Part shown: positions 1-64,000 of the stretch, one piece after another
How positions within the stretch are numbered: the stretch's first letter is position 1
Layout: each line of letters begins with the position of its first letter
Source: Haliotis rufescens
Lineage: Eukaryota
DNA length: 64,000 nt
Direction: 5' to 3'
Assembly (NCBI RefSeq): GCF_023055435.1
Contig: NW_025963890.1
Coordinates: 33,666,001-33,730,000 of the forward strand
Notes under the pieces: model-generated
Told to the model about the DNA's origin: nothing
Database searches by the model: none
What the model saw: only the letters and a program-made list of their open reading frames with translations
Made by a program: the position numbers and the translations under genes

Positions 1-3000
1 ACTCCCTATACACCACAATCCACTACATGGAGTCATTTACTACAGCTCCCAGTACACCACAATCCACTACATGGAGTCCTTCACTACAACTCCCTATATA
101 CCACAACCCACTACATGGAGTCCTTCACTACAACTCCCTATATACCACAACCCACTACATGGAGTCCTTCACTACAACTCCCTATACACCACAATCCACT
201 ACATGGAGTCATTTACTACAGCTCCCAGTACACCACAATCAACTACATTGAGTCCTTCACTACAACTCCCTATACACCACAATCCACTACATGGAGTCCT
301 TCACTGCAGCTCCCTATACACCACAATCCACTACATGGAGTCCTTCACTACAACTCCCAGTACACCACAATCCACTACATGGAGTCCTTCACAACAACTC
401 CCAATATACCACAACCCACTACATGGAGTCCTTCACAACAACTCCCAATATACCACAATCCACTACATGGAGTCCTTCACTACAACTCCCAGTACACCAC
501 AATCCACTACATGGAGTCCTTCACTACAACTCCCAGTACACCACAATCCACTACATGGAGTCCTTCACTACAACTCCCAATATACCACAATCCACTACAT
601 GGAGTCCTTCACAACAACTCCCAGTACACCACAATCCACTACATGGAGTCCTTCACTACAGCTCCCAATATACCACAATCCACTACATGGAGTCCTTCAC
701 AACAACTCCCAGTACACCACAATCCACTACATGGAGTCCTTCACAACAACTCCCAATATACCACAATCCACTACATGGAGTCCTTCACAACAACTCCAAT
801 ACACCACAATCCACTACATGGAGTCCTTCACTACAGCTCCCAATATACCACAATCCACTACATGGAGTCCTTCACTACAGCTCCCAATACACCACAATCA
901 ACTACATTGAGTCCTTCACAACAACTCCCAGTACACCACAATCCACTACATGGAGTCCTTCACAACAACTCCCAGTACACCACAATCCACTATGTGGAGT
1001 CTTTCACTACAACTCCCTATACACCACAATCCACTACATGGAGTCCTTCACTACAACTCCCAGTACACCACAATCCACTACATGGAGTCCTTCACTACAG
1101 CTCCCAATATACCACAATCCACTACATGGAGTCCTTCACTACAACTCCCAGTACACCACAATCCACTACATGGAGTCCTTCACTACAACTCCCAATATAC
1201 CACAATCCACTACATGGAGTCCTTCACAACAACTCCCAGTACACCACAATCCACTACATGGAGTCCTTCACTACAGCTCCCAATATACCACAATCCACTA
1301 TATGGAGTCCTTCACTACAACTCCCAGTACACCACAATCCACTACATGGAGTCCTTCACTACAGCTCCCAGTACACCACAATCAACTACATGGAGTCCTT
1401 CACAACAACTCCCAGTACACCACAATCCACTACATGGAGTCCTTCACTACGGCTCCCAATACACCACAATCCACTACATGGAGTCCTTCACTACAACTCC
1501 CAGTACACCACAATCCACTACATGGAATCCTTCACTACAGCTCCCAGTACACCACAATCTACTACATGGAGTCCTTCACAACAACTCCCAGTACACCACA
1601 ATCCACTACATGGAGTCCTTCACTACAACTCCCAATATACCACAATCCACTACATGGAGTCCTTCACTACAACTCCCAGTACACCACAATCCACTACATG
1701 GAGTCCTTCACTACAACTCCCAATATACCACAATCCACTACATGGAGTCCTTCACAACAACTCCCAGTACACCACAATCCACTACATGGAGTCCTTCACT
1801 ACAGCTCCCAATATACCACAATCCACTACATGGAGTCCTTCACAACAACTCCCAGAACACCACAATCCACTACATGGAGTCCTTCACTACAGCTCCCAAT
1901 ATACGACAATCCACTACATGGAGTCCTTCACAACAACTCCAATACACCACAATCCACTACATGGAGTCCTTCACTACAGCTCCCAATATACCACAATCCA
2001 CTACATGGAGTCCTTCACAACAACTCCCAGTACACCACAATCCACTATGTGGAGTCTTTCACTACAGCTCCCAGTACACCACAATCCACTACATGGAGTC
2101 CTTCTCTACAGCTCCCAATATACCACAATCCACAATGTGGAGTCTTTCACTACAACTCCCAGTACACCACAATCCACTACATGGAGTCCTTCACTACAAC
2201 TCCCAGTACACCACAATCCACTACATGGAGTCCTTCACTACAACTCCCAATATACCACAATCCACTTCATGGAGTCCTTCACTACAGCTCCCAATATACC
2301 CCAATCCACTACATGGAGTCCTTCACAACAACTCCCAGTACACCACAATCCACTACATGAAGTCCTTCACAACAACTCCCAGTACACAACAATCCACTAC
2401 ATGGAGTCCTTCACTACAACTCCCAATATACCACAATCCACTACATGGAGTCCTTCACCAAAGCTCCCAGTACACCACAATCCAGTACATGGAGTCCTTC
2501 ACTACAGCTCCCAATATACCACAATCCACTACATGGAGTCCTTCACAACAACTCCCAGTACACCACAATCCACTATGTGGAGTCCTTCACTACAGCTCCC
2601 AGTACACCACAATCCACTACATGGAGTCCTTCTCTACAGCTCCCAATATACCACAATCCACAATGTGGAGTCTTTCACTACAACTCCCAGTACACCACAA
2701 TCCACTACATGGAGTCCTTCACTACAACTCCCAGTACACCACAATCCACTACATGGAGTCCTTCACTACAACTCCCAATATACCACAATCCACTACATGG
2801 AGTCCTTCACTACAGCTCCCAATATACCACAATCCACTACATGGAGTCCTTCACAACAACTCCCAGTACACCACAATCCACTACATGGAGTCCTTCACTA
2901 CAGCTCCCAATATACCACAATCCACTACATGGAGACCTTCACAACAACTCCCAGTACACCACAATCCACTACATGGAGTCCTTCACAACAACTCCCAGTA

Positions 3001-3930
3001 CACAACAATCCACTACATGGAGTCCTTCACTACAACTCCCAGTACACCACAATCCACTACATGGAGTCCTTCACTACAGCTCCCAATATACCACAATCCA
3101 CTACATGGAGTCCTTCACTACAACTCCCAATATACCACAATCCACTACATGGAGTCCTTCACAACAACTCCCAGTACACCACAATCCACTACATGGAGTC
3201 CTTCACTACAGCTCCCAATACACCACAATCCACTACATGGAGTCCTTCACAACAACTCCCAGTACACAACAATCCACTACATGGAGTCCTTCACTACAAC
3301 TCCCAGTACACCACAATCCACTACATGGAGTCCTTCACAACAACTCCCAGTACACCACAATCCACTACATGGAGTCCTTCACTACAACTCCCAATATACC
3401 ACAATCCACTACATGGAGTCCTTCACTACAGCTCCCAATATACCACAATCCACAATGTGGAGTCTTTCACTACAACTCCCAGTACACAACAATCCACTAC
3501 ATGGAGTCCTTCACTACAACTCCCAGTACACCACAATCCACTACATGGAGTCCTTCACTACAACTCCCAATATACCACAATCCACTACATGGAGTCCTTC
3601 ACTACAGCTCCCAATATACCACAATCCACTACATGGAGTCCTTCACAACAACTCCCAGTACACCACAATCCACTACATGGAGTCCTTCACTACAGCTCCC
3701 AATACACCACAATACACTACATGGAGTCCTTCACAACAACTCCCAGTACACCACAATCCACTACATGGAGTCCTTCACAACAACTCCCAGTACACCACAA
3801 TCCACTATGTGGAGTCTTTCACTACAGCTCCCAGTACACCACAATCCACTACATGGAGTCCTTCACTACAACTCCCAATATACTACAATCTACAATGTGG
3901 AGTCTTTCACTACAACTCCCAATACTCTTT
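1..3930. repeat. 44-bp tandem minisatellite (CCACAATCCACTACATGGAGTCCTTCACTACAACTCCCAGTACA), continues off the left edge
   Basis: Unit read directly. The 44-bp period produces the same 44-aa repeat in all three + frames. Confidence 0.97.
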
Positions 3931-4054
3931 GATCCAGCAGTCCACAATCCACTATGCTATTAAAGACCATTGGGACAGTAACCCTTCCAATAGAACTTGG
4001 TCAAGCAGTATTTTCCTGTATATACCCTCGGATACCTATACATTAACCTAGAAC

Positions 4055-4206
4055 CTGAAAAAAACGACATTTCTGACATTCAACAGTTTCTGCATTTAAC
4101 AGATCGGGGAAGTTGTGAAAACACTCCTCCACTAACAACAACATTGCCTGTGGTTGACATGAAGCCATTTCTGCTGCAATCCCAGCCGTGATGTTGTTGA
4201 TGTAAG
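4055..4206 (-). CDS. Candidate internal exon of an unidentified host gene (..AYINNITAGIAAEMASCQPQAMLLLVEECFHNFPDLLNAETVECQKCRFFQ)
   Basis: AG acceptor and GT donor, open frame, phase compatible with the candidate exon at 4338-4463. No family recognised. Confidence 0.4.
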
Positions 4207-4337
4207 CTGCCAGATAAGCAGCACACACATAACACTGAGCTTCCAAACATACACAATATATAACAGGTAATTAGTGCTGGTCTTGTGAGTGTGTGCATCA
4301 CTATGTAACTTCTACATTCAGCACTGTCTCACCAGAC

Positions 4338-4463
4338 CAAGAACATGGCCAGGGGAACATGGTGTCTTGCTCAAGGTCTCATGGCTTGCAGAGTCCATGT
4401 AGGAAACAATGCATACATTGGCTGTGTGATGTCTTCTCAACTCAAGGGGCATGTCTTCATATG
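4338..4463 (-). CDS. Candidate internal exon of the same unidentified gene (..YEDMPLELRRHHTANVCIVSYMDSASHETLSKTPCSPGHVL)
   Basis: tttttgtag acceptor, 126-nt open phase 1-1 exon with a GT donor. Confidence 0.35.
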
Positions 4464-4721
4464 CTACAAAAATACTTTATCGGAAGGCTTATTTTAATGT
4501 GAAGAATAATGGCAACACAAATGTTGTTTGTGTAACTTAGTCTTTTTTGGTGTGAGGGAGGCATGACAGATTTCAATGAAACCTGGTCACTGAACAAGTG
4601 TTTACATTCAGTCAATAAAAGTTTGCAGGGGTCATAGAACTAATGGCTGTTTTTTTATACACTAAATTTCACCATGCCATTATGCTTCTAAGCCTTTAAT
4701 AGTGCATAATTGTTGATCCCT

Positions 4722-4910
4722 ATGAAAATTCCGGGTAAGAATTGGTCCCCCGCAACCTATGCGCAAGTCTCAGTGACTTGGTTGACTGCATACATGTAGC
4801 ATCATACGGCATGAATCGATGCTCAAAATATCACTCACAAGATTGTCTGGTCCAGACTTGATTATTTATGGGCCACCATCAGCCAGTTTGAATATTGAAT
4901 ATATCCATTC
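4722..4910 (+). mobile_element. Degenerate SINE copy, same family as 23168 and 28873
   Basis: Shares GACTTGGTTGA..ATCGATGCTCA..GATTGTCTGGTCCAGAC..GAATATTG blocks with the other copies. Confidence 0.6.
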
Positions 4911-6002
4911 TGAGATTAAAAACAGAACTTTTATCCGTTACAATTAAACAAAACCAAATAAAACACAATGGTGACTGATTCCAAACAAAATATAAGTAAA
5001 TTTACCTCAACATTTTCTGAGAACTTGTGCAACATTGTCTGAAATGCCTGATGTTGAATCCTGTTCATGAAGCACGAAAGAATTATTTTCTGTATCATTC
5101 ACACAAAATTTCAGCTATCTTGACCACATAATTTCCAAACATTTCGATGACATTTCAAAACATCACACCTGTCATGGCAATATAAACCTGTGCTGAGTTT
5201 TGGTACATTTAGCATGTTAAGAGCAAGATTCTAGGGAAAACGAACTCAGTTCTGCAACGTTGTCTACAACTGTTGACTTGACATGGATCATTTAGCATTC
5301 GTGAAACTTAGTAAGTATCCGCTTAGAGAACCTTGTCGTTTTTTAAAAGATGTTGAAATCAATGAGAAAATTATATTATTTCTAACATACAAATAACAAT
5401 AAGATTACAACAATTTGAACAGAATTTGGTGTCATCAAAGGAAAGGATGACTAAAGAGCCCAGAACATGTTCTGAGGGAATTTTAAATGGTAAATTTAGA
5501 GTAGGCATTGACAATATGACCGAAAAAGGAACATCATCATACGTGCATTGAACCTCATTACATGAACCACCAACAATGAGTTTTCAATATTTTGTGTAGT
5601 TACCATGGTTACAGAGTACCATTGCATCAGTTGGCAGGATAATCTTTTTAACAACAAAAATGATAAGCTTGTGCAGTAATATTTTAAACATTGTATACAT
5701 CTCCTACTTGGTTCCCAACCCTTAACTTGGGGTGTAGGGGGTCCACAAACCCTCAGTCCACTCACTGTGGACATGCCATATATGAAGCTGACATGAGAGT
5801 CCATGTCCCAGCTCAAGTGTGTAACACATACATTGTAAATAAATATTATTCATCATTCCATATATGCTTTGAAACTATCTGACCTTGCTCTCAGTTGGGT
5901 GAGGTGAAATGGGTTTATTGTTGCGTTCAAGATTGTTGTACTAACAGCGATGTGCATGCATGGCTGCTTGTATTAGTCCAGATTGATAGCAATTTTATAG
6001 TG

Positions 6003-6200
6003 CTAGCCCACTGAGATACCACGCCGAAGTTTAACATGAATACCCCACTCAGACAGAGTATACTCCAAGCCTACCAATGCCGAGCGCCAGGCAGGGTAAC
6101 AACAAGTGCCACCTTTAACGTCTTTTGGTATGATGCGGCCAGGCATAAAACCCCTGACCTTCCGCTCTCCGGTATCTACCACAAGACCACGCAGGCGGTC
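6003..6200 (-). mobile_element. tRNA-derived SINE with a Meta-domain-like core
   Basis: Minus strand reads GGCCGCATCATACCAAAAGACGTTAAAGGTGGCACTTG..CTGCCTGGCGCTCGGCA after a degenerate tRNA head. Resembles the MetaSINE core from memory. Confidence 0.55.
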
Positions 6201-8890
6201 CTCTGTTGGGAATATCCATTGAACAAAGAGCATTCTCACAGGTAATATTACATACAGTCAGCATTTCTGCTTGAATCCTCATTCTCAATCCTTATCAAAT
6301 ATGTAGGTTGTCAAAATGGTCCCCAAAATAACTAAGGAGAAAACAGGGCATGAAAATAGGTTGTCGATTGACAGTAACTCAATATATTGGCAAACAGCCT
6401 TTTGACAAAAGCACTTTTGAAATCCTCTTGCGGACAATCTCAGCTTTAAAGTGAGGGAGTGTGTGGCAGTACAAAACCGCAGTGTGATCTAGTCCTCATG
6501 TCACAGTACACAGTGAGCTAGTTCTTGGTGAGGTCAAGTTGAGTGCCATACACCTAGCTTCCAGGTATATGTGAACTAATTGACCCTGCTAATCTGACTG
6601 CTTCATTTATGCTGCAAATTCACTGGCTCACTGTCGAGAGTCCTGCATGGAGGCAGTGGCAATGCGCTCGAAAGAAAGGCAATAGCAATTTGTCAAACTT
6701 TCCATGCTCCATTGCAGTGTTTGACAGCTCAGTGTGGGGCTTACTCCTATAAACAGACTTAACATGCATGGTTAGATAAACTACCGACTCTCATGGAGAA
6801 ATCCAAGTATCCAATTTATACACGATATATGAATTTGCTTTTAATATTATAGGGATAAAACATCCATCATTTATCATTTCAGTTACACTGCAATTCCTTT
6901 TGAGGCAACCTTGCGTCCGAGCAGACAAGTATTCTGCCAAGCTTGTAATATCTCTTATATAAATACTACCTACATAACACAAAGTCTGGGCGAGGCTCAT
7001 GTAGTTATTGTTCTTGAATAAAAACAGAAGAGTGCACAAACATGCCGTGTGTAGGGCGCTTACCTCCACTGAAACACTGCTAAGTTCGGATCACAACACA
7101 ATCAATCAGTGTATTCGGTATAAAAGAAAAGACACTAAATACCTCACTATAACGCTTCTTGTGTCGTCTGCTATCTACATACACAGAACAATAACGCGAA
7201 GTCAGCAGACGAACTGTCAAACCAACTCGGCGTCGCTAGAATTCCTATAGGCATACAAGGACAACTATTGATATAAATAACTGTAAGAAATCCCTTAATG
7301 AATCATAATGTTACACTAGAGAATAAATGGAAACGTGATTGAAAAAGATAAATGCTACTATTGTATAACACAGAAAACAATCCTTTAAATGTTGTCACTG
7401 AAAAGCAAACAAATACTCACAAGATCATAGTATCCGAGGGGACTTGGGGGATCTGCTCTAGTTGCAGAAACATACACCTGACGGTCGTACGGAAACACAG
7501 ACACCGGTGAGGACAAGCAGATGTCCCTTCCAATACGGTGGTCAGATATAAAACAAAATAAATCACACTCCTCCACATATTGATAGCGGGATATTCCCTG
7601 CTCGTGCAGTGCGCGTGTTGTGTACTGCTACCGCACGGGCTTATTGTTTTGGTGGGGAAGCACCCCTCTCGGCTTCTCGCGCGCAGAGTCGTACCGCTGG
7701 GAAATATAGTCCATCGTATAAAGTTCTTTTATTTTGTAAGCCAAGACTCGTCACTCCAATGAATAACATCGACCGTATTGATGGCATCATATGAAGCTAT
7801 GTATTCTGCACTTGATGTTTCAATAATAAGATAAAAAGTTTGTAATCTCGCGGAGGGATATGTGTGCCTCAAAATGTTTGACCCGATACGTGATTTCCCC
7901 TTCAATTTTGCGGGACAAGGATTCTTTTCTTACAGAGGCAATTATCAGAAACACGATATAGGAAATATACAATTGAATTCAACCCTCTCAAATAAGACCA
8001 ATCACTTGAAAGTTACTTTATGTCTGCCTAACAGCCTAGGGTGATATAGCACATATAACGCCTGAAGACTTAAACATTTTACGATAAACATTCAATGGAA
8101 AGAGATCCAGGCGGGATATTATGTGAAACATTATGTAACAGATGTTGCTTTATGATGTTGTCCTTTCTTGAGTTAAGTGTGGTCAGCAGTACAACACAGA
8201 TGAGAATTAGTGTACATGTTCGCCAAGCAAGGCTATCGTCCACCAAACAATATTTCATGTTACATACACTCCAAATTACAGTTTGAGTTTTCTTGTAATT
8301 TGTCTACGTTTTGTGTAGGCCACTCTCCATTGTGACTAATTTGTTAAATCTTTTTTTAAACCTAAGAACACTGTTTATGTTAAGTCCCGCTGTCAGACCA
8401 CAATTACTAGTCGCGCTGAAGTCATTGCATACTGCTCTGAAATAGTTACATTTGTCTTGCCTTATTAATCATACTGTGATCAAAATGAATGAAGTGGTAA
8501 TATTAACCAAATTGTTTGAACGATATAATGTTTCTTATTCCAATTTCCAATGTCTGCATGTTTATTTACCCAATCTTGCTGATTGGTCAATGTGACCCAG
8601 TAGTGTTTCCTGATTAATAACACTACCTTTGTTCATTACGCTAGTTTATTCATGCAAACGTTATACGTAATTATAATTACAGAACAAAACGTTATTACAG
8701 TTATGCAGTGATCAGTTGAACATTAGGCTTAAGTAAATAACTACCAGCGAAGATGAACACTTTAATTACTTCACTTTTGGAAGCCACAGTTTTCAGAACG
8801 TAACCCCCCTACTAGCAGTCCGCATGGTGGGTTTAATTTACTGTATGATCGATCCACTTGTGTAATCTACGGAAGTCATTTAGGGCAATT

Positions 8891-9030
8891 GGTTTTGTTT
8901 TTTTGTTTTTTTTGTTATTTGTTTGTTTGTTTTGTTGTTGTTTTGTTTGTTGTTGGGTTGGGGGGTTTGTTTGTTTGTTGTTGGTTTGTTTGTTTGTTTG
9001 TTGTTGTTGTTTGTTTGTTTGTTTGTTTTG
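8891..9030. repeat. (TTTG/TTG)n microsatellite
   Basis: Direct reading. Confidence 0.95.
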
Positions 9031-10166
9031 GGGGGATGCAGAAATTTCCAGTTACATACTATTGAAGTTGAAATTTCAAGATAATGATCCTGAATTTTTA
9101 TAATATTAATTTGATATCTGTGGCCTTAAAGGGCTTCCGTAGTATCCATGTTTCGTCACCCCGTAACCCCTTCAAACCGGACGTGGCTGGATGCCGGACG
9201 TTATGGTGATGGAATGTGGGAGAAGAGGGTCAGTGGCATACTGTGGGCAGATGAATACGTTCATGTCGAGTAATAGTGAGAGGAGGCGTTCTCGAATGGT
9301 AAGCATTACCTACACTACCATGGGAAACGACAAACGTTTCACATAAACGTCACCTTCCCGCCAAACATACCAAAGATGTTTTCTTTTCTTTTCTCAGACA
9401 GCCAAATAAAAACATGTTCCCGTTTCTTCTACCTTTACCGTGGAAGCAGGGATATTGTATTCCTTTCTCAAAGTCCAAGGGCTATGGAATTACCGGGACT
9501 TTTGATTGAGAAAATGTCAAAAGTCACCCAAAAAATCAGAGCCTCCTTACTCAACACACTTAAAAAGCGTGTATTCGTAGCAAAATAGGGTAAAGCAACA
9601 CCCACTGATGCCCCGGAAACCTTTTGTTGACGTGAGAGTGTATTCCATCTCATGTAGCTTCCCCGCCTGTATTTCTACAGCTGATGTAGAGAGGGTGTCA
9701 AGGCGCGATGTGCCCATTGCTGCTGCTGCTCCTACTGCATACGTCTTCTGTGAATCCTCTTGCATGGGATTCCAACTCTTTTCACATAACTATGTGCAAT
9801 GGCTTCTAGAAACAAAGAAAAATATAACTCTAAAGGATAACATAACTTGTACATTGGTCGAGGAGACCCCAGTTTGGGCGGTGTAACATGTATACACACC
9901 ATCGACAACAATGTGCGGTAGTCGCCCACAACGATCCCCTTTGCTAACTAATGACTTCCACCTCCACCCCACTGGACATGTCGACAGGCAGGGACTCTTA
10001 TAACACATGCACGAGTCAGAAATACCGGGGGAGAACAAGTCTCAGGTATCCAATGATTGTTGGTTGAGTCAGCAAATGAGGATCGGGTGGTCACATTGTG
10101 TGATCTGGTTGACTGTCTCACGGCGTGCCCCGATAAAGTGTTCCGTTGCTCATACTGTCAACCACT

Positions 10167-12684
10167 TGCCTGTTTGAACCACACTGATTACATGTGTAGG
10201 CAGACCGACGTCATGCATCTACTATAGCCCGTTTGAACCAAACTGATTACATATGTAGGCAGACCGACGTCATGCGTCTACTATAGCCTGTTTGAACCAC
10301 GCTGAGTACATATGTAGGCAGACCGACGTCATGCATCTACTATAGCCTGTTTGAACCACACTGATTACATGTGTAGGCAGACCGACGTCATGCATCTACT
10401 ATAGCCCGTTTGAACCACGCTGATTACATGTGTAGGCAGACCGACGTCATGCATCTACTATAGCCCGTTTGAACCAAACTGATTACATATGTAGGCAGAC
10501 CGGCGTCATGCATCTACTATAGCCCGTTTGAACCAAACTGATTATATAGCCTGTTTGAACCACGCTGATTACATATATAGGCAGACCGACGTCATGCATC
10601 TACTATAGCCTGTTTGAACCACGCTGGTTACATATGTAGGCAGACCGACGTCATGCATCTACTATAGCCCGTTTGAACCAAACTGATTATATAGCCTGTT
10701 TGAACCACGCTGATTACATATGTAGGCAGACCGACGTCATGCATCTACTATAGCCTGTTTGAACCACGCTGGTTACATATGTAGGCAGACCGACGTCATG
10801 CATCTACTATAGCCCGTTTGAACCAAACTGATTATATAGCCTGTTTGAACCACGCTGATTACATATGTAGGCAGACCGACGTCATGCATCTACTATAGCC
10901 CGTTTGAACCTCGCTGATTACATATGTAGGCAGACCGACGTCATGCGTCTACTATAGCCTGTTTGAACCACGCTGAGTACATATGTAGGCAGACCGACGT
11001 CATGCATCTACTATAGCCTGTTTGAACCACACTGATTACATGTGTAGGCAGACCGACGTCATGCATCTACTATAGCCCGTTTGAACCACGCTGATTACAT
11101 GTGTAGGCAGACCGACGTCATGCATCTACTATAGCCCGTTTGAACCACGCTAATTACATGTGTAGGCAGACCGACGTCATGCATCTACTATAGCCTGTTT
11201 GAACCACGCTGGTTACATGTGTAGGCAGACCGACGTCATGCATCTACTATAGCCCGTTTGAACCAAACTGATTACATATATAGGCAGACCGACGTCATGC
11301 ATCTACTATAGCCTGTTTGAACCACGCTGAATACATATGTAGGCAGACCGACGTCATGCATCTACTATAGCCCGTTTGAACCAAACTGATTACATATATA
11401 GGCAGACCGACGTCATGCATCTACTATAGCCTGTTTGAACCACGCTGGTTACATATGTAGGCAGACCGACGTCATGCATCTACTATAGCCTGTTTGAACC
11501 ACGCTGATTACATATGTAGGCAGACCGACGTCATGCATCTACTATAGCCTGTTTGAACCACACTGATTACATATGTAGGCAGACCGACGTCATGCATCTA
11601 CTATAGCCTGTTTGAACCACACTGATTAAATATGTAGGCAGACCGACGTCATGCATCTGCTATAGCCTGTTTGAACCACGCTGATTACATGTGTAGGCAG
11701 ACCGACGTCATGCATCTGCTAAAGCCTGTTTGAACCAAACTGATTATATAGCCTGTTTGAACCACACTGATTACATATGTAGGCAGACCGACGTCATGCA
11801 TCTGCTAAAGCCTGTTTGAACCACGCTGATTACATATGTAGGCAGACCGACGTCATGCGTCTACTATAGCCTGTTTGAACCACGCTTATTAAATATGTAG
11901 GTAGACCGACGTCATGCATCTGCTATAGCCTGTTTGAACCACGCTGATTACATGTGTAGGCAGACCGACGTCATGCATCTGCTATAGCCTGTTTGAACCA
12001 AACTGATTATATAGCCTGTTTGAACCACACTGATTACATATGTAGGCAGACCGACGTCATGCATCTACTATAGCCTGTTTGAACCACACTGATTACATAT
12101 GTAGGCAGACCGACGTCATGCATCTGCTAAAGCCTGTTTGAACCACGCTGATTACATATGTAGGCAGACCGACGTCATGCGTCTACTATAGCCTGTTTGA
12201 ACCACGCTGATTAAATATGTAGGCAGACCGACGTCATGCATCTGCTATAGCCTGTTTGAACCACGCTGGTTACATGTGTAGGCAGACCGACGTCATGCAT
12301 CTGCTAAAGCCTGTTTGAACCAAACTGATTATATAGCCTGTTTGAACCACACTGATTACATATGTAGGCAGACCGACGTCATGCATCTACTATAGCCTGT
12401 TTGAACCACACTGATTACATATGTAGGCAGACCGACGTCATGCATCTACTATAGCCTGTTTGAACCACGCTGATTACATGTGTAGGCAGACCGACGTCAT
12501 GCATCTACTATAGCCTGTTTGAACCACACTGATTACATATGTAGGCAGACCGACGTCATGCATCTACTATAGCCTGTTTGAACCACGCTGATTACATATG
12601 TAGGCAGACCGACGTCATGCATCTACTATAGCCTGTTTGAACCACGCTGATTACATATGTAGGCAGACCGACGTCATGCATCTG
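10167..12684. repeat. 59-bp minisatellite (GCCTGTTTGAACCACGCTGATTACATATGTAGGCAGACCGACGTCATGCATCTACTATA) with interspersed truncated units
   Basis: Period 59 counted. Embedded in a SINE remnant spanning about 10078-12712. Confidence 0.95.
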
Positions 12685-15024
12685 ATGGCATTGCTGACTG
12701 CGGCGTGAAACATGTTTCACTTGCAACATGGGAATAGAATATTCCATGTATGTTGGCGTCCGCCAATTTGGATGGTCGAAAGAGGGCGTATATCAACCAT
12801 CACATTACCTTGTGGGTCGACGATTGGACAGCATTACGACAATATGCAAACACCCAACAGCGGATGCATAAATACTTGGTTATACAAATACATACGTACG
12901 TCATACATGACAATACAAGAGTGGACAGTTCAGGAGTGTCAATTAAATACCCGTGAAGATTTATGATACGTTCCCTGAACATATGACATCATTTCATTGT
13001 TGCAATGCAGATCTCTGGCGCAGACACTTTTTGTCTTTCACCTTTAATTCATTCAGTTTTGTGTGTGCATAATTTTCAAACAGTTGAGGACATGACTGTC
13101 AGGTTTTTGGGAGGATGACACGTAGGTCAGGCTTCAGTCATATATAGACGGTCCATAGTTTCTATTTACTTATAACACAGGTCATCTTACAAGTGGAAAT
13201 ATGAATACGATTACAGGGATCGTCCCTGCTCCAGGTGTTCCTTGAAAGTAGTCCCGGCAGGTCGGTGACCCACGTTTAGTTTGTTTGGTACTGTCCGGCG
13301 TGTGTGTGGAGTAGCGCATAACACACAAATAATACATTCCCCTCTTGCATGTCCCTCAAGCTGTCCCAACAAGATGAACCTTTAAGTCGGCTAAATCCCA
13401 ACATTCTACCACCCACGACAAATGCTTCCCAAAATATCGCCACTCGACAGAATCAACGTCGGTCCCTCCCGGTAAAGGAAAAGCCCGGAGCCATGGCCAT
13501 GCTGAGGTGCGGCAGTTGTACAATATAGAGTGTGTCAATTGTTGCAGGAGAAATAAACAGACATCTCGCATTTCGCGGTTTGTGAGAAGATACTTGGTCC
13601 AGCAGAAACGTGGTTGTAGAGTGGAGCTCGCCCGCTGGGAACTCATCATTCTTTATTGGCACTTGTGTCTGTCACACGGTTCTTTAATTTCTCGTTTCAA
13701 CTTCTCTGATTGTATTTGGAATGGTAAGGAGACTTATTGTTGATGATTGTTTTTAATTGTAAAAAAATCTCTTGTCATGTCAGTGATAAGAATTTGTATA
13801 GTATTTGTAAGTGCTCCTCACTTCGGTTGATAGTGTGTACATGTATAGAACGTTAATGTTCCTAATGAGTTTGCTGCATCTAGATATGCACTAATTCCAC
13901 AGCGAGACGTGGTGAATGACGTGTGTCAGCATAGTTCCTCATATCAATTGTCACCCATCGCTGACACATCTCCACAGTGACAGCCTTCTGTGTCGGCACA
14001 ACTTCCGCAATATAGGATTCCTATCTGACCCCAGCAAGGGCAGTGTTGGGGCTGGCTGCTGACGGCTGTGACGGAGTATCGTGCTGAGTGAACCCTATTT
14101 GCTAGATAAACCGATGTCAGTGCGTCAACCAGCAGAGCAAGTGCAGTCACAGGGAGCACAATGTCGGGTTAGTCACTATGGGTAGTCCTCATTCTGCTAC
14201 AGACGAGCAAAATCGCCCTCTTCATAGACAGGAACCATTCGACATTTTCAGAGTGCTGTTTCCGTCCGCCTCTTTGACTCAGTCAAACGGCAGCAGTGCG
14301 ACGACTAAGATCTTAGGATTTCAGGAAATGGGAAGAATTCTGCTCGGTTGAATGTACTTCAGACTATGGCGGTTCTATGAATTTCATACCGTAGACCGCG
14401 TTCCCCTCTGACGTGTCCGGAGTTTATTAGACAGCACATTTTAATTACCATACTTTACACGTGTTATTTATATCCACAGGCTAACAAGCACATCCTTACG
14501 TGTGTAGAGCAACCACCGACACATGTTTTCTCTTTTGATTACCGACATGCATAACAGCGAGTTGACGTCTCGAATGCAATACTAGGGCGCTTTATGTTCT
14601 GAGGTCGACAGCCACATGTTGGCAGCCGTGTGGCAGAATATGTGGGCCGACACAAGGACAAACACAAAGAGATGAGGACACTTGCATAATGAGGCGTCTA
14701 GATACAGTACATTATATTTGGTGGGGCTGCATTAATGTGGACCTTGCTTATAATTTATAGTTGTGATAGTATGGATCGATTTACAGGTATAAAGGCGAAT
14801 AGACGCAGGCGGACACATAATAATTAGAGATAAATTCAGGCATAAAGGTAGACTGTCACACATTCCCTAAACCATATTATTTTCAGAGTTTCTAGATCTA
14901 GATTTTCATCTGAATCTCCCATCTCATTAGGGCTAATTTTAACATAATTTAAACATAGATATCTATTTCTATCAAAATAATAAATTTTCAGAGACTAAGT
15001 GCTAGTCTAACATGACGGCTAATG

Positions 15025-16630
15025 GGTGCAGACAGACACAGAAAACTTATAAAGACACAAAGGCACAAAGCGAAAAGATGCAGACAGACAAAAACTATTC
15101 ATAGACACACACGGGCATAAAGCGAATAGATACAGACAGATACAAAATAATCATAGACACACACGGGCATAAAGCGAATAGATGCAGACAGGTACAAAAT
15201 AATCAGACACACACGGGCATAAAGCGAATAGATGCAGACAGACACAAACTAATCAGACACAGGCATAAAGCGAATAGATGCAGACAGGTACAAAATAATC
15301 AGACACACGGGCACAAAGCGAATAGATGCAGACAGGTACAAAATAATCAGACACACACGGGCACAAAGCGAATAGATGCAGACAGGTACAAAATAATCAG
15401 ACACACACGGGCACAAAGCGAATAGATGCAGACAGGTACAAAATAATCAGACACAGGCATAAAGCGAATAGATGCAGGCAGACACAAACTAATCAGACAC
15501 AGGCATAAAGCGAATAGATGCAGGCAGACACAAACTAATCAGACACAGGCATAAAGCGAATAGATGCAGGCAGGTACAAAATAATCATAGACACACACAG
15601 GCACATGGCGAATAGATGCAGACAGAAACACAATAATCAGACACACAGGTACAAAGCAAATAGATGCAGACAGACACAAAATAATCATAGCCACATACAG
15701 GCACAAAGCGAATAGATGCAGAAAGAAACAAAATAATCAGACACACACAGGCACAAAGCGAATAGATGCAGACAGGTACAAAATAATCAGACACACACGG
15801 GCACAAAGCGAATAGATGCAGACAGGTACAAAATAATCAGACACACACGGGCACAAAGCGAATAGATGCAGACAGGTACAAAATAATCAGACACACGGGC
15901 ACAAAGCGAATAGATGCAGACAGACACAAACTAATCAGACACAGGCATAAAGCGAATAGATGCAGACAGGTACAAAATAATCAGACACAGGCATAAAGCG
16001 AATAGATGAAGGCAGACACAAACTAATCAGACACAGGCATAAAACGAATAGATGCAGACAGGTACAAAATAATCAGACACACACGGGCACATGGCGAATA
16101 GATGCAGACAGACAGAAAATAATCATAGACACACAGGTACAATGCGAATAGATGCAGGCAGACACAAACTAATCAGACACAGGCATAAAGCGAATAGATG
16201 CAGGCAGACACAAACTAATCATAGACACACACAGGCACATTGCGAATAGATGCAGACAGAAACACAATAATCAGACACACAGGTACAAAGCAAATAGATG
16301 CAGACAGACACAAAATAATCATAGCCACATACAGGCACAAAGCGAATAGATGCAGAAAGAAACAAAATAATCAGACACACACAGGCACAAAGCGAATAGA
16401 TGCAGACAGACAAAATAATCAGACACACAGGTACAAAGCGAATAGCAGACAGACACAAAATAATCATACACAGACACAGGCACAAAACGAATAGATGCAG
16501 ACAGACACAAAATTATCAGACACACAGGTACAAAGCGAATAGATGCAGACAGACAGAAAATAATCATAGACACACAGGTACAATGCGAATAGATGCAGAC
16601 AGACACAAACTAATCATATATACAAACAGG
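15025..16630. repeat. 46-52-bp minisatellite (GCACAAAGCGAATAGATGCAGACAGGTACAAAATAATCAGACACAC..)
   Basis: Direct reading. Unit length varies with the internal (CA)n. Confidence 0.95.
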
Positions 16631-16964
16631 CACATTGCCCCACCCCTCAACACAGGCATGTAGCGCATCGCCCTGAATCTAAAAACTGCTGTCACTATAA
16701 ATTAGGATTTTGACATTGCTGTCGTCAAGGATCAATGGCCCCCAACACAGGCCATATCAGGGTTCAATAGCGGGACTGATCTCCTGGACGGGGGATAATG
16801 TACGTGTAGTGGCCCTAAGGTAAATGGACCGATTTTGCGGCTGTGTGTCACCTGAGTCAGATTACTGTTATCTCGCGTCTCCCCACCTGCATGTGCACCT
16901 GCTAGTTCTCATACAAGAAGTGTGGTATCATATTCTGCAAGGAAACACGGGCTAATATTATGCT

Positions 16965-17488
16965 GTATACTGTGGTCCCCTGTGTGTTGTGAGAAACATA
17001 TACTGTTGTCCCCTGTGTGTTGTCAAATACATACACTGTGGTCCCCAGTGTGTTGTTAAATACATACACTGTGGTCCCCTGTGTGTTGTCAGAAACATAC
17101 ACTGTGGTCCCCTGTGTGTTGTCAGATACATACACTGTAGTCCCCTGTGTGTTGTCAGATACATACACTGTGGTCCCCTGTGTGTTGTCAGATACATACA
17201 CTGTGGTCCCCTGTGTGTTGTCAAACACATACACTGTTGCCGTCTGTGTGTTGTCAAATAGATATACTGTGGTCCTCTATGTGTTGTCAAATACATACAC
17301 TGTGGTCCCCTGTGTGTTGTCAAACACATACACTGTTGTCGTCTGTGTGTTGTCAAACAGATATACTGTGGCCCTCTCTGTGTTATCAGATACATACACT
17401 GTGTTCCTCTGTGTGTTGTCAAATACATACACTGTGGTCGTCTGTGTGTTGTCAGATACATATACTGTGGTCCTCTGTGTGTGGTCAG
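16965..17488. repeat. 33-bp minisatellite (TGTGTGTTGTCAGATACATACACTGTGGTCCCC), left part
   Basis: 11-aa periodicity in the overlapping ORFs. Same unit and orientation as 22375-23030. Confidence 0.95.
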
Positions 17489-17605
17489 GCGTGCGCATCC
17501 AAGATGGCGGCACTTCCGGTTCCGGGAGGGCGTGCGCCTCCAACATGGCGGCTGCGGCGGGAAGGCGGGGGGCGGGGAGGAGGCGGGAGGAGGAAGGAGG
17601 CGGGT
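17488..17605. promoter_or_regulatory. GC-rich cluster of transcription-factor-like sites: two YY1-like (CAAGATGGCGG, CAACATGGCGG), ETS (ACTTCCGG), NRF1-like (GCGTGCGC), GC boxes
   Basis: Direct repeat GGCGTGCGC(A/C)TCCAA(G/C)ATGGCGGC occurs twice. Function inferred. Confidence 0.5.
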
Positions 17606-17669
17606 TCTTTGTTTTGGTTTGGTGGGTAGTGGTGGAGGTGGAGGGTAGTCAAAGCAAGGATGAAAGCGA

Positions 17670-17709
17670 TCTTTCGGGAGAGATGGGTGGCCCTGAAAGG
17701 GCCGTTTGG
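17670..17709 (-). terminator. Replication-dependent histone mRNA 3'-end signal: stem-loop plus HDE
   Basis: Minus strand CCAAAC-GGCCCT-TTC-AGGGCC-ACCCA-tctctccc-GAAAGA. Matches the consensus stem-loop (loop one T short), the ACCCA cleavage site and a purine-rich downstream element. Confidence 0.85.
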
Positions 17710-17811
17710 AGAAGATGAAAAAACAGGAACGGGAACCGGAAACGGGAAACATGAACGGGAACACGAACGGGAAACGGAAACGTCATCCTAGCTTTTTTAG
17801 GGCCGTGGCAC

Positions 17812-18282
17812 TCAGCCACAGTAACAGCATGGTTGCCAACGACCAAAGTAGCTACAGTTGGCGAATGGCGTCTCCTGTGATGATGTCGGCTCTTTAGGCT
17901 CTTCAGGGTGTGGGTGCGGGTGTGTCATGATATGTTTCTTAACACCTCCTGTAGCCGGGGTGCTCTTGACGTGCAGCCTTGAGGATCCGCTGTCGGGGAG
18001 CTTTTTCCTCCTCCTCCTTCTCCGAGGGAGGGTGGCGGAGCGTTCTGACGAGCAGCCTTGAGGATCTTCTTTTCCTGAGGAGGGGATCGGAGTGCTCTAG
18101 TCCTCTGTCGCCGGGAAGGGTGCCTTTTCTTCTCAAGAGGAGGAGGAGGCAGCCGGAGCGCTCTGACGAGCAGCCTTGGGGGTAATGGCGTCGGGGAGCC
18201 TTTTCTCCTCTTCCTTTTCCATAGAATGTTGTAGCCGGGGTGAATCCAGTCCAGAATCCTCCTCCTTCTCCCAGGTGAACAT
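17812..18282 (-). pseudogene. Decayed gene for a histone H3 N-terminal-tail-repeat protein with no histone fold
   Basis: ATG at 18282. Across single-base frameshifts it reads GEKAPRRHYP-KAARQSAPA, KILKAARQNAPP and GGKAPRQRILKAAR(Q)[11 protein letters not shown], versus H3 [28 protein letters not shown]. Ends CCYCG-stop at 17812. Confidence 0.75.
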
Positions 18283-18310
18283 GATGGTGTTGCTTGGACA
18301 GTCCAGTGAA

Positions 18311-18562
18311 AAGTGATGGCAAGAGAACGTCTGTCGTATTTAAAGGCACTGAAACCCTGCTTCCTGATTGGTGGAAAATCCGACCTCATTGGTGAAGAAC
18401 CAGACCTTCTCATTGTTTGGTTTCTGTCCCACACGTCACCCCGTGTGGCACACCCATTGTGTTTCTTTTCCATAGGGTCAGGCTTGTATCATGGGAGAGA
18501 AAGCACAATGGTGTTTCGACCAATTCAGAGGGCCGTCCAGGGCGGGGACAGTCTCTGATTGG
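18311..18562 (-). promoter_or_regulatory. Histone-gene-like promoter: Inr-like CCATCACTT, TATA-like TTTAAATA, several CCAAT boxes, GC box
   Basis: TTTAAATA at 18337-18344, about 30 nt from the Inr. CCAAT at 18367, 18388, 18520 and 18558. GGGCGGGG at 18540. Confidence 0.65.
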
Positions 18563-18764
18563 TCCAAAACCCTAGCGTCTCATTAGTTAGATTTCGATCC
18601 TGTTATTTTAGTCTCTCGGGGTGGTGTATGTCGATCCACTTTCGGTCCGTGGGTTCATGGCTTCATGGCTTCATGGATGGAAGTGAGCAGAGCATGGTAT
18701 GCTCTCCGAACACGTCTGTCTTCAAGATAAATCACCAGCAGCCAACATAGCGTGAGGAACATCA

Positions 18765-21700
18765 TTAGTCTCTGTACCCAAAGGGGAGCGTGTCTACAGG
18801 CAGGCCTGTGGTTGCGTCATAGACAATGTATCGCTTGTCGTAAATGGTGCGGTAGTCTTTTTTGGTGGGTTGGGTCACAAGATCGTTCCCATGCTGATGG
18901 TGGTAATCCACGCTGATTTTCTCCCCCTCCTTCCCAGGCCATTGTCCCTTAAGCAGTCCTTTCATAGTGTCAAAGTTGAGGTGTTGTTGGTTTCTATAAT
19001 TCAAGGTGAACCCTCGCACTTTGCAGGTCGTGCACGTTCAATCGGGTCTTGGGTTCATTAACTCATAGCCATAGTTTTTGGGACCTCCTGACACAAACGT
19101 CTTGATGGTGTTTCCGTTCAGTTCGTCTGTAAAATCACCCAACGAATTGCCCAGCTCTGGATTCCATTCCCCGGGTCGATGAATGTATAAGACGCTGTAC
19201 GTGTCGAAGTACAAGGCCCTGCGACCCAATGGGCTGAGGGTCTTGTACAGCTCGAGACGCCCTTGTGTGGTGACCCAAGCAGCCACAACGTCATTGGAAT
19301 TAGGATGGGGTGTGAGGAATTCTTCCTTGCGGGTATAGGTCACCTTCATAATATGTTCGTTGATGAAGGTGATATCGTCTATGGTATTTTGTTCATCTCT
19401 CAACAGAGCAAAGTACTTGGCAGGATCACTCATATAGACAGACTGACCATAGTCTAAGCGCTGTCCGTACTTGCCCCAGAGCGAATTAAGACAGAGCTTG
19501 GCAATAGAGCGGCGTCCTGGGTTCTTCTTGTTGTGGTCCTTGTTCAGCCGGATGCCTTCTTTCCGATGGATCTCCTTGATGTAGGCATCGTGATTGGTAC
19601 ATCCCTCAGGGTATCCGATGGCTTCGAACTTCATCTTGAAAAAATGGTCGATATAAGGGGCAAAGAGTCCTCCTTCCTGGGTGTCGGGGTCATACTTCTC
19701 AAAGGTGTCGAAATGCCAAGCCTCGTAGATCTAAAGCACTTTGTAGCCATACTTCTTCACGGCTTCATGGAGTTCTGTGGTGGTGTACGTGCCCACCCAG
19801 GCCCTCTCTTCGCCCGTGTGCTCGCAGGACGTCTGTGACCGGGTTTCGGCACATGTGCGGCACAAAGGAGTGAGCAGTTTTCCACCCGATCTGTAGGGCA
19901 GGAGCGGATGGTAGAGGTGTGTCGGGAGTAGGACATGACAATGGATAAGACCTTTCAGATCAAACAACTTCTCCACAGGAGGTTGATGGTAGAGGGTCGG
20001 ATGTCCCGTGGGAAACTCTCTGGTCTTGCAAATGTAGGGATAAAGTGAACAGATATCAATATACTTGATGGTTTCACCTTCTTGGGCCTCGTAGCATAAT
20101 CGGGTGGCATTGGTTCGTCCTCCATGGAAGGCGTCGCGAGGGTTTAGCGGGGCAGGTAGGTTGGTACAGTGGGGTCCCTGCATGAAAGCGAGCAAAGCTG
20201 GGTCTGACAGTTGCTGGGCTTTAAAGTCGCATTCCCACAGGGTGACGATACGCTTCACATCAGGGTGTTGCTTCAAGAGGCCCAGGCGATAGTGGGTGTT
20301 GGTATAACGTGCTCCCATCACTGTGCACAGGACGGCATGAGGTTCTCCACGTTTGGTCTTGCAACAGGAGCAGCACCCATACCAGAAAGAGCCCATGAAT
20401 TCATACATGGTGCCTGTCGCTGGATCATAGCCATTCACCCTGTAATGATGATTACCCTCTCCGGACATGAACATCTTTTCGACCCCATTCTTGGCGTGCT
20501 GGATGTGCAGATTGGGGTCGGTCTCCATGAGATAACATAACCAGTTCATACAGGCCTGGGAATATCTTCTCTCTGGTTAGTAGCCTTAAGGTGGGATAAT
20601 GGCTATAGTTTTGGGTTTCAGAAAGAGTTTTCGGAAGATTTTTTGCGGAGAGCGAAGGGAGTGTCACCAGCTCTACAAAGGGATCCACGCCGCACTCCGT
20701 CATGAAGTCCTACCGGAAGGCATCCACATCTTGCAAGTCAAACAAGGCTCCTTTTTTAACTTTCTTCGTACGCCACTTGAGGAAGGCGATGCGTTCCGTG
20801 GGAGACATGCCATCGTGATCGTACATGACGGCTGGTGGATAGGAACCGCTGTAGGTCTGGTTGGCCTGTGTATTGAACAAGTGAGGAAAATTCAGTTCAT
20901 TCAGTTCAAAGGTCTCTGGAAATGTTTTCAGCGGCCAGGGCAGGAAATTCAAACTAACCTTGAAACACAAGCGTCCCACGGTCGTCTGTAAAATCTGTAG
21001 CCCTCTCCAAATCTCGGCTGGGGGGTTTCACCAGATGCGGGAGCATGCCCTTCATGATCAAGTGCAGATCATACCCCCGCGCGTTATGAGCAATCGCATA
21101 AATTACGTCATCCTTCTCAGGCGGCTGGACGGGGGTGTTTTTCGCCTCCTTCGTCTCCTCCTCCTCAAACAGGGGTGAGCGCGTCCATCTCCATGGCATC
21201 CTCCCCCTCCTCCTTGGATGGTTGACGTCGCAGACGCTTTGTAGGGGGCTTGCTTGAGAGGGTTCTGTCATGTTTTCTTTTGCCTAGGTGTGCTGCTGCC
21301 CCCTTTTGTGCGTCCTCCTCTTGGTTCCTCTTCTTGGGTTTTTCAGACAGGGTCATCAACCATGCACACACATCGTCTAGTGTGGTGGGGCCTTGAAACA
21401 CTTTCTCACGGCTGGGACCATAACCTATTCTCTCCATGGACAGTCTTTGCACAACTCCTTTGTCGCTTGACCGATGCACTGTCCACATCCTAAACGCACC
21501 ACGCACAAATTCGGGATGTGCAGCCCCGTCTCTTGCGTACATTCAAAATTATAGTAGAGGAATTTGACGTTGTCTCGTCGGACTTGGTTTTAGCATCCCT
21601 CCTCCTCCGCATCATTGGCTTCATGGAGGGGAGTGACGTAGCATCGATGGTCTGGGGACACGGGTTCTCGACACACTAAGCATGGAAGTCGCTCATCTTG

Positions 21701-22370
21701 GATGTCTCCATGACGCGTACAAGCTGAAAACAGGTTGGGCACTTGTGAATCGATTGACAGGCGCTGGGTCCTCCCTCTGACGGTTGACTGGAGATGTCGG
21801 ATGTAACAGCGTTGATTTCGGAACCATCCTTGACATGCCAAGCAAGACATCCCATGATCTTCCTGGGGTCCGCAAGGGGTGGGGTGGAGTGGAGGCAGCG
21901 GTGGCAGCGATGGCAACGATATTGCTTGCAGCAGGGGTGTTTTTCGTGATGATCATAACCGTGGTCGCAGAATTCGCAGTAATGGTAAGACCCATCAAAG
22001 GCTGCCATGGAAGTGATCACATCGAAGTGGTCACGATGATGGTATAAATGCAGCACGGTGGCGTCGGGTGGTGCCTCATCACACTTGTACAACAGTCTGT
22101 TGAACACATCTTGACTGTAGACTTTCAGTTGATAGTTCATTTGGGCCAGGGCACGTCCCACGCGTTCTAGGTCGTCCAGGCCCTGACAGCGACCTTCAGA
22201 AATGCAAAAGCGCCGAAACAATGCCCGTACCTGTTTGCCTTGAACGTTGACTCCATCCGTTCTCGTCAGTCTCTTTCTTCGACAGTGCCATTCTGGGAGG
22301 GTTTGGCTTCTGGGCATAATGCAGTGCCACCACAATGGCCCTTGCCAAACAGGATTGATCTTCGTTCTTG
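18765..22370 (-). pseudogene. Protein-primed family B DNA polymerase (pPolB), frameshifted and 5'-truncated
   Basis: In order: LYHHRDHFDVITSM..YCEFC Cys-rich N-terminal region, ExoI YYNFEC, ExoII AHNARGYD, Vsr-like insert HIQHAKNG..YEFMGSFWYGC, motif A YIDICSLYP, motif B KLCLNSLWGKYGQ, motif C LYFDTYS, GPKNYGY, YDKR..TLPFGY. Confidence 0.95.
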
Positions 22371-22374
22371 ATCT

Positions 22375-23030
22375 GTACTGTGGTCCTCTGGGTGTTGTCA
22401 AATACATGAACTGTAGTCCCCCGTGTGTTGTCAAATACATGTACTGTAGTCCCCGTGTGTTGTCAAATACATGTACTGTAGTCCCCCGTGTGTTGTCAAA
22501 TACATATACTGTGGTCATCTGTGTGTTGTCAGATACATATACTGTGGTCATCTGTGTGTTGTCAGATAGGTATAGTGTGGTCTTCTGTGTGTTGTCAGAT
22601 AGGTATAGTGTTGTCCCCCGTGTGTTGTCAAATACATATACTGTGGTCATCTGTGTGTTGTCAGAAACATATACTGTGGTCATCTGTGTGTTGTCAGATA
22701 CATATACTGTGGTCATCTGTGTGTTGTCAGATAGGTATAGTGTTGTCCTCTGTGTGTTGTCAAATACATACACTGTGGTCGTCTGGATGTTGTCAGATAG
22801 GTATAGTGCGGTCCTCTGTGTGTTGTCAGATAGGTATAGTGCGGTCTTCTGTGTGTTGTCAGATAGGTATAGTGTGGTCTTCTGTGTGTTGTCAGATAGG
22901 TATAGTGTAGTCTTCTGTGTGTTGTCAGATAGGTATAGTATTGTCCTCTGTGTGTTGTCAGATAGGTATTCTGTGGTCGTCTGTGTTGTCAGATACATAC
23001 ACTCTGGTCCTCTATGTGTTGTCAGATATG
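22375..23030. repeat. 33-bp minisatellite, right part
   Basis: Same unit as 16965-17488. Confidence 0.95.
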
Positions 23031-23167
23031 TGTTTTCTAGACATGATAATCAAGTTGGGAAATTTGCAGGTTCAACAATGTTTTCAGTCAACTGTATCTA
23101 AATGTGCGTGAAATCATTGGTATACGTGTATTTCATTGGAAAATACATTATTAACCGTGTACTTAAT

Positions 23168-23368
23168 GCTTGTCGTAAGAGGCGACTTACGGGATCGAGT
23201 GGTCAGGCTCGCTGACTAGGTTGATTCATGTCATCGATCTCAAATGTGTGGATCGATGCTCATGATGTCAATCACTGGAGTGTCTGGTCCAGACCCGATT
23301 ACTTACAGACCGCCGTCATATAGCTGGAATATTGCCGAGTGCGTCGTTAAACAACAAACAAACAAACT
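23168..23368 (+). mobile_element. 5'-truncated Nin-domain-type SINE with (CAAA)n tail
   Basis: TGCTTGTCGTAAGAGGCGACT core. Homologous copies at 28873, 4722 and about 37050. Confidence 0.75.
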
Positions 23369-23593
23369 AATATGGACAATGCATTATTACATGTGTACTT
23401 AATATGGAAAAATATACACTGAACAACAAAAGTTCCTATGACATTGAATAAGATTTAATGCAAAGCTACGTTTTTTACCAAATCTGAAGCAATTTCGGTT
23501 TGCAACATATAAAAGACTTGCCATACTGACTTCAGAAAATGCGTGATTTCATTAAAAAAACAACATGAACATGCCAAAATGTAAATTTACAAA

Positions 23594-24798
23594 TCAATAG
23601 CGTGTGTGTCAACCACTGGTTGCGATGCAAGCAACACATCTTCGTCTCATGGAATGGACCAGGCGTCGCACAAAGTCCTGTGGGATACCTGTCCATATCT
23701 ACTGGAGCTTGTTTCGAAGTTCCTGGAGTGTCTGTGGAACACGTGGTTGACGTCGAAGGAGCCGATCCATCTCATCCCCCATGTGCTCGATTGGTGAGAG
23801 ATCAGGAGAGCTAGTCGGCCAGGGGATGACATTCACGTTGTTTTGTTGAAGAGTGTCCTGAACAAGTCGAGGAATATGAGGCCGGGCATTGTCATGTTGA
23901 AAGGTAATGCCTGGGCCATGACGACGCAAAAACGGTAGAGTGAGTGAGTGAGTGAGTGAGTGAGTATGGTTTTACGCCGCTTTTAGCAATATTCCAGCAA
24001 TATCACGGCGGGGGACACCAGAAATGGGCTTCACACATTGTACCCATGTCGGGAATCGAACCCGGGTCTTCTGCGTGACGAGCGAACGCTTTAACCACTA
24101 GGCTACCCGACCGCCCCCAAAAACGGTAGAACAACAGGGCCGATGATTTCGTCGCGGTAGCGCTGTCCATTGAGATTTCCCTCTACCACTATCAAACGGG
24201 CCTTCTGTCTTGCTGTAATCCCGCCCCATACCATAACGCTGCCGCCCCCGAACCGATCTTCTTCCATGACACAATGATTGACGTAACGTTCACCTCGACG
24301 TCGGTACACTCGAATCCGTCCATCGCTGTGGCTGAGGTGAAAACGAGACTTGTCAGTGAATAGAACTTGTCCCCACTGCATGACCGTCCAGCGTAGACGC
24401 TGTCTGCACCACTGTAGACGTGCTTGACGGTGGTTTCCTGTCAAAATGGGACGTCTGGCGGGTCTTCTGGCGACAATCCCTGCACATCTGAGGCGACGAC
24501 GTACGGTTTGTGAAGATATTCGTCGATGGCCAGGGATGCGTCTTGCAGTCACTGTTGCTGGCTGGAATCGATTTCGTAGGTGTGTTGTTCGAATCCAGTT
24601 GTCTTGTCGATTATTGGTTACGCGTGGCCTGCCACTCCTAGGATGGTCTCTGACTGCATTCGTCTGTTGCCAACGTTGTTATAAACACCAAATGGTGTTT
24701 CTGTGGACGTAAAATTGTCTTGCAACATCACGTTGACTCGATCCTGCTTCAAGCATACCAATGACTCGTAGACGCTCATTTTCTGACAGGCGTGGCAT
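23594..24798 (-). pseudogene. Tc1-like transposase with stops, frameshifts and a SINE insertion
   Basis: MPRLSENERLRVIGML start, VLFTDKSRF, GGGSVMVWGGI, FQHDNARPH, WPTSSPDLSPIEH. Confidence 0.93.
23940..24117 (-). mobile_element. Full-length tRNA-derived SINE with (ACTC)n tail, inserted in the Tc1 transposase
   Basis: A box TAGCCTAGTGG and B box GGTTCGATTCC. Perfect 13-bp TSD CAAAAACGGTAGA at 23927 and 24118. Confidence 0.95.
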
Positions 24799-25186
24799 TT
24801 CGTAATGTTGAATAATTGCGTAATTTTGTTGTTTTTCGGAGTGGTTGTTGTCAGCACGATGCTAAGCAATGCATATCATGGTATGGAATCCCGTTAACGC
24901 ACATGTTTTTCTACATATTCTTGGGTAGTGAAATGCATGGGGCTTGCATAAAAGTCAACTTTTTCATGGAATGCATGCTTTTCTGTAGAAGTTGCGTTTT
25001 TGTGACTTGATTCCATACATGTACTACAACATTGAAAAACAAACTTTACTTGTTTGAAAAATACACTAAAATATTGGTGTCACAGGAACTTTTGTTGTTG
25101 AGTACACGATTACACTCGTACTGAATATGGATAATACATTACAACATGTGTACTGGATATGGACAATACTCGATTCCGTTAAACGG

Positions 25187-27260
25187 TTTTATGGACCTAT
25201 GATATGGAAAGTTAACACTTTACGTAATAGAGGTTAACATTATGCAGAAGTTGATTAAATGCATGGTCAGCGGATTTATATAAGATATAAATTATGTGAC
25301 CTGCTGTTTGTTACCAGATATCAAGTGACCCGCTGTTTGTTATCAGATATTATATGACTTGATGTTTGTTATCAGATATTATGTGACTTGCTGTTTGTTA
25401 TCAGATATTACGTGACTTGCTGTTTGTTATCGGATATCAAGAAACCTGCTGTTTGTTATCAGATATTATGTGACTGTCGTTTCTTATCGGATATCAAATG
25501 ACCTGCTGTTTGTTACCAGTTATTATGTGACTTGCTGTTTGTTATCAGATATTTTGTGACCTGCTGTTTGTTATCAGATATTATGTGACTTGCTGTTTGT
25601 TATCAGATATAACATGACTTGCTGTTTGTTACCCGATATTATGTGACCTGCTTTTTTGTTACCAGATATTATGTGACTTGCTGTTTGTTATCAGATATTA
25701 TGTGACTTGCTGTTTGTTATCAGATATTTCGTGACTTGCTGTTTTTTATCACATATTAAGTGACTGTCGTTTCTTATCGGATATCAAGTGACCCGCGGTT
25801 TGTTACCAGATATTATGTGACTTGCTGTTTGTTATAAGATATTATGTGACTTGATGTTTGTTATCAGATATTATGTGACTTGCTGTTTGTTATCGGATAT
25901 CAAGTGACCTGCTGTTTGTTACCAGATATTATGTGACTTCCTGTTTGTTATCAGATATTATGTGACTTGCTGTTTGTTATCAGATATTACGTGACTTGCT
26001 GTTTGTTATTGGATATCAAGTTACCTGCTGTTTGTTATCAGATATTATGTGACTGTCGTTTCTTATCGGATATCAAGTGACCTGCTGTTTGTTACCAGAT
26101 ATTATGTGACTTGCTGTTTGTTATCAGATATTATGTGACTTGCTGTTTGTTATCAGATATTTTTTATGGACCTATGATATGGAAAGTTAACACTTTACGT
26201 AATAGAGGTTAACATTATGCAGATGTTGATTAAATGCATGGTCAGCGGATTTATATAAGATATAAATTATGTGACCTGCTGTTTGTTATCAGATATTATG
26301 TGACTTGCTGTTTGTTACCAGATATCAAGTGACCCGCTGTTTGTTATTGGATATCAAGTAACCTGCTGTTTTTTATCAGATATTATGTGACTATCGTTTC
26401 TTATCGGATATCAAGTGATACGCGGTTTGTTACCAGATATTATGTGACTTGCTGTTTGTTATAAGATATTATGTGACTTGATGTTTGTTATCAGATATTA
26501 AGTGACTTGCTGTTTGTTATTGGATATCAAGTGACCTGCTGTTTGTTACCAGATATTATGTGACTGTCGTTTCTTATCGGATATCAAGTGACCTGCTGTT
26601 TGTTACCAGATATTATGTGACTTGCTGTTTGTTATCAGATATTATGTGACTTGCTGTTTGTTATCAGATATTACGTGACTTGCTGTTTGTTATTGGATAT
26701 CAAGTAACCTGCTGTTTGTTATCAGATATTATGTGACTGTCGTTTCTTATCGGATATCAAGTGACCTGCTGTTTGTAACCAGATATTATGTGACTTGCTG
26801 TTTGTTATCAGATATTTTGTGACCTGCTGTCTGTTATCGGATATTATGTGACGTTCGTTTCTTATCGGATATCAAGTGACTTGCTGTTTGTTACCAGATA
26901 TTATGTGACTTGCTGTTTGTTATAAGATATAATGTGACTTCCTGTTTGTTATCAGATATTTCGTGACTTGCTGTTTTTTATCAGATATTATGTGACTGTC
27001 GTTTCTTATCGGATATCAAGTGACCTGCTGTTTGTTACCAGATATTATGTGACTTGCTGTTTGTTATCAGATATTATGTGACTTCCTGTTTGTTATTAGA
27101 TATTTCGTGACTTGCTGTTTTTTATCAGATGTTATGTGACTTCCTGTTTGTTATCAGATATCAAGTGACCTGCTGTTTGTTATCAGATATTATGTGACCT
27201 GTCTGTTTGTTATCAAATATTATGTGACCTAGTTTTTCGTATCAGATATTTTTATTCTCT
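25187..27260. repeat. 29-bp minisatellite (ATATTATGTGACTTGCTGTTTGTTATCAG) in two blocks, each led by the same ~105-bp unique segment
   Basis: Period 29 counted. Leader duplicated at about 25187 and 26163. Confidence 0.95.
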
Positions 27261-28872
27261 GGTCTGATATAGGTATCTAATATTTATTCTCTGGTCTGAT
27301 GTAGTTATCAGATATTTATTCTGTGGTCTGACATAGTTATCAGATATCTAGGCAGTTGTCGACTTAAGTTTGCATAGATTCATTTCACATATACCTGACA
27401 TGTTGTCTGGTGTATTATGCGAACACCTCTCATGGACACCTGCCCCTGTTTTCCGCCACAGATACATTCCCAACACTAGGTCATTGCCAGTCGGCGCCCA
27501 GATTATAGTCCCCTTGTCCGGTAAGTGGACATACGCATTCCAGTGAGTGGGGCACGTATGTCATCAGGCCCAGGTAATACTACACCGGTCCACCAACATT
27601 GTTGGCACGCATGACGTCGCCACATAATCGTGAATATGTCTGTACTGATGGTAATGGCTTCATGGCTGACATTGGGATGACTCGGAAGTAAGACACCAAG
27701 CTATGTTGTGTTTTTACATTCACATAATGCGTCGTTATAGATGAGGATAAAAAACCACATCAAATGTATCATGAATTGCTGTTTTAAAGAGACCTTTTTA
27801 GCTGCGCAGCAGGCATTTTACCGTGGTTGTACTATATGAGGCGGGGGTACATGTTTATGGCGACTTTGATTAAAGACTCCTTTGAGAAATATAGAAAACA
27901 TGGTCGGGTAGAATACATTAAAGTGAGCTGCTCGGAAGCGTATGTTAAGATGAATAATAAATGCAGATTTACATGCAGGTGACATGGTTTAGGGTTACTA
28001 TGAGAGATGCATAGCTGACGAGCGTTGTTACGTTGACATCGTAATCCAGCCCAGGAATCGAGCTACCTGAGCATTGACGCTTTACGACTGTTAATAACAT
28101 CTCACAACTTGAACATACGTAAGGGTAATTAATTCATGTTCTGATATGCTGCCAATCCGGGAACCGGCGCCCCCTCATCTGACGAGAAAGGTATTTCCAC
28201 CACCAGCATGTACGAGTATAAGGTCAAGTATGGAGTTTCATCTCTCGCAGACGGATATTCCCACATGTACAAACGGGCACTGGGTGACTGAAATATGAGT
28301 TGAAACTTCCCAGTCTGGAACTTCTTAGATTATTAATGTATATATCTGTGTTACTAATCACCATGCATGTCTCGCAGAGATCGCGAATTCCATTGACATC
28401 AATGATATACCAAGCTGTTCTCGAGTGTGTGCAGTGCAGATCGGGCAAGTCTTCACCGATCCTTTGTGTGGCCATTTTACTTAGACGCACAAAGCTAATT
28501 TCTGAGAACAAAGCGTTCGCGGTTAATCAACGATAAAAGTGTACTTGGCAGGATGCTCACACTCCTGGAATGATGGAAACACAAGCTGATATTTAATGCG
28601 TGCATGTAGTGACGTAACGTGTGATAAAGGGCAGGGTTAGTACCACAGACTGGCTTCCCGAAGGCATAAAACCTTCGTCATTCACATCACATGGAATACA
28701 TAATATTTTTATATCGCCAGAGCCACGTTAAACCATTTGCGATGTTTTATGCTTATTACAAGTCGTCAGGAAAATAAATATTTGGAAACGAGCAAATCAA
28801 GGCGTGACAAAACTAGCCGAGAGTGTAATGCTTCATGATCTACACATCAAATGTTCAGTTATTACTTGATGA

Positions 28873-29102
28873 CCGGTGAACATCCGGGTTAGAATAGGTC
28901 TTAAGCAACCCATACTTGTTGTAAGAGGCGACTACAACGGGATCGGGTGGTGAGACTCGCTGACTTGGTTGATGCATGTCATCTTATCCTAATTGGGTGA
29001 CCCGATGCTCATGATATCCATCACTCGATTGTCTGGGCCAGACTACCGTCATATACATTTAGCTTGAATATTGCTGCGTGCGGCTTTAAACACGAAACAA
29101 AC
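28873..29102 (+). mobile_element. Nin-domain-type SINE copy
   Basis: CTTGTTGTAAGAGGCGACT core, colinear with 23168-23368. Confidence 0.75.
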
Positions 29103-29268
29103 AATGCATATAACTTGATACATAACTTATGAGGTAGTGAAGCGAAACGATGGTACAATACAATCATGGTAGAGTGACGTAATTACATTTACCTTAATTT
29201 CAGCGACATGAACACTATTTGAGTTATATGATGACGTGTCGGCTTAATGTCTGAAGTGACGCATGTCT

Positions 29269-29873
29269 TACCCCGTCCACATGCACAACATGTACTAACG
29301 TCAGTAATTATGCGCATGTGTAACTATACATACGTGTGTATATGTAAATTTACTATGCGTCCACATGAAAAACATCATCTTAGGTGTGTAAATAAAGTAT
29401 GTAAATTGTGCAAGGCACACATATTTGTCAGTCTGTTTATGACTTTCAACACAAAACAGGTTGTTTTCCAATCAAAGTTGAATGAGAAGAGAGTTACTTC
29501 GCCGAAAGTTTTCGCGTAAAGCAACATGCGTCTGATTTAATTTGTACACAAAGTTTGGACTCCTTGAAACCAAAAGAAAACATTGTCGGCTCAACTCTGT
29601 ATATACGCATAAAAGTTGGCAGCTGTTGGCAATTTGTTTGGTGTTGGCAAAAGAACATATATTAATTAGATCACCCTCTTACGTTGACATAAACGTTCAC
29701 ATTGCAACATATACACAGTGCAAATTTACATTTACATTTGCACCTGCTCCAGATATGGTGCAAATTTGCTCCTGGTGTAAATATACACACGAGTTAACGC
29801 GTTCACATGGCAAGTATTTCTACACACGTATGCACATATACACACATGTATAGAGGCGCATGTGAACGGGGTA
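29269..29873. mobile_element. MITE-like element, possibly PIF/Harbinger-type
   Basis: Inverted termini TACCCCGTCCACATGC / GCATGTGAACGGGGTA with TTA/TAA context. Non-coding interior. Confidence 0.5.
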
Positions 29874-30778
29874 TAAGACCTTTGCCACTTTGGTTAAAGC
29901 CCACGAGCACGCATCTTGTCCCTCTTTATACATAAATCTCACAATGATCACTATATTATCCGAATAATTGTTTTACTGGGTCAACATTTTACTCTGTTGT
30001 TTTGTTCTGTCAAAGCGCAGAAGTCTCGTTATATGCGTCATCTGTCTAAAAAATGTAGTCTGTGTATACATGGGCCACGGCATGGGGCACGGGCGAACAA
30101 ACAACCCTGCACCCGAGTCAGGGAGAAGAATGCACGGACCACACCCACCACCCACAAAACCGCTACAGTGTACAATTGACCTGACCGCCTTGCTATAAAG
30201 GCTAATGTACCTGGGATATGACTGCCGCTCGGCTAGTGCCTCACGGTCATTAGGAGCGTGACGAGCAACATAGAAGGGATTACGACAGCGATTATCGTTT
30301 AAATCAAAATATTGATGCCCCAGCTTAGTGTTGACTTAGCTGCTGCTTTTAGGAAGTTGAAAAAAAAAAGACTGTCATAATTTACAACGCTTGTAACACT
30401 GCCACGTGGTTCTACTAAACGCCTCTGTACATACGCACATATAGCGAACGTTCACATGTGGTGGATAGATGAAGCCTATAACATCACCGAGTAATTACAA
30501 TAATTCTGTTGTTCTTTCCTAACCACAGTTAACTCCCGGAAGGTAATACCATCGTGGGAAGGTGATCAAGCTGTTCCTCGACGGGTGGTAAACCAACAAT
30601 GACTCAATTAGTTTTCACATCGAACGTTGAAGGGTGTGACGATAAAACACAGGATAGCTGAACACATACAGCCATCACATGTGTCTAGTGTTAGATACGA
30701 GTCACACTGAACGTGATGTCACGCACCAGTAGGAAGTACCTCCATAATCTATATGACTAATAACAGAGAGGTTGGGTC

Positions 30779-31156
30779 TTACATGCCATTGGTTGTATAC
30801 AAGGTTCCCATGCCACAAGAAGGCCCACATGGGATGGTAGACATAAACAGATTCAGGATGTCCTGACCGGTAGTAACAGTATCAACATCTGCATCATCCA
30901 CCTGGAATAGACCCTTCTGCTGCTTCTTATCATGAGTGTACGCGTGCACCTGCTGAGACTGCTGGTGTCGGTTACTGTCAGCACCGCCACAGTTGTGCCA
31001 ACCTGTACTTCCTGTTGAGCATCTGAGCACCTGCTGCTCAATGTCCAGTGTCAGGAGTACAGGCCCAGCATTGAAAGTCCCATACTCAATGATCAGTCCA
31101 GAGAAAGTAGAGCTGTAGGTGCTGCAGCTCACAAAAGACACATGATATAGACTAAG
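30779..31156 (-). pseudogene. Possible decayed exon containing a cadherin-repeat-like stretch (..QVGTTVAVLTVTD..)
   Basis: Acceptor-like cag and a coding-like frame, but the motif sits in a shifted frame. Weak. Confidence 0.25.
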
Positions 31157-33537
31157 CTGTTGTGTTGACAGAAATACAATTCAAATCAATCAAGATTATA
31201 TAAGTTATTCGTATTGCAGGAAGTAAGTGAGTGAGTGGGTGAGACAGTGAGTTAAACTTCAGTCACATACACAGTATAAAAAACAGTCATGGGACAGTTT
31301 AATAAATAGATTATCACAGATTAATCAGAGCATTAAAAAGATAGAACTATTATTTGACAGTACAATGTAAAAACGGGCCATAGATCACCTGCAACCCAAG
31401 GTAGATCGCCACACTAGGGACAGGTGGGACTCACAGTACCTCTACCTGGACGCTAGCCAGCAGGATGTGCACCATCCCTACAGCTGCTGCTGACTGTATT
31501 CATATTGAAAGTGTCATGCGGCAGTGTATATTGTAACTATTTCTGAGGAATGTAACTGGCAGCATATTGACTGAGGCACTCATATAATGTTAAGTTCTGG
31601 TTGTGATCAGAACTTTGTGGACAGATTCAAGAATTTACCACAATTTTCAATAAAGTCTAACATGTCGTCATGAAAATTTATTTTAAAAAAGAATCACAAA
31701 TCATCAAAAGGCACCACTTCACAACCAGACTGATCTGTATAGCAAGTTTCATCTTGACATATTCAACAGTTTTGGAGTTCTGACCTAGAAACGACCACCA
31801 TAGCTGCTGATCGCTAATTTGCCTCCTGTTTTTTCAAAACGGTAGGATTATAACAGAGTCTGGACCAGGCAGGTAGTTGACAGTATGAGCAACGACTATG
31901 CCAGTGGATCCTCTGAGTCACAATCAATCAGGTCACACCATGCAGCAATCAAACCCAGACTTTAGTCCGGTTTTCGAACATCCTGTGCTCTTGAATCCCC
32001 ATCAGTGTCAACTGACTTCTCCCACGGGTGACCAGTGTATCTCTCTGTGTATGCATATAATGCAGCTGAACATCTCTGTGAAGTAACTGAATGACAACAA
32101 ACACTGAGTTGGTGGGTAAACCTTTACTGTTGGAGGCCATATGTTGCACATATATATATAGCCTGTGTGTGGTTGCAGCAGTGCACCCTACACATCAGGG
32201 GATCAGGGAAACAATATAACGGTAAAAAAAACATGCTATTTTACAGGGCATTATAATTTGCAGAAGCCTGAGGTCTTCCATTAACTGCCCGACAAAGGAT
32301 GGCAGTTGAAAAGACCAAGGGCTTCTGCAAATGACAATGTCCTGAAAAATAGAGTTACCGTTATCACAGCGAAAATGGATAGAATTTGTAATCAATTAAA
32401 AATTAACATCAATATCGGTTTTTAAACATTTACTGCAATCAACACACAATAAATGTCACTGACCCACTTTTACAAATATGGAAACGTCACAGAACAAACC
32501 AGATGATGTCACCTATCCCTATCCTATGACATCACCTCACAACGGGCGTGATAATGGCCTGTCATCAAAGCACTATGAGGGCATTATCAAGTTACAGTGG
32601 CCCACTCGTTTCTGATAACACGCGGGCTGTTTAATGATAATTCTATCCATTTTAGCTATAATTTTAGTTAAGTCTCACTCATAAATTCATTTGTTGCTTC
32701 ACGCCAACTCCCAAATTGATGCCTATTGTACAGTTATTTGCTTGTGAAACATTCAGCCCTAGTAAAACATGTCAAACCAATGAATTTGTCACAACAAATT
32801 AAGATGATGTCATCATTCATTAGGATGTCACAAGAAATTTTGTGACTTTGTGAGGTTGATTAATCGAATGACTATGTCATCAACAAACCTTCATTTGTAT
32901 TTACATTTTCTTAAAAGCAATACTCTGGCTAACATAAAGAAAACCCTTCTTACAACTCAATCATAAATACTTCATATTCTTGTATAACGACAACCAACAA
33001 AGTATTGCCCATTTGCAGAATATCTGGCCCTTGTGAAGAAACACTGCATGTCCTTTAGAAAGGCTAAAAAATTCCATCCGTGAGAACAGATCAAGGATGT
33101 AGCTTGCAGGTTGTTCTCTAAGTGGAACCAGCACCTCAGCTCGTCAGGACTGCCAGCTCCAGACAAAGGCACTATGTCTAATTAATACTCTTCAAGAGGC
33201 CTTTCACTTCAACAGTACCGAGATTCATTCAAGCACTGACACAGTACACCTTCAGACCGCCTCACATCCCACATGCTGGGTTTGTTTTTCTTGCGCTACA
33301 AGCGATGCACTATCTCAGTTCTCAGTATATACACAACAATATATGTCATCCACTACAAACACATGTACAGGCTGTTGTTTGTAAAGAAGTACAAAATTAC
33401 TGTATACAATAAACAAGTGTATGCATGGTTACACGGCAGTGGGAATGACTACATCAGTGCCCAGGTGGTTGCGGTGAGGCCAGGTATTGATGCCTTATAA
33501 CACCTATGTGCTCCTGTTGCATTAAATAGGACAAGAG

Positions 33538-33882
33538 CTACTGATCTACTGATCTAAGGAGCCAGGGAGCTCCCCCTCCAACTACTGATCTAAGGAGCCA
33601 GGGAAACCCCTTCAACTACTGATCTAAGGAGCCAGGGAGCTCCCCCTTCAACTACTGATCTAAGGAGCCAGGGAAACCCCTTCAACTACTGATCTAAGGA
33701 GCCAGGGAGCTCCCCCTTCAACTACTGATCTAAGGTGCCAGGGAAACCCCTTCAACTACTGATCTAAGGAGCCAGGGAGCTCCCCCTCCAACTACTGATC
33801 TAAGGTGCCAGGGAAACCCCTTCAACTACTGATCTAAGGAGCCAGGGAGCTCCCCCTCCAATTACTGATCTAAGGAGCCACG
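33538..33882. repeat. Alternating 36/34-bp tandem repeat (70-bp dimer)
   Basis: ACTACTGATCTAAGGAGCCAGGG followed alternately by AGCTCCCCC or AAACCCC. Confidence 0.9.
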
Positions 33883-34441
33883 GAGTTACCAAGTATGTCC
33901 CTTGGAAAGTGTTATCACTTACGCATGGAATGTAATCTGTTATCTTAAACTTCAGACATGCAAATCTGAAACCAGCAGCTAATAATTAACCAGTGCAGCT
34001 GTGCACTGAAGGAAGTAAATCATGCCAATTCATGTTATGTGGAATCACTCTTGCATATGAAGTTTGAGATTGCATGCCTGCAGAGTGACATTGCAACATT
34101 AACCCAACTGACAGTCTTGCAGCATTGTCATGTCACATTCTCACGTTTGTCTATTGTGAGGTCAATGTGAGCCAAACGGTATTGTACTTCATTAGCCTCT
34201 TGTCACTTGACATCCATGAGGTAGGAATTTCACATAAACAGGTGCCTAATTTTGATCAAGAGTAATGAGCATAACTGATCCTGGGGCATGTATTGTAATG
34301 ATGAAAGACTGGTAAACATGCTTCCAATTTCCAACACACTGTGAACATACACATCTCATAGTTCATATATATACACTCACATTCCCAAGGAAAGGGATAA
34401 CTGACTGTATAAGTCTACTGTCCAAAAGTCTGAACTATAAC

Positions 34442-35101
34442 TCTGAAATATACCAGACACCTCAACAGCTGGAATATACCACACACCTCAACAGCTGGAA
34501 TATACCAGACACCTCAACAGCTGGAATATACCAGACACCTAGGAGCTGAAATATTTCCCAGAAACCACAACAGTTGAACTATGTCAGATACCCTACCAGC
34601 TGAAAAAAAAGACACTCCAACAGCTGAAATATACCAGACTCTCCAATAGGTGAAATATACCAGACACTCCAATAGCTGAAATATACCAGACACTCCAATA
34701 GCTGAAATATACCAGACACTCCAATAGCTGAAATATACCAGACACTCCAATAGCTGAAATATACCAGACACTCCAATAGCTGAAATATACCAGACACTCC
34801 AATACCTGAAATATACCAGACTCTCCAATAGCTGAAATATACCAGACACTCCAATACCTGAAATATACCAGACTCTCCAACAGCTGAAATATACCAGACA
34901 CTCCATCAGCTGAAATATACCAGACACTCCAATAGCTGAAATATACCAGACACTCCATCAGCTGAAATATACCAGACATTCCAATAGCTGAAATATACCA
35001 GACACTCTAATAGCTGAAATATACCAGACACTCCAATAGCTGAAATATACCAGACGCTCCAATAGCTGAAATATACCAGAAACTCCAACAGCTGAAATAT
35101 A
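34442..35101. repeat. 26-bp minisatellite (GCTGAAATATACCAGACACTCCAATA)
   Basis: Direct reading. Confidence 0.95.
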
Positions 35102-35642
35102 CAGTATTAGAACAACAATTTCACGTTTGTTATTGAACATCCTTACAGTCATACAGCAGAGATTACTTGCAATTTGAGGATTATCGGGGATGATTTAACA
35201 ACTTGGCCCAAAACAACCCCTGAAAAAAACTTCCTCTTGGTTGATTTAACTACGTGGGCATGGTATTGGATAAACAATATGTCTATTGTGAGGTATCAAA
35301 ATGAATTGCACTACACAACCTGCTTCGTTAACTTTCTTGATCATGAAGTACACAGGACTTGATGAGACATGCACTTGTCCTTTTCAGCCAGCTGATCAAC
35401 AGTCTATATCAATGTGCCTCCTGGTGGAAGAATTTTAGGTAACTTGTTGGTAAAATGTGTTACATAACTGAACAGTTAGTTGTCCTGCACAGAGTGACAA
35501 TGAGTAGGCAATATTTTGTAGGGTTGACTCCTGATTCACTTCCTATTGTTGGTGAGGTCTCAACCAATATGTACATCTCATACTCCATCAAGAACATCCC
35601 CTCATTCCACATGGGAGAGAGTGTTTGCTGCAGCATGTCCAC

Positions 35643-35735
35643 CTACTCCTGAAGGTTGGGCCCCGAGGCAAACAGGAGCTGGGTGAGTTGGCGGCGCCGG
35701 ACACGATTTCCACACTCTGGGCACTCTTTGCTGCT
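35643..35735 (-). CDS. RTEL1: RTEL1 last coding exon (SSKECPECGNRVRRRQLTQLLFASGPNLQE*), second half of the RING
   Basis: gacag acceptor, phase 0. Supplies the final CxxC of the RING begun in 36385-36482. Confidence 0.75.
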   Translation of the reverse strand, partial: SSKECPECGNRVRRRQLTQLLFASGPNLQE

Positions 35736-35748
35736 CTGTCAACAGTAA

Positions 35749-36260
35749 ACAATACAGGACTACATAACATAGTCAGTCTGGACAATAACTCTAATATCCC
35801 CAAGCTGCCCAACTCCACAAACAACAGAGGACTACATAACATAGTCAGTCTGGACAATAACTCTAATATCCCCAAGCTGCCCAACTCCACAAACGACACA
35901 TGACTACATAACATAGTTAGTCTGGACAATAACTCTAATATCCCCAAGCTGCCCAACTCCACAAACAACACTCTGGGCACTCTTTGCTGCTTTGTCAACA
36001 ATAAACAACACAGGAATATATAACACAGACAATCTGGACAATAACTCTAATATCCCTCCACAAACAACACAGGACTACATAACATAGTCAGTCTGGGCAA
36101 TAACTATGATATTCTATGCTGCCCAACTCCACAAACAACACAGGACTACATAACATAGTCAGTCTGGGCAATAACTCTGATATTCTATGCTGCCCAACTC
36201 CACAAACAACACAGGACTACATAACATAGTCAGTCTGGGCAATAACTCTGATATCCCCTG
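35749..36260. repeat. 72-bp intronic tandem repeat
   Basis: 24-aa periodicity in the spurious ORFs. Confidence 0.9.
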
Positions 36261-36384
36261 CTGCCCTTGCTCCAAGGTTAACCAGTACCACCACTGATAC
36301 TCTGGCTCCACTGATACTGAGGTGCTGTGACACACTCACTGTAAACCTGTACTGAGGCTCTATAGCACTGTGCGGGGTTTGTAC

Positions 36385-36482
36385 CTGAAACACTTGCTTC
36401 CAGCACATGTAACAGCAGACATGCTGACACTGGGCTCGGAACGGGATGTTGGCATCATTCTTACATAGCCCGCATGTGTACC
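36385..36482 (-). CDS. RTEL1: RTEL1 exon (GYTCGLCKNDANIPFRAQCQHVCCYMCWKQVFQ), first half of a C3HC4 RING
   Basis: AG/GT boundaries. Its phase 1 start matches the donor at 49204. Confidence 0.75.
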
Positions 36483-36600
36483 CTGAAACAGACAGTGCTG
36501 GCATATATTCCTTCATACAAAAATGGCAGGTAGGTCAGTTAGCTGTTCACTGCAATAGAGAGCCATCCCAAGTCAAATATAGCTAGTCCCTGCAGATGAG

Positions 36601-36881
36601 TGAGTGAGTGAGTTGGATTTAACGCCGCTTTTAACACTATTCCAGTTATATCACGGCGTGTCAGCTTAATGTGGGATGAAAGCCCGAAGTGATGCAGGTC
36701 TCAGAGGTTTACCACTTCAGTGAAACCCATGAGCATGGGTATGGTGCTGACAAACCTAGAAACATAATCGGGGTGAACCGGGATTCGAACCCACAATCAT
36801 AGGTTTCTGGCGTGCCAAAGGGACGCAAATCTGCACAGCGAATCGCGGAGCCTTAGACGACTGGGCCACCCGTGCCCCCCC
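36601..36881 (-). mobile_element. tRNA-derived SINE with (ACTC)n tail, second family
   Basis: A box TGGCCCAGTCG, B box GGTTCGAATCC. 13-bp TSD CCCTGCAGATGAG at 36588 and 36882. Confidence 0.9.
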
Positions 36882-37779
36882 CCCTGCAGATGAGGGTTAG
36901 CTAGATTAACATATAGTCCCGAAATAAAGTTATGCAAACATTAAGTTAAAATCATTCTGTTAAAGAACCCTCGAGTATCTTAATTTCAGTAGCCTAAGGT
37001 ATAGGATACCAGATCAGAGAAGTGAATGAGAATGTGTGACATCATACTCAGCAATATTCTATGTATATGATGGCAGTCTGTAAATAATTGAGTCTGGACC
37101 AGACAATCCAGTGATTGATAACAATAAGATATGATTGCCGCCACTGACCTGGGCTCTGGCAGTGTGGAGACGACCCCTACCAGACTGAGAGCTGCCATAG
37201 ACTGGGGCTCTGGAAGTGTGGGGACGACCCCTTCCAGACCTGATAGCTGCCATAGACTGGGGTTCTGGCAGTGTGGAGATGACCCCTACCAGACCTGATA
37301 GCCGCCCTAGACCTGGGCTCTGGAAGTGTGGAGACGACCCCTACCAGACCTGATAGCCGCCATAGACTGGGGCTGTGGCAGTGATGAGACCTTGTGGTCA
37401 CCCAGATTGCTCACATTTGTATCAATGTCTTATCGCTGGCACTGAAGTTACATTACACTACCTTAAAGATTGTAGAAGTTGCACGTACATAATTATTATG
37501 AAACAACAGCAAGTATGCAGCTAATCACTGGGCGAGGAAGAGGAAGTGGGTGTTTACAGCAGGAATGTGTTCTGTGAGCACCAGGGAGTGGCTGGACAGG
37601 ATATCTGGTTGGAGTGACCAATAAATACTCAAACTTTGAACATGTACCATGTGATCACTCTCCCCAGGATCCTTGAATCATATCCACCTCATAATGCATA
37701 CTGTCAGCAAAATCTTCACTTTCCCCTTTCTAATATGTTCTTTGGCAGATTACCAAGGCACTTTCTTTTCTATATGTGC

Positions 37780-39282
37780 CAAATATATATGACCCCAGAC
37801 CAGTACACACATCAGGTCAACACCAACAGGTCGTACTCAGATGAGATATATATGACCTAGCTTATACCAGTACACACATCAGGTCAACACCATCAGGTTG
37901 TACTGAGATGAGATATATATGACCCCATACCAGTACACACATGAGGTCAACACCAACAGGTCATACTGAGATGAAATATATATGACCTAGCTTATACCAG
38001 TACACACATCAGGTCAACACCAACAGGTTGTACTGAGATGAAATATATATGACCCTATACCAGTACACACATCAGGTCAACACCAACAGGTTGTACTGAG
38101 ATGAGATATATATGACCCCATACTAGTACACACATCAGGTCAACACCAACAGGTTGTACTGAGATGAGATATATATTACCTAGCTTATACTAGTACACAA
38201 ATCAGGTCAACACCAACAGGTCATACTGAGGTGAGATATATATGACCCCATACCAGTACACACATAAGGTCAACACCAACAGGTTGTACTGAGATGAGAT
38301 ATATATGACCTAGCTTATACCAGTACACACATCAGGTCAACACCAACAGGTTGTACTGAGATGAGATAAATATGACACTATATCAGTACACATATCAGGT
38401 CAACACCAACAGGTTGTACTGAGATGAGATATATATGACCTAGCTTATACCAGTACACACATCAGGTCAACACCAACAGGTTGTACTGAGATGAGATATA
38501 TATGACCTAGCTTATACCAGTACACACATCAGGTCAACACCAACAGGTCGTACTGAGATGAGATATATATGACCCATTACCAGTACACACATCAGGTTAA
38601 CACCAACAGGTCATACAGAGATGAGATATATATGACCTAGCTTATACCAGTACACACATCAGGTCAACACCAACAGGTTGTACTGAGATGAGATATATAT
38701 GACCTAGCTTATACCAGTACACACATCAGGTCAACACCAACAGGTTGTACTGAGATGAGATATATATGACATAGCTTATACCAGTACACACATCAGGTCA
38801 ACACCAACAGGTTGTACTGAGATGAGATATATATGACCCCATACCAGTACACACATCAGGTCAACACCAACAGGTCGTACTGAGATGAGATATATATGAC
38901 CCCATACTAGTACACATATCAGGTCAACACCAACAGGTTGTACTGAGATGAGATAAATATGACACTATACCAGTACACACATCAGGTCAACACCAACAGG
39001 TCGTACTGAGATGAGATATATATGACCTAGCTTATACCAGTACACATATCAGGTCAACACCAACAGGTTGTACTGAGATGAGATATATATGACCCCATAC
39101 TAGTACACATATCAGGTCAACACCAACAGGTTGTACTGAGATGAGATATATATGACCCCATACTAGTACACATATCAGGTCAACACCAACAGGTTGTACT
39201 GAGATGAGATAAATATGACACTATACCAGTACACACATCAGGTCAACACCAACAGGTCGTACTGAGATGAGATATATATGAC
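37780..39282. repeat. 62/67-bp minisatellite; resumes at 48544-48618 after the P element
   Basis: Unit TATGACCTAGCTTATACCAGTACACACATCAGGTCAACACCAACAGGTTGTACTGAGATGAGATATA. Confidence 0.95.
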
Positions 39283-40524
39283 CATGGACCCTAAATATAG
39301 ATGGACTGGAAGGCCGACCACCGATGCTCGATGTCTGCCGCGTGCGTGACTTAGCGAGAATCTGCGAGAAACAGCGACAGCGTGCAGACGACAGTGAAGC
39401 TTTTGTTTCGCGTAATCTTCATCAAACAGTGTCTTTATGTTGATATTTTACCTCATCTAAGCCCATTTGTTCCCAAGGTAAGTCATACTTTTAACCATAT
39501 CATGTCAACAATTGGCATTTTAAAACACAAAAGAGACGTTATACTGACCGATGAAAACCCTTTGTTTTCGCAAATGTTAGAACAATGGCGGCCATTTAGG
39601 CTAATTACACAAATTAGTGTTTTTCTCTCGTCAAATATAACCGAAATGCAAGTATTATTTTTATTTTTAAAAATCTGTTTCCGTAAAATGATAATTTAAA
39701 ATGTGCAATTGTGCATATCTTCTTTTGCGATTTTATGTAAATCAATGTCCAATTAGAGGAGTAAAATGTTACAAAGTTATTAAGTTTTCTATCATTTCGT
39801 GCACTTTTACTGAAAATTAGCAAATTTCTCTAGCTCAGGATCTCAGATATTAAAAAGGATAAGTTTTTGTGTTTTAGGTTTCTGTAATCTTTAAATATCA
39901 CTGTGCAGTGATGTACTTCATGTATTTTTTAAACAAATATTGTTATTGTAATTAATTATTGAAGTTTGTGATAATATTACTCTGTACCACCAGTGTAACA
40001 AGCTTTTCGGGTTATTTCTCATACCAGTGGAGCACTTGCCTTATTAATTTTCAGTTACTGCAACATTTTCTACTATAATTACTAATAAGTGTAGACTATT
40101 GTTAATATCAAAATCAGATTATTAATTAACATTAACATGATTTCTAAATGTATCTTTATTTTGTCTAGATGCCACGAAAGAAGTCAAAGCTGGCTCGCCG
40201 GCAGAAGTATCACTACAAGAAGAAACAACCCAACCCTATCAGTGACCACACCTGTCCCAAGGTTCTCTCCAGTCCCAGTCTGTATATTTCAACAGTGTAG
40301 GTATTTTTCATATATTTAATTATTTATATAATTATTTGTTATAATTTTCATTTATACTTGGATGATGCAATGAATAACTCAGCAATTGATCATTATTGTC
40401 TACAGTTCTTCGGCATAATTATGGTTTGCCAAATGTAGGAAAGAAAATAGCCTTAAATACAAACAGATGAGATCTTAGTTTTATATCCATCATAATTCAA
40501 GACAGGTTAGAGGAGATTTCTTAA

Positions 40525-42587
40525 AGGGGCACTGATCTAACGCAATTCCCCGGGACTGGTTGTTGCCTTTGTTATTGTTTTTTCCCAGTGAGTACCCGGA
40601 TGTATAGCAGAAATCTAGACTAATTCGCGACCTCTGCTGCGCCATTCGTAAGCGCATTAGTCGCTTTTATGGGTAGTAATAAGGGCGTATGGTCACATTG
40701 ATGAACAAAATGAAATACAGTTTTCGAGATAATAAGGAAATGTAGGTATCTTTGTGGGTAGCATCGGTAATGGTGACGAAGTTTTGATAAGTCACTTGCT
40801 TGGTAATTTTGCGATTTTCGTTTACACTATTTTGACTTGCAACACAAAGTACATATTTCACCTGAGCATTGCTTTTTTTATAGTTTTTTTTTTTTTTTAC
40901 TGTCAAATGTGTAACAAGTTTATTAAACGTCTAAATATTCAGTTATTTTTAGTGACTGAAAAACATTTCCATCTGTATTATTATGATAACAAATTCCAAA
41001 CATTTTGATGTTTAATGTCATCACCAAGAGATTGAAAATGTTACGTTGAGAAAAGTACATTTCTATGTTGTTTGGCTTCTAATCCTACATAATAATCTGT
41101 TGTGATGTTTGTAGGCCCTTTTGATCGTCTCAATCAATCTGGAGAGATTTTTTTAGTCAAAATGACTGAAATATTTACACATTTTATAAATTGCCTGAGA
41201 GAATCACATTTTACAAATTGACGGTAATATATACACGCTTACAAAGGAAAAGACCTGTGAAAACAACGTCTATCGCGCATTGAAGAATTTCCCAACCAAG
41301 ACGAGGGGAAACAAGAACGAATCGGTTCAAATGAAGGAAAACAAAATGCAAATATCATAATTACAACCTACCAAATTTATGTGTATAAATTTTAGGCAGC
41401 TTCCTTGTTCGAGGAATGTATCCGTGAATATCCACACAAAGGAACAATATCCCACTCGTCTGCAGATGTACAAAGAAACTTATTCGATGTCACGTGTCTC
41501 AGTAACAATCAAATATTTTAAAAGATATATGTCGTTTCGGGATATTATAACCCGTGTTCGTTTCTCAACTGATCAATTCGATTGTTTCAGGTGTTTTACA
41601 TAGGTGTCAAGTCTCAATGGTCGGCTGAGAAAGCCCACGTGACAACTATTTTCATAACGTTCACAGTCCCTAAAAAATCCATTGAGTGATAGATAACAAT
41701 GATCAATCAATCAACGTATTATAAGTTAACCCTCTGAACAAAGTATGTTGTTTTTACATCGGCACTTCACGCCATGGTATGAGTGTATTCCCTTTGTTTT
41801 AGTAAACCTAGACATGTAAACACTCACTCTTGACATATCCACTGTGCAAGATAACAGTGATTAATCAATCAGCGTATTTTCTGTTAATCCTTTGATGACT
41901 AGGAACGTTCCGTTGATTTACAAAAAAATAAATCAACTGATCATTCATCTCTTGCTGGGCTGCCACGTGCATATTACATAACACACATTTCACCTCACTT
42001 CAAACCTGGATTTAGATTGAATAATTACCCCAGACACAATAAATGCCAAATGGGAACCTTTGTCAGGTAATCTAACTGGTGCTACCACTAATTGTACCTG
42101 TAATAAATTCATTAACTGAGCATCAAGTGAATGATGACAAATACACAAGTGAAGGGTTATACGAGAAAACGTGGATGTCAACAAGGGAGTAGTAATCGTA
42201 TTATCGACGCAAGCCGAAATCCGAAAATGCTTTCACTGCATGGATACTTTTTTTAGTATAAAACTATAACCATCTGGGGTATTTCCAAATGACGACATCC
42301 GATGAGCTCCGCTGTTCTTTGTCTGCTTGTTTAGGCTGAAGAAATTAATTAACATGCGCCCTTTGTCGAAATCTGTATAGATCACAGTTAACCAATCAGT
42401 GTTTATGCAAAAATGCGTAAAACAAATATTGCCTCCAGCCTCCAAGTTTATTTAGCTGTCCTTGCAGACGGTAGCCCAGTTTCTGGTCACGCTCAGTTGC
42501 GTTGCGTATCATCCGGGTACTCACGGGGGAAAAAACAATAACAAAGGCAACAACCAGTCCGGGGAATTGCGTTAGATCAGTGCCCCT
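40525..42587. mobile_element. Non-autonomous TTAA-target DNA transposon (Kolobok-like AGG..CCT termini) nested in the P element
   Basis: TTAA on both sides. About 78-bp near-perfect TIRs beginning AGGGGCACTGATCTAACGCAATTCCCC. Confidence 0.88.
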
Positions 42588-42910
42588 TTAAGTTTAAATG
42601 AGATTGAAAATTAATTGAGATTTGAAAAAAATGGAACATCTCCATTTCTCCCTTCAAAATTATTTCTGAACTGTTCTACAATGTTTGCCACCATCAGTAG
42701 ATGAGAGTTTCTTAATCAGTAAGTTATTACATTGATAATACAGTTGTTGATAACTAAATTCATATGAGAAAATATCTCATCATGATCTGAGATAAGTAGT
42801 ATAATCTTATTAATTCATGTTAGAAATGTAAAAGTTCCAAAACCTGATGATGATTTATGAAATTTAAGGTGATAAATTTTCAATTACTGAATAATATTTT
42901 ACATTTTCAG

Positions 42911-45501
42911 TGATTGCTTTGAAGAGACTGAGGAAGGATGGACTGCTGCGATTGGTAATTTCATCCAAAGTACTGAGAAGGATACTTCGGTAGAGACTGT
43001 CACTCTCGATGAGGAGAACCATACAGATTCAGATGGATTTAGTGGAGATGGATTTCTTGTCATTCTTGACAAAGCATACCCATATACCCCAGATGACAAC
43101 CTTGATCAACTTGTGAATGATCTGACCGCATCACTGAGGCTGAGACAGTTCCATAAACTTTCATACTCACTTAAGGATTGTGACAACCTCTTTGACTTCA
43201 CTTTGGTGAAGTCCAAAGACAGTTCTTACATTAAACTGTGTCAATTTTATGAAGATGGGGGTTCTATTTTCCTTAAGACAACTGTTTCAATTGATAAGGC
43301 ATGTAATGCACAGATCACAGTACACCAGCATGTGATTTCACAAGCACATGACATATGGATAGGTTTGCCTGCATTTGTTACAACTGTGAAGGATGTAACA
43401 CATCTCTTGGCCAAATTGAACAGATGGAATGTCTGTACGGGAAATTATGACCAGAAGTTTGTGAACATGGTTCCTCTTCATGTCGGAATAAGTGATAAGA
43501 ACACTTCCTACGCAGCATACAGGGAAGGTGACATGGGAGCATTCGATGGCAACACCAGATACACGTCCACAGTTAGATCAGTAAGATGTCAGTTCCTTAT
43601 GCCTAATAATTCAAGGTGTCAGCACTGTAGAATTTACCGTTCAACACTGCGAAAATGTCACTTTCGACAGACTCATTTGGAATCTAAACCAGTGGATCAT
43701 CATTCGAAGAAGCCACACTCTAAAATGAGTAAAGAAGAACTTATCACAAAGGTTGGTGGACTGAGGGATGTTTCTCAACAACTGGAATCTGAATTAAGAA
43801 AACTTAGAAGAGGAGTACACACTGCCATTAAATGTAAAGGGAATAGGCTGAATACAATTGACAATATTGAACTTTTGAACATGCTGGAAAAACATCAGTC
43901 TGAAGTTGAACAGTCTTTCCCTGATGAGAATTCTCTCCAAAGAGTCTTCTGGGCGCAGCAGTGTAAATGGACTAAATTATCCAACAAGTCTAGCATGCGA
44001 TGGCACCCAATGATAATAAAATGGTGCTTATACATGAAAAATAAAAGTTCCAAGGCATATGATGCTATGAGAAATACTGGGTTTGTTTCACTACCAAGCG
44101 AGAGGACACTATTTGACTACTCTCACATTTTGTCTAATAAGACTGGCTTTCACCCTGACTTTGCTGAACACTTATTGCAGGAAGCAACAGCTCATGGCAT
44201 GTTTCAGGAGTCACATCTATCATATGTTGGAATCCTGCAAGATGAAATCAAAGTTTCTGAAGGTTTGGTGTATGACAGGACGAGTGGAGAACTTGTAGGA
44301 TGTGTAGATCTTGACAAGACAGGGAATGAACTGTTGAACATTGGGCATGTCTTGCAGGATACAAAGCCTAAACTTGCAACCACTATATTAGTAGTGATGA
44401 TACGTGGACTGTCCTCAAATTTGAAATACCCATTAGCATGTTTTGCAACAAATGGGATAACGGCAGATCTATTGTACCCTATCATATGGGAAACTGTTGA
44501 AATTTTAGAAGTAGACTGCATGCTTAAATGCCTATTTGTTACATGTGACGGTGCATCACCCAACCGTAGATTTTTTTATTTGCATTGCACAAACGACAAC
44601 TTTTACTGGACATGGAATCCTTATGCCACGCCCAGAAGAAAACTCTACTTTATTTCTGATGTTCCACATCTAATAAAGACGACAAGAAATTGTTTTGCAA
44701 ATTCATATTCCCATAATAGGAATAGGAAACTTTGGAAGGATGGCAAGGACATAAGTTGGATGCACTTAGTCCAGTTGTATGAACAATATGTTGAGAACAA
44801 TCTTTATAGTCGTGCCCCAAAATTGACGCGTTTGCATATAGATTTAAGTGCATTCTCAAAAATGAAGGTGAATTTGGCTGCACAAGTATTAAGTGACACT
44901 GTAGCGAATGCACTTGAAGAATTATACGGTGATCAGGTATTCGAAACTGTCAGATTTATAAGACACATGAACAAATTCTTTGACTGTATGAATACTAGGA
45001 ATATAAATGAAGCAGTTTGCAAAAGACAGCCAAACCTTAAAGAATATCGTCAACTTAATGACTGTCGGTTTCAATACTTGCTTCAAGATTTTCTTGGATA
45101 TTTCAGTGATTGGGAGGAAAGTGTCGGAAATCGGGCTGGGAACTTTACAAAGTCGCAACGACACTGTTTGATGTTAAGTACCCAAACTCTGAAAGGACTA
45201 AAAATCAGTGTTAATTCCATTGTGGAAAGTACAAAGTTCCTACTAGCTGAAGGAGCAAAGTTTGTTTTAACAAACCGGTTTAATCAAGACCCCCTGGAAG
45301 AACACTTTGCACATTATAGGCATAAAGGGGGCTCAAATGACAATCCATCAGTATTTGAAGTTAAAAATACCCTTGCTCAACTTAGAGTGATAGGTTAATT
45401 CTACTGCCCTGGCACCAATACATGGAAACATAACAAGAAAGAGACAATCACATGGACTTGTGTTAGATAATACTCCATTACCAAAGAGACAAAAACGTTA
45501 A
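42911..45501 (+). CDS. P-element/THAP9-family transposase, main exon; premature stop at 45396 from a small insertion
   Basis: LPSERTL, LQDEIKV, VTCDGASPNR, FISDVPHLIKTTRN, KMKVNLAAQVLS, FNQDPLEEHF. The frame is open from the acceptor at 42911, and a shifted tail ..GNITRKR..PLPKRQKR* ends at 45501. Confidence 0.93.
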
Positions 45502-46028
45502 AACATACTGATTGACATAATGTTTATTTCATTACATCAGTCCCTGTAAATCATTTTGACGATGATGTTTCAACAGTCATCAGTCAGAGATCGGATGGTG
45601 TGGGCTCACAAACTGTGACCATGGTGACCCTCCAGACTTGGAGTTCAAATGGTAACATAAATGGTGTCTAACAGTACACAGTAATTACTGTAATTCTAAA
45701 TTCTTAGACAGCTCAGAATTGCAAAATGTTAGCATTGATTCGATGCATATTTGTCTATTCTCACGAACTTATGAACCCATTACTAACAACAGTAAGGAGT
45801 GACATACTGTACTGTACATATTTGAATAATGTATCAACTGTCCATGCTGTGATATACAGATTATTATTGTCAACATTATATTAAGAAATTAACTGAAATG
45901 TGTTCCTTAAATGTCATATTTTTACTGAATAAAATGTCTGAAACATTTATTGCTGTCTCATGTTTGAACATGTTTTTATCAGAAACATGCACATGCAAAG
46001 ACATTGATTCTTCAGTATATTGAGAATG

Positions 46029-47042
46029 TCATTTGTGCTGATCCCTGCACTTCAACTTTTTCCTGAGAGAGTTACTGTTCCTCTGTTTCAGAATTTCTGA
46101 TTTTGCTTTCTGCAGGTGTTTCTTTGCAAGTTTGGTCACAGCATTTCCCCTGATTTTAAGGAAAAGAGTCCCAATATCTTCCAATAGTTTACATTTAAGG
46201 GCTTCCTGTTCTCCAGCCATAAGCTTATCCCAGTAGTAAGACACCATGTATGTTGTCAAAAGTCCTTCTTTGAGACTGTCAGTTAACAAAGAATGGGATT
46301 TTAAATTGTCCAAGTCTACACATTTCCACCACGATTACATTTGCTTGTCCATTTCTTGAATTTTGTCAAGAAGGTGTCTCCATTGCCAGCATGTGTCATA
46401 AGTCTTCTCAGTGTAAGTTCATGCAGATCTCCATGATAACATTTCTTCTTTCTCAAAGCATGTATAATAAATCCAGCCACATAAAACAAAACACTTTGAT
46501 CGTTTTCAGATAGTGTGACATCACATATTTCAGTCTTCTTTTCCTTTCTCAGAGTAGCAATATGAGTAACTGCTGGTATGAGCTTCTGGAGGAATGACTG
46601 TATGAACAAGGTGCACGTTAGTTCCTCTGTAAAGGTCTCTAGTAAAGCTAATATCTGTGAGAGAAGCGTGTCGTCCAGACGAAGTTTGTGAAATATTTTC
46701 CACATTGATTCCCTGTCAGAACATAGTGATGTCCCTTTTCCAATGCCGACAAACAGTGAAAAAAGTGGCTCATAAAGTATTACTTCCAATTTTGCAATAA
46801 TGTCATGATTTTCTTGTAGTGTCTGACACAAACCATTTATTTCCTTTCTTCTTTCTGAAATAGGCTTGTCAGGTGACATCTCTTTCAGGGTCGCATGTAT
46901 TGCCTCTGTGAGTACTTCCCTTAAATCGTGCACTGATGAAAATAACCTCTGTCCTCCAGTGGTTGATAATTTGGGTTCACTGCTTGAAGCCTGACTTTGC
47001 GCAGATCTGTCAACCTCTGAATGTCAGTTTGTTTTCATGAGC
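46029..47042 (-). pseudogene. Second P-element gene, exon 2 (frameshifted): helical protein with a LFYVAGF..W..NRGG motif
   Basis: ORFs 46316-46933 and 46029-46313 abut across a frameshift. Acceptor ttgttacag near 47043. Confidence 0.7.
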
Positions 47043-47957
47043 TGTAACAAATAATAAACAATATGCTTATTTTCACAATTGGATTATATCATCAAATACA
47101 ACTATGAAAATGCAGTATGTAAATTAACATTCATACATACAAAGGACTGTTGCTAAATGTATGCTTACATACCTGTTAATATGTTAAACATATGTCAATT
47201 GGCATGTGACAATGCTCACTCTAATAAATATGTCCTCTTAACCATTCTTAATTGAATACCAAGTGCCTCACAGAGATAAGGCTTAACCACATGTTGTGAA
47301 ATATGACTATACCCGTAAAATCGTTAAACACATGTTAAACATGTGTTAATTGGTGTGCGAGATAAGGCTTAATCACATGTCATACTCAAGATTCAGTCAC
47401 CAGAGCTCCTTATAACTTTTTGAGCAATCGAGTTTTTACTCTAGTTTTCGAGTTGAATTGGGTTATTACATTTTTTGTTGGGTAACAAATATTTTTTCAC
47501 TCATCTATTCATCAATCTATTGGGTTTTTCCCAAAATTAGTGAACATTTTAAGATTTAAAAATAATGAAATAATGTTTTAGATGTATATAACTGTTCGAA
47601 ATATATAGGCTTTACTCGGAAAGTAAATTAGCTCGTAATTGTTTCAAAAATTAGCTCCTTTGTATGCGAGCTGAAAAAAGCTTCATTGTGTATTTAAGTG
47701 TGCTGTTTTTATACATTTGAGTTTTGTCATTAATGCACACGTTTCTCTACACAAGTTAATTAAAAGTAATTTGGTTTCAAATATATTGGGGGGGTACGCT
47801 GCTTATCTGTAGCTCTGAGTCACATTGTGAATTCAATATAACGGGGTATTTAATGGTGATATTTTGGCAATTTGACTGACTGCTAGCAAGAGGAAATGTA
47901 TCCATTTAGTTATTTCAGTATGCAAACAATATTTCCAGGAATATTAATTAATACTTG

Positions 47958-48292
47958 CCTTTGAGGTCGGATCTTTGATGCTTGTTATTGACATGTCCAC
48001 GGAAACCTTGTATTGTCACATACTTGTTCTTACAAACAGGACATGAGTACTTATATTTCTTCTGGAAAATCGTTTTCTCGCTGTTCTCCTTGCCTTGAGA
48101 TGTTTTTGGAGAACGTGCTTGACTGGTCGAGGAACGAATGTCGCTGGTATGTCCTGTTTCTTCAATGTCGTCGTCATCGGAACATTCACCACCACTGATT
48201 TTCTCATCTTCGTACTCAGTGTAGTCACCCAGTAATTCCTCAAGATTGATATCGTAATCGTCCCAGTGAATAAAGTCTTTATCTTTATCCAT
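47958..48292 (-). CDS. Second P-element gene, exon 1: acidic region plus C2H2 zinc finger
   Basis: MDKDKDF..YSCPVCKNKYVTIQGFRGHVNNKH, followed by a probable GC donor (AAAG|gcaagt). Confidence 0.65.
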
Positions 48293-49203
48293 GTCAATGA
48301 AAGTGGTGTGAATGTGATACTCTTGTTTACATCGCGTTATGTATCCTAGCAGACGAGCGGAAGTCGATAATAAACGGACTCTCCACGCAAAAGAGCGAGT
48401 AATCATTGCGAGACTTCCGTGCGGTTCCCCGCCTCTGTTGCGCTCGCTACACAAACGCGAGGGCAGTTGACTAGTCAAGCGCGCGGCAGAGACCAACAGT
48501 GGTGTGCACAGCGGCCTCGAGTCCATCGTATTAAGTGTCCATGATATGACCTAGCTTATACCAGTACACATATCAGGTCAACACCTACAGGTTGTAGTGA
48601 GATGAAATATATATGACCTGGACATCATTCCACAAAGAGGTCTTTGGGCTGTCATAAGTCTATGCGTAGGCATGGGAGTTACGACCCCTTTGTTGGATGA
48701 GGTCCTGACAGCGATCGCGATCCATGTATCATGTAGAAAGCCAAACATGAACCGAGATAAAATATATATGAACACGGTTCCTTACAACTCTCATGTTTTG
48801 TTCCCAGAGCAAAACTAAAACAATGACCACAACATTTCTTTGTGAAAAATTTGTGTACATATCTGGTCTTGCAATCACAAATTTTATATAATGTTTAAAA
48901 ATGTTTTTGTTTCCAAGGCAACATGTTGAACTTATGACAAAATGAGGCCAGGCCATATTTCTTGAAGATAGCCTATATGTTCAACATGGACACACACACA
49001 CACCAACACACACCACAAGGCGATCTGGTACACAGTTTGACAGGTACACAGGTAGACTTTCCAACACACAAATAGACATAGACTGTCTAACAGATAGGCT
49101 GTCAGAATTACAGGTACACTGTCTGACACACAGGTAGACTTTGTAACTTAGCTTATACATCACATATTTAAATATAGCACAGATAGATCAAAGCTTGTCT
49201 CAC

Positions 49204-49620
49204 CTGTTAGAGCTTGAATCTTCTTCACTCTAAGACCATCTGACTGCCCAGATGACTGACTGCCACTCTCGGCTAGACATAATATCCCCTCCCTGCCTGA
49301 GGTATGTGAATTCCCTGAAGTGCCTGAAGTTTGTGAAATCCTCAAACTGTCTGACATCTGTGATCCTGTGATGTCATGCCCATTCTTCCCCGGTGTACCA
49401 CCAGACACCACCTCCACACACTGGCTAGCACTAGTTGACTGACACCTGGTGTTCAGCCCATTCAGAGACACAGAGCTGGGGATACAGTGATCCTGTGCTT
49501 CAAACTGGCCATGTTTGGTCCTGTGCAGTGCTGACATCAGTTTTTGACCCGTTGACTGGGGGAGGTTGTCTGATCTACAGGAAGACATGGTTGCTTCAAG
49601 CCTCATCTTCTTTTCAGTCT
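49204..49620 (-). CDS. RTEL1: RTEL1 exon, Ser/Gly-rich linker
   Basis: tttccag acceptor and G|gtgaga donor. 417 nt open, phase 1-1. Confidence 0.75.
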
Positions 49621-50019
49621 CTGGAAATCAAAAGCAATGCTATCATAAAACAAATGTAAATGTCCACTAAAAGGTGTTCAACTATCATGCTATGTAGGAG
49701 TATGTCAACTGCACTGCTATACATCAGGAGAAAACTGTCACTGAAGTGACTAAAACTGAAATAAATCAGTGTTGAAGATGATACACATCATGAATATGGC
49801 ATTTCAATTACAAACTATTTGATTATGAATAATTAATAAACTATGCTAAGAACAAACTAATATGCTGAGAAATACATCAGAACCCAACAGTTATCTCATA
49901 ATGTTTAGAAATAAACCAGTGTTTTCAATGTAGAGGTTTTGAAAGCATATGGCTTGTTAAGGTCTATTGGTGGTGTCTGCAGGATCGATAAACATGGATG
50001 TTTTTGTGACACAACCTAC

Positions 50020-50154
50020 CAGTTTGAGTGTTCTGCAAGAGCCGCTTCGAGGACACAGAATGTTCTGGCTTGTACCCACAGCCCTGTCCGGTGATTGATA
50101 CACAGAGCTGGTGAAACTCCTGTTTGTGCTGGGGACGGGTGTACTTGTAGAACT
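50020..50154 (-). CDS. RTEL1: RTEL1 exon, end of the harmonin-homology domain (FYKYTRPQHKQEFHQLCVSITGQGCGYKPEHSV)
   Basis: Close to vertebrate RTEL1 FYQFVRPHHKQQF..LTGRGCGYRPEHS as recalled. 135 nt, phase 1-1. Confidence 0.9.
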
Positions 50155-51887
50155 CTGGAAGAAGTTATTGATCTCAGCAGAATTTCAATTTGGGTCTATC
50201 AAGCCTAGACTGAGCAACTTGAAAGCGTGCATCCAGTATTACTGCTGCACCAGGAAAATGATCTCATATTTTCTTCAATGTACACAAAATGATTTTTCAT
50301 TTTATCACGTACCATTTTGAATGCGTTACAATATACAGACTACTGAGCGTTCCCGTTCCAGTGATGAAGTGTCAACATGCATGTTGACAGGGAATTAGGT
50401 CTTGGGGGAATTAAGGACAAAATTGGCATCACTGTCCCGGAACGCTTTATGCACAACATGCATGTTAACAATAAACAACAATGAGCGGAATACCTGCTCT
50501 GACAACACAAACACAGCGATGAGCGGACCTTCCAGCTCAGGCATACATTAGGTGAGCGGAGCTCCAGCTCACCTCAGGAGGTTTCCTACAAGCGGCACAT
50601 CCTGCTCGAGGTCATCCCTAGACCAGCACTCGGACTACCAAGCTTGCCTAACACCATGTAATGGTAACACACATATAGTAATGAACAACAATGGAAAGAC
50701 AATGATGTTGCTCTGGACATGGGACTTCTGGGGGTGATGAACCGACACAGCTCAGGGGATGAACAAGGCAATAAATGTCATACTATAAATAACAGTAATT
50801 AACGGGAAGTGATATAGTAGCCTAGGATGGCTGTCAGTCAATATACAATGAAATGTTGGTGAGGATTAACAACGGGGATTAGGGCCTAAAACGTAATGAC
50901 ATTTAAGTTATGGAGACATGGCTACAGAGTAATTATCCTTTGGAGTCAAATGTACTTCAGACAATGGTAGCCGTAAATCAGTCGCTATGACAGAAGTTCC
51001 AACTGTTCACATGTTACAGTATAATCACATAAGTGAAACATAAAAGTACCATGATGTTGGAATGGGTGGTACTGAACATCCTCATGTGTGATATTCTCCT
51101 CTTTGAAACTTATTATACACCCTTCAGGTAAACATTAAATGTAAATTTTGCAAACTGTGAAGAACTTTAACAATTGGACCCAAAATCTTCAAAATCCTGG
51201 GTCAGACATTTTCAAACTCAATGTGTAGTTTCCACTCAGATACTGTTAAAAATTTAAGCATAATACCACAAAATGTTTTACTTTAAAAGTACATTGTATA
51301 ATGCCCACTACAAGAGTGATTAAACCAATTGATTGATGTGAAGTTCATGGGGGGGGGGGGGGGGGTGGGTGGTGAGTCCTTATGCTATAAGGTGTTCCAG
51401 TTGTATTTGAGATGTTATGTTAATATGTGTAATATTAGTGGCAAAGGAAGCAATAGTAACTGTCAGTGGTAGCAAATGATTGAAGTGCTAGTAACAATGT
51501 TGTGTGCAGTTGGTGGCAGGAAGTGATTAGACTTATCTCCCTGCCAGTTTCCACGACTATACCAGATTCAAGAACAAAGAAGGACCTATAACAACACTTT
51601 TGACAAAATTTTGAAAATTTGTCCGAGCATGCACTACCATCTATTACACGGCTTGTTACACATACCTGCTGCCACATACTAGACCCATTGTATTGCCTTG
51701 TTTTACTGTCAACGTCAAACTGCGTGTTTATAGTGATTCACTAATCTTGTGTGCTCATTTACAGATTTTAGAGTTGAGTTCTGTATGTACTGAGTTGAGT
51801 TCTGTATGTATGTTCTTTACAGAATGGAGGTGTAATAAACTGGATATGTGACCGATGGCTGAATATAAATTTATATATCTCACTCAC

Positions 51888-52032
51888 TGCGGAAGAGGTG
51901 ATAGTTGTCTGTCTTGTCGGTGAAGAAGTCGGCCAGGACTGTGGTGACTTTAGTCAAGTCCTCGGTCTTGCGGTATTCAAGCAGAGCACGAGAGAACACT
52001 TTGTACGATTCAGCTGTGAGCACTTTCTTTAC
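51888..52032 (-). CDS. RTEL1: RTEL1 exon, harmonin-homology domain (VKKVLTAESYKVFSRALLEYRKTEDLTKVTTVLADFFTDKTDNYHLFR)
   Basis: HHD/PAH-like helical pattern, AG/GT boundaries, phase 0-1. Confidence 0.88.
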
Positions 52033-53319
52033 CTAAAACATTACCCATAAGAAAGGTCTTGAAAGTGAAGTAACTCTCCCTTATTGGCATACATGCATAG
52101 TAATCATTCTCAAAGCAGACAGGACAGTTTAAGCTATATGATGCATCCTGATGCACTGTTTGAACAATACGATGTGCTGATGGTGACATTGTTTCTAACG
52201 TCACAGAATGATGATATTAAGTCAAAAGAACAATAGGTTCACATCAGTTTGATGTGTTAAGGTTTCTTCATTTCCATATCTTAAAATGACAATAAATATA
52301 TATATCAGTAAAATGAAGTTAAAGGGGTCCAACAGGAAAGTTACAGAGAACACTTGGGGATCTGGCTGACAACAAATACAGTGTCCGTCCACCCTGTGTG
52401 GCTACGAAGGCTGTGCTCCATCTCCTCCTTGAGTTCACTAAAAAGACCTCGAGCATGCCTGACCCAACACCATCACACTGCCACCTCCCCATCACTCCAT
52501 TCCATGACACAGCAGTCTACATAATACTCACTGTGTCATCACCAAATACCGACACAGCAATCAGCATCAGACAGATGGGCTGTTATCAGTGAACAGGATT
52601 TGCTGGCACTGCATATGCCCGCCAGTGCTGATAATAACATGGAGTCGACACTGTCTGTGATGTGATGTAGGGATTGGACCTGCATAAGGATGGTGTGATC
52701 AGTGTCCTGCAGCCTCTACGTGGCGATGTGCAGTCATTTCCGACACTTGTCCTATGTCCTTGGAGAGTCCTTGATGTCTGTGGTGCTGCTGGTAGCAGTC
52801 TCTGAGATGACGGACAGCGTTGTATTGGTCCTGAACAGGGGAGGTAACTTGTCTGGTTCTATGCTGACTCTTCCTACGATGCTGAAACTATTCCGGAGGA
52901 AGTTTCCAAAGCCTAACAACTATACGGTCAGGATATACTCCAGGAATTATACAACCTTATCCATGCGTTACAGCCTACCAACAAGGAAGAACAGCCTGCA
53001 TAACCCTTGAACTCTACCATCAGCCTGGCTTTGAGGATACAAAAACTTCCAGCTGATTATCAAGTTCCTCCTAAGCGAAGACATGTGACATCCGGGCGTG
53101 ACTCCTTTTGTGCCCCAGCCTGGAAAGGCAGATCAGCACGTCCCAAGGATAATTACACCAAGAGTGAGTAGTCCTTCCAACAGCATGGCAGAGGTAGGGG
53201 TTGAGGCTAAAGTTCAGCATATTTCTCCAAATCGATTGCAGACTAATTCAACACAAAGCAAACCCGGGACCAGTCGGGGTTCATCTGATGAAGTATGCTG
53301 CCAGCTGCCACAAAGATGG

Positions 53320-53557
53320 CCATACACATCTATTAGACAAAGGCGTCATAAGTGCAATAAATGAGTCATACACCACCAAAGGATTCTACTCATCAATTTT
53401 CCTTGTTCCGAAGTTAAATACATCGCACATGTGCATGATAATTGGCATAAACGTACTCAACAAGGACTGTGTAGTGTGTTCTCCCAAGTTCCAAATGGAG
53501 TCTGTCAAGAAGCTGAGGAACTCCCTCCGACAAGGAGACTGGATGATAAGTCATTAA
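53320..53557 (+). pseudogene. DIRS-type retrotransposon reverse transcriptase relic
   Basis: LLDKGVI..GFYSSIFLVPK..LNK..KFQMESV..LRQGDWMIS is a typical DIRS RT N-terminal block. Truncated. Confidence 0.75.
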
Positions 53558-54035
53558 CCCAAGTTGGCAACATTATGTATGACTTGCAGTCAACAGGCAG
53601 AGGTTCAAGTCAACATATCGCTTGCTCCATTTTGTATAAATGTAAGAATACTACTCTATTAAAGGGAATTGTCCCTCCCACCTGCCCAACATATGTGCTT
53701 CCTAGTCGATGAGGGTTATTGGATGAAAAAGTGACATTTTCCTGCCTCCCGTATGCGCAGTTGCATTAGTGAGGAGGATAGAGTTTGCCTCACAACTATT
53801 AGAAATGTTGGCAGTGAAGAGGCTGTCTGTTGAAAAATCTACGGGATTTTACAGAGTGATTACAGCAAAAATAGGAACTATGATGTACTAAAGGTAAGGT
53901 ATTCAAAAGAATTGTGTACTTCACACATTGGTACCCATGTGGGGAAGATTAGGCAACCCGACTGCACCCAGAGTAACAAAAAAAACAGCCATGACAGCTA
54001 AAGAAACTGTAGCTCTGTCTGGAGTAGGTACAGAC

Positions 54036-54125
54036 CTGTGTGATGTAGTCCTCTGCCTTGCTCAGATGGCCTGCTGTGGAAGGCTGGCTTGGTTGGAGTG
54101 TCAAGCTGGAAGACTCTCCTGGCTT
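54036..54125 (-). CDS. RTEL1: RTEL1 exon (KPGESSSLTLQPSQPSTAGHLSKAEDYITQ)
   Basis: 90 nt, phase 0-0. Leads into the first HHD helix. Confidence 0.75.
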
Positions 54126-54279
54126 CTACAATGAGGAACTTCCACTGAGTGGGCTTCACCCTGTCTTAGTTCACACACCATAGCAACAAAGTGAATTCAT
54201 CCCTATGTTCCTACTAAGTCCTTGGCCCCCTTCACATCAAGGAAACAAAGTGGAGACTTATTCTGTGCTGAGCATATTC

Positions 54280-55650
54280 ATCCCTGGGGACCTACTCTGA
54301 CCTGACTCCCACACAACACAACAAAGTCTATTCATCGCTAGGGACCTACTCTAGCTTCGAACCCATCCCACCCCACATCATGACAACAAAGTGCATCTAG
54401 AGTCCCGGGGACCTACTCTGTCCTGGACACACACACACACACCCTCATTATAGCAACAAAGTGCATCTTGAGTCCTGGGGACCTACTCTGTCCTGGAAAT
54501 ACACACACACACCCACATTATGGCAACAAAGTGCATCTTGAGTCCTGGGGACCTACTCTGTCCTGGACATACACACACACACCCTCATTATAGCAACAAA
54601 GTGCATCTTGAGTCCTGGGGACCTACTCTGTCCTGGACATACACACACACACACACACATTATGGCAACAAAGTGCATCTCAAGTCCTGGGGACCTACTC
54701 TGTCTTGGACACACACACACACACACATTATAGCAACAAGGTGCATCTTGAGTCCTGGGGACCTACTCTGTCCTGGACATACACACACACACCCTCATTA
54801 TAGCAACAAAGTGCATCTTGAGTCCTGGGGACCTACTCTGTCCTGGACATACACATACACACACACACATTATAGCAACAAGGTGCATCTTGAGTCCTGG
54901 GGACCTACTCTGTCCTGGACATACACACACAACCAAATTATGGCAACAAAGTGCATCTAGAGTCCTGGGGACCTATTTTGTCCTGGACATACACACACAA
55001 CCAAATTATGGCAACAAAGTGCATCTACAGTCCTTGGGACCTACTCTGTCCTGGACACACACCCACACACACCCACATCATGGCAACAAAGTTCATCTTG
55101 AGCCCTGGGGACCTACTCTGTCCTTTGAAATACACACACAACCACATCATGGAAACAAAGTGTATCTACAGTACTGAGGACCTACTCTGTCCTGGACACA
55201 CACAAACACACACACACACATCATGGCAACAAAGTGCATCTAGAGTCCTGGGGACCTACTCTCCTGGACATACACACACACAATGACATCATGGCAACAA
55301 AGTGCATCCAGAGTCCTGGGGACCTACTCTGTCCTTGACATACACACACACAACCACATCATGGCAACAAAGTGCATCTAGAGTCCTGGGGACCTACTCT
55401 GTCCTGGACTTATACACACACACAACCACATAATGGCAACAAAGTGTATCTACCGTCCTGGGGACCTACTCTGTCCTGGACACACAGACACAGACACATA
55501 CACACACCATGGCAACAAAGTGCATCTAGTGTCCTGGGGACCTACTCTGTCCTAGACATACACACACACAACCACATCATGGCAACAAAGTGTATCTACA
55601 GTCCTTGGGACCTACTCTGTACTGGACATACACACACACACACACATCCT
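54280..55650. repeat. ~66-72-bp minisatellite with embedded (CA)n
   Basis: GCAACAAAGTGCATCTTGAGTCCTGGGGACCTACTCTGTCCTGGACA repeated. Confidence 0.95.
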
Positions 55651-56040
55651 CAAGCTCCTTGCCAGCATATGACACCTTTGTTACACTCTCGGTCTGAGGT
55701 CTTGCTGCACAATGACTTATACCACACTACTGTTGTACATACACTTTAGTATTAAAATTATTTCTTTTTGTAGAGTATTTCTTTGTTTTAGTGGGGCGTT
55801 TCTTTATTGTTATTATTTTTAAATATGGCAGAAAAATTGCCACGATTTACATTAGCCCATCCCCAAGTAACCTGGGGGTAGTGGGGCATTTAGTCTTGAA
55901 AGTAAGACTTGATGGTAGAGAGGTAAGTCCCTGGACAGACAAACAAAACACATACAACTTTCAATATGTTAATACGACATAAACTCTTCATATATATATA
56001 TACACTAACAACATAGGAAACCACCACAATTTCTGGTTAC

Positions 56041-56100
56041 CTTGATCACAATCTTGCGTTTTTTTGCAGGGTTCTGCCTGACAGGCTGATGTGATGAAAC
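56041..56100 (-). CDS. RTEL1: RTEL1 exon with NLS-like motif (VSSHQPVRQNPAKKRKIVIK)
   Basis: tttccgcag acceptor, AAG|gtaacc donor. Basic motif at the position of the RKKIRL motif preceding the HHD in vertebrate RTEL1. Confidence 0.75.
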
Positions 56101-56382
56101 CTGCGGAAACAGAAAAGATCACATTATCCCAGACTGCACCACAACAGACTCATACAATGAGACATGGACGGCCTCAGCGATGCTTCCATTGATTTCCAAT
56201 GATGACTTCTCCAATATTACCCCTATAACTGGGATATCAACCCCAAATTGTGACAATCTGGAATAGCCAAGATATGTTATCATTATTAGCATGTCCGGTT
56301 CCGTATGGATGAAACTAAATAATCTTTTATTTTTGGTTACCAAAGCTTCTCAAAATCTTCAACATGTCCTATCACAAGCTAC

Positions 56383-56575
56383 AACAAGTGCTGTGATGTC
56401 ACATGTACAAGTGCTGTGATGTCACACATACGAGTGCTGTGGTGCTGTGATGTCACACGTACAAGTGCTGTGGTGTCACATATACATGTGCTGTGGTGTC
56501 ACACGTACAAGTGCTGTGATGTCACACGTACAAGTGCTGTGATGTCACACGTACAAGTGCTGTGGTGTCACATGT
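56383..56575. repeat. 23-bp tandem repeat (ACAAGTGCTGTGATGTCACACGT) cut off by the viral element
   Basis: Direct reading. The last unit ends at the AGTAGT terminus. Confidence 0.9.
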
Positions 56576-56719
56576 AGTAGTATAGGTAATAGGGGTTCTG
56601 GACCACTTCCACTGCAGCCGGATTTATATACCTATACTGCTACTTCAGGTGGCATTTTTTATGCAAAATGATTATGCGATTCAATGATAGTCATGAGATT
56701 AAGCTAAATTGGGTCTAGC

Positions 56720-56983
56720 TCACCAATACCTGGGGCCAATCATTGCTTTAGATGAGCCTAAATGGTAATAAAAATATTCTTCATTATTTTTATCAATAAA
56801 GCGATATTCAACATTTTTATTAAGTTCTTCGTTCATTTTACTAGGAGACCAGACTATATAACTACACTCTTCTTGTAAATTGATAAGAAACAATTGATAA
56901 CCGTATTTGGTTGGTTTGACATCACTGATATAATAAAAACCTTGTGGTAATTCTCTCCATTTAATAGCTTTTTCGATCTCCAT
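56720..56983 (-). CDS. Small viral protein (..KPTKYGYQLFL..IVWSP..), possibly OB-fold-like
   Basis: ORF inside the element, preceded by ATATATAATA-ATG. The fold is a guess. Confidence 0.5.
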   Translation of the reverse strand: MEIEKAIKWRELPQGFYYISDVKPTKYGYQLFLINLQEECSYIVWSPSKMNEELNKNVEYRFIDKNNEEYFYYHLGSSKAMIGPRYW

Positions 56984-57046
56984 TATTATATATATGTATG
57001 TAAGCATTTGTCTAAATGTAATCTAACGATAGTAAGCAATCTATTT

Positions 57047-57649
57047 TTAATCTCCAACCAGTTCTTTGGTTTTGGCACGGAATAATTGACGCGCCTGTTG
57101 CCTCCCCTGTTCTATGAACTTTTTTTTCTCATCCTCGCTAATACCACTGGTCTTACGAGATTTTGATCGAATCTCCTGCTTCATTTCATTGTATTTGGTG
57201 AGTTCTGACAGCACTAAACGAAACTCATCCTCGGATATCTTACAATCGACCATTGCTGTCGAAATATGATCCTCAATGCTGTTCAACTTTGCTTCGGCGA
57301 GTATCCGAATACTATCGTGTTTTAATGCTTTCTTTTGCAACCTACGAGAAATGAATTTTATCGCTATTCCTGCCAGTCCCGAGACTCCAGCGGCTATTTC
57401 CATACCGAGCACGATAGGCACGGCGATTATAGTTGATAGTAAACCGACACCCACTACACCGAGTCCCATGCCAGCTGCTACAAGCGCGGTGTCAACATTC
57501 ACGGCTCTGCGATACTTTTTATACAATCCAAGTTTTAACTCCCTATCCTTCTCTATTCGATGTTTTATGTCGCTTATTTGATGTAATCGAAATCCATCAA
57601 CAGTTTCCATCTTTTCAATTGCTTCATCGAGCGCTGGATATAAACTCAT
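57047..57649 (-). CDS. Viral membrane protein with a Gly-rich hydrophobic hairpin flanked by coiled coils
   Basis: FRLHQISDIK..DTALVAAGMGLGVVGVGLLSTIIAVPIVLGMEIAAG..KHDSIRILAEAKLNSI..ISEDEF. Recalled as a recurrent Polinton-associated ORF. Confidence 0.75.
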   Translation of the reverse strand: MSLYPALDEAIEKMETVDGFRLHQISDIKHRIEKDRELKLGLYKKYRRAVNVDTALVAAGMGLGVVGVGLLSTIIAVPIVLGMEIAAGVSGLAGIAIKFISRRLQKKALKHDSIRILAEAKLNSIEDHISTAMVDCKISEDEFRLVLSELTKYNEMKQEIRSKSRKTSGISEDEKKKFIEQGRQQARQLFRAKTKELVGD

Positions 57650-57663
57650 AGTGTATATTACGA

Positions 57664-58470
57664 TCATATAATAGTCTTTAATTGGTCTTGCTTAAATGTT
57701 TTGAGAGTATACATCAATCTTATCAAATGTATATTATACGGCAAGAATATCTTAGTAAGAGAAATACTACCACTTTTAATAATTTGGACCCCCTCGAGGG
57801 TTGCAACGAGCGATGCTCCGATATGAATAATACTGCAACGTCGACGCTTGTGTTTCTTGAGCCATATAATTGATAGACCTGGTAATATTTCGAAGGCATC
57901 TTCCGGTACATCTCCGAACAAGACTTCAATAATAAGCGTGGAAATATTAGGTATTGCACTCAAGTTCTGTTTAATATCTTCGAATTCAGTAACCAAATTT
58001 AAAGTAACATTTTTTAAGGCCGGACGACTATATAACATATGGCCTGGGTTTTCTGGCAGGGGGGTGACTAACACACTTTTTCGTTTTGACGGGATATAAG
58101 CCGCGAGTACGATGCCACTATTTATTATCTTAGTTAAATTATATGCCTTACCCATCATCGCATAAGGTAGGGTAAAGACGATATTCAGTAGCCACTCGAT
58201 GTTTGCGTCGACCATAGTCCATTTATTATCGTCGTTGCGAATAATATTGTACGAAGTGTTTTTAATGTGTCTACTAACGTCGACATCGCTTAAATCTTCT
58301 AGATTACCAGTGAATGTAACTTCTTTCCGCTTGTATACATTATCGTGTAAGTGTAAAGCGTATAACTTACCATTGGTACCGGGTTTACCGAATCCTTCTG
58401 TGTCTCCGAGATCGGAAAGCGCAATTGTATTACATTGTCTGAGCGTTCCAGGGCCTGATGCATCAACCAT
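57664..58470 (-). CDS. Viral protein of unknown function, candidate fibre/spike
   Basis: 268-aa ORF directly after the penton gene, with LSDLGD / LEDLSDVDV motifs reminiscent of fibre repeats. Confidence 0.55.
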   Translation of the reverse strand: MVDASGPGTLRQCNTIALSDLGDTEGFGKPGTNGKLYALHLHDNVYKRKEVTFTGNLEDLSDVDVSRHIKNTSYNIIRNDDNKWTMVDANIEWLLNIVFTLPYAMMGKAYNLTKIINSGIVLAAYIPSKRKSVLVTPLPENPGHMLYSRPALKNVTLNLVTEFEDIKQNLSAIPNISTLIIEVLFGDVPEDAFEILPGLSIIWLKKHKRRRCSIIHIGASLVATLEGVQIIKSGSISLTKIFLPYNIHLIRLMYTLKTFKQDQLKTII

Positions 58471-59149
58471 TATTTTTAATATGGAGTGTTACACTTAAGT
58501 ATCCTATATGTACCGGTTGGTGTTTTACATCTAATACAGAAATTTTGAGGTCTGAAATAATACCCCGCTTTAATTTTTTATATTGTAATGACGAGAAAGA
58601 TTCTGTTCTACCGCTATTATATTTTTCATTTTTCACTGGAATAGATCTGAGCAGAGTTGAAGGACTTTCTAATTGAATATTATCCGTCGTGCTTATTTGA
58701 TCAAGATGGATACACAACTCTTTATAGGGAACTAAATCGGACAATGTCTCTCAATCAAATGTTGACCTGAATATTGCTAAAATTCCGCGTGTAAATCCAA
58801 GTGTAGCTGATAAGTTCCCTACAATCCGTACACCTTTTTCTCCAGTGTCGAATTTCAACATCCCATTCGACTCATCTTGTGTTAGACTAATTCCATTAGG
58901 CTTAAAAATTTCATCATTGAGTGAGCATACGCTGTAATACCCATCAGGTATAATAATGAATTTTTCAATAATATTTCTTTCATCTAATATCCATATCTTA
59001 TTATTACCTCTTGCAGCATTTATATTGGTCCACAGCGGGTAATACGTTACGTCACAGATAGCGACTTCGAGCTGACCATCCGAGTTATCGATAGCACGAA
59101 GCAGTTGAATAGACTGACCATTTGTTATTCCCGGGAGTGTAACATACAT
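58463..59149 (-). pseudogene. Minor capsid protein (penton, single jelly-roll) with one in-frame TGA at 58751
   Basis: IPDGYYS, LGF, STLLRSIP, YKKL..ISDLKISVLD..SVTLHIK pattern. The two track ORFs are in the same frame. Confidence 0.8.
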
Positions 59150-59161
59150 ATTAAATATACA

Positions 59162-60356
59162 ATGATACTATATCATAACTTAAATCAATCGATTATAGTA
59201 ACTGCCTCTGGTGCTGAGTTTGCCGTTAAATTCCACGATATCTTTGAAAAATACAGTTTCACGGCAACTAACGATACAATGGTGGACGATTGGTTTAACC
59301 GTCCGATGCAATTTTGGCAGAATCAGTTAAACTTTGCCGTATGGTGTGCCACAACGGGATGTGGCGTATCTGTTAATGCCCCAGGATTTAAACTATATAA
59401 GTCTGTTATATTATTTCATGTGTACTATCAGATTAGACGTATACTTAAAGAAACTAGTGCTCCATTACCGCTGGATCCAGCATGGAATCACGCAAATAAT
59501 CATTATAATAAGAGGGCCTTCGAACATATTTGTAATGAATTTAATGTTTCTACGAGTAAAGATTGGCGCATCAAAGGACCTAGCCATGGTCTAGGTATTC
59601 CGTACAATGGACAAAGAACTATTAAAGATAAAAGCGATTATTTAATTAAAGAGGGTGTGATCCCTTCAGGCTTTGCTCTCTCGAGTAAACAGTTTAGAGC
59701 AGATCGTATGAACTTTGAGAGTGGCATTCCTTATATTATAACAAAGTTTGTGCATCCAAACGATACAACAGACGCTTGGAATGAATTTCTTAATGATAAA
59801 ACGGAAAATAATTTTACTAACCCAGGATGTGAAAGAGTTAATGAATCGATAAGAACTTATGTATGGGCAATTCTCGGTGCACAATCGCAAACACGAACGT
59901 CCATTATCGGTACTGGGACGGCGTTCGATGCGCAAAAACAGTTTGTCGCAAACGTGGAGGACGCCATTAATTCACCAGTTGACATACCATCGTCTATAAA
60001 GCGTTTTCAAGATGTATTACAGTACGCTCAATCCAAAGTTGACTTCGTTTATGCGCCGGGATTATACATGTCTCCGAGTATTATGGAACTTAAGATCGGT
60101 CAAGTGATAGGTTATAATAATAAAATTGTTATCGCTACCGATAAACAAAAACCAGGTATAAATTCAAATATTAACGCAAACAATCACGGGCGAAAAGGGA
60201 ATAGTCAAGCCGCAAACACCAACAATCGCTCAAACATCTACTAACGCAAAAACGCAAGTGCCACCGCATATTGAGGCTAAAAATCAACAACATATCGATG
60301 AAAAAACAGCGCTTGTAGTGGGTGGAGTCGCGGCTGGTTTACTCATGATTTGGTAA
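59162..60356 (+). CDS. Conserved viral protein with a probable C-terminal TM anchor, frameshift near 60180
   Basis: WQNQLNFAVWCATTGCGVS, FHVYYQIRRIL. The shifted frame continues to HIDEKTALVVGGVAAGLLMIW*. Confidence 0.7.
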
Positions 60357-61515
60357 GCGAACTGATTTGGATAAATAGTTCTTAGCGGATATGTACAACA
60401 GCCCTGCAATTGCTACGATCAACACCCACAAGTTTTGACTAAGCCAAGTGGTGGTCTTAGCTAATAAATTCAATAGCCAGGAAACAACACTCTCTATTAT
60501 ACCGGGAAGTGCGGCCGCGGCTTTCTCAGCGAGCTTTCCCAGGGCTGAACCTAATGCTTTTAAATGCTTTTTTATCCACTCTTTTATACCATCCGACGTA
60601 GGCGGTGATCCACCACCACCTGTACCGCTGGTTAACGCGAGAGTCAAAGTTGATATAATAAATCCCAACGCGGTTAAAATACTGGCAATTGTTATCCCCT
60701 GTTCTCTGAACAATGTTTTAATTTTATCGGCCAGTGTAGTGTCATCGTTGAGGACTTGATCGATAGTTTCTCGAATTCGACTGATTTCCGAACGAAGTGC
60801 CTCTCTATTACTGGAAGCTGCTTCGAGGCGGGCCGATCTTTCGTCTTCTAAGTTACGCAATCTTTCCGCTACGCGGCGTCTACTGAACTCATCGCCCGCC
60901 TGTTCAAGTTTTGTTTTCTCGTAATCTATATGCTTGTCGATTTCAGATATCTTGGCCATATTATTCATGAGTTCTCCCCGCATTGTTCGCATTGCCTTGT
61001 CAAGACCTCGTAATTCCCTAATACTAAACTCCGAGGATGGTACCTGTAACGTGGAATTATCGTAATAGGTATCTAAGATTTCTCCGAGTCCGTTCGAGGC
61101 CACCATCGAGGAAGCTTCCAAATTATCTGTGTTACTGAGTTCTTCCCGCACAGCCCTAAGAACCTTAGTAGTCTTAGTAGTCTAATTTATCACGAACAGT
61201 GCTGATACCATGTTTACCGGCTATCGTAGACAAGGCTAGGGGCTTACGAGTACGAGAATGCATAAGATCAATATCCGGAGCGCCACGCAGTCGCAATATT
61301 CCTTTACTATCTATCTCAAACTTTGAATAGTCACGACCAATAGGGGTATCTTTAAAGGTATCGTAATAATCATCAACGGCTGGTTTCAAAAGTTCATCAT
61401 TTACGGTTGGGTTCAAAAGTTCATCGTTAAGATTCATAAAGCTGGTTTCATCAGTATCTTCGATTGGATTCTAGTTATCAAAGTCATCAAAGGTTTCCAG
61501 ATCAAAATCAGTCAT
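60339..61515 (-). pseudogene. Coiled-coil plus multi-hydrophobic-segment viral membrane protein; stop at 61471 and frameshift near 61170
   Basis: ATG 61515 is in frame with 61174-61437. The C-terminal part reads LFREQGITIASILTALGFII..LPGII..LWVLIVAIAGLLY. Confidence 0.75.
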
Positions 61516-61545
61516 TTTTATATTAAACATGTTTTCAATATAACA

Positions 61546-62817
61546 ATGTCTTCGCAATACGGACACAAGTTAAACCCACAACGTAGACTTCGAGATCCAT
61601 TAGGGGTCAAAGCAATTTGTCAGTCTGTAACTATAACTAATAACCCGAGTACCATCGATCAGAATCAAACGCTTCTGGTTCGCTTTCCTAATCTCGGCGC
61701 ACACGATGTGTTAGTTCCGGGAACTGTCCGACTAGCATTTACAATTATTTTGACTTCTTCCGACGTTAACAGGGAGCCTGTTCAGAACATAGGTCGTGCT
61801 ATCGTTAAGAAAATCGTGATTAAAATTAGCGGTAATGAGGTTTTGAGTATCGACGATAGCGATGTATACTATGGTTACATGGATCTCTGGAGAACGGATA
61901 AAGAGCGGGAAAACTTACAGTACCAAGGTATTTGTAATCGGAACACATTGAAACTGCGCGTGGGCGCTGAAAATGGTGTTGATACCAACAAAGAAGATAA
62001 GGCCGTTGCCGACGCATTAGGTAACCGATTCTACATTCCCCTAGACTTTGAATTACTAGATTCCCACATGCCCTTTTATCAAGCATCCCTAGGCGATAGG
62101 TTAGAATACGAACTCACTTTTAATGACTACGGTAGAGTAATCAGAGCTGGTGAAGATACTAGCTATTCCATTGACAATATCTCGCTGAAGTACGATATGA
62201 TAACGGATCCAGAATTAGCCAGACAAATTCGTAACCATTATAACGGAAGTTTAGCCATTTTGTACGATCGCGTGCTGCGACACCGAAAGATCACGAGGGA
62301 CAAAAAAGATACGATGTGGAATATCAATCTAAACGTCCCCACGAGGTCGTTGAAGGGTATTTTAATGTTGTTCGAGGACCCCTCCGATGCGTTTAAAAGA
62401 AATACCGAGAAGTTCTACAATCCCAAGATTACAAAAGTAGAATTGACTATCGAGGGCGTTCCTAATCAACTATATAGCCAAGGAATGCAAGCGTATCACC
62501 AGTGGGATGAGATTAAAAAACTTCCTTCTATAAAACGTTCCACGGAACTTAATGCGGTCGTGAAAGATCTGTCTCTCGGGAGTGTATCGATGGGTGAATA
62601 CCTCACCACGAAGTACGCGCTATGGCTCGACATGCGAACAACGGACGATGACCAACTACACAGCAGTGGGAGAAGAATAGAAAATGCTAGCGAGGGTGTC
62701 ACTATACAGATAACGAAGCTCCAGGAAACGGGTGGTAAATTAAACATATATTTGTACGTGATTATGGATGCGCAACTTAATATACAGAATGGACGATTCG
62801 TGCAAGCAATCTATTAA
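61546..62817 (+). CDS. Major capsid protein (double jelly-roll), intact ORF
   Basis: 423 aa, beta-strand-rich (NIGRAIVKKIVIKISGNEV, FYIPLDF, LEYELTFN, YALWLDMR, LNIYLYVIMDA). Adjacent to the ATPase and near the penton. Confidence 0.8.
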   Translation: MSSQYGHKLNPQRRLRDPLGVKAICQSVTITNNPSTIDQNQTLLVRFPNLGAHDVLVPGTVRLAFTIILTSSDVNREPVQNIGRAIVKKIVIKISGNEVLSIDDSDVYYGYMDLWRTDKERENLQYQGICNRNTLKLRVGAENGVDTNKEDKAVADALGNRFYIPLDFELLDSHMPFYQASLGDRLEYELTFNDYGRVIRAGEDTSYSIDNISLKYDMITDPELARQIRNHYNGSLAILYDRVLRHRKITRDKKDTMWNINLNVPTRSLKGILMLFEDPSDAFKRNTEKFYNPKITKVELTIEGVPNQLYSQGMQAYHQWDEIKKLPSIKRSTELNAVVKDLSLGSVSMGEYLTTKYALWLDMRTTDDDQLHSSGRRIENASEGVTIQITKLQETGGKLNIYLYVIMDAQLNIQNGRFVQAIY

Positions 62818-63419
62818 TAATCTTTTACCTAAGGATTCGCACTGCGCTATCATATGCGGGCAAACGGGCTGTGGAAAAACAGCTTTTATTCTAGATATTT
62901 TACAAAGTCATTATCGGGACGTTTTCGATCATATTATTATTCTGTGCCCGACTATAAGCGTTAATAAAACATACCTATCCAGAGATTGGGTAATGAATGA
63001 CGACGGGGTACACAGAGTCGAACCGGGCGATCGTTTACAAGACTGCCTCTGAGTATGTCACGAAAGATACAAAGGAGAATCAACCCTTTTCGTAATAGAC
63101 GATTGCAGCGCGAGTAAAGAACTCACCAAAAAGAAAGATATGCTTTCGTATTTAGCATTCTCCGGTCGGCATACTCAGCATAGCGTTTGGGTACTTACTC
63201 AAAAATACAACTCTGTCCTGAAAGATCTCAGAGAGCAGACCAAATGGGTAGCACTCTTTCATTGCAAAGATCGAGATTCATTCGAGGAATGTTTACGCGA
63301 AAATGATGTTATTTATACCAAGCTCGAAACAAGATAAAGTCAGAAAACTGTTAGCGGCAACGAAGCACTGTAAACTCGTATTAAAAACCGATCAACCAGC
63401 TGCTTATGCAATTGCTTAG
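62789..63419 (+). pseudogene. A32/FtsK-HerA-type DNA packaging ATPase; TGA at 63050 and frameshift near 63330
   Basis: Walker A GQTGCGKT, Walker B LFVIDD, SGRH, and VLTQ motifs. Confidence 0.92.
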
Positions 63420-63463
63420 CAAAATGTAGCAAAATATAGCAAAATGTAGCAAAATGTAGCAAA
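63417..63463. repeat. 10-bp tandem repeat TAGCAAAAT(G/A), about 5 copies, intergenic in the virus
   Basis: Direct reading. Confidence 0.85.
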
Positions 63464-63492
63464 TTGAACATTAGCGGTTAATATTACATAAA

Positions 63493-64000
63493 ATGTGGTT
63501 CGAAATCATCATTCTTTCGCAACAGTTCATTATTACGGGTTGTATTGGATATGTCATATTATATTATGTTAGACTTAAATATCTCCTTAGGTATTACATT
63601 ATGGAATGCGATGAACTCATTGAACAAATGCTCAAAGAATCTGAGCCTGATCAACATGTAGATAAATCTTTAGATAAATCTTTAGATAAATCTTTAGATA
63701 AACATAGAGAAAGACTCGCGGCTTTGGTAGCCAGTGGAAAATGTTCCCAATATTTGGGGGAAAATTATACCATCGAAAAAATTGATAACATGACCGACGA
63801 AGAAATAAAAAAACTGTACGCGGGTTACGAGTCTAGACTGGGAGCTACCATGACTAAAACGATAGGGTCGGCTATGTTACAACTATACACAGTTGTAGCT
63901 AGTACATTTCTCCCTATCCCGGCAGAACATCGCATGTATTTATGCGAATCTCTAGAGAAAGACCCATTCATCAAACACGCTATAAGTGCAGTGAGCTGTG
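63493..64000 (+). CDS. Viral protein with an N-terminal hydrophobic segment, open to the window end (not in the ORF track)
   Basis: MWFEIIILSQQFIITGCIGYVILYYV..(DKSL)3..RERLAALVASGK..; no stop before 64000. Confidence 0.7.
   Translation, partial: MWFEIIILSQQFIITGCIGYVILYYVRLKYLLRYYIMECDELIEQMLKESEPDQHVDKSLDKSLDKSLDKHRERLAALVASGKCSQYLGENYTIEKIDNMTDEEIKKLYAGYESRLGATMTKTIGSAMLQLYTVVASTFLPIPAEHRMYLCESLEKDPFIKHAISAVSC

Follow-up and report, generated by a model that had tools for sequence, protein, structure and literature searches.

A histone-type stem-loop at the ends of accessory genes in a Polinton family of Haliotis rufescens

Analysis of a 64,000-nucleotide stretch of Haliotis rufescens DNA (NCBI RefSeq assembly GCF_023055435.1, contig NW_025963890.1, positions 33,666,001 to 33,730,000 of the forward strand; the window), together with sister copies from the same genome, showed that a histone-type stem-loop is the family-wide end of accessory genes in a Polinton family and is not specific to the H3-tail gene beside which it lies in the window. 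The signal at the window site, which belongs to no histone gene, is most likely of the kind that works like a replication-dependent histone 3′ end. Judging from sequence, we consider it probable that the stem-loop and its downstream element served the accessory genes as an SLBP/U7-dependent mRNA 3′ end while the element was active. The window copy itself is a fossil, from which no working function is expected.

RESULTS

The stem-loop in the window

The histone-type stem-loop and downstream element are present on the minus strand of the window at 17670-17709. As read from the sequence, the site has a CCAAAC 5′ flank (17709-17704), two arms of a 6-bp stem (17703-17698 and 17694-17689) around a 3-nt loop (17697-17695), and an ACCCA 3′ flank (17688-17684); the stem-loop (17689..17703, annotated from Rfam, sister comparison, and fold) spans 17684..17709 with its conserved flanks, and cleavage would be expected after ACCCA, as in histone mRNAs. 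GAAAGA at 17675-17670 lies 13 nt after the stem (13 nt in host H1, 12 nt in host core histones) and, with 6 further nucleotides, forms a purine-rich downstream element (17664..17675, minus strand) that lines up with the corresponding element of the host histone genes, 12-13 nt from the stem. Motif, strand, place, and the 13-nt distance are as an earlier note made from the letters alone had described them, and its placing of the signal about 100 nt downstream of a tail-repeat gene agrees with the closest upstream stop of the H3-tail-like frame, 108 nt before the stem. The covariance-model check that it had proposed bore out the sisters and not the window copy, which scores 25.4 bits (E 4.3e-4) on RF00032 (Rfam Histone3), under the gathering threshold of 34; five sister sites (L105, L106, L208, L015) score 35.3-36.8 bits, host core histones 34.3-38.8 bits, and the L010 site, with one stem mismatch, falls under the threshold.

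A degenerate 21-nt motif pattern with up to 2 mismatches matched once in the window and in 0 of 100 shuffles, a count that serves only as a sanity check because the pattern was drawn up after the site had been seen. The predicted fold of the site is the 6-bp hairpin, with a z-score that alone is modest (-1.7). A long ORF across the site (16958-17752) was rejected as a mere reading of the satellite described below.

A fossil copy embedded in satellite DNA

The site lies inside a mobile element, as had been claimed: a 4.9-kb remnant (17489-22378) of an adintovirus-like Polinton family, with the same 33-bp satellite on both sides (left flank, 16969..17487; right flank, 22376..23028). Apart from the hairpin, the remnant comprises the inner part of a terminal inverted repeat, broken off before the AGTAGT terminus and containing short GC-rich motif repeats that we take to be YY1/ETS/NRF1-like (17489..17688); broken repeats derived from the H3 N-tail, with a Cys-rich C-terminal motif, split frames, and stops (17812..18270, minus strand); a promoter module common to the small cassettes of the element and here the promoter of the gene after polB (18277..18699, minus strand); and a decayed gene for a protein-primed DNA polymerase B (PF03175; 18765..22378, minus strand) whose N-terminal part is missing. 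The promoter module has a palindromic box at 18483-18502, CCAAT boxes at 18562, 18392, and 18371, and a TATA-like sequence at 18335-18346, all on the minus strand. Measured against an uninterrupted natural relative, polB is in 5 pieces and 3 frames with 11 stops.

Identity between the remnant and its closest sisters is 73-88%. Both element termini are absent, and there is no target duplication. The stretches 18277-19060 and 17560-18270 match parts that lie about 4 kb apart in a longer sister; an internal deletion near 18270 has thus set the H3-tail repeats behind the promoter of another gene. The idea that this copy has retained a working signal therefore has to be given up: it is terminus-less, embedded in satellite, and placed behind a foreign promoter through a deletion, and its tail repeats are broken in frame.

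Two runs that carry the label of another organism contain near-identical pieces of window segments 17835-17966 and 19148-19691, differing at 1-4 positions per 120-280 nt, a hint that the insertion is old and shared. Beside the remnant, at 15027-16616, 25291-27250, and 24030-24880, the window contains 50-bp and 29-bp satellites and a transposase remnant with an insertion; we take the transposase remnant to be Tc1-like and its insertion SINE-like.

Loop length and conservation in sister copies

The 3-nt loop is private to the window copy, in line with the earlier remark that it is one T short. Among 16 distinct sister sites reached via the window DNA, 14 have a 4-nt loop and 2 have lost the hairpin wholly or by half; among 29 loci picked by ATPase match alone, 19 hold the site, all of them with a 4-nt loop and 16 with a perfect stem. 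The hairpin is kept in most sister sites. Decay is the simpler reading of the short loop, rather than an assembly error, because the window copy is so decayed; among the listed pieces from the two runs labelled as another organism, none bridges the loop.

The family stem-loop is identical to that of the host H1 array and to the wild-type SLBP competitor RNA in the accessible text of PMC1635294. Across 17 of the 19 ATPase-picked copies (a small sample; two rows without the 3′ part were left out), the 16-nt hairpin is the region that varies least, at 0.007 differences per cell with no variant shared between copies; the corresponding figure for the 60 nt downstream is 0.10. The 3′ untranslated region (UTR) just upstream of the hairpin is, however, likewise little changed (0.022), and one variant is shared in the downstream hexamer. 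As a test, hairpin conservation is weak.

A family-wide gene end

The exact family pattern (hairpin plus AAAC flank) occurs 190 times in the genome, and its reversed control 0 times. Element DNA adjoins all of the first 30 sites examined, and the ORF upstream is a BIR (IAP) ORF in 12, Cys-rich in 12, and histone in 0, with no identified ORF in the other 6. Five kinds of ORF have the stem 9-130 nt behind their stop codon: those of the BIR1 cassette (~155 aa; stop ~120-130 nt before the stem), the Cys-rich cassette (~110 aa; 9-20 nt), the zinc-knuckle cassette (~113 nt), the 86-aa cassette (~47 nt), and the H3-tail peptide cassette of the older subfamily (~107 nt). These hairpin-ended ORFs are short and intronless and lie behind a shared CCAAT/TATA module; in three cassettes the stop-to-stem distance is 105-130 nt, whereas in host histones it is shorter (~25-45 nt). 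Similarity between cassettes begins sharply 3-4 nt before the stem, behind unrelated 5′ flanks, and the downstream purine element stands at a histone-like distance in all cassette types.

A different arrangement is found at the end of the second BIR gene and the capsid unit, which finish in another shared module with ATTAAA. All 7 capsid-element ends examined have a terminal repeat that retains the downstream part without the hairpin, and ATTAAA stands ~70 nt upstream of this hairpin-less end in both mapped cases (2/2). No AATAAA or ATTAAA occurs within 300 nt at 10 of 12 listed element sites, and four cassette types of this genome are without a poly(A) hexamer over that distance; in the BIR1 cassette, AATAAA lies ~130 nt downstream in 2 of 3 copies.

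The hairpin might instead be inert, having entered the terminal repeat a single time along with a captured H3 gene and then spread by duplication and repeat homogenisation, without ever processing RNA. Such a history would fit the finding that the sequence downstream of the hairpin is terminal-repeat sequence even at the internal BIR1 site, and two A-element sites sit inside terminal repeats, which are homogenised anyway. It would also fit the weakness of the within-family conservation test and the stem variation: the compensatory stem changes of a 20-row alignment (in which the window row is misaligned at the loop) come only from 3 host core histones, and none is established among element lineages, where one copy shows a double change of host-core type. 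Against it, the start of the shared module coincides with the hairpin behind five or more unrelated ORFs, the hairpin is missing precisely at the ATTAAA-bearing end, and an unrelated second family (below) has a like arrangement with a spacer of its own. We regard an inert hairpin as quite unlikely, and a function at the ends of the accessory genes as the better reading.

In seven other Polinton-type elements of this genome, with 29-52% protein identity, the hairpin was found in none; five of these are near-complete and five have BIR genes. A search of viral contigs gave 0 matches to the hairpin pattern and no capsid relative.

Histone origin and the H3-tail peptide

The tail repeats have 83% DNA identity over 81 nt with codons 13-39 of a host H3 gene, and their best matches to host H3 DNA lie at 17934-18011 (83%) and 18151-18208 (80%). 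Two sister H3-tail cassettes match the host H3 5′ UTR at 18 of 19 nt, above all 300 shuffles, and the Cys-rich cassette has a weaker match (p ~0.007); no such match was seen in the window copy or in the BIR1 and 86-aa cassettes, in a comparison that left out the H2A and H2B promoters. The spacer and downstream element of the hairpin align with host H2A and H1 3′ ends. These data suggest that histone-gene DNA was captured and that its promoter and 3′ end were later reused for other cargo.

The hairpin had been put forward as independent corroboration of the histone origin of the tail-repeat gene. That argument fails: since BIR, Cys-rich, zinc-knuckle, and other non-histone ORFs are followed by the same module, the hairpin says nothing specific about the tail-repeat gene, whose histone origin stands on the identity to host H3 DNA and the H3 5′ UTR match. 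For the same reason we find it highly improbable that the signal is specific to the H3-tail gene of the window copy and that it continues to couple the product of this gene to S phase. In its favor, the H3-derived repeats end 108 nt upstream of the stem, and sister cassettes have their own promoter, an H3-like 5′ UTR, and the hairpin, one of them with an open 69-codon frame (L010:1864-2071, minus strand). The signal is family-wide, however, and stands mostly after other ORFs, and the window copy, which has lost both termini, is interrupted by stops and frame breaks, stands behind a foreign promoter, and has a hairpin that scores under the threshold. In the window repeats (17934-18208) and most sisters, the K27 position of the H3-tail peptide is Q (KAARQS-like), followed by the Cys-rich motif; the peptide may possibly act as a decoy for chromatin enzymes.

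Polinton identity and the split into two elements

The family is identified as Polinton-type by a protein-primed PolB (PF03175 in the window fragments and in a 1417-aa sister ORF), an rve integrase with a chromo domain (PF00665, 47.4 bits) found in capsid-type elements and absent from the window remnant, an A32-like ATPase (Pox_A32, 24.1 bits), and a capsid protein whose model is a double jelly-roll (pLDDT 89.6) with the Sputnik capsid as best fold match (E 2.7e-17). The closest relatives of the capsid protein carry Haliotis species names. No Pfam match was obtained for an adenain-type protease or a penton, and a protease-like ORF compared weakly with S273R (E 0.71); the names protease and penton are our tentative assignments from gene order and motifs.

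The young lineage comes as separate polymerase and integrase/capsid elements, each with its own termini and target duplications (L097-L098, L103-L104, L208-L209, L275-L294). The polymerase element (11.4-12.0 kb) is without integrase or capsid genes; the capsid element (9.3-10.4 kb) has ATPase, integrase, capsid, and protease-like genes and no polymerase. Of the copies examined, 7 of 12 polymerase-type and 3 of 10 capsid-type elements carry AGTAGT termini together with a 6-bp target duplication, and the termini of the two types are 75-76% identical over ~500-590 nt. Among the matches listed, a capsid match lies within 20 kb of 1 of 86 young-lineage polB genes (at least 79% identity), a polB match accompanies 0 of 27 young-lineage capsid genes (at least 91% identity), and polB and capsid occur together in 6 of 7 distant families; these lists score 104 of 403 polB and 95 of 317 capsid candidates. 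In the older subfamily, to which the window copy belongs, 7 of 10 loci combine polB with structural genes. Target duplications around integrase-less elements point to complementation in trans.

A promoter module of ~230 nt with several CCAAT boxes and the palindromic box (window 18483-18502) occurs 4 times in the polymerase element (repeats at L105:1185-1425, 4017-4250, and 8602-8835) and a single time in the capsid element. Among the genome's other Polinton families we observed a 5.5-kb AGTAGT-bounded element in which the ATPase is the sole match (L265-L266:7076-12586) and a 17.7-kb element with capsid genes and no polB match (L261-L262:877-18593).

A second hairpin-ending repeat family in metagenome contigs

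Of the 23 loci that a 25-nt hairpin pattern found in metagenome contigs, 6 are true histone loci, 5 are single loci without a visible histone ORF upstream, and 12 belong to one multi-copy family (L218-L222, L225, L226, L229, L231, L234-L236). This second family has four kinds of short non-histone ORF (75, ~103, ~126, and ~178 aa), three of them with CCAAT repeats, which end 15-45 nt before a hairpin scoring 38-40 bits and have their own spacer and downstream element; a poly(A) hexamer follows 37-56 nt downstream in 3 of 4 cassette types. At two loci tandem repeats come after an AGTAGT terminus, an arrangement shared with the elements of this genome, and a zinc-knuckle ORF weakly resembles that of the Polinton family (E 2e-7). 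No polB, integrase, or capsid match was found in the 23 loci, whose contigs are short, and for this reason the second family is not filed as Polinton; that this family, from another animal, might be a Polinton is a lead only. The five single loci (L216, L217, L223, L224, and L237) have a perfect histone hairpin, and in L224 and L237 open non-histone frames stop 30-45 nt before it.

Host processing factors and host genes with histone-type ends

The host encodes SLBP (PF15247, in two exon-like pieces above the cut-off). Searches of the host for U7 gave a best score of 27.5 bits (E 0.37) with the Rfam model and no credible candidate, and two patterns gave 1 match against 3 in the control and 16 against 22, none with a convincing 3′ hairpin. 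Contigs of three runs guessed to be RNA covered genes and spacers alike, and one small-RNA run had 11 reads.

The host H1 genes are arranged apart, in a 3-kb tandem array (G000:C445:49.27-49.67 Mb), and host core histones lie in 4.1-kb repeats on many small contigs (C110, C251, C261, C265, and others). A single-exon 300-aa ORF with a SET domain (PF00856, 43.5 bits) at L109:9039-9972 (G000:C135, ~4.802 Mb) has a CCAAT/TATA-like promoter, an H4-like 5′ UTR match, and, 14 nt after its stop, a stem-loop of 42.6 bits, the best RF00032 match among the matches listed. No homolog was found at E 1e-10. Element cargo was rejected, as there is no element sequence in the flanks of this ORF; it is a candidate for a non-histone gene of the host whose end is of the histone type.

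DISCUSSION

Our results suggest a sequence of events in which an ancestor element captured host histone-gene DNA, comprising an H3 5′ UTR and N-tail and a histone 3′ end, and in which the captured promoter and 3′ end became a general cassette through swapping of the coding part. Cleavage of the cassette mRNAs would fall after ACCCA and leave them without poly(A), and they would accumulate and decay along with host DNA synthesis; anti-apoptotic and regulatory products might thereby be timed to the phase of element replication. The poly(A) hexamers that follow the hairpin in host H1 (AATAAA ~45 nt after its stem), in two of three BIR1 copies, and in three of four second-family cassette types indicate that poly(A) ends may coexist, and strict confinement to S phase is not to be assumed.

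These same hexamers would fit an RNA-level use other than a strict S-phase end, in which SLBP binding serves translation, export, or a decoy competing with histone mRNAs, or in which the hairpin stops read-through into the terminus, with messages also or mainly polyadenylated. HCMV offers a precedent as a virus that uses SLBP for another purpose, according to the accessible text of PMC9169081. We nevertheless think such uses fairly unlikely: the downstream purine element, needless for SLBP binding alone, stands at a histone-like distance in all cassettes, and four cassette types here are hexamer-free within 300 nt. The hairpin-to-HDE distance is described as critical for processing in the part of PMC1635294 consulted. 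A histone-type 3′ end for the accessory genes thus remains our preferred reading.

The signal resembles the histone mRNA 3′ end (RF00032, SLBP, U7 snRNP) in its 6-bp stem, the 4-nt loop of the sisters, the AAC and ACC(C)A flanks, the purine-rich element 12-13 nt downstream, and its position behind short intronless CCAAT/TATA ORFs. Unlike that system, the element ORFs are non-histone and lie within an integrating virus-like element, the 3′ UTR is longer in three element cassettes, the loop of the window copy is 3 nt, and processing of the element's messages is a prediction from sequence. Histone mRNAs are given as the only non-polyadenylated mRNAs of eukaryotic cells in the available text of PMC12305476, and hairpins with purine elements have been described for bivalve histone genes (PMC6210712, accessible portion).

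The elements share with Polintons/Mavericks and adintoviruses, as these are presented in the accessible parts of PMC8502044 and PMC11161782 (Starrett et al. 2021; Krupovic et al. 2024), a pPolB, an rve integrase with a chromo domain, an A32-like ATPase, a double-jelly-roll capsid, IAP-like accessory genes, terminal inverted repeats, and 6-bp target duplications; adintovirus accessory genes include IAP and SET (PMC8502044, same parts). They differ in that the young lineage is divided over polymerase and integrase/capsid elements, and histone-type 3′ ends of accessory genes go unmentioned in the accessible parts of both sources.

Bidnaviruses are ssDNA viruses with parvovirus-type capsids and no known integrase. 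As in the elements described here, their replication and structural genes reside on separate molecules with a common terminal sequence; two segments with matching termini and a pPolB are described in the accessible part of PMC8502044. The present elements, in contrast, are integrated and have a double-jelly-roll capsid and an integrase. Viral histones (Talbert et al. 2022, PMC9145170, accessible text) likewise involve host H3-derived coding sequence in a DNA virus-like element, but here only tail residues 13-39 are present, in repeated form and with no histone fold; the words "stem-loop," "polyadenyl," and "Polinton" have 0 occurrences in that text. Large DNA viruses are characterized as being without SLBP or processing factors in the available part of 10.64898/2026.10.14.759114.

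In the full-text literature searched, we found no report of a histone stem-loop in a Polinton or any other virus, 0 papers joining "histone stem-loop" and "Polinton," and no two-part Polinton of complementary integrating halves; Repbase/Dfam entries and subscription papers could already describe the elements. A broader picture, which we offer tentatively as possible rather than probable, is that of a segmented integrating lineage of animal Polinton-type viruses, with polymerase and capsid/integrase on two complementary linear DNAs, that would express its accessory genes (IAPs, zinc-binding proteins, and the H3-tail peptide) as non-polyadenylated, S-phase-coupled mRNAs via host SLBP/U7; a second Polinton-like family in another animal would do likewise, and these would be the first viral clients of the histone 3′-end machinery.

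If a histone-type 3′ end for the accessory genes is true, the SLBP/U7 pathway gains a second, parasitic class of client. The cassettes would then be natural reporters of whether a hairpin and downstream element suffice for histone-type processing off histone loci, with built-in controls in the cassettes with and without the hairpin and in the sister Polinton families that are without it. The arrangement also suggests how a nuclear DNA element that has no replication-timing genes of its own could match its expression to the host S phase.
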